This document shows, in pieces, positions 1 through 64,000 of a stretch of DNA of 64,000 nt. The stretch spans positions 254,634,001-254,698,000 of the forward strand of contig OZ360219.1 of the NCBI GenBank assembly GCA_977017645.1, written 5' to 3'. This DNA comes from Torpedo marmorata. Taxonomy: Eukaryota. The position numbers and the translations under genes were made by a program. The notes below the pieces were generated by a model. It saw only the letters and a list, made by a program, of their open reading frames with translations, was not told the origin of the DNA and made no database searches. Numbering within the stretch: the stretch's first letter is position 1; every line of letters starts with the position of its first letter.

Positions 1-330
1 AGTGGACAGAGATAGGTTGGTTGAGTGGACATATAATCTGGTGGATTAAATTTAATGCATGCAAATCAAGCACAGATAATGTAGACTAATAATCCTTCAG
101 GAGTGTAGAAGTGCAGACACCTGAGTTGTAGATGTGCTTAATTAATTGAATGTGGGAAGACACACGAAAAAAGTGGTTAATAAAACAAATGTGATCTGGG
201 GCTTTAGAGAAAGAGCCTAGAGTAGTGAAGGAGGGATGTTTTATTGAGCCTGTACAAAATACTGGTCAGCACACACGTGCGATATTGTGCATAATTCTGG
301 TCAGCACACTTTGGGAAGGATTTGAAAATG
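1..330 (+). mobile_element. Degenerate CR1 LINE ORF2 C-terminal fragment
   Basis: Decayed LYKxLVRxHxxYCxxFWSxH-like codons at ~250-310. Confidence 0.6.
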
Positions 331-695
331 AAGGATGTGAGGACAGAGCTGAAGGTACTAAATGAATACATTTGCATCTCTCTTCTCCAGAGAAGAGGTT
401 AGTTTCCAGATAATAGCGAAGAAGGAGAAAGCTGAGACACTAGATACATTATAATTTTATAGCATGGAGATATTAGATAAATTGAACTGAAAGTGGGTAA
501 GTCACTAGGACCAGATGGGATGCATCCTATTTTTCAAAGGGAAGTAGTAGAAATCATTGGGGCACTGACATAAATCTTTGAATGTTCTTTGGATTTGGAA
601 GAGTTATCAATGGACTTAAGGATGGCAAATGTTTCCCTTGTTCAAAATGGGGGATAAGGGTAATTCCAGCAACCATTTTCAAGTCAGTTTCAACC

Positions 696-2597
696 GAACG
701 GTAACAGGAAATAATGAGTCAGAATGCAGGATGGAGATTGAGAATCTGGTTGGATGGTGCCAGAACAACAATCTTATTCACAATATTATCAAGGCCAAGG
801 AACTCATGAAGGATTTTAGGAAGGGAAGGTTTAAGGGCCACACACCTGTCTGCATTAATGGGATGGGGTTAGAGAGGGCTAGAACCTTCAAATTCCTGTA
901 TGTCCATATATTGGTAGACCACTCCTGTTGCACATTGAGGCAACTGTGAAGAAGGCACATCAACACCTCTACTTTTTAAGGAGTCTATCTGTCATCGGAT
1001 ACACTATCAAACTTCAACAGGTGCACTGTGCACTGGTTGCATCACAGCGTGGTTTGATAATTTGAGTACCAGGGATGCAGAAGGCTATGGAGGGTAATAA
1101 ACATAGCCAAATCCAACACAGACTCCGACCTCCCATCCATTGAAGATGTCGATGTGTGGCGCTGCCTTAAGGCAGCCAACATCATAAAGGAAACCCATCA
1201 CCCTGGTCACAATCTCTTCTCACTACTACCTTCAGGAAGAAGATACATAAACCTGAAGTCCAGTAACTCCAGGTTGAAAACAATTTTTTTTCCAAATGGC
1301 TATCAGGCTTTTGAACCTCCCCATACTAATCAAATCATAAACTACTCTGACACCACTAAAATACCTGTCTGCATTATTGAAATGCCACTTTTTTTCTTGA
1401 ATTTCTGTAAGGGTCGAAACTACACCCTCTGTAATTGGATCCTTGACTTCCTGAGAGGAAGACCTCAGGCAGTCCGGATTGGAAACAGCACTTCTAAGGT
1501 CATTACATTGAGCACGGGGGCTCCCCAGGGCTGTGTGCTTAGTCCATTGCTGTTCACTCTGCTGACTCATGACTGTGCTGCAAAACACAGCTCGAATCAC
1601 ATCATAAAGTTCGCTGATGATTCGACCGTGGTGGGCCTTATCAGTAAGAACGATGAGTCAGCATACAGAGATGAGGTGTAGCCGCTAATGGAATGGTGCA
1701 GAGCCAACAACCTGCATCTGAATGTAAACAAAACGAAGGAGTTGGTTGTCGACTTCAGAAGGGCACGGGGGGATCATTCTCCATTGACCATGGACGGCTC
1801 TACCGTTGAGGTCGTAAAAAGTACCAAGTTTCTTGGAGTGCACTTGGCGGAGAGTCTCAGCTGGTCCCTCAACACCAGTTCCATAGTCAAGAAAGCCCAG
1901 CAGCGATTTTACTTCCTGCGAAGGCTGAGGAAAGTTCATCTTCCACCCTCTATCCTTACTATATTCTACAGGGGATGTATTGAGAGTATTCTGAGCAATT
2001 GCATCACCGCTTGGTTTGGTAACTGTACCATCTCGGACTGAAAGACCCTGAAGAGGATAGTGGGGTCAGCGGAGAAAATTATTGGAGTCTCTCTCCCCAC
2101 CATGACGGACATCTGCAACACACGATGCATGAGGAAGGGAAAAACATTGTGAAGGATTTCTCACACCCCTTTGGTAAACTGTTTTCCCTTTTGCCATCTG
2201 GAAGGAGTTACCGAAGCACTCGGGCTCGTATGTCCAGACTGTGCAACAGTTTTTTTCCCAAAGCCATCAGGCTCCTCAATTCCTAGATATATATGTGTAT
2301 TAGCATGTTATAGTTTTTCTATTGTATTATGATATTTATGTACATCTGCCCATGGTCCTGGAGAAACGCTATCTTGTCTTACTGTGTATATGGTAATGAA
2401 CGACAAATAAAGGTGACTTTACTTGACTTGACTTGAAGGGTGAATATTTATTATTTCTGTGAGTACTGGAGTAATGTAATGTATATTATTAGAGTTATTT
2501 TTTTGAAACAAAGTACCTGTTTGGCTGTAGCAGTAAAACTTTTGGTACATGTGTACATTGGGCTTACGAGTGTGACAATAAATTCATTATCATTATC
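696..2597 (+). mobile_element. Older Rex1/Babar LINE 3' part (696-1414 and 2442-2597) ending AATAAA plus (CATTAT)n
   Basis: NNESECRMEIENLVGWCQNNNL..KELMKDFRK and [16 protein letters not shown] motifs. Same tail family as the copy at ~46560-47695. Confidence 0.8.
1415..2435 (+). mobile_element. Younger 5'-truncated Rex1/Babar LINE nested in the older Rex1 3'UTR
   Basis: [34 protein letters not shown]; tail AATAAAGGT plus (GACTT)n; 6-bp TSD AAGGGT at 1409-1414 and 2436-2441. Confidence 0.92.
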
Positions 2598-5500
2598 TGC
2601 TCAGTGGTGGAAAAGCTTTTGAAATGATCTGGCACAGGATTAATAGTCACTCAAAGAAATGGATAATTAAGAAGGATAACGACCATAAATTTTTTAAAGA
2701 CAAATTGCTTAACCTGCACAATAGAATTTTTTGAAGGAAGTTTACTGAGTCGATGAGGGTAATGCAGTCAATTCATGGTCTTCTAGAACTCTTTTTAATA
2801 AGGTGCCACTTCACAGTCTTATAGACATATGGCACAAAAGGGGATCGTGAAAGCATGGATATAAGGTTGACTAAGTAACAGACAAGAGAATGTCATAGAG
2901 TTATATAGTGCAGAACAGGCACTTTGGACCAACTCGTCCATGCTGACCAAGTTGGCATTCTGGGCTAGTCGCATTTGCTTTCATTGATTCCAGATCCTTT
3001 TAAGCCCTTCCTATTCATATTTCTTTCCAAATGGCTTTTGAACTATGTAATTGTACACACTTCTATAGCTTTCTCTGGAAGCCCATTTCAGATACGAACC
3101 ACCCTTTAAGTGAAAAGGTTTCCCTTCAGGTCTTTCATAAATCTTTTTCCTCTTAATTATGCCTCTCATTATAGAATCATCTATCCTAGGAAAAAGACTA
3201 AGCATTACTTTTATCTATTCCCATTATGATTTTATAAACCTCTATAAGGTCACCACTTAGCCTTACACTCCGGAGAATAAAGCCCCAGTCGATCCAACCT
3301 CTTCCTATAACTCAAGTTCTCTAATGCCAGCAACATCCTGGTGAATCTCCTTTGCACCCATTCCAACTTATTGATGTTCTTCCTACAGAATATTTTGGTA
3401 ACCAGAACAGTATACAGTACTCCAAGTGTGGCATCACAAACACCCTTGTGCAGCTGCATCATAAGGCAAAAGGTTTTATACTCAATTCCCTTCCCAATGA
3501 ACGCAAGTATGCCAGATGCCTTCTTCATGATTTTGGCCACCTCAGTTGCCACTTTCATGGAACTATGCACCTGTACCCTGGATTTCTCTGTTTTACAGCA
3601 GTCTCCAGGGTCCTACCATTCACTGTACAAGTCCTACCCTGGTTTGACTTAACAAAGTGCAACACCTCACGCTTGTTAGAGTTAAATTCCATTAGCCACT
3701 CTTTGGCCCACCTTCTCAATTCATCTAGATCCTGTTGTAAACTTGGATATCCTTCCACACTGTTCCTAATTCTGGTGTTATCTGCACATTTGATAGTTAT
3801 ATTAATGACATTGTCATCAAAATCATTAATACATATAACAAACAACAGTGGACCCAGTACCAAGCCCTGCAGCATGACCCTGGATACAGGTCTTGAATTA
3901 GAAGAGTACCCCTCCACTATTACCCTCTGAATCCTTCTACTGAGCCAGTTTTAACTACAATGGGCCAGCTCACCTTGGATCCCAAGTGATTTAACCTTGC
4001 AGACTAACGTTGCGTGTGGGACCTTGTCCAGGGCCTTGCTAAAGTCTATATATATAATAACCCAGATTAGGTAGAGGAGATGGCATCCAGGACAGCGGTA
4101 TGCTCCAACTGCAGGATGTGGAAAATCTGGGGCAGAACAAGTCTCCCTGATAACTACACCTGCAAGAAGTTCATCCAGCTGCAGATCCTTACAGACAGTG
4201 ATCAGGAACTGGAGCTGGAGCTCGACGAACTGCACATTATTCAGAAGGCAGAGGGGATGATAGAAGCTACAAGGAGAAAGTTACAGCCAAGAGGCAAGAG
4301 GTAGGTAACTGGGTGACTGTTAGGAGAGGGAAGCGGAATAGGCAGCCAGCACAGAGCACCCCTGTGGCCGTTCCCCTCAACAATAAGTATACTGCTTTGG
4401 ATACTGTTGAGGGGGAATAATCAACCAGGGAAAAATCGTAGTAATCAGGTGTCTGGCACAGAGTCTGGCCCTTCAGTTCAGAAGGGAAGGGGAAGAATGG
4501 GAGAGCTATGATAGTTAAGGGAATAGATACTCTGAACGAGATTGAGACTCCCGAATGGTATGTTGCCTCCCAGGTTCCAGGGTCAGGGATGTCTCAGATC
4601 GAGTTCACAGCATTCTCAAGAGGGAGCATAAGCAGCCAGATGACATGGTTGACATTGGTACTGGTGACATAATCAGAAAACGGGATGAGGTCCTGAAGAG
4701 GGAATATAGGGAGTTAGAAAGGAAGTTAAAAAGCAGGACCACAAGAGTGGTAATCTCGGGATTGCTGCCTGTGCCATGCACCAGCAAGGGCAGGAATAGG
4801 AAGTTATGGCAGATGAATGTGTGGTTGAAGAGTTGTGCATGGGATAGGGGTTCAGATTCGTGGATCATCTGGGGAAGATATGACCGATACAAAAAAAGGA
4901 CGGGTTGCACCTGAACGGGAGGGGCACTAATATCTGGTGGGTAGGTTTGCTTGAGCTGTTGGGGAGGGTTTAAACTAGTTTGACAGGGAGATGGGAACCA
5001 GAATGAGAGGGCAGTGAATAGCGCAGAAGATACACAAGTCGATGCACTGTGTAGTGAGATTGTGAGAAAGGATAGGCAGTCATTAGGGCAAAATTGCAAG
5101 TGTAAGATTAAGGATTTAACTTGGTGTACTTTGGAAACAAAATTGAAAAGAGTGATGAATATAGCACTGAAGGTCTTGTATTTAAATGCCCACAGTATAA
5201 GATATAAATTTGATGATCTAGTAGTGCAGCTGGAAGTTGGGAGGTATATTGTGGCCATCACTGAGTCGTGGCTGAAGAAAGACCACAGTTTGGAACTAAA
5301 TATCCGTGGATACACAGTGTAAATAGGACAGGAAGGTAGGCAGAGGGTGTGGGGTGGTTCTGCTGGTTAAAAATAGAATTAAATCTTTGGAGAGAAGAAA
5401 CATTGGATCAGAAGATATAGAATTACTCTGATTAGAATTAAGAAACCGTAAGAGTAAAAATACCCCGATGGGAGTTGTAAACAGGCCCCCAAACAATAGC

Positions 5501-6482
5501 CAGGATGTGGCGTGGAAACTACAGAGGGAGACAGGGAAGGCATGCATAAATGGCAATATTTCAATAGTCTTGGGGGATTTCAATATACAAGGTAATTGGG
5601 AAAACCAGGTTGGTTCTGGATCCCAAGAGAAAAAAATTATCGAGTGCCTTCAGGATGGCTTCTTAGAACAGCTTGTGGCTGAGCTGACCTGGGAAATGGC
5701 AATTCGAAATTGTGTATTGTGTCCTGTGGCCGAGGTGAGGAGAAAGCTATCCAAGCGTACCTCCCAGAAACGTTGGACCCATTTCAATTCCTCTATAGAC
5801 TAAACCATTCCACTGATGATGCTATAGCCTTGTCCTTCCATTCTGCCCTGACCCACCTGGAGAATAATGCTACATACGCCAGGCTGCTGTTCTTTGAATT
5901 CTGGACTTCCTAACAGAAAGACCATAGTCTGTCCGGGTCGGCAGCAGAATGTCGAGCACCATCAATGCCAGATCCAGCTCCAACAGAGTCATCGTTTGCA
6001 GATGACACAACAGTAGTTGGTCTCATCAGCAACAACGATGAGTTGTACAACAGAGAAGAGGTGTAAAATCGCGTGATATGGTGCGAGAAAAACAACCTGA
6101 GTCTCAATGTGGACAAGAAAAAGGAGATGTTCGTGAACTTCAGGAGGACTAGGAATGACCACCCTCCACTACACATTAATAACTCAGTAGTGGAGAGAGT
6201 GGAGAGCACCAAGTTCCTCAGAGTCCATTTAACAAGTGACCTACCCTGGACAGACATCTCCTCACTTGTCAGGAAGGCGCAACAGTGACTGCACTTCCTG
6301 AGAAGACTGAGGCGGGCAAGGCTACCGGCCACCATCCTATCAACTTTCTAAAGGAGCTCTATTGAGAGCATCCTGGCCGGCTGCATCACAGTGTGGTATG
6401 GTTTTTGTAGAGCATTGGATCAAAGATCATTCCACAGGACCATAAGAGCAGCAGGGAGGATCACTGGGGTCTCCCCCACCCC

Positions 6483-6727
6483 CAGGGTGGGCACCAAGGG
6501 GGGGCATTCACGGGCATTGCCCCCCCAAACGAGGTGCTGTGCCCCCCCCATACACTCGCGGCCATCGCTCGCGGTCAGACCCGCCCCCGCCACTAGCGTG
6601 CGTCAAGCGTCACTAGCGACTAGCTATTTACCCCTCCCCCCCCGCTGAGTGAGTTTACGAGTGTTGGACTGTGCCCCCCCGGTTACCCTAATGCCCCCCT
6701 CTAACACTCGTTCTGGCGCCGACCCTG
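6483..6727. mobile_element. Non-autonomous hAT MITE (245 bp)
   Basis: TIRs CAGGGTGGGCACCA / TGGCGCCGACCCTG (12/14 match); exact 8-bp TSD CCCACCCC at 6475-6482 and 6728-6735. Confidence 0.9.
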
Positions 6728-6959
6728 CCCACCCCCAAACAATGTGATCCACCGGGATCATTGTTTGAAGAGGATGTGCAAAATCATTGAGGACCCCCAC
6801 TTCCCCACACATGGCATCTTTCAGCTACTCCTATAGGGAAAGACATACAGGAGTATCAGAGCCACAACCACCAGGCTGAGAAACAGCTTCTTCCCACAGA
6901 CAGTGAGACTGCTGAAAGACTGAATGAACTGCTCATTTTAATCCTTCGAGACTCTACTA

Positions 6960-7638
6960 CAGGTGCCTAACCTTTTATCCGAAAACCTTGGGACTGGACA
7001 CTTTTTGGAATTCGGATTTTTTCGGATTATAGAATTATAGAGGCCGACGTCTCTGCTGCTGCCGGGAGGCCGACGTCCCCGCTGCTGCCGACCTGGGAGG
7101 CCGACGCCACTGGCCCCGTTGTGATTTGGAACGCTGACCTATCTCCTGACCTGCTGAGAGGCCGACGCCGTCTGTGATCCTGACCTGCCTGGAGGCCCAC
7201 GTTGGCTGTGCTCCTGACCTGCCGGGACGCTGATGCTGCATGAGCTCCAGACCTGCCGGGAGGCCGACGTCGGCCCTGCTCCTGCGTTGTGATTTGGAAT
7301 GCATGTGCAGATTTCCATCGCTTTCTCTCCCTCTTCAGTCTCTCTCCCTCCCCAGCGACGGCAATCTGCGCATGCATTCCAAATCGGAGGCGCTGGATAG
7401 AGGGGGGGGGGGGGTTGCAGTGGCGGCCGTACCTATATGTCATCTCCGCTTCTGCCGGTAGGCCGATGTCCCCGATGTTCCACTAACTACCGACGCGGAC
7501 TGATACAGGATTTTCAAGCGTGAGTTAAGTGTAGGTCGCGTCGGGTCATGTTTGGTGAGCACATGACATCCATGAAAAAAAGTTTGGTTTTCGAAGGTTT
7601 CCGGTTTTCGGAATTCCGGATTAAAGGTTAGGCACCTG
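6960..7638. mobile_element. Tc1/mariner (pogo/Tigger-like) MITE with internal GC-rich tandem motifs
   Basis: TIR CAGGTGCCTAACCTTT(T/A)ATCCG at both ends, TA duplication (6958-6959, 7639-7640), repeated GAGGCCGACG motifs at 7040-7275. Confidence 0.9.
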
Positions 7639-10629
7639 TATTTATTAAACAATACATATTTATTTTTATATATGTATATATGTACTGCATATGTATTGTT
7701 TATCCGAATTTGTGTTATGTCTGGTTGTGTGTTTGCAAGTTTTGCACCGAGGACTGGAGAACTCTGTTTCATCGGGTTGTACTTGTACAATCGGATGATA
7801 ATAATAAACTTGAACTTGAACTTGAACTAGAGTTGATAAGGGAGCTGAAGGTAAGGGAACCTTTCAGAGACAGCGATCATAATATGATAGAATTCGCTCT
7901 GCAGTTTGAGAGGGAGAAACTAAAATCAGATGTGTCCGTACACCAGTGGAATAAAGGGGACTACAGAGGTATGAGAAAGGAAATGTCCAAAGTTGATTGG
8001 AAAGGCACACTAGCAGGGAGGATGGCTGGAGTTTCTGTGAGAAATAAGGAAGATGCAGGACAGGCATATTCCAAAAAAGAAGAAATATTTGAATAGAAAA
8101 ATGACAAACCTGTAGCTGACAAGAGAAGTGAAAGGCAAAGTAAAAGCAAAAGAAAGGGCATACAAGGAAACAAAAATTAGTGGGAAGAGGCAGGACTGGG
8201 AAGCTTTTAAACATGTACAGAAGGCAACTAAGAAGTTAATTTGGAAGGAAAAGATGAACTTTGAAAGGAAACTTGCAAATAATAACAAAATGTGCACCGA
8301 AAGCTTTTTAAGTATATTAAGAGTTAAAAAAAAATGGTGAGAGTAAGTATAGGACCAATGGAAAATGACACTGGAGAAATTGTAATGGGAGACAAGGAGA
8401 TTACAGAGGAACTGATTGAGTATTTTGCATCAGTCTTCACTATGGAAGATATTAGCAGTATACCTGACTTTCAAGGGTGTCAGGGAAGAGAGGTGAGTAC
8501 AGTCACAATCACCAGGGAGAAGGTGCTTTGGAAGCTGAATGGTCTAAGAGTAGATTAAGTCCCCCGACCAGATGGAATGCTCCCTTAGGTTCTGAAAGAA
8601 GTAGCTTTAGAGATTGTGGAGGCATTAGTAATGATATTCCAAGAATCAATAGATTCTGGCATGGTTCCAGCGGACTGGAAAATTGGAAACGACACTCTCT
8701 TATTTAAAAAGGGAGGGAGGCAGCAGAAAGGACCTGTTAGACCTGTTACCTAACATAGGTTGTTGGGGAGTCTGTTATCAAGGATGAGGTTCCGGAGTAC
8801 CTAGAGGTGCATGACCAGATAGGCCAAAATCAGTATGGTTTCCTTCAGGGAATATCTTGCCTGACAAGTCTACTGCAATCTTTTGAGGAAAACACAAGCA
8901 GGCTAGACAAAAGAGATGCAGTGTTGTTGTACATTTGGATTTCAAAAGATCTTTAACAAGGTGCCACACGTGAGGCTGCTCAACAAGATGAAAGCCCATG
9001 GAATTACAGGAAGGATACTAGTATGGTAGAGCATTGGCTGGTCGGCAGGTAATAGAGAGTGGGAATAAAGGGATCCTATTCTGGTTGGCTACCGACATTG
9101 TATGTTAATGATTTTGATTGTGGAATAATGGCTTTGTGGCTAAGTTTGCAGATGATATAAAGATAGGTGGAGGGGAAGGTAGTGATGAGGAAACAGAGAG
9201 GCTGCAGAGAGACTTAGATTAGGAGAATGGGCAAAGAAGTGGCAGGATACCCTAAAGGTTAACCTCCAGGTTGAGTCGGTGGTGAAGAAAGCGAATGCAA
9301 TGTTGGCATTCATATCCAGAGGAATAGGATATAAGAGCAGGGATGTGATGTTAAGGCAATATAAGGCACTGGTGAGGCCTCACTTGGAGTACAGGCTACA
9401 GTTTTGGGCTCCTTATTTAAGAAAAGATGTGCTGGCATTAGAGAGGGTTCAGAGATGATTTACAAGAATGATTCCTGGAATGAAGGGATTAGCATATGAG
9501 GAACGTTTGACTGCTCTTGGAATGAGGCAGGACTTCATAAAAGCATTTTGAGTGTTGAAAGGCCTGAACAGAATAGATGTGGCAAAGTTGATTCCCATTG
9601 TAGGAGAGTCTAGGGCAAAAGAGCACAACTTCAGGATTGAAGGGCGTCCATTTAAAATGGAGGGATTTCTTAGCCAGAGAGTGGTGAACCTCTGGAATAT
9701 GTTACCACGGGCAGCTGTGGAGGCCAGGTCATTGGGTATATATCAGACAGAAATTGATAGGTATCTGAATAGTCAAGGTATCTAAGGTTATGGGGAGAAT
9801 GCAGGGGAGAGGGGCTAAGAGGGAAAATGGATCATCTCATGTTGGAATGATGGAGCAGACACAATGTGCCAAATGGCCTACTTATGCCCCTAAATCTTAT
9901 GGCCTTATGATCGTATAAAAGATCATAAGGCCACCTCTTCAAAAACTCTATCAGATTTTTGAGACTCGATCTGCCATGCACAAAGCCATGCAGACTACCT
10001 TTAAACAGTCCCTGCTTACCCAAATGCTGGTGGATCCTGACCTTCAGAAACTCCTCCGGCATCTTTCTCACTAGTGATGTCATGTTCACCAGCCTGTTGT
10101 TCCTTGGCTTGTCCTTGCTGCCTTTTGCAATAACAGCACATTAGCCACCCCAACCCCCTGGCATTTTACCCAAGGCCAAAGATTATGTAAATATCTCTGC
10201 AAGTGCCTCCACAATTTCTTTAGTAGCTTCCCACAAAGTTCAGGATGCACTTGATCAGGTCCTAGGGATTTGTCCACCTTCATGTGCTCCAAGGTCGCCA
10301 ATACCTCCGTCTTGGTACATTGTAGATGGTGCAGGATATTGCAACTCATTTGCTTCGACTTTTTCATCGGCTCCACAATAAAGACTGATGCCAAATATTC
10401 ATTTAAAATACCATCCATCTCCTGTGGCTCCATGTATCCCAATGTGCTCCCTGACTGACACTTCAGTCACTTGCCCTATCTTGTTCCGTAAGAGGAGGTT
10501 CATTTTTGTGTCCTCTCTTGTAGTACCCTCAATATATTGATTTAGGAAGCTTTCTTGGACACAACAAATTCTATTGCTTCCAAGCTCTTTACACTCTGGG
10601 TGACTCAGACTATAACAGGGAATTTAAAA

Positions 10630-11852
10630 CAGGGGCACGCAACCTTTTTCCATGTGTGGGCCGGATGGTGTGTCAGTGGTTGAACGGTGGGCCACACTGA
10701 TGCTACCATAAATGAAATAAATACTGAAACACAATCATTATGTAATTGAAGTTTTCGATTGTCTCTGCTTGAAGTACGTAATGTACAATGTATGAACATA
10801 ACTGATGATAATTTATAAAAAAAAATCCACAGAAAAAGTTCAAGCAACGAGATCAACCGTATTCCTTCCAAAAACTACGATGATGCATTTCAGGTCAGGG
10901 ATAAATAAGAAATAGATAGATAGAACATTACAGCACAGTACAGGCCCTTCGGTCCTCGATGTTGTGCTGACCTATATATTCCTACCAAAAATAAAGTTCT
11001 AAACCCTTCCTACCTCGTAACCTTCTATTTTTCTTTCATCCATGTGCTTGTCGAAGAGTCCCTTAAATGCCTCTAATGTTTCAGCCTCCACCACCATCCC
11101 TGGTAAGGCATTCCAGGCACCCACAATTCTCTGTGTAAAAAACTTACCCCTGATGTCTCCCCTAAACTTCCCTCCCTTCACTTTGTACAGATGTCCTATC
11201 AGTGTAACAGCAGGCTGAAGACAACATTGGAGATCATGAGGGGTGGGAATGAACCCGGAGCGGGGTGCAGCAGTTACCCCCCAACCCTCCCCCCGCCCAC
11301 GGCCTCCGCCACAAGGTCCCCCGTTCCCTGGGGCAGAATCATCCAGACTGTCTCCCCTCCGCCCCCCGGCCGCGTCGGTAGCCAAACCAGCTGGGTACCT
11401 GAGGGTGGATGAATGCCCGCTCCTGTCCATGCACCATGGCCGCAGCCCGCCATCTCCATGCGGCCGGCAGATGCGGGACGACGGGTTACACGTCGGGGAG
11501 CGGGCGCCGTCTGCTAAACGGCTCGTGCCAAGCAATCGTCGCCACTCCCCACGTTAAAGGGCTCGTGCCAACCGACCCCGCCGTCCGCTAAACGGCTCAC
11601 GCCAAGCAATTGTCGCCACTCCCCACGTTAAAGGGCTCGCACCAACTGACCCCGCCGTCCACTAAACGGCTCGCACTGGGGAGCGGACGCCGCGCGTGAG
11701 GCGGCTCACGCTGGGAGAGGACGCCACACGTGAGGCGGCTCACACTGGGGAGTGGATGCCGCGCGTGAGGTGGCTCGCTCTGGGGTTGCGGGCCGGATAA
11801 ATTTGGATCGCGGGACGGATTTGGCCCGCGGGCTGTAGGTTGCCCACCCCTG
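10630..11852. mobile_element. Non-autonomous hAT (Charlie-like) element inserted in the CR1 endonuclease GDF motif
   Basis: TIRs CAGGGGCACGCAACCT / AGGTTGCCCACCCCTG; 8-bp TSD ATTTAAAA at 10622-10629 and 11853-11860; internal ~75-bp and ~35-bp tandem repeats at 11510-11790. Confidence 0.9.
10912..11196 (-). mobile_element. Short CR1 3' end inside the hAT element
   Basis: GHLYKVKGGKFRGDIRGKFFTQRIVGAWNALP; tail (TCTA)n; close match to 43346-43645. Confidence 0.85.
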
Positions 11853-12310
11853 ATTTAAAATCTCCCAGTTATACTACCCTATTATTTTTATAGCTATCTG
11901 TGATCTCCCGTCATATCTGCTCCTCCAATTACCATTGACTATGGGGGGTGGGGGGTCTACAATACAGTCTCATCAAACTGATCATTTCCATTTTGTTTCT
12001 AATTTCAAACCATATAGCTTCACTTGACAATCCTACAAATATATCCTCCATATTCGCTGTTGTTATGTATTCCCTCATCAAAAAAATAATGCCCCTCTTC
12101 TCTTGTCAGCACCTCTATCACAATTTCAGCATCTGAACCCTGAAATTTTGAGCTGCCAGGCTTGCACTTCTCTCAGCCAGCTCGTGTTGTTTTTCAAACA
12201 GGAGGTAGGGAATGAAAGTTCTCCCTGGAGGTCGGTGTTTGGGGCCATTGCTTCTTTTGATCCATTTAATAACCAATGCTTGTGCATGTAAGCCACGATT
12301 TCTAAAATGC

Positions 12311-12820
12311 GAATGATACAAACGTTGGCAGTATTGTGAATTGCAAGGACGATAGTGAGAAACTGTAGCAGGATATAAATGGCTGATGGAGTGGGCAGAG
12401 ACACGGCAGATGAAGTTTTATGGGGAAGAATCTGAGGTGATGAATTTTGGTAGGAAGATTGGTAGGACAACGTAGAATAAAGGAAAGCTAGAGCAGAGGA
12501 TTTGGAACACATATCAAAAGTGGTGGAAAAGGGATGCAGGAGGGACTCAACAGGCTAAGTAGTATCCACGGAGAGAAATGGACAATCAATGTTTTGGGTC
12601 AGGAACCTTCACTAAGTAAAAGGCTTCTGACTCGAAACTTTGACTATCCATTTCTCTCCATGGATGCCGCCTGACTTGTAGAGTCCCACCAGCTTCTCTT
12701 CCTTCACTTACAATGCCAGCACCTGCAGTTTCTAGTGTGTCATGCAAAGTGGCAGGGCAAGTTGAGAAAATGATTTGTAAGGCATTTTTTGTTCAGGGCT
12801 TTATCAACAGAGGCATGGTG
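12311..12820 (+). mobile_element. Old CR1 RT fragment interrupted by a palindromic element
   Basis: DTNVGSIVNCKDDSEKL.QDI..WAETRQMKF, continuing after ~12745 with GFINRGM. Confidence 0.6.
12525..12745. repeat. Palindromic element made of two head-to-head Penelope-type terminal repeats
   Basis: ATCCACGGAGAGAAATGGACAATCAATGTTTTGGGTCAGGAACCTT is mirrored by AAGGCTTCTGACTCGAAACTTTGACTATCCATTTCTCTCCATGGAT; arms resemble the Penelope 3' end at 31200-31300. Confidence 0.7.
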
Positions 12821-13684
12821 CCTTGAAATATTTAAGATGTCAGGAATGGGAAGTGGTTCTCCGGGTGTCCTTCCATTAACAGACATTTTATATCTGAAGT
12901 GTAGCATTCTGACCATATTGAGCTGAAATTGCTGCTTAAATATTAACTTGAGGTTCTGATAAGGTGAGTGTTACATCTTTTTTACAACAGTGGACCCATC
13001 ACCTGCAGGGCAGCAAAGTAACCGAGGAAACAGGTATTTGATGCTAAGGAATGACTTTAAACCTGAGAATGAACAGGATAAGAAGAAATAAAAAAAATAA
13101 GCTGGCATTCACAAGATCAAACGTCTTCCAAGCACTCAATTCAGGATATAATCAAGGCAAATTACTATTTTTTGGAGGGTGGCAGACATGTCAATGGGAG
13201 CGTTCCTGAGGTTTTATCTTAGATTCAGGTGAAACATTAGTTGGCTGGGATTCTGAGGTATTTGAAAACCTGGCAGGTGAAGGTGGAGAAAATTGTTTTC
13301 CTCTACCACCAAGCAAAACTCAAACCTTTCCTGTGATCAGACCTCCCTGTTGTCAGACTCCTAATGGTCAGAATCACCTGTAAGCAGAGAGTCTTGGACA
13401 CAACTTATTCTGCAATCTCCAACTCCCCCCCCCCCACCACAATCGATCTCTATCCACAATCATTCCACTATCACGATGTTACCTCAAACCTCATTCAGTA
13501 GCATCAGCTAACAGCACAGAGAGATCATCAAACACTCTCCAGCAAAATTTTAAACTAGGTTTCTATTGCTTGATTGCATCATTTTACCCTCTAAACCAGC
13601 ATCATTAAACAATGTATTATGTTACATCTGCTGTGTGCACATGGGCTGCTCTGATCCCCAACACTACAAAAGTGAATAGACTTC

Positions 13685-14733
13685 AATGCCGGCGGGGTTG
13701 AAGCGAATGATGGGACGGAGTTGGATTTGTTCGGACGATCGGGCTGTGGTGAGCGCTTGATGCAGGCCCGGGCTCCATGAGATCTGGGGTGGGAACGGAG
13801 TGGTGTGTGGGAGCACATTGGAACAAATTGCCGGGAGTTGCTGAATCTGTGATATCAGGGTACCAAAATGGCAGCGCTGCCGGAGTCGCTGTAGCGGCAG
13901 CGCTGCCGCTGGTGCGGACCCGTGGGGAGAAAGGGAGCGGAGATGCAGTGCTCCCGTGGGTTCCAGCCGCCCAGTCGACTGCCGTCGGCTCTGCACGGGC
14001 TTTGAATGGCCCGTTGAGGGAGCCGACAGTGGTTTTATTTGAGATCCCGCAGCCGCGGGGTCTGTGCCCAAGATGGCAGCGCCAATTAATCAGCAGTAGC
14101 CACGAGGGGCTGCAGACTCTGGGGAAGCGAAGGACTGGAGCAGGGCACCAGAGGACGGAAAGATCAACCCCCCCTGTCTGAGAAGGAGAAGCGGAGGAGA
14201 CGACCCACGGGACGGTGACCACGGCGGCGGACCAGTGAGTGGCTCTGAGGCTGAAGGACCAGTGCATGCGGCGGGCTGCTGGCGACTTGAGGCGAGGAAC
14301 CTGCGGAGGCTGTGGGCTGCTGGAGATTGCTGTTGGGAGACTTGCGCCGGGCTGCGGACTACTGGAGACTGGCTCGAACTGGCTGGAGGAGTACCAGGTA
14401 TCGGAACCGGGATGCGAGGTGGTGCCGAGGGCACTGAAGGGTTCCTGACCGTGTCGGAGGTATGGATCTGGAGCTCGGGTTGCCGATGTTTTATACTGGA
14501 CTCAGTGTGGCTGCGGAAGCTGCGGAAGCGCTGGAGGTGAATCTACGGACACTCGGTGACTCTGGGGGGACTCTCTTTTGCTTCTCTTTCTCTGACTGTA
14601 AGGAATGTTAGAGGCGCTTAGGCAATTTCTGCTGGAGGCGAATCTGTCTGCCTTGCAGCAGGCAAAAAGAAATTTCATGTAATATGACACTGTTTTATTA
14701 CCATGACAATAAATTGAATGTTGAATCTTGAAT
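13685..14733 (+). mobile_element. GC-rich non-coding retroelement with Rex1-type 3' tail (copy 1)
   Basis: Homologous to 49125-49690 (+) and 57250-57984 (-); ends GACAATAAA plus (TTGAATC)n-like tail similar to the Rex1 end at 30450-30537; no RT motifs, no Pol III A/B boxes seen. Confidence 0.75.
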
Positions 14734-15070
14734 GATACTGAATAATGAATCACTTTGATTAGTCTGTCATGAAAAACATTTTTTTTCCTTTCTTCCATTA
14801 AATGCAGCATGTTTGGCATGTGCAACATACACAATGTCCTGATTGGTTGCCATTGCAAGATGAAAATATTTTCCTCACACAATTCAAAGAAATAGTCGTT
14901 CTGACAAAGGTGAGCCGACCCAACTTTCCTTGGCAGTTATCTGCATTAAATTTTTTAGTGGTGACCATTGCCCCAGTAGCTCAGGTGGTGCAGCCATTTA
15001 TCTGCTATGCAAGTCAAATGTTGAGTATTCTGCAATGAATGCTGAACCTCCTTCCTTTCCATTGTCTCTT

Positions 15071-15349
15071 GGGGCAGCACGGTTAGCGTAGCGGTTAGCG
15101 CAACGCCTTTACAGCGCCAGCGATCGGGACCCAGGTTCGAATACCGCGCTGTCTGTAAGGAGTTTGTACATTCTCCCCATGTCTGCATGGGTTTTCCCCA
15201 GGGGCTCCGGTTTCCTCCCACTGTTCGAAACCTACCGGGGGTTGTAAATTAATTGGGTGTAAATTGGGCAGCACGGACTCATGGGCCAAAATGGCCTGTT
15301 ACCGTGCTGTATGTCTAAATTTAAAACAAAATTAAATTTAAATTTAAAT
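15071..15349 (+). mobile_element. tRNA-derived V-SINE (HE1-like)
   Basis: Box A TAGCGTAGCGG (~15084), box B GGTTCGAATAC (15134), V-domain GGAGTTTGTACATTCTCCCC..GCTCCGGTTTCCTCCCAC, AT-rich tail. Confidence 0.88.
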
Positions 15350-16399
15350 CACATAAAAACAGGAATGCATCGGAATTATCTCTATTGGCCTTGATGGACA
15401 CAACTGAAATATAAAACTAAAGTAGCTCAAAACTATCCAGGAGAAAGTAATCCCACATCCTCAGGATTAACTGTTCATCACTGTCAATCAGCATGGGTGA
15501 GTGTTTACCAACTCCCAGAATTACTGCAGAAACTTGTCAAGACTTCTCGAACAGCACTTGTCAAACCTTTAACCTTTACCAAGTTTTCCTGGTAAACTTG
15601 GTAAAAATTGATAGTATGGAAGTCACATACTATCCAGACCTGGAGATTTACTTCTAACACCATCTGAACAAAAAACTGGGAATGTCCATCCAGCAGTATT
15701 GTGCAAGTATCGTGACCACATGGAATGTAGCAGTTCAAAAAAAAAGTACCACCACCATCTTAAAGGCAGCAAACAAGCATTTGGCTTTGTAGTAGGACAT
15801 CAAAGACACATTTTGATTACTAAGTTCACTGTGGCACTCAGGCACAATTATGGTTATTGCTAATGGCTCATGTAATAAGATCAACCACTCACTGGCAGTT
15901 CCACAGGTGGGTAACTTCAAAAATTGGTTTAATCTCCATCTCTTTTCCTCTCTGGTGCAAGATGCAATTGGGCAAATGGTCCAATGAACATGAAAGTGCT
16001 TGAATGTTGACAAAGTTGTGTCAATGTTATGCATTGATAATGGAAATGAACATTGTGAAAGGAGTGTTATGAGCTCAACACTCTACATGTCTTTGAGAAC
16101 ATTGCACTTGGGCACAATCATGTTCAGACCACATCTGAGAAACCTGTTTCAGGGAGTGAAATTCAACCTTTAGAGGGACATAAAGCAAAACTTTCAGCCT
16201 GGCGCTGATGCTGATAGAGGAAAATAATGAGCAAAGATCACATCAAGTTGGTTTGAATTTTAAAATTGTGAGTAATCTAATTAACATCTTTAAAATGGAG
16301 TTGAATATAGAGAGCACAACTTCAACACTTCCTGATAAATAGAATTCAGAAATCTATTAAATAACCATGAGGTTACAGTCTTCTTGAGATCATTGAAAG

Positions 16400-17570
16400 A
16401 ATGACAAATAAAATTAAGCAGATGAAACTTAATGCAGACGAAGTGATAAAATTTGATTGGACTAATGAGAAGAGGCAACATTAAGTATGATAAATTATAT
16501 CAATTTTAATGCAGTTGGAGGAGCAGAGAGACCTGTGAGTGAACACATACAAATTTGTCAAGTTGAAAGAACAATTTAGGAAGTTTATAATTAAAGCCAA
16601 TGGGAGGGATTTCTGGTTCCATGATCGAAGACATAGTATATCGAAGCAAGGAAATTATGCAAAACTTTTATGAAACATGAACATGACCACAGCCGGTCAT
16701 CAATTCAATTCTGGGCACCATATCCTAGGAAGAATCTCAAAACCTTATCAAAGATGCAAAGGGGAGTTACGAGAATAGCTTGCGGGATGTGGGACCTGGG
16801 TTATGAACTCAAACTGCGGTTGTTCATCTTGGAGCTGGAAAAGGTTCAGATGAGACTTGGTCAAAATGCTGAGATCCTATGTGCTTTTGATAAAGTTCTG
16901 TGGAAAAATATTTTCAAATGACAGAAAAGGTTGGTAATTAGAAGACATGGACAGGTGATTAGCCAAAAATGTGACACAAAGAAATACTAAACACTTCTAA
17001 CCTCAAATGAAAAGGTGGCAGAAGCAAGCTGAGTTGCAACAAGAAATAAAGAAATAGAATAATACTTGATAGGGCAAGATGTATAGGACTACAGGAAAAG
17101 TGAAAGGTTGTGTACTAAATGAGTAGCTCAAAAATAACAAAGCCAAATGGCCTCCTACCCAAAGGCACAAGCGACTGCAGATGCTGGATTCTAGGGCAAA
17201 AAACAATCTGCTGAGTTCCTTCTGCAGACTGTTTTTGGCTTTATTCTCTGCCTTTTCATGCTTTAATTTTATTTCCTGGGGAAAAACACAGGACAAAGGG
17301 ACATCATTTTCAAATTTAAATCATGCAGAATGGAGATCAGGAAATGCTTGCTTCACACAAATTACAGTTGAGATTCATAACTTGCTGACCAAATGGCTGT
17401 CAAAGCAGGCTTGCTTGAAATTTTGATGATAGATCTTGGTAGATTTTGTTCTCGTCAGAGTACTAGGGATATGTAACGAAGAGTAAAATGGAGGCAAAGG
17501 TCAACTGTGAGCTCGGAGATGGTACATCTGGCTTCAAGAGCTCCATGCCTGCTTTATTTTCCTATGTGTT
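16400..17570 (+). mobile_element. Highly decayed CR1 3' region
   Basis: IQFWAPYPRK..MQRGVTRI motif and 3' end remnants; short Penelope-end-like insert at ~17170-17240. Confidence 0.6.
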
Positions 17571-17574
17571 TTAT

Positions 17575-17929
17575 GGAGTACAGAAAGACACAGTTCACAA
17601 ACAGGCCATTTGGCCCACCAAATCCCCACTGACTATTAATCACCTGTTTACACTAATCTTACATTAATCCCCTTTTTATTATTCTCCCTCTATTCACCTC
17701 TTACCAGATTCTGCCACTAACCTGGACACTTGTGGCAATTTACAATGGCCATTTAGGATAACAAACAGCATATCCTTTGGATATGGGGAGGAAATAAGAA
17801 CAGCTGGAGAAAACCCACACGGTCACTTGAGAATGTGGAGACTCCAAACAGGCAGTAGCCAAGGACAGGATTGAGCCCAGGTCTCAGGTGTTGAGGCAGT
17901 GACTCTACTAGCTGTGTATTGCACCACCC
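17575..17929 (-). mobile_element. Older V-SINE (HE1-like)
   Basis: Reverse complement shows a tRNA-like head and the V-domain (GTGTGGGTTTTCTCCAGCTG..TTTCCTCCCCATATCCAAAG). Confidence 0.75.
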
Positions 17930-19191
17930 TTTTGAATAAATTGCACCGATGTATTGGTTTACAGTTTCCTGTCATCCCAACAAAATGTTTTCTATTCTGC
18001 CCCTTATAAAGAAAGGAGTTTGTCGACCCATTTTTGATATTACAGTTGCCAACATTTGAGACAATGGTTTGGATATGAGCCTCTGGGTTATAATATTATT
18101 GAACAATGTCAGGAATGCACTTCAACTCACAGAGGGTAAAAGGTCCACTTACAAAGGACTGATGACATGGAACCTGAGAGAATTTCAAGTGTTAATCCCT
18201 GAAACACATGGTGGTCATTAATTTTACTTAATAAGTGCCTTAAAGCTTACAACCTTCAATAATACCAGCCTAAACTTGGACAAAAATAGCAGTATATGAA
18301 TTAAGAAAAGAGTAAAATCTCTGCATTTGGACAATTAGTTTAGATTTCATTTTATCTAAGCAGCTGCAATTTATTCAGAAGTTATTGAAAAATTACATGG
18401 TTCAGGAGTTAGAGTATGAAAATGAACTCCTTTTGAAATCTGAACCCTCATGTAAATAAGTGCTTCTTTATCACATCAAACATCCACAATTTTCAACAAA
18501 ATTCCCCTTTTACCAAAATATTTTTTACACTGTGGAAGAATAACATATGTTGAATGACTCCTTCTTTATGATATTTAATAGCACCTCTGATAAAGTAACA
18601 GCTTGCTCATAGCATCGTAAAGAAGCTTAACTGCCCTCCTCGCAAGTGTCTATGCATAAACATTGTTTTAATAAAATGGAACATTGGTAATTCTCTCTCT
18701 AATTTTTAGTTGCATCACCAATTAGCACACCATGCACAGTACCAGAGAACTGAAAGGTTAACCATATGCTATAGTTCAGAAGAGAAGTCTCCCCAAATGA
18801 ATTCTGACAAGTATTGTCAGATTTCCTAGAGGAAGTAAATTCAAACCTCTTCATCATCATGCTGACTGCACTGTAACTACAACTAGAGTAAAACAAAATG
18901 TTATACTTTACAGTCAGGGAAGGTCTAAGTTTATTAATGTCTTTTCACCACAATTAAAAAATAGAAAAGCTTTGTCCACTGGCCAGAGTTCTGCAAAAAT
19001 AACTAGAATTCAACACTTGTGTCTCAGCGTCACTCATAAATCTTACCACATCAAATAATAGTATTAGATCTCATGACTTATTTGTGAAGTGACATGTGTG
19101 TGTCCCTACAGGCCTTGTCAGTCACAGTCTGTCAAAAATCCATTTCATATGTAGGAAGTAACAATGTACTAAGAAACAAATTGCACACATT

Positions 19192-19375
19192 AAGATAAAA
19201 CCAGAAAATGCTGCAACGGCTCAGCAGGGCTAGCAGCATCTGTGCAGAAAGAAACAGAGTTAGCTTTATAGGTTAGCAATCTGTCACGCTAACTCAATTT
19301 CTCTCCCCACAGCCATTCCCTCATTTGTTGAGGTCTTCCAGTATTTACTTTTTTTAAAATTTCATATTTCAAAAA
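19192..19375. repeat. Decayed palindromic Penelope-end element
   Basis: AAATGCTG..CTCAGCAGG..GCAGCATCTGTG..AGAAACAGAGTTAGC mirrored by GCTAACTCAATTTCTCTCCCCACAG..CTTCCAGTATTT. Confidence 0.55.
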
Positions 19376-20449
19376 GTGTTAAGTTTTATAAATAATAGCT
19401 GGACCATGGCATGGATTCAGCTCTGGAAACAAGTACCATGCATTGAATTCCTAACCTTGCACAAAAATGGATGGTGCTCTCACATCATTAACGGTTAATG
19501 GGTCGGATCTTCCCGAGGCAGTCGATAAATGTTTACTTCCTCACAATGCAGGTATAGAGCAAATGATCCTAGCTATTCTCACACTAACCAGAGCATGCAG
19601 TTAAAGCAAAGAGAGGATTGGGGGGCAAAGAAGGGTTGAATGGTAAGGGGAATGATGAGCAGTTACACACGTGTCCATATGGTGACTTAGGAGTATATTG
19701 GTTGGTTTACAATGGGAACATTATTGGATTCTTAGAAGACAGACTGCAGGACTTCAATTAACAATTCTTGGCCTAAAATTACTCAGTATAATAGAAACAT
19801 TAAACTCAACAGCATAGAATCTTACCAAAAATTAATTATTTTGTTGTCTTTGAAAGAAAATGCATGAAAAGGTTGGTATTTTAACATGAAGAGCCTCGCA
19901 GTATATGTTTTTAATTTCTAGAAAAACCCACATAGTTCGTTATTAATTAAAACAGCATAAGGTTCTTTGTTATATTTTTGGTTATATATGATTGGGAAAC
20001 ACAGGTTACTGAGCTTGTGTGGTGAGGTATTCAGGTGTCAGTGGAAAAAGAAAAGTAGGAACTTACAGAGGTGGCAATTTAGGGAAATCAGAAGGTGCAG
20101 ACACTGGAACTTGAAGTGGTGGGGTTTAAGACTACTGGGTAGCAGGAGGAAACAAGAGTGGGAACAAGATTCTCTCAGAACCTTAGGTCAAGTGAAAGGC
20201 AAACTCTGCATGTGAGGAAGAAACATAAGGGGGAAAGTAAAGGGACAAAATGAGGTGGCATTTGAGAATGGTGAATTTGGAAAGAGACAGATGTTTAGTA
20301 AGCTGAATTGGGGGACATTGGAAATGCCTGAATATTTACTTCTTCATAATGTTTTCCGCTCGTCTTCTTTTCATTTTTATTGATTCCTTCTCCCTCAGCA
20401 TCTTTTTTTCCTATCCTCAATAATATCCCAAATGATTCTGGAGTCCAAA

Positions 20450-21160
20450 CCATAGACACAGGAGCAGAAAGAGGCTATTCAGCCCATCGAGTTTGCCCTG
20501 CCATTTGATCAGAATCCATTTTCCCACTCAGCCCCACTGCCCGGCCTTCTCCTCATAACCTTTGATGCCCTGGCTAATCAATAACCTATCAATTTCTGCC
20601 TTAAATACACCCAATGACCTGGCCTCCACAACTGCCTGTAGCAACAAATTCCACGGAATTACCACCTTCTGGCTGAAGAAATTCCTCCACATCTCTGTTC
20701 TAAGCAGACACCCTTCAATCATAAAGTTGTGCCCTCTTGTCCTAGACTCTCCTTTCTACATCTAATCTGTCCATGCCTTTCAACATTCAAAATGTTTCAA
20801 TGAGATCCCCCCTCATTCTCCTAAATTCCAATGAGTACAGGCCAAGAGTTGTCAAACACTCCTCATATGATAACGCTTTAATTCCCAGAATCATCCTTTT
20901 GAACCTCCTCTGAACCCTCTCCAATATCAGCACATCCTTTCTTAAATGAGGAGCCCAAAACTGCTCACAATACTCCAAGTGAGGTCTCACCAGTGCCTTA
21001 TAAAGCCTCAACATCACATCCCTGCCCTTATATTCTATTCCTCTTGAAATGAATGCCAACTCAACCTACAAGTTTACCTTCAGGCTATCCTGCACGAGGA
21101 CTCCTAGGTCCCTTTGCATCTGGGTATTTTCAATTTTCACCCCATTTAACATATAGTCTG
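20450..21160 (-). mobile_element. CR1 3' fragment
   Basis: LYKALVRPHLEYCEQFWAPHLRKD..LEFRRMRGDLIETF; FFSQKVVIPWNLL. Confidence 0.9.
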
Positions 21161-22063
21161 GTTTGTGGACCAGAAGTGAGACCCAATCTTGGTTATCTTT
21201 CAAAAAAAAGGTTTATCAAATCCAGTTTTCACTGGAGTTTTTAACCCTCAGAAATGACAGCTAGCGCAATCTGACATGTGCAGCTTTTTTTGCACATTGA
21301 ACAATTGGGCTCAGTTTAGAGGCATTTACTTATTACATCAAAGGAGAACAAAAATGTAAAGAGAATGCTACATTTTTGTATTTAGAGAATTTGTTGCCAT
21401 TGAAAATTATTTGACTTTTTTTGGTCACCAAACATACGGTATTCATGTCTTGTTTTCTCATTGGTAAATAAATGATAAAATTGTAATTAATTGATTGCGA
21501 TGTCAAGGTGTTTTGATAGGTCATTCTTTTGCTTGCATATATTTACATAGTTGACTGATATTTGATGTGTGATGCTATTACTTTCATATTTTGGTATTAA
21601 AAGCTCTATTTTATACATTTAATTTTTTTTTATTCACTGATGTCCTGTGTCCTGTTTTTAGGTCTTTAATACAAAGTTATTTTCGCCTTGCATGTATCAT
21701 TCACCAGTGTGTGAAAGATAATAAATGGAAATGAGCTGTCAGTGTCTCCCTTACAAAATGTCCTAGCCTACATTGAAGACGATACACAATGAACCATGGC
21801 TGAGATTTCATGCCCTAACCCTCCCTCCGTATTCAACAGCTCATTTTACTTTTGAATCTTTTTGCTTAGAAATTGGAGTTTGCCTTTCAGGGTGCGCTAA
21901 GTGCATGATGTATGTAGGGATAGCATCCAATTCATCAACCGGCATAAGAATTAGGGTATTGGGGGAAATACAATGAAAATATCCTTAGGTTGGTTTTTGG
22001 CCCAAATATTGATGAAAAATGTTACCATGGTATATTTTATTTTGGCATCGAGCTGCAGAACGT

Positions 22064-22701
22064 GTTGTTAAAGGTGTGACCTATGACCTGCATTTTCCAC
22101 TCACTGTAAATTAAAGCGCAAACCCTGCAGCAACTCAGCTGTCCGGTCATTCCTTGGATGTGAGTCAACTTTATAAAAATCTCTTCATGGCAGCCACAGC
22201 ACATCAATATGAAAGGTTGCTGTGCAAGTGAAGAAAAATGGGGCAGGAAAGAGAAACAAAGTACAAATAACTCTGGTCTGACCCAGCAGACCAGATATTG
22301 TTGTTGGTGTATCCTGAGTACCTGTTTGACTGTAGCAAGAAACAATTTTGGACCATCTATACATTGTACTTATGTATACGACAGTAAACTGAAACTCACT
22401 ATAAGGTGCAGAATTATCAAGAAGTCCGTGATTGCAGCCTCTTTCACTGTGGTGTATTTTTGTTTGGAGATGGTGACATGATACTACGACTATGAAAATA
22501 CCTTGTACTGTGTATTTTTATTCTGAATAAAGTCTATTTTGAAATGTAAAAAAAAAGTGGTGCATGGAAAAGTTAATTTGGCAGAAGCTGTCAGCAAGAC
22601 ATCAATGTTTTGGAGGTGATGCTTTGTTGGCTTGTTGCAGGGTTTACTTTCTGTTTCACAATTAGTGAAAAATTCAGGTCATAGGCCACACCTTTAACAA
22701 C
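22064..22701. repeat. Old long-inverted-repeat element (putative MITE) with LINE tails inside
   Basis: ~75-bp arms: GTTGTTAAAGGTGTGACCTATGACCTG..AAACCCTGCAGCAA (22064-~22135) and its reverse complement (~22630-22701). Rex1 tail at ~22300-22398; AATAAA plus poly(A) tail at ~22490-22557. Confidence 0.7.
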
Positions 22702-22959
22702 CAAGCTGTCAGTATCAGCAGTAGATCAAATCATTAGAAGTGCCTCCAAAGCTGGGCAAACATCAAACATGGACAAAATTGCAAATGGTGGCAAATTGAC
22801 CCAGAAAAAAAATATGATCAAATGGCTTTTATACACAAATTACACATCAAGGTCACTCTCAATTATGTCCAATCTCAAGGCTTTTATTTATTAGTTCAAA
22901 AAAGAACAAAGATATGAAGGGAAGGCAGTATATTTCTAGAGAAAGAAGATTTGTTATCT

Positions 22960-23395
22960 TTTTTTAAATTTTTTTAATATTTTATTTTAAATTTTGAATT
23001 TTCTCACAGTAGTACAACACACGTAATATACATCATTAATTCCAGTAAATAAAAAACATAATTTGTATTACAGTGTATCTAACCCATCCCTTAACCCACC
23101 CTCTATAATGTTGCTACCCCACCCTCCAACCTTCCCCTCCCTTTAATTCCCTCCCCTTACTAAAAAACTAAAAAAAAACAGAAAAGAAGGCTTTGGTATT
23201 ACTTATTAAAAACATCTGTACGGATTGCTGCTGGGGCCACGGCTCGACGCGTGGCATTCAACAATATTTATTCTTTAAATTTGAGAGAGTCAACAGGGTC
23301 TAGGATGTAGAGCAACACAATTAGATATTCATACCTAATGATTGGATATATGGATGCCAAATTTGCAAAAATATCCCATATTTATTTCTCATATT
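22960..23395 (-). mobile_element. 5'-truncated L1 3' end with A-rich tail
   Basis: Minus strand encodes NMRNKYGIFLQIWHPYIQS (L1 ORF2 C-terminal F..IW.P motif), G-rich 3'UTR, A-rich tail; 11-bp TSD ATTTGTTATCT at 22949-22959 and 23396-23406. Confidence 0.85.
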
Positions 23396-24387
23396 ATTTG
23401 TTATCTCTTGAAGAGTTTTTAAATGCTGACTAGCCAATCATTCAAACATATTTCACCTCAAAATATTTCAGTATCCTGGTAAATGTCATTCATATGTCAT
23501 GTCACTGTGAGAAAGATAGTTCAAGATTGTTCTATCATTCCACAATTCCAAACATCTACCTTTAAAATTTCCTGTCAACAATCCTCAATTTTCCTTTGAT
23601 ATAATCCCATAAGAAAAATCTGGAATGCAGAATAAACTGGAGAAACATTCAAGTGTTAAAGGGCCTGCTCTATGCTTCATTACTCCATGAATGGAGGAAG
23701 AATTTGCCTTCTGTGTCTGTGGGATTTTGAATGACCTTCAGGCTTCACCACCAAGGCTGATCTACAAAGCAAGCATTCCAGAAGCATCAACCAGATCTTG
23801 TCTGCTGGATCTAAGGTCCTGCTCTGGACCACTGATGAATGCTTAACACTGGATGAAATAGCCTTTTCTAACTGTTTTTAATGTCTTTGATGATCTGAAA
23901 CATTCAAAAACTTATTAAATATATTTAAATAGTTAAAAATATATTGAGGATAAATTTAATTTAATCGGTATCTGGTGTAAATTAATTAAAGCAACAAGAT
24001 TAATAGAAGAAAATTTGACTTACTTTCACACTTTCTCCATGTAGGTCAGTGATCTCACAGATGGCATATAGTTAGAGAGCCAGATACAAAATTGCCTCAA
24101 CTCACGATGGCCCAGAGATGCCCTTGGAAATAGTGGTGAGGCCAAATGCATTGACATGTGACCTTTAGGGCAATGGGTACTCTATCAGGCTATATGTGGT
24201 TGCAGAAGTATAAATGCATTGATTTGCAAAGAGTACCTTGCCCGATCAACTAAATTACCATCGAAAGGAGAGAATGCTCTGAATCATTAAGTTATTTCAG
24301 ATGCAGGTTTGTTTTTGACCCACTTATTTTTAGTTTACCTCAGTAAAGGCCCAATTACCTGCAAATAATGAATTTCGATGTGGATGT

Positions 24388-25370
24388 GGCCATTCCTCAG
24401 CACTGCCACAGTGATGGCCCAGGATCCTTCAGCACTGCCCCAGTGTTGGCCCCAGATCCCTCAAAACTACCCCAGTGTTGGCTCCAGATCCCTCAACTCT
24501 GCCCCAGTGTTGGTTCAGGCTGCCTCTCAGCACTACCCCAGTGTTGTTTCAGGCTGTCTCTCAGCACCGCCCCAGTGTTGGCTCAGGTCATCCCTCAGCA
24601 CTGCCCCAGTGTTGTTTCAGGCCATCCCTCAGTATTGCCCCAGCTACAAACTCTAGGTCTCTATACCCCCCTCCCCCACCTCTGCAACTGGATCCTTGAC
24701 TTTCTCATCGGAAGACCACAGTCAGTACGAATTGGAAACAACGTCTCCTCCTCACTGATTATCAACACAGGCGCACCCCAAGGATGCGTGCTTAGCCCAC
24801 TGCTCTATTTGTTATACACCCATGACTGTGTGGCCAGGCACAATTCCAATGCCATCTACAAGTTTGCCGATGACACCACAATTGTCGGCAGAATCACAAA
24901 CGGCAATGAGGAAGTGTACAGGAGGGAGATAGATCAGATCGTTGAATGGTGTAACGACAACAACCTTGCGCTCAACATCAGCAAATCCAAGGAGATGATT
25001 GTGGACTTCAGGAGGAAGTCAGGGGAACAACACCCAGTCCTCATCGAGGGCTCAGTAGTGGAGAGGGTCAAGAACTTCAAATTCCTGGGTATCAACATCT
25101 CCGAGGATCTGTCCTGGAGCCTCCACGTTGATGCAATTACAAAGAAGGCTCGCCAGAGGCTATACATTGTGAGGTGTCTGACGAGATTCGGTATGTCACC
25201 GAAGACTCTCGTAAACTTCTACAGGTGTACTGTGTTGGTTCAGGCCATCCCTCAGTACCGCCCCAGTGTTGACTCAGACCATCCCTCAGTACTGCCCCAG
25301 TGAAGGCTCAGGCCATCCCTCAAGTACTGATCAATTGTTGGCCCTAGTCTTCCCTCAGTGCTGCCTCAAT
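24388..25370. repeat. ~34-bp minisatellite (CCCTCAGCACTGCCCCAGTGTTGGCTCAGGCCAT), about 12 units, split by a Rex1 fragment
   Basis: CTCAG recurs at 24526, 24560, 24594, 24628 and again after 25233. Confidence 0.9.
24644..25232 (+). mobile_element. Internal Rex1 RT fragment with no tail
   Basis: Stop-free [45 protein letters not shown]. Confidence 0.9.
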
Positions 25371-27667
25371 AATTGAGCTGACCCTTTGCTTGTCATTGTC
25401 CCAACATTGCCCAACCAATCCCTCTGGTTACTTTCTGTAAATTACTTGTTATGGAGCAAATTACTTGGCCAAGAGCCTGATAATGCCCTGAGTTTTTATT
25501 GCAGTTCTCTATGTTTGACATGCATGTCTATTTTCACCTTAGCTGAACGGCTCAGTTCAGATGAATTTAACCTCGTTTACTCAGTCCTAACATAAACCTA
25601 TTTACCTAAATGCTAATAACTACATGGATTAAAACTACAGTTCCCTTTAGGATATTTAATAGAAAGTGAAATTACCATATGAATAGATACACCCCAAATG
25701 AAACAGTGAAAGCGAATATTTTACTGAGGCTTAACTGTTTGGAAAAATACATTTAAGATAAGGCTCCAAAAGTCAGATTACTTTATAAATAAATTCATTG
25801 CTTGTAAATAGAAATCTTAATAAAATGCATTTTAAGCTGACATTTCATTAAAAAGAGAAGATGGGTCTTTTGAAAAAGAGGGAGCACAATAAACATGCAT
25901 AGATTTGTTGATGCACCAGTTACTTGGAACTTCAATATTCAGTGTGTTGGACTATTGTAAGTGTTTTCTATGTTGTGATTGAAATGTACATTAAAACACT
26001 CACTTCCCTCCCTTTCAAACACTCTTACCCCACCATCCCTCTCCCAAACACAGATACATACCTCTAAATGCCCTGCTCCTCTCAATAATCTTTGGGTTCT
26101 GGTAAAGCAACTGAAGGCTATCTTTCTAATCTATCATTGACTTAGTCCATTAGTTTGGTTGTGTTGCACATACTGACACCCCCAAGCATAACACTGTCAA
26201 TAGCAATCCAGCAAACATAGAAGCACTATTAACAGAATGCCTTAGAGCTATGTACAGTATTGAAAGAAAATGAGATGTTGCTGCAGGCAAAGATCTTTTT
26301 TATCTGTTGCATCTCTAGCTTGTCGAGCTTCATAGCAGAGCAACACATTTCATATTTTTGCACTTGACAATAAATAAGGTGTGTTTTGTAACTCTCTTCT
26401 AATGTCTGTCCTTGCAACTTTGAGACCCAGATTTAATCCACATCAGGCATTTAGAATGAGTATCTCATCCCTCTCTGACAGCTGGTAACTAACACATTCT
26501 TCAGTTTGGTGCTTTTCATAAGTCCTTAGAGAAGAAGAAATGAGAGTCTGGAGAATAAACATGTCACACTGGTTCAGGTGAGAGTGCTTTAATGTAAAAC
26601 ACAGAGTAATGTAGTGAGAGCCCAGGACTAGAATGATCTATGTTATCGTTAACTTGGAAGAATTTAATGTTGTCAGTGGATAGAATATGAAAATGTTCAA
26701 TTCCCCAAGACCTTCATTAATAAACAAAGGAGATCACATTTTGACACAATCTTACAAAGTGCAGCATCCATCACAACACAGTGTGCAGTCCTGCTATTTC
26801 CATCCAGCTGCTTTCATCTAGACCTAAATAAACATGGAATCTTTGGATTTGACCACTCAGGCAATGTTACATTATCAATAGAACGCTAGAAAATTCAGCT
26901 TAGACCCCAGTTCTGCATTGGAAGTGGGATATATCCTTGGAGCTATTGTAGAAGATCATTTGAATTTTATCAATATTATTCGTCCATATCCCCCTGCCCC
27001 CAGGGCGACCAGTTCTTTGTTCTGTGGATAATCCGACGAACACTTTAAATCAATTTGCTACAGAATATTATTCTCCATCTGTAAAACTGAAGCACTGCAA
27101 AATATCAACCTACCATTTTTGAGCATCTGAAGGATTGTGAAGGAGCTTCTTTATCAGTACCTTGAAGCCTACAGTGATACTTTTCAAATTCAGGATTTTT
27201 AAAACAAAAAGCTGTTTTACTCACATTTATTACAGAGGCAGTTCCATTTTCACAGCAGTGTCCCTTTGACCTTCAAATAGTAAAGAACCTGCATAAGGTC
27301 ATCACTGAAGTACAGTTATGACCTTTCAAGGTGCAAGTACCGCGGCTTTGGATGGAAATACATTTAAACTCAACTGATCTGGGTAAGACGAAGAAGGTGG
27401 TGGGTGAAACATTGACAAATAGTTTGTTTGAAAAATCAGGCAAAGAACAATGTTTTGAAAATGGATATGTCAATCAATATTATAAAAGCGCAGTGGTCAG
27501 CAATGATCAGAATTTATTGATCTATTTACTTTAGCTGAATAAGACATCTTTATTATCATCACATTAGTTGAAATGGAACCATGTATAAACTCCAGAGTGA
27601 AACAACAACCTGATTTATTGAACAGAGTACAATTCCAGTTGATTACAAGTTTTGATGCCTCTGCCAT

Positions 27668-28324
27668 TGTAGTGTGGATTGTGGAGGGTAACGTGATCTC
27701 TCCGTCTGGAATTTAGTCTGAAGTCGCATCACCTGCCAATCAAGGTGGGACTCTGCCCACCTATTAGTGCACACCTGACCATTGGCCCCTTTAAATCACT
27801 CACGGATGATCATTGGCCCCTATAAATCACTTAGTGATCATCTGGGCCAGACTCCGCAGCTTACTGCACTTTAAAAGCACACCATGTGCTATGCACGTTC
27901 TCTCTGCTCCTGACTACGAACGCTGCTCTACGCCAGATCGCTTAACTGTGGACATCGCTGGAAGAGTCATTGGTAAGGTGTGCACTACACTTAGAGTGGG
28001 ACCGAAGTATTGTTTGGCAGTACTTAGCATTGAGATCCCCCCTGCTCCCTCCCCGCCAACTGTTGGTACAGGGAACCGGGAGTGGGTGTTTAAGTACCTG
28101 TCTGGTTAGAGTGTGTTAGTAACTGTATATTACTTAACACTGAGCCGCACCCTGAGGTACAGGGATCAGGAGTGTCTGCTGAAGTCCCTGTCTTGTAAGA
28201 GTGTGTCAGTAAATTGTGTTGTTTTGTCTTCCCCGTGTGTACAATAAAGATTACACCTTGTCAGCTTGTGTCTGGACTCGCTTCTCTGCTAACTCACCAA
28301 ACCTGACTTAAATCTCACACAACA
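27668..28324 (+). mobile_element. Solo LTR (657 bp)
   Basis: Begins TGTAGTGTG, ends CACACAACA (8/9 inverted); 5-bp TSD GCCAT at 27663-27667 and 28325-28329; TATA-like motifs at ~27820 and ~27870; AATAAA at 28243-28248. Confidence 0.88.
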
Positions 28325-29571
28325 GCCATTTATTGGTTTTATAATGTGGCCTTCAGCAGTGAATTTCAATGGTTCCATTACAACTAGAAGGATTTGTATA
28401 AATGAATTGGCATTATTGACAGTGACATGTGAATTTTGCCAGACTTTTCATTTGTTAAACCCATTAAATATCATCTAAAAGCAACTTATGAATTTGCCAA
28501 ATGTATAATGAATTGTTTTAAAATGTTCCAGTCTACTTTTCATTTTAGAAATGTAGACTGGCACTTGGTCTTTCCTAGACCAGCTCATGTTTCTTCCTGT
28601 TAAAGCCAGACATTCATTCTTGGGTGATTGGCTGATATGAAGATGTAGTCTGTCTGTCAATGGTGAAAGGTCAGGCTGCCTAATCTCAGCTGCCATAGGT
28701 TAACTTTGCTGCAATTAAAATTTGATCTAAAGCAGCTGTCATACTTAACCTTGCAGTAAACATATGAAAATCTCGGCCTGGAAAGACTCATACTGATATC
28801 ACAAGCAGCAATGTTAGCTTATTAATACAAATCACATTATTAACTGAAAGGTACCAGTGAAAGACAACACCAGAGATCCCACTATAAATAAAAAGGAGAG
28901 AAATGCTTCAGAGCATGCACTCTTTTACACTGATGAAATTGCATGGCTCAGGGTTACAATGAACAGTATTTGGGGTTTTGAAGCTCCAGGTAGGGGATGG
29001 CATAAATTGTTGTCTCTTTAATAAGTCTGCAGAATCCAGATATGTGCAACTGTTTTGAAACTGTTGCAAAAGAAATGTAAAAACTTTTTATTTATTCAAT
29101 CCCGAATTAAATAATAGTCCGGATGCTTCAGAAAGAAATAATAATACAAAAGTGAATGTCAAGACTAAGATTGATAGTCTCCAAAGAAATGAGTGTCAAG
29201 GGGGATGTTAAAAGAGGAGAAGGTGGTGGTGGGGTTTAAGGGCATAATTCTAAAGCAGTGAACAAAGGTAACTGAGAACTTGGCTGCTAATTATAGGCAA
29301 ATGGGATCTGTGGAGAGGTTGCAGCAACAGCAATGGAGAGGGGGAGAACACATAGGCTTTTGATAGGTATTTACAATTAAAATATTGGCATGCAAACAGC
29401 TTATTGAGCCACAGGTGCAGCCCTACACATGGGTCAGATCACCTGCTGCTAAGAGTGGATGAGCAGTGAGTGAAGTTGGCCTATTATTCACCTGTTAACA
29501 AGGCTTGGTTCTCATAAGTGCATTTGTGACACTGAAAGACAGAAAACGTAGAACTTCTAACACTATGAATA

Positions 29572-30545
29572 ACCTCTACTCACTTTACACCCACAACTGT
29601 GTGGCTCGGTACGACAATAACACCATTTACAAATTTGCCGATGATACCACGGTAGTAGGTTGAATAAAGAAAGGTGATGAGTCAGCACACAGGAGGGAGA
29701 TTGAAATCTTGGCTGAATGGTGTCACCAAAACTAAGGAGCTGATTGTTGACTTCAGATAGGGAAAGCCAGAGGTATACAATCCAGTGATCATTGGGGGAT
29801 CACAGGTGGAGAAGGTGAGGAAATTTAAGTTCTTGGGAGTCACTATCTCAGAGGATCTTTCCTGGACCCAACCCACTAATGACATTGTGAAGAAAGCACG
29901 TCAGAGCCTCTACTTCCTCAGGAGTTTGCAGAGGTTTGGTATGACACCTGAAACCCTGGCAAATTTCTACAGATGTGTGGTGGAAAGTGTGCTGACCGGC
30001 TGCATCACAGTCTGATATGGGGACACCAATGCCCCTGAGCGTAAAGCCCTCTAAAAGGTAGTGGACACAGCCCAGGACATCACAGGCAAAACCCTCCCCA
30101 CTAACGAGAACATCTACAGGGAACGCTGGTGTCAGAGAGCAGCAGCAATCATCAAGGATCCACGCCACCCAGCATACGCTCTATTCTCGCTACTGCCATC
30201 AGGAAAGAGGTATAGGTGCCACAAGACTCGCACCACCAGATTCAGGAACAGCTGCTACCCCTCCACCATCAGACTCCTCTACAAAAAACTTAATCAGGGA
30301 CTCATTTAAGGACTCATACCTGTTCACTTTATTGATTATTTTTCTTCTCTCTGTATTGCACAGTTTGTTTACATTCATTATCTATTTACAGTTCTTTATT
30401 TGTTTACATGTATACGCTGTGTACAGTTCTTTTTTGCACTACCAATAAGTGGTAATTCTGCCTCGCCCGCAGAAAAAAGAATCTTAGGGTTGTATGTGAT
30501 GTCATGTATGTACTCTGACAATAAATCTGAAATCTGAAAAAAAAA
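29572..30545 (+). mobile_element. 5'-truncated Rex1/Babar LINE
   Basis: KFADDTTVVG, KFKFLGVTISEDLSW, FSLLPSGKRYR; tail AATAAA plus (ATCTGAA)n. Confidence 0.9.
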
Positions 30546-31099
30546 CCTACGCTATTTTCAAAGTCAGAATAAAAATGCCGAGCTGATCTGTAGCACAGTG
30601 TGCCAGTAGTATTTTAATGAAATTGTAGCTCACTTAACTCTGAATGATTTCAGGCTCATCTAACAGAATTAATTTCATTTGTTTACTATTCTGTGATATA
30701 ATCAAATTGATAATATTACTATGCTCTCACACCTTTCCAATAATATACATTTAATCCGGATTATAAACTGGAAGGAAGATCAGATTTTACAATCATATGC
30801 CAGTCGTTAGCCATTCTCACCATTGTAACCAGTCATTACCACAAATTCATAACATTACACTGCATGTTTTGACTTCATCATTCCTGATAGTTCTGTGAAT
30901 TTACAGAGCAAAACATTATTCCAGAAGTCCCAAGCCTGATTTGGACAACAGCCATGTAACCAGAATGACTTTAATATATGGCACATTTGCATATTTGATT
31001 ACTTCATAATCCAAAAACATCTACAGTTATTCAAAGTGATTATCCTTGCATCAACGAAAATTGGGCATTATGCAACTGAAAATAAAATGTCATTCAATA

Positions 31100-34000
31100 T
31101 GAAAAGCACGAACATCTGCAGATACCGTTGTTGAAGTAAAAACACAATGCTGGAGAAACTCAGCAGGTCAAACAGTGTACTTTACAGTGTAAAAAACACA
31201 AATGCTGGAGAAACTCAGCAGGTCAAACATTGTCTTTTATGTAGCAAAGGTAGAAATACATAACAGACATTTCAGGCTTGAGCCCTTCATCAAAGTATGA
31301 GAAAATGCCGGCAGGCGTCCGAACAAAAGAGTGAGGGGGGGAAGGGGGGATGGCAAAGGCAGGAGATGATAGGTGGAGAAAGGAGGGAGGGGACAGCAGC
31401 AAAGAGGGGAAGGAAGGATGGCTGGATGGGTGGAAAAAAACAGGGACAGGTGAGGGGGGAGGGGAAGGAAAAGACAAGCAGGTTTAGTGGAAAGCAGAAA
31501 AGTCAATGTTAATGCCAACTGGCTGGAGAGTGCCCAGACGGAAAATGAGATGTTGTTCCTCCAATTTGCAGGCAGTCTGGGTGGGATAGTACATAAGGCC
31601 ATGGAGAGACATGTGAGTGTGGGAGTGTGACTCGGAATTGAAATGGTTGGCTACTGGGAGGTCGCTGTTGTTGCGGACGGAGAGGAGGTGCACAGCGAAG
31701 CGATCTCCCAATCTATGACCGGTCTCTCTGATGTAGATAATGCCACAAAGGGAGCACCAGATGCAGTAAATAAGTTCTCTGGATGTACAAGTGAAGTGTG
31801 CTTCATTTGAAAGGCCTGTTTGGAGCCCCGGACCGTGGTGAGGGGGGAGGTGTGGGCGCAGGTGTTGCACCTCCTGCGGGCACAGGGGAAGGTGCCGGGG
31901 GTGCGATGGGTGGGGAGGGATGAGTGCACGAGGGAATCGCGGAGGGAACGGTCCCTGCGGAAGGACGAGAGGGGAGGAGAAGGAAAAATGTGTCTGGTGG
32001 TGGGATCCTGTAGTAAGTGCTGGAAATTCCTGTGAATAATCTGTTGGATGCGGAGGCTGGTGGGGTGGAAGGTGAGGATGAGGGGGATTGTTGCGTCTGG
32101 GGGCAGAGGGGGCCAGGGCAGATGAGTGGGAAATGGAGGAGATGCGGGTGAGGGCTGAGTTGATGGTGAAAGGGAAGCCACGTTTGTGGAAGAAGGCAGA
32201 CATTTCAGAAGATCTAGACTGGAAGAACTCATCTTGGGAACAGATGTGGTGGAGACAGAGAAATTGAGAGAAGGGAATGGAATCCTTGCAGGGGACAGGG
32301 TGTGAGGAAGTGTAGTCCAGATAGTTGTGGGAGTTGGAGGGTTTGTAGTAAATGTCGGTGGAAAGCTTGTCTCCCGAGATGGAGACAGAGAGATCCAGGA
32401 AGGGGAGAGTGTTATTGGAGATGGACCAGGTGAGTTTGAGATCGTGGTGGAAGTTGGATGCGAAGTGGATGAAGTTGACAAGCTCATCGCGGTTGCATGA
32501 GGCAGCTCCGATGTAGTCATTGATATACCGGAGGAAGAGATGAGGGGTCTTGCCTGTGTAGGCTTGCAGCATGGATTGCTCCACAAAGCCCATAAACAGC
32601 CAGGCGTAGCTGGGACCCATGCGGGTACCCATGGCTACTCCTTTGATTTGGAGGAAGTGGGATGAGTTAAAGGAGAAGTTATTGAGAGTGAGGACAAGTT
32701 CTGCCAGGCGGAGGAGGGTGGTGGTAGAGGGTGACTGGTTGAGTCTTTGGTCCAGGAAGAAGCGAAGTGCTTTCAGACCTTCTGTGTGGGGGGTAAAGGT
32801 ATAAAGGGATTGGACATCCATAGTGAAGATGATGCGGTCTGGTTCAGGGAATCTGAAGTCATTGAGGAGATGGAGGGCATGTGAGGTGTCGCGGATGTAG
32901 GTGGGAGGGATTGGACCGGGGAGAAAAGATGGAGTCAAGGTAAGATGAAACTAGTTTGGTGGGGCAGGAGCAGGCAGAAACAATGGGTCTGCCCTGATGG
33001 TTGGGTTTGTGTATCTTGGGTAGAAGGTAGAAATGGGCAGTGCGGGGGTGAGAGAGAATGAGGTTGGTGGCCGTGGAGGGGAGGTGACCGAAGGTGATGA
33101 GGTTGAAGATCGTGTTGGAGACAGTGGCTTGATGTGTAGTGGTGGGGTCCTGTGGGAGGGGTCGGTAGGAGGAGGTGTCTGAGAGCTGTCGACTGGCCTC
33201 GGCAAGGTAGAGGTCAGTGCGCCTGACCACAACTGCACCGCACTTGTCTGCGGGTTTGATGGTCAGGTTGGGATTGTTGCGGAGAGAGTGGAGGGCAGAG
33301 CGTTCTGAGGAGGTGAGGTTGGAATACGAGAGGAGGGTGGTGAAGTTGAGACAGTTGAAGTCTCGGCGGCAGTTGGAAATAAAAAGGTCCAGAACGGGCA
33401 GCTGGCCAGGACGAGGTGTCCAGGAAGAGGAAGAGGGCTTGAAGCGGGAGAAAGGGTGTTGGGTGGGGGGTGGAGAGTCACAGTCATGGAAGTGAGCCCG
33501 GAGGCAGAGGCGACGGAAGGAGAGTTCGGCATCGTGGCGTGCGTGGAACTCGTTGAGGTGTTGGCGGAGGGGGACGAAGGTGAGGCCTCTACTGAGGACC
33601 GAGCGCTCCATCTCAGAGAGGGGAAGGTCAGAGGGGATAGTAAAAACCAACCAGGGGTTAGAGTGGGGATCGGTGTTGTAGAGGGTGTTGGGGGGAGGGG
33701 GAGGGTTGGGGAGGTCCGAGGGTGGAGATGTATGGTGGGGGAGGTTGGAGGGAGGAGGAGGGGGGTTGGGGGTGTTGGCGTGGGGAGGGGGGTTGGGGAG
33801 GTCAGAGTGGGGGAAGGTGGGGGGTGGGGCAGGTTAGAGGGGGGAGGTGGAGGGTGGGGGAGGTCGGAAGGGGGAGGTGGGGGTGGGGGAGGTAGGAGGG
33901 TGGTAGGGGGGTAGCCAGAGAGAGGGGGGGGGATGGTCTGAGGGTTGGGGAGAAGAGGGGGGCAGAGAGGGGGAGATGGGGGTGGAGTAGGGAGAGGTGT

Positions 34001-34260
34001 AGGAGGATAGGGAAGGAGTAGTGAGGGGGATAAGTAAGTGGGATCCAGTAGCGAGATCAGGACTCCAGTGGCAGTCAGCGTGGGAGGCTCCAGCAGGTAA
34101 CAGTCTGTGTCGGGAGCCGGCAGTGGAGGCATCGGGAGTTCTGGTGAGTAGGGACTCAGGGCCCGAGCTGGAGTGGGCGGCCGTGGCGTCGGGTGTACCG
34201 TCGTGTCGGCGCCCGGGGGGGCGGGTAGGAGTGGGCGGCCATTGCGTTGGGAGCTCCGTA
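31100..34260 (-). mobile_element. Near-complete Penelope-like element (Neptune-type): Pro-rich N-terminus, RT, Cys linker, GIY-YIG endonuclease; frameshifted pseudogene
   Basis: LSRGLTFVP, IKPADK, FYLLPKIHKP..GRPIVS, TMDVQSLYT, GVAMGTRMGPSYA, RYIND, LPFLDL, CARRRCNTC linker, LIYCIWCSLCGIIYIRETG..RFAVH, EQHLIFRLGTLQPVGIN. Tandemly duplicated 3' end at 31137-31235. Confidence 0.93.
31259..31299 (-). ncRNA. Minimal type I hammerhead ribozyme motif, decayed
   Basis: Minus strand: CATACT TTGATGA A GGGC TCAA GCCT GAAA TG TC TGTTATG; differs from the other two copies mainly at CpG sites. Confidence 0.6.
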
Positions 34261-37084
34261 GTTCAATATCATGAGATGCGGTTATTTTAACAATTAATTA
34301 AACATTGATAAACAAAAAAAAAACATTTTTTTTAACTTTGCGATCTTTAAACCCATCTATGTGTCCCTTTTTATTTTCAGGAGGGAGGCCATGGTTTGTC
34401 TGATGTAGGACTGATGTAGATTCTGCTAATCATAGAATTAAGAAGTTTCAGTTGGGCCGAATGAAGGATTTTTTTCTTACTGTTCAAATCGCTAATCTGT
34501 TCTGCATTAATAACACATTTGCAATTTTTGCATATAAAGCATGGAACAGATTCAAGGTTCTATCATAACCAATGGGACAGTTTGATTAAATATTCAAATA
34601 TTGTTTGTTTAGTATTTTGTTGGAGACTATGAAGAGAAATTCGTCAATACAAAAGCCCCATGTTCATTCCAAACAGGGTAAAATAATTAATTAAATGCCA
34701 GCTCTGATGCTCTCGATTAACACTCATCTCATCCAAACAGAAATGTGGTATTGACAAAGAATTCTGATCTCCCAAATTATGTTACACTGTACAAAATCAT
34801 TTCATACTTGAAATACAAGTTTCTCTCTTCATCAGAAACCATATCATTATTTTCTGGTATTTAATATTCTAATCAATATTTGTGATTCACTGCCAGGTTT
34901 TATCAAATCATTTTCCACTGAACATACTTCTTCAATACTTTAAATTTCAATTAGAAACTGCTCCACAATTGTCCAGCCTTTAATGCTTTGATCAATGCAG
35001 CTTATCTATTGTTAGATTTCATCAGGAAACAACAGCATGCTTAGATATCTAAGGTTATACTTTCATTTACGTACTAATGATGGTAAAAAGATATACATGA
35101 GTATCAAGTTTTTAATTTTCTTCCAATCATTAATAAACAGAGGGAAATATTGTCTCCAATACTTGCACACATATCTGGACTGTTGTTTGTGTTTTGTTTG
35201 TTGCCCTCTTTAGAGAGATTTATCTGAAAGATAACTTAATAGACTGAAGAAAATTTCACCAAAGTAGCATTTTCAAAGAACAGAGCACATTTCTTACCAA
35301 CTGACTACACGTTTATGATGATTTGATACCCTAGACAGATAATTTTCTAAGGTTCTTTCTTCTTTTATCTTTAATTACAATGAAATGATGAGTCACAGAC
35401 AACTCTACATTTTTTAAGTATTTCCCGATTATCAATATAGAATATGCATACACAATAAGAGATCATTTTGTATCATAATTTGCCATGTAAAATTGTATAT
35501 ACTGCAAGGGTCAGTGATTTCAAACTAACATGGCTTCATGATGGTCGTCATTTATCTATTGTCAATTGAAAGAAATATTTTATCAGTACCGCATTCATCA
35601 GAACACAATGAAGCATGAAGTCAAAGATTACTCCATAACCAAGAAGAAAGAACTTGCTTTCACGTTTTGTTTGTTGGGAGAAATGGGTCTCACCTTTGGC
35701 TTCAGAATATCCTCATGGATTTTAGTCTACCTTTCGCCCAAGTATCATTCTTTAGCCTGGTCCTGGTGTAACACCTAACATCCAGTGTCATTGAGCTTCG
35801 GATCAATAGGGAAAGAGTGAAGGATGGACGCAAACCTTATACTCAAAACTAATGAGTATTAATTTCATTAAAAAAAGGTATTGAACATGCTGTAATATAT
35901 CAGCAACCATGGCAGTACAAAAATTCATACCAACAACCCAATTTGGTTTATACTGAGGGATATAGTCAGCATCTGAACATTGAACCATGCATGAAGGACA
36001 GAGAGAGCTGCAAGAATGTAGATTTGAGTCACCATTTGACAATCTCAAAGCAAGATATGGTTTTCCATTCAATTTACTATTGTGTCTGTACACATTGATT
36101 GCAGAGGCAGTTTCATTTGGTTTTGGCAAGTTTCCTTTCAATAAATTGAAAATACCATGCAGAGTTAAATGCAATTTATTAATTTTATTAAAAATTGCAG
36201 TTTCTGATAATATTATTAAATACTTCTGATAAAATGAAAATGGTATCTAAATAGGTTCTATTCAAATATATTTCAACTGGTTCCATGCTGTGATATATAA
36301 CATTGAGCAATTTGAAGAGGCTGCTTGTCATTAAATTAATTTTTTTTTTCTTTCTTGGCCAATCTGCGTGTTTTAGGTTTGCATGGAGATAAGTAAAAAA
36401 TTGTGAATACATAATTCAGAATTTCCAAAGGTCAAAAAAATTTGCAATATCCAGATCATTACACAATAAATATGGGGGCAGAAAATGCTGTGTGCTCTGA
36501 TTGATGCCTCAATATGTCAGTGGATGTTTCCAACAGAGGCCGAAGTCTTGTTGGGAAACACCCATGCTTCTGACTGGGGTAAAGCCAGAATTAACCTTTC
36601 TGGTCACAGACATTTCAACTCCTGTACTAAATCTTTTCAGTATTTAACTTCTTTGGATAAAGATTTGTTTAAGTTCATGACATTGTAATACTTGAGAATA
36701 CTTGTTAATAGTGAGAATCTCTCTTCAATTTATTTTGAAAATAAATATATTCAATCCCACCACAGTACTGTGAGAATTTTCCATTTCTTTTGAAGTTTGG
36801 AAATAAAAAGAAACTGGTATCATTAAACATGAATGTAGGTGCCATGTAACCATACTCACTTTACTTATACACTGAGGCTGGTTGGAGAAGGGACCCTGTC
36901 AAACTTATCATATCAGTTTAACCCCTGAGCCGACTGAATTGCCCTGAAGAGAGTTTGTTTGCACCCCAGAGTGTGACCATGAGTGACACCCTTGCTGATG
37001 TCACTGTTATTCTCTTTGCAGTTTCTCCATGTCTCACTATAGCTGTACCACTGTTATAAAGTCATGGACATCCCTGGATTCACA

Positions 37085-37556
37085 CTCCGCTGTGCAGAAT
37101 GAAAAGGTTATCATCGGAGGAGTATTTGACAGCTCTTGGCCTGTATTCATTGGAATTTAGGAGAATGAGGGGAGACCTCATTGAAACATTTCGAATGTTG
37201 AAAGGTGTGGAGAGAGTAGATGTTGAAAGGTCATTTCCCATGGTGGGAGAGTCTTGGACAAGAGGGCACAACTTCCTTCAGGATTAAAGGGTGTCCGCTT
37301 AGAACAGAGAAGTGTAGGTATTTCTTCAGCCAGAGGGAGGTAAATCTGTGGAGTTTGTTGCCACAGGCGGTTGTGGAGGCCAGGTCATTGGATGTATTTA
37401 AGGCAGAGATTGATAGCTTCTTGATTAGCCAGGGCATCAAAGGTTATGGGGAGATGGCTGGGCAGAGGGGCTGAGTGGGAAAATTGATCAGCTCATGATT
37501 GGGGCAGACTCAAAGGACTGAATAGCCTATTTCTGCTCTTATGTCTTATGGTCTAA
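37085..37556 (+). mobile_element. CR1 3' fragment
   Basis: LGLYSLEFRRMRGDLIETF, FFSQREVNLWSLLP; tail (CTTATG)n. Confidence 0.9.
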
Positions 37557-37894
37557 TCTTCTGAAAAATACTGCAACTGTTCCAGGGAAGGAACTATTGT
37601 ATTTTCCTGTTTGACCAACTCAAAATATCTCCGATTCCAATACTAGACATTGAATAATTCCACCAACTGTATTGGTTAAAATATCTTGGAAGCTATGAAA
37701 TATACTTACTATCTTGTTTTAAATTACTTTTACAGCCTATGTAGCCCGAGCACCAGATTCTAGTAATGGATACTGCTTTGAGCTGGCTGTTCCTTTTGTC
37801 TATCAAAGTCAAGAAATGCAGGTGACACATGCTTTACATTTATATTTGCATATACGAATGGAAATTCATTGGCGGAGGTCCAACCAATTTGATA

Positions 37895-38232
37895 ACTCCC
37901 ACTGTCTTGGAAAAGCAGCCAACATATTAAAAGACTTGTTCAATGCTGGCCACACTCTCATCACACCCCTCCGATTAGGAAGAAGATTCACGATTATCAG
38001 ATCACGCATCACCAGATTCAAGAAACATTTTCACGCCATTATCAGACTCATGAATGAACCTCAAAATAGTAAAATCATGTGGCCTTTGCTCTCTACCATC
38101 TGATCTTTCTCTCTAACCCTGCACTTATGGACTGTGTCTTACTTGTACTATGTATGGGCTCTCTAATTGGTCTGATCACAAAACGAACTATAACTGCATC
38201 TTGGTATATGGGACAATAAATTTATACTTGAA
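37895..38232 (+). mobile_element. Decayed Rex1 3' end
   Basis: CLGKAANILKD..GHTL..GRRF..RITRFK; GACAATAAA at ~38212. Confidence 0.7.
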
Positions 38233-41200
38233 AAATAAGTTTTATTTGTGGTAATTCCTTGATATAAACATTTAGGTTTTATGTACCCTTTCCATCAGTC
38301 CCACCATTTGGAAATAAAGGCTTTAAATTATACCATCTCTATACCATTGAGTATTACATTGGACGTTATGGTTTCAAATGTTCCTATTTTATAAAAAGCA
38401 AAATGGTTAGATAATTTGTCATAAAATCTTTATAACATTAAAATATACAGTAAAAAAATCCTCATGATAATTGGTATTTTGACCTATAATTCCATGAATT
38501 TATTATGGGATAATTTTTGGGGAAGTGGATCAAAGATTCATCTGCTTGGATGCATTTCCATCTTTCCAATAAAAGCATCACTTTTCTCATCCTCTGTGAT
38601 GATGTTACATTGATAAAGAATAATTAAAATTAACTAACTATTTGAATAATGGGCATCAAGGTATGTCAATGAGCCGATGGATGTATTAAAGGAAAGGTTG
38701 GTATTATGGTAGCAGATGTCAGAGAAAGGTTTGAAGCATGGACTTGCATGGGAGATCATTACGTATTCTGTTTACTTGGATGACGCTTCCCCCCACTTAC
38801 AAATTCAAATGGCAGAGCACACTCCAAATGGGGATTGTGTCAACTGGGTAGCCATTACTATATCTAAAAATTGTGATCTAATTTCTTACGACAATGTGAC
38901 CGTCCTGTTGTGATATTCCCAGGAGAAAATGCCAAATAGGGTTTAACCCTTTACCACTCTGAAAAGTATTGTAGCACCAGGGAATGGACAGAGGTTTTTG
39001 TTGTGCAAATTTTTGATATTTTATATATGCGTAATTATTAGTAACTATGCATAAACATCTTTAAATCCAAGTTAAAATGGCAGCAACGTCATTAATTGAT
39101 GGATTATGTGATAGATTAGATGATGACCTTTAACTCTCTTTCCACGACTCATAATTTTGGTAATTTATAATGGATGCAGTAAAAAGGAATCTGTACTAAT
39201 GACAGTTTAAAGTAGCACTGAAATAGATTGAGCAATGACTAAGCAGTTATAGAGATATCATCATTATGGGTTAATGATCCACAGGATCATATACCACAGA
39301 AGATAACTGGTAGCATTAAATCAGTTCTCTCAAAAGTATTAACACTTTTAACTATACTCTTTCTATTACTATTTTATGTCACCAACTTTGGTCAGTAGCT
39401 TTGAACTTTCTTTTATAGTTCCACCATTGTATCCTGTTACTACATTCATAATGATTCATGGGGATAGAAGAAAATATTTGCTCTTCTTGTAAAAATTAAG
39501 TTGGCTCCTCTGTTTTTTTCTTCCAACATTCAACTTCATTGAAGTCAATGAATCAAACATTAGAAAGTGATTGTAATCAGCCCCAATACTCATTGAACTG
39601 CTCATATCCAACAAAGTACTTCCACTCCATTCTCTTCTCCTCAACCTTTGTCTGAGTGGACCTGAATTAACTCCTTCCTTCAACTAGTATGTACAGGGAT
39701 GTTAAAATCAATACTAAGATTGCCTAATATAATTACTTTGCCTTCTCTTTCATTCTTTCCAGCCTTAATCCAGTGTTACATCATGGCATGATCTTTTAGA
39801 GGCTTTTCAATAAATAAAAGCATAGAAAATAACTTTAAAGGTCAATAAAGGAAGAAAAGTATAAGCATTGAAATCTATGTCTTGTAGCACAACAGGTCTG
39901 AGATTTGAATGAAGCAAACTAGGCGTGAATATCTACAATGAGAACTTATTATTGAAGAGTATTCTTGGATGTGGACTGCCTGACATACAATATCACAGCA
40001 CACATTTCCTTTGGCCAGGTTCACACCACTCTCAATGTCTCTCCAGGGAAGGGTGTTGGAGAGTGAAAAGAAATGGGGCCCTAGCTACAACTAGCCTCAG
40101 GTGACATGATTTGAAGTCCCACCACATGACACCCTAACAACTATTGATGGGAGGCAAAGTTAGAAGTGAAGCCTCCTGTCGAAACTGGGCTTTACTTTTG
40201 AATGTCTATATTCAGAGATATGTGCAAACCATGAGAAATGCTGAAATAATTAAAAGTAACAGAAAATTATTAAAGTAAAAATTAAGTTAATTAAAAATAT
40301 ATTTAAACACTCACTAATTAATTAAAAAAAACATTAAACTTGGCTACAGCAGGTGACTTCAAGCCCTTTTTCTGTAATCAGTTTTTCTGAGACTAATTAG
40401 CTTTCATCAATCCATTGTAGGGTTAGAATTAGGCTTTTCTACTCGAGAATACACTGATTGAAAACTACAAGGAAGCTTGGATATAGTGTTATTCACACTT
40501 CTCACAGCAAAAGAATAAATTGTAATGCATTTGACCCCAATAATATTTTGCTCTATTGTATGGTTGGATCACACAACTATCAACACCCTTTCTCTATTTC
40601 TCCCAACTCAATCGTTTTGATGGTAGCTTACCTGGCTATTGGAATTTTAGGAGCTGATCTTGCTACATTTTAAAAAAATGAGGAATACAGCGTATTTTAG
40701 ATTAAATATTTTCATCAAAGTTACTTAGAGATTCTGTGGAACTGTAAGGTGATATGGCAGTAACTTTGACCAGTGTTGCCTGTGCACACAATATGGCATT
40801 TTATTGCAGTGATGATGCTGGACCAAGGCTGTAATTCAATAAGTTCACGAGAGAGCGTGTCCTTCCAAAAAAATATGGTACTGGTTAATGGGACATTTGT
40901 ATGTTATAAAACTATTTGGTTCGATCATGGTGCTTTTCATCTAGCAGCTGTTCAAAGGCCTTTAATAAACTGCCTCCAGGAATAAACTTGAAATTACATG
41001 TACCTAACCTTCAGCTCTGCCCTGGATTCAGCACAACCAACGTGAGCTGAGGGCTGAATGTAAAGTTCATCCACTCCATCAACTTTATTCCAGGGATGGC
41101 TGACGGATGTAACATGGCCACATATCTCTGAATGGACTGCAGATCTGAATAAAAAAATTGTGTAGGTACTCCTAATTTTTCTTTATTTTATTTACTCACA

Positions 41201-43211
41201 ATGTTCTTAATTTGTTTTTAGCACTTAATGATGCCTACATGAAAAATGTTATGAATTGCTAATTATTGAAATCCCTTTGATGGTTTTTAGTATGGATGAT
41301 CATGAGGTATTTAAAAATTATTCAAAGACCTTTGACAGCAGTGGGTTTTGGATTGCCAACAGGGATCTCCAGCGGGTAATGGTGTGGGGTTGGGGAGGGA
41401 GGTTTTCAGGATCAACAACTGAGGCCATTGCTGTCAATAACCTGTTCTGTTCATGAGAATAACTCAAGGACAATTGGATCCACAGGGTCAAAAAAGTATG
41501 GTTGGCACTGACAATAGACCAGGAATCAGTGAGCCGGATTAAGCACGATCTATCTGTTCTGTTGCAATCATGCAAATTTTAGGACTTTTGAGATGTTGCA
41601 TTTTAGCAGTAAAACATATTGATAAAATGGAGTAAAATGTAATTCCTGCTGTTTACGAGGACACAGGATATCAGAATGAAAATAAGTTTATGGGCAAAGG
41701 GTCAAGTTGCAGTCTACTCTCTGTTAGAAAGTTAAATAGTTACATATATATGCCTAAAGATAACTTAGCAAAGCAATACATATGCACGCCATAACTTCAA
41801 TTCAGTCACCACTTAAATATGTTCCAACATCTAAATCCTGTAGTTTAATTTTTATTTTCATTTTAGCCTTTGGGGTAAATAATCTGCTACATAGAACAAA
41901 GAAATATAAGATGACTTGAGCATTCAAGCACAGCTTCTGATTGAAACTCTTGGTTACTTTATACAAACTTGCATGAATGCAATGTGAATGCTTTATAGTA
42001 TTTCAATGAATAAACTTTTCAAAAGCTTGGTATCCATGCACGCCTTAAACTCTTTCAACATCTTTGCAGAATCCTGTTGTTTAGAACATATTCCCTTCTC
42101 TTTGCTAAATTTATTTGATGGTGCAGATCCTGCTGGCTTCTGCTGTTGCTCACATTGAACCTGTTGATACAGAACGACTGAAAACAAAGTAAGTAATCAG
42201 AATGCCGGGGAAAAGCCGTGAAGTGCAGAGGGTTGGGATTTTCTGACAGACTTCTGGAGTCCAACAGTGAACCCCAGTCCAGCTGAAGTTCTTCAGCATT
42301 AAATTGGGGAATCACCATTGGAATGCTACACCTGGAGAGGCATGGATCTGATATCCTATTGATTTCAATAAGGATTATATGACAAAGGATTAGAGGGAAT
42401 GAGGCAAGATAAATCACTCTATAAAAACATACTTTACTTTGGTTCAATATATTTATGTGTTATATGTTTTTTTTTGTAATTTACTTCAGTTTTAATAGTT
42501 CTTTCCTCTCTGGGTGTCAGAGCTATTCAAAAACAAGTAAAATCATTGATAGTTTTAACATTTGGAAAATGCCATCAAACAGCTTGCAGGGATCAAAAGC
42601 TGTGGCGGCATTTCAGTGTAGGGTCTCCTCACTGGGTCCAACACCCTCATCAGTCAACGGGCCAGTGAGACAGACCCTCTATATGCAGCTCAGATTAGTT
42701 CAAGCACAGGCAAACTATGGGCAGTGAATCCAGCTTGGGTGGACCAGGTCAGCATGATCTGGCACAATAAATTCTTCATAAATTTTAGTCAAAGAATATT
42801 GCTCAACTTTAGGATCAGAAGAAATGCAGTGTGCACAACAATGCAGACAAAGTGAAACCGGGGGGAAAAAATCATCCTCATGGTTTGAATTTATCTCAAG
42901 TCATTTTCTTTTAAATTTTAGTCATCCATTTACCAAACTCCAAAATCTATCCAAGTACACAGTCGTCTGGTTAAGTGAATTGGCTATTCAACACACAAAA
43001 CTTAAATGACAATTATTACATTGAAAATAAGCCACTGTGGCTTTAAATGAAAATCTGTGCTACCATAGAGTGAAGACCTGTGCTCAGAGGTAAAATAAAT
43101 TGCAAAGATCCTCAACCCAGCATCTGTTCTGATAAAGTCTTGCCTCTGAAGCAGAGCAATAATCAACAAATTACATTCAGAGCCAGAACTTGGAGCAACA
43201 AAGACAACTAC

Positions 43212-43260
43212 CTCCTCTGCTCTCACTGTCCGCTGGCTTCACCTGGATCGGTCTGTTCAT
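43212..43260 (-). CDS. CELF4: Internal coding exon (49 nt) of a CELF3-6 subfamily RNA-binding protein gene, C-terminal end of RRM1; most similar to CELF4 exon 3
   Basis: Minus strand reads ttgtttcttctttgtattcacAG|ATG AAC AGA CCG ATC CAG GTG AAG CCA GCG GAC AGT GAG AGC AGA GGA G|GTagtt = MNRPIQVKPADSESRG, matching the CELF3/CELF4 peptide. It has a strong polypyrimidine acceptor. Read-through gives G-S-C-L, resembling the CELF4 extension GSSCL. The paralogue (CELF4 vs CELF3/5/6) is less certain than the family. Confidence 0.85.
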
Positions 43261-43345
43261 CTGTGAATACAAAGAAGAAACAATGGTCATTTCCAGTCCA
43301 TTATCATAAGATTACAAGTGAAGCAACCCTATAATTATCACATGG

Positions 43346-43666
43346 CATAGAACATAGAATGTTACTGTACAGTACAGGCCCTTCGGCCCTCGATGTTGTG
43401 CCAACCTATATATTCCTACCAAAAAAAATACTAAACCCTTCCTACCTCATAACGCTCTATTTTTCTTTCATCCATGTGCCTGTCTAAGAGTTTCCTAAAT
43501 GCCCCTAATGTTTCAGCCTCCACCACCATCCCTGGCAAGGCATTCCAGGCACCCACAACTCTCTGTGTGAAAAACAGAGATATCTCCCTGATGTCTCCCC
43601 TAAACTTTCATTCCTTCAATTTGTACAGATGTCCTCTGGTGTTTGTACAGACGTCCTCTGGTGTTT
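43346..43666 (-). mobile_element. Short CR1 3' end with a ~22-bp tandem duplication at its 5' junction
   Basis: Matches 10912-11196; TTGTACAGAyGTCCTCTGGTGT occurs twice at 43621-43665. Confidence 0.85.
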
Positions 43667-44559
43667 ATGAGAGTCAAAGCGTTTCCTGAATTTCTTACAG
43701 ATTGGAATTACCATTGTTATGAATACTGTATAACAGAATTTTGTGAACAAAATCAAAAGTATGGCAGCACATTGCAATTAAATATACATGCATAGATGTT
43801 TATAGACCTACGGATAGATAAATAGGGATTGTGTGAAACAATTTATATTTTACAAATAGTGTAATAACTCAAGAATCAAAAGAAAGATTGAATTGAATCA
43901 TTGTCAACACCAAGAATAGAATTTCTCTATATCAAATCATGTATTTTACTTGAATTACAAATGAGCTTATTAAGATGAAAATGCATTTTGATACAAATTT
44001 TGAATTGAATTATTGTTGAACACAAGTCATTATGTCCTTGCTCACATTCTTTCCCAGTCTCAACCATACAGTCACATGAATGAATCTGTTAAAAAACAAA
44101 GGTCAATGAGATGATATTATTTTATTTGAATTAGATAAATAGAAAGTTCAGGACTGCTGTGTCAATATCGTCCATAAAAGATACAGGTTCACAGCCACAA
44201 CTTCATATGGGTTGAAGATTATCACTGTTTGAAGTTAATTCACAAATCATAAATAAGGGAGATCTTTGGCAATGCTGGCCAGGTAGATGGTGGCTGTGCT
44301 GAGATGGAAAGGCAAAGGGCCTGATGATTTCATCATGAGCCAAGAATGTAAAACTAAGTGAAGAAAATTAGATTTGAAACAGGATCCACAATTCTTATTT
44401 TGTTTTAATATTACCATCTTTACTCAAACCCAAAGCTCAGCCAACACTACTGCTAGATGGCAAACACGTCCTTGAACTGATGTCTGGCAGCCACCTATCT
44501 TGGAGAAAGAGAGGCCCATGTTATAGTGATCACCATGTCTGTGTTGGCAGTTTGCTTTA

Positions 44560-47500
44560 GTGGTCTGCCAGTGCACAGTTTAAACAGAATACAAGTTGAA
44601 CAGAGTGCAAAAGTCAAAGATGTGTTGAAGTGTGGCAGTTTGGTTGGAAGGAGAAGGAGGTGAAGCTTAGGGTTTCCAATATTAATGCTGGTTCATTTGA
44701 GCTTCAGGCAGGTATAAATAAAAATGACACAGGGATGGCAGGGCAATTGATATGCGGTATCTGCAGATGTGGAGATTGGTAAGATCCTCATCTCCGCATC
44801 TACAATAAGGGCCTGCCTCTTGAAGAACTTTGGCTTTGGGCTGTTGAGCTCAAATCTGAGTTGAAGACATTACATTATGTCAAGGACTGGGTGAGTTACT
44901 TGGGTTAAAGGGTGACATAGGAGAACGAGCTTTGCTTCAAGAGGTGCTGGGGGAAGATGGAGCTGCTCCAGTTGGGTCAAACTAAGACAAGAGTTTTGGC
45001 ACATTAAATAACTAAGGACACAGATAATGCATTGAACTAAAGAGTTGAAGGGAGGGTTAAACTGAAGGAAAGGTTAAAACTTAAACAGTAAGAGCAAGGT
45101 AACAGGCTGGCAACATGTGTAATAATCAATGGCAAAGAGATAAAGCATATCAGAGTGGAGCAGAAAGTGCAGTCAATGTAAGGAGGTTGTAAATGTGTTA
45201 TATTAAGTGGTTATTATCTGAATCCACATGATATTCATAAAAATGATACATGCATTTCTGGCACAAATGGAAATAAATGATAGTGATGTAATAACCATTG
45301 TATAGACACATGTTATATGCAAAGAAAGTTAGGAACTTAACATTCTGGGCTATACATCCTATTCAGAAACTAATACTCCATGGGAAAAGTTATCTATCCA
45401 GGGCTAACTACAGAAATGAAGGATGAAAGCAAATTAAAAATAAATTCTTATAATTTTGCAAAGATTTGTGGTAAACTGATGGATTAAAAATATGACAATG
45501 AGAAAGGAATGTGTGCATAAACTGGCAAGAAATATAACAAATGATAAGACCTTCTCTAATGCATAAAGAGGAAGAGAGTAGCAAAGTAAATGTTGGCTCC
45601 TGAGAAGCTGAGAATGTGGATTTAATACCAGGATATAAGAAATGGCAATCACTTTAAACAAATATTGTTTATCCATCTTCACAGTAGAGGACGTTAAACC
45701 ATACAAAAAATTGTAGACAATAAAGGGCAAAAGACCAGGAGGAGCTATAATTCGTATCACTCAAAAAAGTTCATGGGACCAAAGGCTAGTAATCCCATAA
45801 TCTGATGGACTGCTCCCTACATTGGTTGTCATTTCCTAAAGCTCTCTCATTTCTGGAAAAGTTTTATGATGTTGGAAAACATCAGATATAACATCACAAT
45901 TCAAGAAGGAAATGACATACAGGAAACAATAGGTCTTTTAGCCTCACATCTGTTGAGAGAAAAATACTGGGGTCCATTAATATAGAAGCAATAACAGAGT
46001 ACTTTGGAAAAGCATGACATGATTAAGCAGAATTAAACTGGTTTTATGAAATGAGGATTCACATTTAACAAACACAGTTTTTTGAGGGCATAATTAAGCA
46101 GTTGAATAAAGGAAAATGAGAATGTACCGTATTTGAATTTCTAAACTACATTGCCTAAGGTATTATATAAAAGATTACCACACATGACAAAGATACCTGG
46201 GTTGTAAGTGACACATTATTATGGATAGGATATTACTTAATAGATAGAAAACAAAAGGTAGGCATGAGAAGGTTATTTTCAATTTGGGAAACGACAAACA
46301 CTGTAGTTGAGGATCAGTGTTGAGCCTCTATGTTAATGACTTGGATGAAAGAACCAAAGGTACAAAGGTAGGTGGGAAATCACATTATGAGGAGAACACA
46401 ACGTGTCTGCATAGGAAAATAAGTGCTTTAAGTGAGTAGACAAAGCGTAGCAGATGGAACATAATGAGAGGAAATAGGAGATGATCCACTTTTAGATTCA
46501 ATGGTGTGATATTATTAAAAGTTGGTATCCAGATAGGTAGTAATGTTAATGCCTCCTTATTCTAAGAAGTCTGACAAGATTTGGCATGTCAAAATCTGTC
46601 AAACCTCTACAGGTTCACACTGGAAAGTATACTGACTGGTTGCAGCATAACATGGTTTAGGAATCAGAGTGCCCACAAACACAGAAGGTTGCAGAAGGTA
46701 GCAAACATAGCCAAGCCTATCACAGGCTCTGATCTCTCATCCATTGAAGACATCTATGTGAGGCACAGAAAGGATATACTGGATTTGAAGGCAGAATGGA
46801 GGAGGTCCACTAGATTGATTCCAGAGATGAGGGGGTTGACCTACAAGGACCAATTGTGTCAACTGGGGCTATTGGAATTCAGGAGAATGAGAGTGGATTT
46901 TACAGAAACATAAAATTATGCAAGGAATAGATAAGATAGTGGCAGGAAAGCTGTTTCCAGTGGGAGGTGAGACTAGAACTAGGGTATATAACCTTCTGAT
47001 CCAGAGGAATAGATTTAGGACAGAGATTAGGAGGAACTTCTTTTCCTAGAGAGTAGTGAATCTGCAGAACTCTCTGCCCAAGGAAGCAGCAGAGGCTGCC
47101 TCATTAAATATATTTAAGACAGTTAGAAATAATTTTGCACAGTAGGAGTATTAAGGGTTATGGCAGGTAGGTGGAGTTGAGTCCATGGCCAGAGCAGCCA
47201 TGATCTTATTGAATGGCAGAGCAGGCTCGATGGGCCAGATCGCTGACTCCTGCTCCAATATCTTATGTTCTTATATTTTAAGAAGGAAGTTAACATCATA
47301 AGAGAGCTCCATCATTCTGTCACAACCTATTCTTGATACTCCCTTCGGGAAGAAGATACAGAAGGCCCAAAACCAGCACCTCTAGGCTTAAGAACACTTT
47401 ATTTCCAATGGCTATCAGGTTCTTTAAACTCCCCTTGACAAACTAATCATGGGCTGTTCCAACACTACAAAAGACCTGTCTACAATATTGTAATGCTTCT

Positions 47501-48370
47501 TTTGTTTCTTGCACTATGGTAACTGTGAATATTTATTATCCAAGTATCTTTTTTATTTAGAATTTTTATTTAATTTTATTTAATGTATACTATTGTAGTT
47601 TTTCTTTATGAACTACCTATTCAACTGCAGCAATTTCAGTGGATATGTGCATTGAATACTGTAATGTATATGACAATAAACTCATTATCATTATGAGAGT
47701 TTCCATTCAAGAAGCACAAAATGTCAGCATGCAGTTTTAACAAATGATCAAAGTGACAAACGAAATGTTGGTCTTAATTTTTTTACAAAGATGATGAAAT
47801 CTAAAATTAGGTAAGCCTTATTTGTACAGGGCATAAGAGAGACCACACCTACAGTGCTGCATAAGGATTTAGTCTCATTTGAGGAAGTGTATTCATGCAC
47901 TGGAGGTAGTGGAGCTAACATTGAATTAATTGATTTCAGGGATGAGGGTTGTTTTAAGAGAACAGGCTGATTATAATGGACCTTTGCTCTCTGGACTATA
48001 AAATATCTGAGGTTTGGAGAGGACTTGACAGGGTGAACACTGTGAAGATACTTCCCCTGCTGGGAGAGTTAAGAACTAGGGACATAGTCAAGGATAAAGG
48101 TTCAGTCACTGAAGGCTGTACATGATAAATTTCTTCATACAGAAGATTACGAAACTTTGGCGTACTCCACCTCAAAGAGCTGTTGATTGCTGTCAATAAA
48201 TATATCCAAGTCTGAAACACTTAGATTTTTGGACTTCAAGGGAATCACGGATTATGGGAGTTGGACAGGAAATTGGAGTTGAGCCCAAAGATCAGATCAG
48301 CTGCGATCAAAATGAGAAGCACAGCAGATGGGAGGGCTTTAACAGCAAACTGCTGCTTATTCTTATGCTG
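44560..48370 (+). mobile_element. Ancient CR1 containing an older Rex1 (~46560-47695), which contains a younger CR1 3' end (~46765-47277)
   Basis: Decayed CR1 ORF1/ORF2 motifs on both sides; Rex1 LSNLYRFTLESILTGC and (CATTAT)n tail; inner CR1 LGLLEFRRMRVDF and (CTTATG)n tail. Confidence 0.7.
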
Positions 48371-49124
48371 CCATGTCAAGGGTGAACATCAGTGACTGGA
48401 AAACGCAGACCAAATACTCTTCATACTGACATTTCCTGAACTGGGCAGTGCCAGATTGCTCGAAAAATGTCAAAAGGAGGACAGACACTTTTCTTCAAAA
48501 CCATGGGAAAATAAGAGATTTGCCATGAATCTGCTGGAAAAGCATTGGTAGATGCTGCAAAGAAGCACGAGAGGAAAATGATAAAGAATAGGTTGTTAAA
48601 AGAAATTAATAGAGTGATTGAAAAATGACACCAGATACCTGCTGTAATTTTTTAAAACACACAATTTCCTATCCACAGTTACTTTTCATTGCCATGACCT
48701 CAATGCCATAAATTGTGAATTGCCTTTCAATTAATATTTTTTATTATTTATGTGTGTCACACATTCACAGCAAAAATTACATAAGTGTCATGTTCTGAAT
48801 CTTGTTCTGCACTGATGATGAAAGAAGTGCTTTTTTATTACTTCAACTATTAGGTAACCATGGTGATACAATTTTTCAATCTGGCTCAGTATATTTCAGA
48901 GTTACAAGTAAGATGTTGAGATAAAAACAAATCGGGCTGGAGTAAAGCTGTAATTACACTAGAATGGGGATTCATCCCAGGTCTGGGAGGGATCAGCCAA
49001 ATGAAGGGAGTTTTGGAAAACAGAGGAAGAAATTTGGATAGTTTCCTCTGCTTCCTTAACAATATTCATGCTGCCCAAGTGATCCAATATGGCAGAGGTA
49101 AACAGATCCATCAATATGATATTC

Positions 49125-49690
49125 AAGTTGGCGATGTTGCTGCAGCTGCTGTAACAGCGGCGCTGCCGCTGGTGCGGACCCAGGAGGAGCGGAGATGTGT
49201 CTTCCAACGCTCCTCCGTGGGGTCTTACTGCCCGGCTGTCCTGTCTGAAGGCCCTGTACAACAAGGCTGGCAGCGGTTTTACATCAAAGACCCACGGAGG
49301 TCTGTGCCCAAGATGGCGGTGGCCATGCTCGGAAGCCCAGACCTCGAGGATTGCAAATTCCAGGGGAGCACCAGACTGGCACAGGGAAACAGAGCGGGAG
49401 AACCTCACCCCCCCTCCCTACCCCAGCCCAGAAGGAGAAGGCTGGGGGATGACCCTACAGGGTAAGGGACCACAGTGGTGGACCAGTGCGTGGTTTGGCA
49501 GCTGAAGGATCCACACTAGGATGTTGGGAACCAAGTACTGGGATTGGGACTCTGAGTGTGCTAATAGTGAGCAGGGATCTCAAAGGGCCTTATGCACTAA
49601 CAGCTTCCTAATCGCTTTGGGGATTCAAAACCTGGGGTCAAGGAGGGTGGCGGATGCCTCGAGCACAGGTTCACCACTGGAACAGAGAGA
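49125..49690 (+). mobile_element. GC-rich non-coding retroelement, copy 2 (3' end not recognisable)
   Basis: CTGCCGCTGGTGCGGACCC and GTCTGTGCCCAAGATGGC shared with copy 1. Confidence 0.7.
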
Positions 49691-51056
49691 AGTCTGTGAG
49701 ACTACGAACGTTATGGAAGAGCAGGAGATAGCGGGATCAGAGGAGGTGGCGGGAACAGAGGAACATCATATGGCTTTTGTATTTTATCAAGTCTTCTCTT
49801 CTTGCACAAACAATCCACTAGTTCAAAGGACACACAGTTGATCACTTCCTCAGTTTCTATTCAAGTTACCATGTGAGTGGCTTTCAGAAGGTGTGAGGTA
49901 ATGACTCCTATTCCAACTTCAGCTGATCCAAAGAGAAGATCTTCTCCACCCCTGTTCCACCTCACACAAGTCTGCACATACTGTATAATGATGCCTCTCC
50001 TCTGCAGATTACAAATATTCATTGGGTTCAAAACTCCTCAAAAGATTCCACTTCTTCTAAGATGAAACAGACAACCTGCCAAGAGTACAGGCATCTAATG
50101 CTTACATAATCGTGACAGGCTTGACCAGTAATACTGTAACTGTTACATACCAAGTGAATAAGTAAAGAATGATGATGTATAATTACCTTTATAAAACTGA
50201 TAGGCATGCTGATTATTTCACTCGCTGATGTTGTGAGACAGATTCTGTTAAGTAATGAATTATAATTGTCATCTGGAATATTCATTAAAATGACAGACTT
50301 TAACTCTTCATGGAGCTGGAGGTTACCATCCTGCTGGTGATAGATATTAAGGCTGCTCATTATCGATATTACTTGGCCAGTGTTCAAAATCCCACTTTCC
50401 ACAGGGTGAAACATGGTTGGTTAAGTTTATTGCCTGTGCAGGCCTTACAATCGTAATCAAGGGTGAGTCAGCAGAAATTACTGCCCACTGTTGATTTTGC
50501 TATTTTGAAATAATGATGTAGTGGTAAGCAACACTGAAATTTCCTTCCTTTCAGCAGCAAGAAAGGAAGTTTAAAACCATTCTGTCTTGCAAAGTCTCTG
50601 GATTTGTGTTCATGCTTCAATAAAACTGTGTGCCGCTCTTATCCAAAGCTGTTATCAAAGTAGGTGTAAATATGAATAAATCCTGCAATTAATATTTATG
50701 AATCAGCATAATATTTATGAATCAGCAGAGCTCATTTGTCACATCAAGTCTTATCTCTCAATCTCCCACCCTAACCCCAGAACAAAGGACTGACATAGTC
50801 CTCACATTTTTCATCGTCTCTGGTCTTCTTCAAGAAAAATCTGGTGTTACTTTATTTTCCCCACATTTGCTTCTACTCTTAAACATTGATAGTGTTCCAC
50901 CCTCAACTTCTAACTTGGTGACTCAGTTCAACAAACACAGAGGAGCTGAAACATATTTACAACACTGCAGATTGATGTTGACGAGTGTTCGGTTCATAAA
51001 GTTTGATGGAGGAAAATACTTTGAAGATAGTATTAATGTTCATTGAATGTAGCATT

Positions 51057-51670
51057 TCACACTACCCACTGTGGATCATGGATAGTATTTTCCAGTGGTT
51101 CACACTGCCCACTGTGGATCATGGATAGTATTTTCCAGTGGTTCACACTGCCCACTGTGGATCAGGGTAGACCCTCCCCAGTTGTTCAGACTGCCCACTG
51201 TGGGTCAGTGTGGACCCTCTCCAGTGGTTCACACTGCCCACTGCAAATCAGGGTTGACCATCTCCAGTGGTTCACACTGCCCACTGTGGATCATGGGTAG
51301 TACTTTCCAGTGGTTCACACTGCCCACTGTGGGTCAGGGAATGTATTTACCAGTGGTTCACACTGCCCACTGTGGATCAGGGTGGACCCTCTCCCCAGTG
51401 GTTCACTGACTACTGTGGATCAGGGTTGACTGTCCCTCCAGTATTTCACACTGCCCACTGCAGATCAGATTTCACCCTCTCCAGTGGTTCACACTGCCCA
51501 CTGTGGATCAAGGTAGACCCTCCCCAGTTGTTCACACTGCCCACTGTGGATCAGTGTGGACCCTCTCCAGTGGTTCACACTGCCCACTGCAAATCAGGGT
51601 TGACCATCTCCAGTGGTTAACACTGCCCACTGTGGATCAGTGTGGACCCTCCCCAGTGTTTCACACTACA
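51057..51670. repeat. 43-bp minisatellite, about 14 units
   Basis: Core TCCAGTGGTTCACACTGCCCACTGTGGATC at 51091, 51134, 51177, 51220, 51263 and onward, each followed by a variable ~13-nt segment. Confidence 0.95.
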
Positions 51671-51789
51671 TCCAGTCAATGTGAATTTCAAATAATCTCT
51701 CTTGGCTTAATGAAGCCTACCCATTCTGAATGGCCATGTTGCATAACATCGCTTCAGCGACTCTCACCTCCAGACTACCTCTGACTGCA

Positions 51790-52030
51790 TGGTTTCCTAC
51801 CCTCCACCCCACCAGTGGTTCGGACACCTCCAAAATTAACCCTTCTCACTGTACTGGGTACAATGTGGCAATAAACTGCTGTAAATTAGCCTGAGTGCAG
51901 GTGGGTGGCAGAAAAATCACTGGGGGAGGTGGGACAAAATAATAGATTACAGGAAATAAGTGGGGAATAGGACTGATGGGAGTGCTCTGGAGCCACAAAC
52001 TTAAAGGGCTCAATGGATTCCTTCCAAGAT
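51790..52030 (+). mobile_element. Decayed V-SINE 3' portion
   Basis: GGTTTCCT..CCAC and TGTAAATTAGCC..GTGCAGGTGGGTGGCAGAA resemble the 17575-17929 copy. Confidence 0.45.
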
Positions 52031-52874
52031 AGAAAGAAATATGGGAAATACAGGTAATCACTGCGTTATTAACATCCACTTCCACTGATTTGCCCTGAGG
52101 CAAAGGAAAAATCTAATTTGAGATATTTTTACATATGTAATTATTTAAATGGGAACTCCTGCAAACTAAATGTGCAGGGTCTAACCCACCAGAAACACTG
52201 AAGATTTGATTGAAATATTCAGGCATTTCAACGAAGCACACTGCAAAACTTTGAGACCCATTGCTAGTAGGCATTTGAACTGTACTAAATAAAGAATATC
52301 ATACAACTAGCTGTCAGGATCCCCTGAAGCCCTGCTGGCTAGTACATCTGTAACTGTTGGCTTCTACTTGCTATTCTGCTCAGAAGCATATGAATCAAGC
52401 AACAGCAACATGGAAAATGATTTTGACCTCATAGTTCATGTGTTGAGGTTTGCAGAAAAATAATTGACCCTGTTCCTTTATGCCATCCAGGTATCCCAAT
52501 TCAGAATAGACTGCAATCATTCTTCCCTTTTCCCATTCCCTGTCAGGAACAACAGTTGTTTGGGTAAAGAGCTGAATATTTTCCTGCTCAGGTGGAATCA
52601 CACATTTATCTCACAGATTCAAAGATGGAGGCAAAAGCTCAATAACAAATAACAAAATGGGGCAGAATTTCTTTGCTTCAGCTGGAGTTGGAGGTCCACA
52701 GAAACCACTTACCTATATGGCAAAACCTGTGGATCTCCATGACCAACTCCCCCCACCGTGAATCCAAAATGGATTCTCAAACACTGCAAATCACGGAGAT
52801 ATCGCTGACAGCTGGTGAAGCTGCACGGCAAGACAATAGATTTCTGGAGCATGATAGATTTTTAGAGGGTGTAA

Positions 52875-53165
52875 CATTTTTTTAGATAAAACTAGAGGAC
52901 ATAGGTTTAGGGGTAGGGTGTGATTTAGAGGTCATCTGAAAGGGATGTAGTTCACTGAGAGAGTGGTGAGTACCTGGATTACACTGCCTGGGAGAGTGAT
53001 GGAATTAGAGTCACTGACAGCATTTAAAAAGTGTTGAGACGAGCACTTCAATTGCCTCAGCATAGAAGGCTATGGGCCAAGCACTGGAAGATGGGATTAA
53101 TGCAGTCGATGTGGATGTGATGGACTAACTCCCTGTTTCAATGATTTATGACTCTATGACTCTGT
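52875..53165 (+). mobile_element. CR1 3' end
   Basis: KTRGHRFR..FTERVVSTWITLP; tail (TATGACTC)n. Confidence 0.75.
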
Positions 53166-53239
53166 TAAGGGAATCAAATGCAAGAAGTTAATGCAAGGAA
53201 GTGGCAAAGAGTAGGCATTTCATTTCTTATGTTCTTGTA

Positions 53240-53925
53240 TTATAGAATATATATGTATTTGATATATTTACAGTATGTACAGTATATATGTGATTATTGT
53301 GCACTATGTTTGCTTCGTCCGCACCAGTGACAGAGACCTCCCAGTAGCCAACCATTTCAGTTCTGTGTCACACTCCCATACTCATATGTCTGTCCATGCC
53401 TTATGTACTATCCCACCAAGACCACCGTAAATTGAAGGAACACCACCTGATTTTCCATCTGGGCACTCTCCAGCCAGATGGCATTAACATAGACCTTCCT
53501 GGTTTCTGCTTACCTGCTCTACTCTCCTCCCTCTTCCCTCCCCCCTTCCCTTCCCCCTTCCAGTTCTCCTCCCCTCCTCTTCCCTCTCTATTCATCCAGC
53601 CATCCCTCCTCCCCTTGCTTGCTGCTGTCCTCTCCCTCCCTTCTCCACCTATTACCTCCTGCCTTTGCGACCACGCCTCCCTCCCTACTCTTTTATTCAG
53701 ACGCCTGCCAAAATCTTTCCATACCTTGATGAAGGGCTCAAGCCCGAAACGTCAGTTATGTATTTTTACCTTTGCTATATAAAGGACACTATTTGACCTG
53801 CTGAGTTTCTCCAGCATTGTTTTTTTACTTATGCGCTATAGTATGTACGCACCGTGGTCTGGAGAAACTGTTTCGCCTGGTAGCATATGTACAGTCAGAT
53901 GATAATAAACTTGAACTTGAACTTA
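53240..53925 (+). mobile_element. Rex1 3'UTR interrupted by a Penelope 3' fragment (~53312-53830)
   Basis: Rex1 tail GATAATAAACTTGAACTTGAACTT; insert encodes LPVANHF..KEHHLIFHLGTLQPDGINID followed by the Penelope 3'UTR. Confidence 0.8.
53720..53760 (+). ncRNA. Minimal type I hammerhead ribozyme motif in Penelope 3' repeat
   Basis: CATACC TTGATGA A GGGC TCAA GCCC GAAA CG TC AGTTATG; predicted cleavage after 53753. Confidence 0.7.
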
Positions 53926-54923
53926 CGTTCTGTCAAAATATTGAATGTCTGTAAATATCTTACGTCCACAAACATTCTAAAACTTTCAAAAGCTATTAAA
54001 ATTAATCTTAAAATTTAAAGTTATAAAAGTGACAATACAAATTAAAATGCATAAAATGTTAGAAACACCCAAAACAATTACGGTAAATATTTAAATTAAC
54101 TCAAATCTTAAAAATATAAAGGACCTTAAACTTACCTCTCTTTCACGCAGCTATTCCCCTCTATCCCAATGGGCATATTTCCCAAAATAACTGTGAGGAA
54201 ACTCCTTGATGAGTCCAGCATCAACACTCGAGCTGTAATTGGGTTGTGTGGAAATCTGTGATTTTGGAGTTTGCACATACTTCCACACAACTCGAGCTTC
54301 CTGACCAGAATGGCGGTAAAAGTCACCATTTCATGAAAAAAAAAGCGCCATTATTTTGGTTGAAGATGAAAGTTGATCAAAGAAGGATGTTTTGATCACA
54401 GGTTCCTGACTCTTAGATTAAATTAATCGACTTGAATTTTGACCTGTACATTTCAGGCTGAATAAAGCTTAATTTCATTGTTCATTGTTGATCCTTTCAT
54501 TACAATTGTATGTTTGCCTGTTGTAATTGAAGTCTCCTTTATGTCATAAGATAGAACCACCTTGGAAAGATTGATTGATATTTTCCATGAGGTTTGTTTT
54601 AAATAAAGAACCTTTACTGTATTTATATCCACATCTGGTCATCTGGGAGTTCAACTACTCAACATACATTCACAGAGGAATCATAAATTCCTTTGATTGC
54701 AATTAATTGCCAAAATAAATGATGAAATGATAAGATTCTTAACTGAAAGTGGATTTTTAGCATTGATAACACTGGACAACAATTTTTTTCAAAAGATTTG
54801 CTTCCTGGGAAAATTTCAAGCAAAACCCAGGTTGTCGGCATGTAACGTGTCTCACAGAAAGTGATGCAATAAGAAAACATAATGGATAAAAAGAAACAGA
54901 TAAATTGGACAAAGATTTAATAA

Positions 54924-55535
54924 CATTGGACAACAATTTTTTTTCAAAAGATATGCTTCCTGAAAAAAGATTGAGGATTATGATCAACAACTTCAAGCTG
55001 AAGACTAAGATAATTTCAGATTTGCTGTATCACGTAGGAAGTTGGAGAAATATTAAATTAACTTTTATTGAATTTAGCATGTTTAATCGCATAATGATGC
55101 TAACACATTGTGTTATTCAACTGACCTAAAAATGTTTTGCCGCTGATTTTCATTTGCACTCAGTATCTGATGCCTCTCATGTCAGTGTCCAACAATAGTT
55201 GACCTGCATTGATGGATTCCAGTTGCCCTGATACCGCGTTTCCATGGTCGCAATGTCCTGGTGAAATCTTTCACCATGTTTGTCACTGACTGCACCAAGA
55301 TCAGCAGGGAAGTCCAAGTGCGAATGCAGAAAATGAATTTTCAATGATATGTTGCACTTCATGGTTTTGTATGCTTGAAGTAGACTAAAAATATGACAGG
55401 AAATCACAAAAATAAGTTATATTCAAAAAACGGTACGTGCTAAGAAAATTTTAAGGTGATTTTCATGATCAGTAGCCCGAAATCTGTAAAATACAGCCAA
55501 AAGTGTTCAGGAAGCAAAATCTTCGTTGTCCAGTA
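54924..55535 (-). mobile_element. Internally deleted Chapaev3-like (CMC) DNA transposon
   Basis: Transposase C-terminus SLKIHFLHSHLDFPADLGAVSDKHGERFHQDIATMETRYQGNWNPSM..YCW (55177-55407); TIR CAyTGGACAAC..GATwTGCTTCCTG at both ends; TAA duplication at 54921-54923 and 55536-55538. Superfamily call is from recalled motif and TIR/TSD pattern. Confidence 0.75.
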
Positions 55536-57249
55536 TAATAGGTTCTTTCCCCTGGCCTCTAATCTTATTTGAGGCTATGCTATATAAATGAATGAGTGTG
55601 AACCATTTTAAATCAGTTCATGTTGCTCAGTATGAAGTGGGAGACAGAAGTTTTTAATGATCTGTGATTCGATACCATATCAATTCTTTGCTTCACGGAA
55701 TCTGAATGGTCTTTTTGCTCATATTGTAACAAGAGAATGCACAACCAAAAAGAGGTTTCAATTGGTGTCAAATACAATTTGTGGATGTGATTCCATTGCA
55801 TTCAAAGAATCAAAGGACATTACAGCACAATTCAGGCCATTCATCCGATGTTGTGCTAACCTATGTCAACCTACTCCACAACAATCTAATCCTTCCCTAC
55901 TTCACACCCATAAAATCTCCCTTACAGCCATGTGCCTATCTAAGAGTATTTTAAATGTCCCTATTGTACCAGTCTCCACCCCCAGTAATGCATCCACTAT
56001 TCTCTGTGTAAAAAACTTACCTCTGACATCTCCCCTTTCCTCCATTAACCTTAAGCAGATGTCCTCTGGTCTTTATTATTTTTGCCCCAGGCAAAATATG
56101 CTGGCTGTCCACCCTGTCTATGCCTCTCATAATCTTATAAACCAGGAGTAAGTCACCTCTTGACCTTCGCCGCTCCAAATTGAAAAGCCCTAGCTTGGCC
56201 AACCTTGCTTCATGAGACATGTTCTCTAATCCAGGCAACATCCTCATAAATCTCCTCTGCACCCTCTCTGAAGCTTCAACATCCTTCCTATAATGAGGCG
56301 ACCAGAACTGCACACACTATTCCAAGTGAAGTCTTACCAGAATTTTATAGAGCTGCAGCATTACCTCAAGCCTCTTGAACTCAATCCCCTGACTAATGAA
56401 GGCCAGCACACCATACGCTTTCTGAACCAGTCTATCAATTTGTGCAGTAATCTTGAGGGATCAATGAACCTGGACCCAAGATCTCCCCGTTTCTCCACAT
56501 TGTTAAAAATCCTGCCATTAACCACAAACTCTGCCTTTAAGTTCGACCTTCTAAAATGCATCACCACACTTATCCAGATTGAACTCCATCTGCCACTTTT
56601 CCACCCAACACTGCATCCTGTCTACATCCTTTTATAACTGATGACAGTTTTCTACACTATCCACAACACCTCTAACCTTTGTGTCATCTATAAACTTACT
56701 TCTTCATCCAAGTCATTTATAAAAATCACAAACAGCAGGGGTCACAGAAAAGATCCTTGTGGATCTCCTCTGGTCACTGACCTCCTGGCAGAATATGCTC
56801 TATCACCCTCTGCCTTCTGCAGACAAGCCAATTCTGAATCCACGGAGCCAAGGTTCCATGGATCTCATGCCTCAATGAGACTGCCATGGGGGACCTTCTC
56901 AAATACCTTACTAAATTCTATGTACACACACCCACCACCCTACCTTCATTAATTTCTTTTGTCACCTCTCAAAGCCATGCAGACTTTAACTGAGAAGACT
57001 ATGCTTCTCTAAATTCTTATAAATCCTGTCCCTAAGAATCTTCTCCAATAGTTTGCCCATCACTGACATTAGACTCACTGGGCTATAATTCCCAGTATTT
57101 TCCCCATAACCTTTTGTAAACAAGGAGACTATATTTACCATTGTCCAATTCCCTGGTACCTCTAATGAGGTCATTGCTAATGGCCCAGAAATCTCTTTGC
57201 TTGCTTTCTATAGTAACCTGGGGTCTATCTCATCCTGCCCTGGGGACTT

Positions 57250-57984
57250 CACGATTCAAACAGTCACCATTAGCGTCGCCTGGTGCACCTTACAATAAGA
57301 GAGAAAGAGAAGCAAAAGAGAGTCCCTTCAGTGTCCGTGGATTCACCTCCAGCGCTTCCGCAACCTCTGCAGCTGCACAGACTCCAATTCAAACCATCGG
57401 CAACCCGATCTTCAGATCTAAACCTCCAAAACGATCAGGAAAGCATCAGTGCCTGAGGCCCTTTGGGAGCCCTTCTTGCCCTCAGCACCCTCTCAAATCC
57501 TGGCTCTGATACTTGGTTCCCATGAACCAGTCTCCAGCAGCTTGTGCGGATCCTCCAACTGCAAGTTGCCCGCAGCCTGTGTGGATCTCTCAGCCACTGA
57601 GCCGCTGCCGTGGTCACCTTCCCTGTTGGGTCATCTCCTCTGCTTCTCCTTCTCAATGAGGGGGGAGGTGGGGGTTGGGGGTTCTTCCTGTTTTCTGGTT
57701 CCCTGCAGCAGTCTGCTGCTCCCTGGAGTCTGCAACCTCTTGTAGCCGCTGCCAAGCACAGGCACTGCCAACTTGGGCACAGACCTCCGCGGTTGTAAGA
57801 TTCTATTTACAAACACCATAGATTCCTTTAACAGGCCGTTTAAAGGCTGTATGGAGCCGTCGGCATTAGGATCGGGCGGTTGAACCCTTTCGAGCAGCAC
57901 TGTGTCTCCGATCTCTGCTCTCCCGGGTCTGCACCAGCGACAGCACAGCCATTACAGCAGCTCCAGCAGCGCCGCCATTATTCC
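57250..57984 (-). mobile_element. GC-rich non-coding retroelement, copy 3, with TSD
   Basis: 6-bp TSD GGACTT at 57244-57249 and 57985-57990; starts GGAATAATGGCGGCG, ends TTTGAATCGTG; homologous to ~13865-14610. Confidence 0.82.
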
Positions 57985-59364
57985 GGACTTATCTATCCAA
58001 ATCTTTTTTAACCTCAACATACTCCAGCGTATTTGCCTGTTCTACACCCACCTTAGATTCACTAAGCTCCCGCTCCCTGCTAAACAGTGAAGGAAAGTAT
58101 CTATTTAGGATGTCACCTATCTCTTTTGCCTCTAGACACGTTCCCCACTTTATCACTCAGCAGCCCTACTCTCACTCTAGTCATCCTTCTGATCTTCATG
58201 GACATTTAGAACATCTTAGGGTTTTCTTTAATCCCACTCGCAAGATCTTCTCATGTCCCCTTCTAGCTCTCCTAAGTCTTTTCTTCAGTTTGTACCTGGC
58301 TACCATATAATTCTCATGAGCCCTTCCTGAAGTTTGCTTCCTAGACCTTATGTATGCTTCCTTCTTCCTCTTGACTCACTGTCCCACCTTTCTTGTCCTT
58401 TAGTCTCCTATCTTTTCCCTGTATCAGTGGGACAAGCCTATCCAGGACCCAACACGTTTGGTCCCTAACCATCCTCCACATTACAACTGTGCATTTCCCT
58501 GGGAACATCTGTTCCCAATTGACTCTTCTGTTCCTGCCTTATCCTATGGTAATTAGCCCTTTCCCAATTAAACACTTTCCCATTTTGTCTACTCCTATCT
58601 TTGTGTAAAGCTATGCTAAAGGTCAGGGAGTTGTGGTCACTGTCTCCAAAATGCTCACCCACCGAGATATCTGTCAGCTGATCAGCATTATTACCCAGTA
58701 CTCAATCCAGCAAGGCCTCTCCTCTAGTTGGCTTGTCCACATTCTGTGTCAGGGTTCCTTCTTGGACATATCTGACAAATTCTGCCAATCTGAACCTTTA
58801 CCCCTGAGCAGGAACCAGTCAAAATTGGGGAAGTAAAGTTTCACATGAAAACAACCCTGTTTTTTTTGCACCATTCCAAAATCTGCCTACTTATCTGCTT
58901 CTCGGTGGCCGGGTGGCTATTTCGGGGCCAATAGAATACTCCTAATAGAGTGATCACTCTTCCTGTTTCTGACTTCTACCCATAATAACTCAGTGGAAGG
59001 TCCCTCCAAAACATCCTCCTTTTCTGCTGCTGTGATACTACCCCTGTTCAGCATTGCCACTCCCCCCCTCTTTCTCCCCCTCCCTATCCCTTCTGAAACA
59101 TCTAAACCCCAGTCATGCTGTCAATCCTGACAGGCCAATCCATTCAGCCAGGTCTCTGTAATGCCACAACATCGTAATTCCATGAATTGATCCTTGTTTG
59201 AAGTCATCACCCTTATTCTTAATACTTCTCACATTAAAGTAAAAACATTTCAACCCATCCAACTGACTTCATCTATGCTCCGTCACTGATTGTCCTTCCT
59301 CACAGTCTCACTATACATTGCATTTATGTTTCCACCAACTGCTCCATTATCTGACCTCACACTG

Positions 59365-60093
59365 GAGTCTCTCTTCCCACCATGACCATGACGGACATCT
59401 ACAACACACGATGCAGGAGGAAGGCTAATAACATTGTGAAGGACTTCTCACATCCCTTTTGTAAACCATGGCCTCATGTACTATCCCACCCAGACTACCC
59501 GCAAATTGGAGGAACAACATCTCATATTCCGTCTCGGCACTCTCCAGCCAGATGGCATTAACATTGACTTTTCTGCTTTCCACTAAACCTGCTTGTTGTT
59601 CCCTTCCCCTCCCCCCTCACCTGTCCTTCCTGTTTTTCTCCAGCTACCTAGCCATCCCTCCTCCCCCTCTTTGCTGCTGTCCCCTCCCTACTTTCTCCAC
59701 CTATCATCTCCTGCCTTTGCCATCCCCCTTCCCCCCTCACTCCTTTGTTCGGACGCCTGCCGGCATTTTCTCATACTTTGATGAAGGGCTCAAGCCCGAA
59801 ACGTCAGTTATGTATTTCTACCTTTGCTACATAAAAGACACTGTTTGACCTGCTGAGTTCTCCAGCATTTGTGTTTTTTACTTTAACCACGGTGTCTACA
59901 GATTTTCGTGTTTTACTTTTCCCCCAAGCCATCAGGCTCCTCAATTTTTAGATATATATGTGTATTAGCATGTTATAGTTTTTTAATTGTATTATGATAT
60001 TTATGTACATCTGCCCATGGTCCTGGAGAAACGCTATCTCGTCTTACTGTGTATATGGTAATGAACGACAAATAAAGGTGACTTGACTTGACT
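59365..60093 (+). mobile_element. Short Rex1 3' copy (same family as 1415-2435) containing a Penelope 3' fragment (~59467-59916)
   Basis: 59365-59466 and 59917-60093 align to ~2084-2179 and ~2250-2435; the insert aligns to the reverse complement of ~31100-31605. Confidence 0.88.
59772..59812 (+). ncRNA. Minimal type I hammerhead ribozyme motif in Penelope 3' repeat (best-paired copy)
   Basis: Helix I CATACT/AGT(T)ATG, core TTGATGA (59778-59784), extra A, helix II GGGC-TCAA-GCCC, GAAA, palindromic ACGT, predicted cleavage after GTC at 59805. Confidence 0.72.
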
Positions 60094-60769
60094 TTGGTTC
60101 ACATTCCCCTCCCTAGATAGTTTAAACTCTCCCCAATAGCTCCAGCAACCCTGCTCACAAGGATATTGGTCCCTCTGCAGTTCAGGTGCAACCCGTGCCT
60201 TTTGTACAGGTCATTCCTCCCCCAGAAGTGATACCAACGATCTACTAATCTGACTCCCTGCATAGACACCAATTCCTCAGCCACAAATCTTTCTATTCTT
60301 GCCTTTACTGGTGCATGGCACAGGAAGCAATCCAGAGATTACTACCCTTAAGGTCCTGCATTTAAGCTTGCTTCATAAATCTCCATATGCTAACCATGCC
60401 GCCCATTTTTAATTATTTTAATTTGCATAATATGATGAAAAAATTGATAGTTAAGTCACTGGCTAGTCAGCTCAAAGTTGTGACACCTGGCCAGACAGGC
60501 CATTGATATTTGACCTCTGATCACTGATTTAAAATGATCTTAGTTCAGAGGAAACGTAAGTTTTAGGCTTGAGGAACAATCAGCTATAGTTCTCAGCAAT
60601 GATGTTGCTGCTCAGTTACACATGCAGTTAGTTATTTATGCATGAACTGAATGAAGTTTCATACATATTGGTGGGAGCCACATATTGACCAAAATATATA
60701 AGTAATCCAGGTGGGTGTTTAAATTAAAAGCTGTTAGTTTCATGTTCACCATTATTAATATGAACTTTT

Positions 60770-60890
60770 ACAAAAAAATTCAGATTTATTGAATAACTTA
60801 CATCTAAATTCCTCATCTGTTGTGATTGGGTTTGAGCTCATGTCCCTGGACCAATGTGGATGCTAATCCATTAATTTAACCAATATGATG
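60770..60890 (-). mobile_element. Ancient tRNA-derived SINE head remnant
   Basis: Reverse complement contains a decayed box B-like GAGCTCAAACCC and a tRNA-like 5' part. Confidence 0.4.
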
Positions 60891-61992
60891 TATGATGGTG
60901 TTGATTTCACATGGGTGGATGATGGTCAGACGCATAAACAGACCTAATTCCGATGCCCCTATGGACAAAAGCTCTATTTTAATTTTTGTTTAGGACAGAT
61001 ATGACAAGGGTTATTTCAGCAGAGTGCAGAAGGGTTTCAGCTGTTTATGGCATGAGTGAACACCTTGAGAAGAGAACTAAATGTAAGAGCAAGTTCATTG
61101 AATGTAGCCTGAGGTTAGGATTCAGTATTAAGCCAGTATACAGGGGGTTTTGCATTGTACAGCATTTGAGGTATATTTGAGTATTACATGTTAATTCTAC
61201 AAAGAAGTAAAGGTATGTTATATTTTCCAGCACTAGAATGCTTTATGATCAGCACAAAACACTTAACCCACTAATGCAATAATAAAAATGCAATTCATAT
61301 TTTAATGACTAGAAGGGTTAAATAGTGTGAAGGAGTCAATAGGCTGCAGACAGCATCACCAAATATGCTATTTTGAAATGATCCATCATCTACAGGCAGC
61401 AAAACGAGAGTGCTGCTTGAGGAGATTGTTTAGTTGAATTTCGATTTACAACTCTTCATTTTTTTTCAGTTTTTCTGATCGAGCACATCTAAAAATAATG
61501 CCTTCAGGAGACTGTGCCACATATAAGCAGCAGATCTGTGCAGGCCAAACATGTGCATCTGTAGATGTTGCAAACTCTGGAGGAGCTTCCCTCATAATCT
61601 AAGGCTATAGTTCATAAAATACACCATAATTTTTTGCTGTTTGAGTAAATACAGTTTATTGTGGAAGAATATACACCTACACAGGTACTCTATGGATCTG
61701 TGTTCAGATCTCTTTGGACTAAGCATAAATTATTTTGATGATGAAATAAAAGGAATAATATCTAATGTTGCCAAAATTAGCAGGCAAGGGAAACTGTCAA
61801 AAGGACATGGATACATTTTGGAATGCATTTCAATAGAGATAGAAAGAAGAGTTTGAGAGTGGAAATAGTGATTTTTTTAAAAAGAGAAGAATAAAGAAGG
61901 ATCACCTCTCCCAGCAGATAAAACTAAGAAGACTGTTTAAATAACTCAAAAAAATCAAGAATACCACAAAAAGAGCTATTACTACTTTAAGA

Positions 61993-63363
61993 ATGGCTGG
62001 CAGAAAAACGAAAGAACAAAAAGCTAAAAAAACCATGGTTCAAACGACTTTATTACATGAAGAGAAAAGGCCTACCTTGGAGATGGAGCCTGGGACTGTC
62101 CTGCAGTTGAAGCCTGGTAAGCGACCTGGCAAACGCTCGTCTGAATCGGGAACGCCGACGCTACCTCCGCAGGGAGCTGCGGAAGATGGCGCCGGCGCCC
62201 GACTCAAAACTACAAAAAGATTGGAAGAACAAGCGCGCATGCGCAGAATTGCCGATTTGCAAATGCAATTATATGAGGCCAGTGTGACGTCAACGGAGGC
62301 TCCCCAGACTATACTACAGGCTGGGAAGCCAGCAACATCGTCGGAATCTGAAGGAGAGAAAGAAGATAGCCAGCTGGGAGAAGAAGATATTGAAGATTTT
62401 GATACATATGAAGGTGATATGCAGAGAAAATTAAGTACAATGCAAGAGAATATTTTACAGGCTATAGCAAAATTGGAAAGGAAAATGGATGCTAAGCTTA
62501 ATATGACTATAAGTAAAATACAAGATGAATTTATAGAAATAAAAAAGAATATGGGAAGACTGGAGAGTGCTGTAAATAAAGTGGATGAGAGAGTTAAAAG
62601 AATGGAAGAAGAAACTGAAAATAATAAGCATGAAGTTGAATATTGTAGAGATAGAGTGGATAAGATGGAAGATACCTTTACTGGATGGCAAAAGCAAAGA
62701 GATGAAATGATGTTGAAAATAGAACAGATGGAAAATCAAAGTCGCAGAAATAATGTGAAAATATTGGGAATACCTGAAAATTTTGAATCTATAGATACGG
62801 TTAAGTTTTTTCAAGACTGGCTGAAGCAGACTTTTGGATTTGACCAACCAATAGAGCTTGAACGTGCTCATAGGATTGGAAGGAGAGATCAGATAGATCG
62901 GAGACCACGTCCAATTTTGATGAAGTGTTTGAGATATCAAGACAGAGAAAGAATTATAAGATCAGCAATTCAATATGCACGTGATAATGGTGCTCCGATG
63001 CAAATTCAAGGGAATAGAATTCTCTTCTATCCTGATTTGAGCCCTATGTTGGTCAAACAACGTAAAGAGTTTAATCCTGCTAAGGCAAAGTTATGGGAGA
63101 AAGGCTATAAATTTTCGTTTAAATATCCGGCGACTTTGAGAATTCAAAATGGTGATGGTTCTATATTATTTATGGATCCTCGACAAGCTGAGTTACATGC
63201 AAATAATCTTCCGAATCTGAGAAGAGTCTATACTGTGAGTAACATTCAACAAGCGCAAGAAAGTCAAGTAAGAAGAGAGAATGAACTGCCGGGTTTGATA
63301 ACCGAAGAAGCTGCCCTGGTTCAGATTGAAGAAGAAAGTGAAAATTTAAGAGGAGTTAACTAA
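61993..63363 (+). CDS. L1 ORF1 protein (456 aa; coiled coil, RRM, CTD)
   Basis: ENQSRRNNVKILGIPE, IELERAHRIG, RPRPILMKCLRYQDRE, FYPDLS, KYPATLRI. Confidence 0.93.
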   Translation: MAGRKTKEQKAKKTMVQTTLLHEEKRPTLEMEPGTVLQLKPGKRPGKRSSESGTPTLPPQGAAEDGAGARLKTTKRLEEQARMRRIADLQMQLYEASVTSTEAPQTILQAGKPATSSESEGEKEDSQLGEEDIEDFDTYEGDMQRKLSTMQENILQAIAKLERKMDAKLNMTISKIQDEFIEIKKNMGRLESAVNKVDERVKRMEEETENNKHEVEYCRDRVDKMEDTFTGWQKQRDEMMLKIEQMENQSRRNNVKILGIPENFESIDTVKFFQDWLKQTFGFDQPIELERAHRIGRRDQIDRRPRPILMKCLRYQDRERIIRSAIQYARDNGAPMQIQGNRILFYPDLSPMLVKQRKEFNPAKAKLWEKGYKFSFKYPATLRIQNGDGSILFMDPRQAELHANNLPNLRRVYTVSNIQQAQESQVRRENELPGLITEEAALVQIEEESENLRGVN

Positions 63364-63631
63364 ATATTAAATGTATGATTAATTATCTGTTTGGGGGAGG
63401 TGGACTCATTGGGACTTTTTCCGAAGCCACCACCACTTTAGCGGTTAAACCGCTTCTCGAGCGACGGAGGGGGGTAGCACTGGGATATATATACTCCAGT
63501 GTTAATTATGGGATGTTCTTTTTTCTTGCTTTTCTATCATTTCAATCTATCTGAGGAGAAAATATGTAATCGACGGATTAGGAGGGGTGAGTCGGCGGTT
63601 CTGACAGATAGAGAATGTTTAAAATTTAATT

Positions 63632-64000
63632 ATGGTTGATTCCAGAAGTATTAATTTTGTAAGTATTAATGTAAATGGGCTTAATAATCCAATTAAAAGG
63701 AAAAAAACTCTGGCATATATTAAAAAATTAAAAGTAGATATAGCTTTTTTACAGGAAACACATTTGACTGATAAAGAACATCAAAAGTTGAAGAGAGAAT
63801 GGGTAGGACATGTAGTAGCTTCGTCTTTTAATTCTAAAGCGAGAGGAGTAGCAATTTTAATCAATAAAAAATTACCATTTAAAATACAATCAGTAACGAT
63901 GGATATAGCTGGTAGATTTGTTATGGTGCATTGTCAAATTTATTCAGAAACATGGACTTTTTTAAATTTATATATTGTAAACCCAGAGGATGAACAATTT
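63632..64000 (+). CDS. L1 ORF2 N-terminus (APE endonuclease), truncated by window end
   Basis: MVDSRSINFVSINVNGLNNPIKRKK..DIAFLQETHL..KARGVAILI..GRFVMV..LNLY; 123 codons, no stop. Confidence 0.92.
   Translation, partial: MVDSRSINFVSINVNGLNNPIKRKKTLAYIKKLKVDIAFLQETHLTDKEHQKLKREWVGHVVASSFNSKARGVAILINKKLPFKIQSVTMDIAGRFVMVHCQIYSETWTFLNLYIVNPEDEQF

Follow-up and report, generated by a model that had tools for sequence, protein, structure and literature searches.

What kind of element is the GC- and CpG-rich repeat that occurs three times in the window (the whole 64-kb stretch of Torpedo marmorata DNA analyzed here), what copies it, and where does its sequence come from? A first-pass annotation had taken it for a non-autonomous retroelement with YY1-like motifs at its head and a Rex1-type tail. 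Self-comparison and alignment bear out its claim of three diverged, collinear copies; the length of the family, given there as 0.7–1 kb, is corrected to 0.82–0.87 kb.

Copies in the window

Copy 1, on the forward strand, had been placed at positions 13685–14733. Its 3' end near 14733 holds, whereas its 5' start has to be moved to 13857–13865. Searching the genome with it gave 14,872 first-look candidates, the best 39 non-self matches of which are 91–93% alike and begin at query positions 168–209; the first ~170 bases of the claimed copy are therefore flanking DNA, and across 494 loci the stretch 13600–13860 has no match other than itself. In its corrected form (13857–14733), copy 1 is a full-length member of a young family, A, and 95% identical to the A consensus over 13865–14728. 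It opens with a 7-nt leader, from 13857 to the core start at 13865, that is also found in a subgroup of copies. The first YY1-like motif (13865–13874) marks the 5' end of the family, and a GC-rich hairpin is predicted directly behind this end (13870–13907; z of −3.1 for the first 104 nt), a comparable fold being predicted in families A, B, and D. All three families have a second YY1-like motif ~205 nt from the start of the element, in copy 1 at 14069–14078. Head and body (13865–14590) are non-coding and rich in GC and CpG (67.6% GC and a CpG o/e of 0.92 in the family A consensus). They are followed by a tail module related to a Rex1 3'UTR (14597–14713), in which two predicted hairpins precede AATAAA, and by a microsatellite tail of about three TTGAATC-type units (14714–14733). 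The AATAAA and microsatellite tail described earlier for copy 1 are confirmed, the former at 14708 and the latter, of TTGAATC type, ending at ~14733.

Copy 2 (49125–49754, forward strand) belongs to an old family, D, and is 75% identical to positions 4–681 of the 845-nt D consensus; its locus had been correctly recognized at 49125–49690 but runs on to ~49754, and the tail is missing. Copy 3 (57250–57984, reverse strand) is a family B member, 84% identical to the B consensus, with ~70 nt of the tail deleted. Their genome searches returned 4,639 candidates for copy 2 (best 67–76% alike) and 20,348 for copy 3 (best 76–80% alike). Two YY1-like motifs had been described as common to the copies: both are present in copy 1 (ATGGC cores at 13865 and 14070), while copies 2 and 3 keep one each, copy 3 the first and copy 2 the second, at 49310. 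The 6-bp target site duplication (TSD) claimed for copy 3, AAGTCC, is present at its junctions (57985–57990 and 57244–57249), inside a CR1-like stretch, but such a duplication is not the rule in the family.

The lack of protein motifs also stands: no Pfam family scored above cut-off in five frames over copy 1, and families A, B, and D have no conserved coding frame. A DUF5021 match over copy 1 (E 0.0028) was rejected, as it fell below the cut-off and lay mostly in the flank. Elsewhere in the window, a 472-aa open frame (61945–63363, with AAGATGGCG at 62183) has a sub-threshold AAA_13 match only and is possibly the ORF1 of another LINE. GC-rich minisatellites (periods 26–74 and 43) occupy 7040–7284, 11505–11785, 24395–25327, and 51056–51667, and the 34-bp array at 24395 falls inside an open frame that encodes Rex1-type RT domains.

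Age layers, ends, and abundance of the family

Majority consensus sequences built from 30 loci each measure 865 nt for A, 818 nt for B, and 845 nt for D. Identity of the copies to their own consensus is 96.5% in A, 90.8% in B, and 83.7% in D, for loci chosen as best matches. Aligned with each other, A and B agree in 665 of 769 columns (86%), differ by indels of 1–2 nt, and have no frame in common. The layout is the same in all three families: a start at AARATGGCG, the second motif ~205–220 nt in, a pyrimidine stretch, and then the tail, the copies ending in ATGACAATAAA plus a short microsatellite with a 7-nt repeat. The second YY1-like motif is kept in 26 of 30 A copies, 22 of 30 B copies, and 12 of 30 D copies. 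The idea that the two YY1 units form an internal dimer was rejected for lack of significance: among 500 shuffles, 247 and 54 scored at least as high. The three window copies represent three age layers (A young, B, and D old) of one non-coding retroposon lineage. A defined 5' start, truncation at the 5' end, a tail of microsatellite repeats, and the lack of an ORF make this a non-autonomous non-LTR family, as had been proposed; alignments of copies showed neither LTR nor TIR ends.

A shared 5' start was indeed found: copies begin at AARATGGCG and are often 5'-truncated. Among 79 tail-anchored copies, 46 start within 30 nt of the YY1-like motif, 7 at 31–100 nt, and 26 more than 100 nt in. The bases preceding ATGG in 56 head-anchored copies are constrained (A at −3 in 33, A at −2 in 40, A or G at −1 in 49) and further upstream become close to random. 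A few subgroups carry leaders of 7–20 nt ahead of the motif, which we infer to derive from different source loci. Long TSDs, in turn, proved atypical: the two flanks of 94 full-length copies share words of at least 8 bp once (0.9 expected), of at least 7 bp 8 times (3.3 expected), and of at least 6 bp 15 times (11.3 expected). The flanks of dispersed copies are unrelated to one another. Many older family B copies (seven loci noted) have short deletions clustered at the tail hairpin, like copy 3. Two copies have the same 5' junction within a CR1-like repeat and different 3' flanks, which suggests recombination or conversion.

Genome-wide, exact matches number 2,954 for a 32-mer, 67,844 for the tail hairpin motif, and 26,395 for the head motif (0 in each reversed control). 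The first 100 tail-motif matches comprise 79 copies of the retroposon and 21 of a variant of a 5S rRNA-headed SINE, five of the latter having been checked and 16 assigned by motif alone. From the cross-recovery of head and tail motifs we estimate ~45,000 head-spanning and ~90,000 tail-bearing copies, or roughly 63 Mb; these figures are rough, being extrapolated from the first 7–17 Mb of one contig, with B and D undercounted. The estimated share of the 6.2-Gb genome is 1%. Contigs from three organisms cover the element. In one read set, which we guess to be RNA, depth is very high and C>T/G>A places are few, a pattern that says nothing about expression.

The tail module and Rex1

The LINEs bearing RT and PF09004 domains are presumably Rex1, and are so called here. 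From 1.17 Mb of loci we mined 98 distinct Rex1 3' ends and compared them with the tails of the element, leaving out AATAAA and the repeat. The proposal of a Rex1-type tail is supported: the last ~110 nt are closest to one Rex1 family among the 98 ends. For the tails of A, B, and the 5S-headed SINE alike, the eight best matches are of the type we call Rex1-beta, with top z values of 12.4 for A, 6.9 for the SINE, and 3.6, a weak score, for B. Rex1-beta is represented by 15,719 candidates in the genome and, in the window, by a 5'-truncated copy at 29560–30540 (forward strand). This copy is the closest tail relative found and no part of the element, and it represents a candidate mobilizing lineage. 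The search turned up no LINE whose tail is near-identical: the GAATCTT repeat of the element occurs in 0 of the 98 Rex1 ends, and none of 30, 30, and 79 tail-anchored loci (sets that overlap a little) is a LINE. Because the best tail matches are Rex1-beta, the mobilizer is likely a Rex1 of the beta kind, the exact partner not being among the ends sampled. Rex1-alpha, the most abundant Rex1 sampled, with a GACTT tail, was rejected as partner or parent, having no similarity at either end. It is found in the window at 1032–2430, and some copies keep open frames of ~960 aa. In seven loci, mostly on contig C62, Rex1-alpha sits inside a Rex1-beta-like copy with one and the same junction, a case of segmental or tandem amplification.

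The 5S-headed SINE is young and short (~250 bp; copies 94–100% alike, e.g., at position 300883435 of contig C1) and accounts for about a fifth of the tail-motif matches. It has the last ~120 nt in common with family B, at 71–74% identity; the tail is a swappable module, because it also lies behind a 5S head. Folded singly, the tails of B, the SINE, and beta are each predicted to form a short hairpin and, past an A-rich linker, a long one, with AATAAA following; in copy 1 the first hairpin is predicted to fold differently. Fold z values are −2.1 for copy 1, −1.6 for B, −3.6 for the SINE, and −1.3 for beta. Ten passenger tails (A, B, and SINE) yield a consensus two-hairpin fold of −16.5 kcal/mol, in which eight of 20 pairs have a one-sided and one has a two-sided change. 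Folding the passenger tails jointly with three Rex1-beta rows fails (−0.07 kcal/mol).

Origin of head and body, and the proposed life cycle

The first-pass annotation had suggested that the element might combine a Rex1 5'UTR with a Rex1 3'UTR. The Rex1-related tail stands, and two of the three Rex1 5'UTRs recovered begin at the terminal motif; the 5'UTR part is not shown. We recovered full-length 5' ends for three families, out of about six Rex1 tail types seen. The alpha 5'UTR (~200 nt) is without the YY1-like motif; that of Rex1-beta (~280 nt; 30 loci) has the motif or a near variant at its start in 14 of the 19 copies that reach it, and a third one (~420 nt, two copies) also begins at a YY1-like motif. 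Compared by BLAST with these three 5'UTRs, the element body (~700 nt) has no similarity past the terminal motif. Across 1.45 Mb of masked loci, a profile search gave matches to the tail and no parent of the body, and tblastx of A, B, and D against the masked loci gave one low-complexity match. We also followed copies outward from the head: of the first 100 head-motif matches, 87 were examined, the other 13 lying in stretches covered by tail-anchored loci. Of these, 79 extend as far as the tail and eight stop short where unrelated DNA takes over; 0 of the 87 continue into an ORF. Pieces of Rex1 ORF lie within 400 nt upstream in 5 of 79 copies; as candidates for an autonomous partner they were rejected and read as neighbors or insertion targets.

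Judged from these comparisons, the element has a Rex1-like promoter layout without a demonstrated parent. That it is a plain internal-deletion derivative, a 5'UTR joined to a 3'UTR, of an unsampled, rare, or extinct Rex1 is an unlikely account that nevertheless has the shared starting motif, the tail, and the sampling of only three of about six tail types in its favor. Against it, the Rex1 5'UTRs, of 200–420 nt and with AT-rich stretches, do not resemble the 700-nt body, the profile search yielded tail matches alone, and none of the 87 head-anchored copies leads to an ORF; a bipartite origin is for these reasons of dissimilarity and missing ORFs unproven. Head and body might instead be a cellular CpG-island promoter or first exon, captured and joined to a Rex1 tail through template switching. 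High GC and CpG content, two YY1-like sites, and a tail swappable enough to occur behind a 5S head would all agree with this, and promoter capture has been described in SVA (in the part of PMC4494074 cited here). We regard it as rather improbable, given that the best 40 matches, themselves filled by copies, include no host gene and that no coding frame is conserved; it fits as a possible origin within our best explanation, in which the element is a Rex1-mobilized passenger.

The CpG-rich head had also invited the idea that the element spreads CpG-island promoters. In the 79-copy sample, transitions affect 1,018 of 8,967 CpG positions (11.4%) and 872 of 24,062 other C/G positions (3.6%), whereas transversions are equal (1.2% and 1.3%). 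Sequence decay of this kind, a threefold excess, is the mark of germline methylation, so most copies appear to have been methylated rather than to be CpG islands, and the CpG-rich consensus would reflect source elements. The idea is contradicted for the bulk of copies. A wide role of the copies as mobile, unmethylated CpG-island promoters, which the consensus CpG o/e of 0.85–0.92 in A and B and the estimated ~45,000 head-spanning copies might have suggested, is very unlikely against this transition excess with equal transversions, and our results give no support for a general role of this sort.

As had been noted, there are no Pol III boxes, with neither an A-box nor a sense-strand B-box found, and Rfam searches of four loci gave no family near its gathering score. 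The element is no SINE as SINEBase defines it (<700 bp, with a tRNA, 7SL, or 5S head and an internal Pol III promoter; PMC3531059, in the part cited), as it has no such head and measures 818–865 nt. That the element is a Pol III SINE with a small-RNA head decayed past recognition is most improbable. In favor are the tail in common with the 5S-headed SINE and one single-mismatch B-box-like word at position 596 of family A; against it are the missing Rfam match and A-box, T4 runs inside family A at positions 169 and 713, a length beyond the 700-bp definition (PMC3531059, same part), and a 5' end fixed by another motif.

The element is probably an ORF-less passenger, likely started by Pol II and YY1 and likely mobilized by Rex1. 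A Pol II/YY1 start is plausible by analogy with human L1, in which YY1 sets initiation (PMC11602158, in the part cited): YY1 would set the RNA start at the terminal motif, and we propose that full-length insertions would therefore regain a promoter, a step we hold to be fairly probable. On the copying side, Rex1 would prime reverse transcription from the tail repeats and in most cases leave no long TSDs, which the tail sequences make very likely. Tail recognition by Rex1 and target-primed reverse transcription are suggested because 3' stem-loops mark stringent LINE/SINE pairs (PMC3747384, in the part cited). The body would have come down through a passenger lineage of its own, in successive waves D, B, and A, most copies being methylated after insertion, which would leave few sources.

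Several known systems share parts of this design, as far as the cited parts of the sources go. Like the RIME, NARTc, Bov-A, RTESINE1/2, and Vingi-1_EE derivatives (PMC5786205), the element has no ORF, no small-RNA head, and a LINE-type tail, and Pol II transcription, presumed for these bipartite derivatives, and mobilization in trans are proposed for it too; unlike them, it has a Rex1-type tail and a 700-nt body for which no parent 5'UTR was found. Kojima (2018, PMC5786205) lists ORF-less bipartite LINE derivatives for no clades other than RTE, Ingi, Vingi, and R2 and has 0 mentions of Rex1. Sadhu of Arabidopsis, which is likewise ~900 bp, non-coding, and LINE-mobilized, and SVA of primates, which is transcribed by Pol II as we propose for the element, are retroposons that are neither SINEs nor LINE derivatives (PMC4494074, PMC2848041). 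SVA is mobilized by L1 and Sadhu is without a recognizable promoter, whereas the element has a Rex1-related structured tail and a terminal YY1-like motif; it also has far more copies than Sadhu and no VNTR (PMC4494074). Some bird SINEs similarly place a GC-rich head of unknown origin before LINE-derived sequence but carry bipartite RTE parts instead of a Rex1-type tail (PMC7245038, PMC5786205). SINE2-5_NV, paired with Rex1-24_NV, is another passenger that uses a Rex1 tail; Rex1-tailed Pol III SINEs carry a tRNA or 5S head (PMC3747384), which the element lacks; the one in this genome measures ~250 bp. Human L1 also has a YY1 site near its 5' end that is proposed to fix the start, but is autonomous, with the site at nt 9–20, whereas the YY1-like motif of the element coincides with the terminus or is only a few bases away from it (PMC11602158). 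In the part of a Rex review used here (PMC6274825) no such Rex1 passenger appears, and the literature searched holds no description of a Rex1-dependent ORF-less one, although subscription papers, Repbase Reports, and supplements may hold one. The family is real and abundant and, as far as the literature searched goes, apparently undescribed.

An estimated 1% of the genome is made up of an element that standard SINE finders, keyed to A/B boxes, would miss. Only tentatively, and with some doubt, may it be seen as a vertebrate retroposon lineage, gene-less, Pol II-transcribed, and long-lived, that has taken only its tail from Rex1, has its own self-regenerating YY1 promoter, went through at least three waves to ~100,000 copies, and has a tail in common with Pol III SINEs; LINE passengers would then include a third kind, next to SINEs and internal-deletion derivatives, and the lineage might have supplied SINEs with tails. 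Kojima (2018; PMC5786205, in the part cited) left open why ORF-less Pol II passengers arise from only a few LINE clades and linked the question to transcription start. A Rex1-dependent case with ~100,000 copies in three layers that can be dated, and with a Pol III sister carrying the same tail, would make promoter type and tail recognition separable.

Follow-up and report, generated by a model that had tools for sequence, protein, structure and literature searches.

The locus analyzed here raises the question of what becomes of a hammerhead ribozyme in a retrotransposon when the core residue that pairs with G8 is exchanged. The window, a 64,000-nt stretch of Torpedo marmorata DNA, contained three copies of a Penelope-like element (PLE) with U at position 3 of the hammerhead core opposite G8, and a sequence-only reading of it had proposed that the ribozyme of this family was attenuated, re-registered or dispensable.

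The three 41-nt motifs were found on the strands and at the sites where that reading had placed them (Table 1). In all of them, UUGAUGA and an extra A were followed by a helix II of 4 bp with a loop of 4 nt, then by GAA, a helix III remnant of four letters, and C17; in both plus-strand copies, the remnant between GAA and C17 was ACGU. The changes in the minus-strand copy were a G·U closing pair in helix II, AUGU in place of ACGU, and U at position 1.1. Both plus-strand copies contained A at position 1.1, compared with G in the majority of the family (inspected loci and consensuses A-D and F); this A was a CpG-type change, which was also fixed in one young subfamily. The Rfam scan of the window gave no hammerhead family among its three matches at E<=5, and the motif was therefore identified from its anatomy and by comparing it with the PLE alignment in the literature. 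The exact 26-nt core had 69,272 matches in the 6.2-Gb genome and none for the reversed control, which implied that the motif did not occur by chance. A further hammerhead-like string at window position 34834 on the minus strand, in which the helices were absent, was taken as a chance match. The anatomy agreed with the proposed minimal hammerhead of the dimer type, in which a dimer would presumably be required for cleavage. Among the features that had been called non-canonical, the U3 variant deserved the term, but the extra nucleotide that separates position 9 from 10.1 and the palindromic helix III did not, both being defining traits of metazoan PLE hammerheads in general in the accessible text of PMC4209133.

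Table 1. Positions of the hammerhead motifs, their host copies and other features in the window
Feature	Position	Strand	Remarks
Minimal type I hammerhead motif, young subfamily A	59772..59812	+	Basis: anatomy
Helix I 5' strand of the 59772..59812 motif	59772-59777	+	
U3 of the 59772..59812 motif	59778	+	Core runs to A9 at 59784
Extra A of the 59772..59812 motif	59785	+	Precedes helix II
Helix II of the 59772..59812 motif	59786-59797	+	
GAA of the 59772..59812 motif	59798-59800	+	
Palindrome ACGU of the 59772..59812 motif	59801-59804	+	
C17 of the 59772..59812 motif	59805	+	Predicted cut 3' of C17
Helix I 3' strand of the 59772..59812 motif	59806-59812	+	
Hammerhead motif, older subfamily B	53720..53760	+	C at 2.1; U3 53726; C17 53753
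Hammerhead motif, subfamily A	31259..31299	-	U3 31293; C17 31266; three decay-type changes
5'-truncated Penelope-like copy: ORF end, pyrimidine-rich 3' UTR, hammerhead, long tail	59466..59914	+	
Older 5'-truncated Penelope-like copy, ends at short tail	53313..53830	+	About 80% identity to young copies
Long 5'-truncated Neptune-type copy: frameshifted RT and GIY-YIG ORF, 3' UTR, hammerhead, short tail	31189..34258	-	
Second tail fragment of a related copy	31102..31184	-	Directly behind the long copy
472-codon open frame with long coiled coil	61945-63363	+	Pfam: coiled-coil matches only, under cut-off
Minisatellites, 43, 32-34 and 34-35 nt periods	51005-51726; 24392-24665; 7143-7312; 11667-11784		
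LINE-type RT fragments	1061-1681; 24347-25303	+	RVT_1 matches
SGNH/OSK-like fragment	4546-4914	+	Typical of CR1/L2 ORF1
178-nt repeat, 96% identical	2252-2429; 59917-60094		Second copy starts directly behind the 59.9-kb Penelope tail

That the carriers were PLEs was borne out by an ORF for reverse transcriptase (RT) and a GIY-YIG endonuclease, as well as by protein relatives throughout the genome. In the protein search, the RT stretch of the long minus-strand copy was 93-95% identical at the amino acid level to 146 other genome copies (147 scored including the window's own copy, among 110,315 first-look candidates). The broken frames of the window copies had no match in Pfam. An intact relative of 1,156 amino acids showed RVT_1 at 644-826 (E 3.4e-6) and GIY-YIG at 1060-1094 (E 9.6e-4), both of which were weak matches under the Pfam curated cut-off. 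A single ORF with RT followed by a C-terminal GIY-YIG domain is the layout of endonuclease-positive PLEs. Directly N-terminal to the GIY-YIG domain, the same protein contained a C-x4-C-x2-C linker, and a CX2-5CxxC linker between RT and endonuclease is the mark of the Neptune clade in the accessible part of PMC8557442. On this sequence criterion, the element is assigned to the Neptune type.

Twenty genome regions around long open frames were examined for ORFs and motifs. The motif was located about 190 nt 3' of the stop codon or ORF remnant and about 150 nt 5' of the next ATG, in the pseudo-LTR of tandem copies, and two tail ends, one short and one long, were located about 75-110 nt downstream of the motif. 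Tandem or partial-tandem layouts, as expected for PLE pseudo-LTRs, were observed in L233/L234, L240 and L242, and the genome contains tandem arrays whose period is 3.8-4.2 kb. The array L233/L234 (G000:C52:2200000-2219800) contained two complete and identical 3,843-nt units with 1,157-codon open frames and three motifs. It belonged to a very young subfamily in which positions 7 and 1.1 had become A and position 11.1 had become U. All three changes are compatible with the fold, and the same form of the motif was present in L227, L230 and L231. In the window, the young plus-strand copy was 96% identical to an intact monomer over 410 nt, and the long minus-strand copy was without an upstream terminal repeat. 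Among the other features of the window (Table 1), the 472-codon frame presumably resembles the LINE-1 ORF1 protein, judged by motif.

The pairing of U3 with G8 proved to be a family-level variant, as had been proposed. Among the 69,272 exact-core copies, 68,055 contained U3 and 460 contained C3, and with U3 and G8 together in 98% of them, the canonical Watson-Crick pair between positions 3 and 8 was absent from nearly all of these copies. The remaining canonical core (U4, G5, A6, N7, G8, A9, G12, A13, A14, A15.1-U16.1 and H17) was present. A looser generic pattern gave 99,400 matches with U3 and 2,650 with C3, that is, 97% U3. In the 20 long-ORF loci, U3 was present in each of the 27 motifs that followed an ORF end, and two further ORF ends were without a motif; position 3, tabulated in the youngest copies including those with intact ORFs, was thus U and not C. 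In the older subfamilies, U3 was found in 95 of the 100 matches listed out of 9,454. Each of the 20 exact-core C3 loci inspected represented a point change, a deletion or a junction. Genome-wide pattern searches found no amplified C3 revertants of the young family, nor was an amplified U3-A8 rescue found among the 451 non-G8 copies in total, with A in 74 of the 100 listed; A8 and C3 were present at the level of single mutations only. U3 with G8 is fixed across young and old lineages of the element. In contigs from other organisms, no T>C change at position 3 was seen among the rows listed, while T>C at 2.1 was common, which hints that U3 is shared more widely than one genome.

U3 likely arose by the insertion of one U, by which the ancestral C3 would have been shifted into helix I. 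Both forms occurred, with an identical 3' strand, in one old family: of the 100 matches listed out of 230, 75 were C3 and 25 were plus-U. The added U leaves two C residues 5' of the insertion, and these then pair with the two G residues 3' of the cut. In 19 of 20 loci of this mixed family (L345-L364), position 17 was U, not C. A tree was built from 65 ORF ends, with the motif excluded from the alignment, 13 mis-joined or C3-selected rows left out and young copies thinned. In this unrooted tree, a split with 90/88 support set one plus-U intermediate and the C3 families apart from the remaining U3 families. The C3 side consisted mostly of long end branches, and a single U3 clade imposed as a constraint was merely not rejected (p-AU 0.27). 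With the tree unrooted, the direction from C3 to U3 was taken from the generality of C3 in PLE hammerheads: in the alignment of Fig. S3 as available in PMC4209133, C3-G8 occurs in 53 of 56 rows, U3-A8 in two and U3-G8 in one (Saccoglossus).

The proposal of a re-registered ribozyme thus agrees with the history, in which helix I was shifted by one base, but not with a hidden C3, since both letters that precede UGA were U in the youngest family. The old C3 position was U in 74 of 77 copies of subfamily A, which is the youngest and largest, and therefore cannot still serve as C3 there. These counts also bear on the possibility that U3 is only apparent, with the ancestral C still pairing with G8 and the inserted U bulged as in the saltern hammerheads. 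The C directly 5' of two U residues in subfamilies B-F, the origin of the change as an insertion, and the slow natural hammerheads with insertions beside C3 described in the available text of PMC3088659 would suit a bulged U, but besides the loss of that C from subfamily A, position 2.1 faced G or A at 1.1 like a helix pair (C-G 26, U·G 7 and U-A 3 in 50 rows). Moreover, forced-duplex folding, which was informative for D, E, F and the plus-U old family and excluded A and B where the constraint was not honoured, gave the better duplex with both C residues paired in all four. The outer four pairs of helix I are identical in both registers, so covariation there does not decide the register. We consider a bulged U highly improbable.

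Whether the motif is kept was judged from 560 distinct copies in the fetched loci, of which 292 contained both flanks and 185 of these had not been picked by the core; 11 copies without a core match and 13 unassigned copies were dropped from the 185 before counting. The copies were sorted into subfamilies A-F by the sequence that surrounds the core, following hand-made rules, and G+ had too few copies for a consensus. Divergence of the copies from their consensus was 2% in A and 9-17% in B-F. Among the six U3 subfamily consensuses, none of the 14 core positions varied, compared with 32 of 54 ungapped flank columns (Fisher p 3.5e-5, in a test that treats kin subfamilies and columns as independent and with a consensus E of four copies), and the flanks of A and F were 50% identical. 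Position 7, which hammerheads leave free, was U, A or G across the subfamilies, while G5, A6, G8, G12, A13, A14 or the H17 site was lost in no U3 consensus. The extra nucleotide 9a, the pair G10.1-C11.1 and the palindromic 15.2-16.2 pair were invariant in the consensuses of A-F except for one CpG-type letter in E, and helix II and most of loop II were likewise invariant. In the youngest subfamily G10.1-C11.1 was changed to G·U, indicating that the core region is not absolutely frozen. The same G·U is found in several published PLE rows in the supplement available for PMC4209133.

Helix I behaved differently from helix II. In a 50-row alignment, from which 8 of the 58 candidates were omitted because they were C3-selected or visibly truncated or decayed, a choice that favours pairing, 87% of the cells of helices I and II were paired. 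Three of the six pairs of helix I in the U3 register showed two-sided changes, one bulged letter varied, and helix II showed no two-sided change. The two-sided cells of helix I amounted to 33, compared with 20.4 in shuffles (reached in 0 of 500) and at most 9 in slid controls. In the predicted minimum-energy fold of subfamily A, the core was paired with the cleavage strand and the junction was not formed.

The invariance of the core relative to its flanks, the free position 7 and the compensated helix I imply that the motif is not in decay, and at the level of fold conservation they contradict the proposal that it is dispensable. A dead relic hitch-hiking on a successful element is accordingly very remote as an explanation and largely refuted. 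Single copies do decay, as in the minus-strand copy of the window with its three changes, and a hammerhead is unneeded for insertion in vitro in the accessible text of PMC11167929, but a relic would hardly keep an invariant core between flanks that differ by up to 50%, nor would its helix I changes be compensated after U3 arose. Conservation of the fold is distinct from proof of catalysis, and binding of a protein or a DNA element would explain the invariance of helix II and loop II too.

The state of the template was examined through the 5' ends of 97 copies of subfamilies A and B, which were picked by the tail downstream of the cut and included a few local duplicates. Of these, 89 read through the cut, one ended within 2 nt of it, and seven ended further downstream. 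Ten of the 97 5' ends were located in the 9-nt 5' strand of helix I, where 0.7 were expected from the upstream background; with ends inside the core also raised (9 in 25 nt) and with the local duplicates, the fair excess at the helix I edge is nearer fourfold. Across the whole genome, the patterns for purine junctions matched 810 times at the edge of helix I, compared with 196 times at the cut; 28 of 30 edge matches inspected were flank or inverted junctions, compared with only 8 of 30 plain flank junctions at the cut. The pile-up suggests that transcription starts just upstream of the motif, about 5 nt before U3. The letters at the pile-up presumably fit the initiator consensus. A cap-derived G at this place was considered and rejected, since 9 of 21 flank-joined copies showed G and 12 showed A. 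The positions of the 5' ends indicate that the templates were likely copied uncut, in agreement with the accessible text of PMC11167929.

Several rearrangements were observed around the motif. Inverted 5' junctions occurred in 7 of 30 and 9 of 30 inspected loci, and head-to-head palindromic stubs of inverted 5' pieces were centred just 5' of the hammerhead core (L010/L011, L036, L048, L075 and L103). A recurrent internal deletion, seen in about 10 of 100 matches listed (in G000, for example C5:263541004, C11:50717490 and C11:70401710), fused the first core strand to the 3' strand of helix I via a short shared word, with loss of helix II and the cut. Short tandem arrays with a 28-76 nt period were derived from the stretch just behind the cut (L105-L107, L126-L128 and G000:C11:228764364-228764593). 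At L240:2953-3049, GT or GC right behind 1.1 and a conserved YAG about 96 nt downstream resembled a small intron spanning the tail. Such an intron, which would begin one base 3' of the cut with GT/GC at 1.2-1.3, was unsupported: no spliced joint was among the 15 joints listed in four contig sets, where 43 more fell outside the listing, and the search for a genomic copy of the spliced form gave none, its one pattern match being unrelated.

Reading through the cut in 89 of 97 copies would also be expected if the ribozyme were fully active in vivo and unit-length RNA were ligated into circles, so that the cut is hidden from the DNA record. Such circles were proposed for PLEs in the available text of PMC4209133 and would agree with the tandem arrays of 3.8-4.2 kb period. 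A circle has no 5' end, yet the ends piled up at the 5' edge of the motif and fell off upstream, which fits linear uncut transcripts and leaves the pile-up unexplained by re-ligation. In the accessible part of the saturation screen of a type III hammerhead (PMC9901934), all single and double mutants of the CUGA turn were of low activity except for the C3G/G8C swap, and the anole element gave no reads at the cut in PMC11167929 as available; both also weigh against a fully active ribozyme, which we regard as improbable.

The missing pile-up of ends at the cut, together with helix II and loop II that were nearly as invariant as the catalytic letters, would be accounted for if the motif cut at no useful rate and its fold or sequence were kept as a site for the element's protein near the RT start, or as an internal promoter. 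The 5' ends just before the core put the motif at about +6 to +33 of the transcript, in the zone of internal promoters, and the Penelope of D. virilis contains an internal promoter (PMC2377424, in the accessible text). In the available texts, hammerhead mutants inserted unimpaired in vitro (PMC11167929), and Naiad PLEs thrive without hammerheads (PMC8557442). However, the freely changing letter of the first strand was position 7, exactly the one that hammerheads leave free, none of the catalytic letters from G5 to the H17 site was lost in a U3 consensus, and a protein site or promoter has no obvious cause to mimic the pattern of a hammerhead. A motif that does not cut therefore seems rather unlikely to us, while carrying appreciable weight.

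We slightly favour, with confidence just above even, a slowed, dimeric and likely protein-assisted self-cleaver that would be kept under selection while new copies are made from uncut RNA; among the three proposals of the sequence-only reading, attenuation would be the best fit. In this proposed mechanism, two motifs would complete helix III through the ACGU palindrome, and the U3·G8 wobble would lower the rate of cleavage. Slow cutting would protect the template, because the RT start in the tail is located about 75-110 nt behind the cut and cleavage in the 3' motif would sever this start from the ORF, and slow cutting gated by a protein would suit the element. A more specific history is doubtful, though conceivable, in which a slip of helix I exchanged C3-G8 for U·G once and the tuned-down ribozyme took over the Penelope lineages of this genome (about 100,000 recognisable copies) with catalytic selection kept, acting as a rate switch by which the RNA is copied first and cut later. 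By analogy with the type III screen of PMC9901934, in the part accessible, U3·G8 may be close to dead.

One genome offers a natural series of C3 forms, a mixed intermediate family and a hugely amplified U3 family with intact copies, in which selection for slow cleavage versus selection for the fold alone can be asked about directly. After weakening of the 3-8 pair, the other core positions did not change, which speaks against a purely parasitic or decaying motif. About 97% of the motifs that match the pattern in this genome would escape descriptor searches that require CUGANGA.

Lunse, Weinberg and Breaker reportedly described about 150,000 small PLE hammerhead variants in 2017, and U3-G8 cases may well be among them; exchanges of the 3-8 pair are said to have been treated by Przybilski and Hammann in 2007. 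The class of motif and the U3-G8 letter pair are already in print; the likely origin by a register slip and the conservation of the core with seemingly uncut templates are new. In the literature as available, no printed discussion of a U3-G8 PLE lineage was found beyond the Saccoglossus row and a mention in PMC7151607 of the U3...G8 form in a halophile hammerhead variant (HHphage). The function of PLE hammerheads is called unclear in the accessible text of PMC8557442, where the idea of hammerheads as parasites of the element is raised.

The motif is closest to the minimal hammerheads of metazoan PLEs (Cervera and De la Pena 2014, PMC4209133, here and below as available), which cut weakly and only as dimers. 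Like the present motif, they are of type I, are located in the terminal repeat, and contain the extra nucleotide between 9 and 10.1, G10.1-C11.1, a palindromic 15.2-16.2 pair, no loop 3 and a short helix I. Their consensus is C3-G8 with U3-A8 as the variant in the text (U3-A8 is also described in PMC3088659), whereas U3-G8 made up 97% of the generic matches in this one vertebrate genome. The row Saccoglossus kowalevskii (1) of their Fig. S3, which is marked as PLE-associated and stands as the example of a consensus family, shares U3 and G8, the extra A, the C-G palindrome and a helix I 3' strand starting with GG, but this single row has a longer helix II and U17, unlike the motifs of the window.

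Two further systems are instructive, both in the accessible texts. The saltern hammerheads HHmeta and HHphage (PMC3088659) are also natural cores altered beside position 3, and HHmeta is slow in standard buffer; these are prokaryotic or viral monomers with two letters inserted between helix I and position 3, whereas here one letter was inserted and absorbed by the shift of helix I. The Poseidon element PAc of Anolis carolinensis (Frangieh et al. 2024, PMC11167929) shares a hammerhead upstream of an internal RT start and two tail ends, and uncut RNA appears to be the template in both elements. The anole hammerhead cuts only with its protein, uncut RNA is its main substrate, and core mutants did not reduce insertion in vitro. 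In PAc, the hammerhead has C3-G8 and overlaps the start of the ORF, whereas in the present element it ends about 150 nt before the ATG, the linker is of the Neptune type, and cleavage is predicted.
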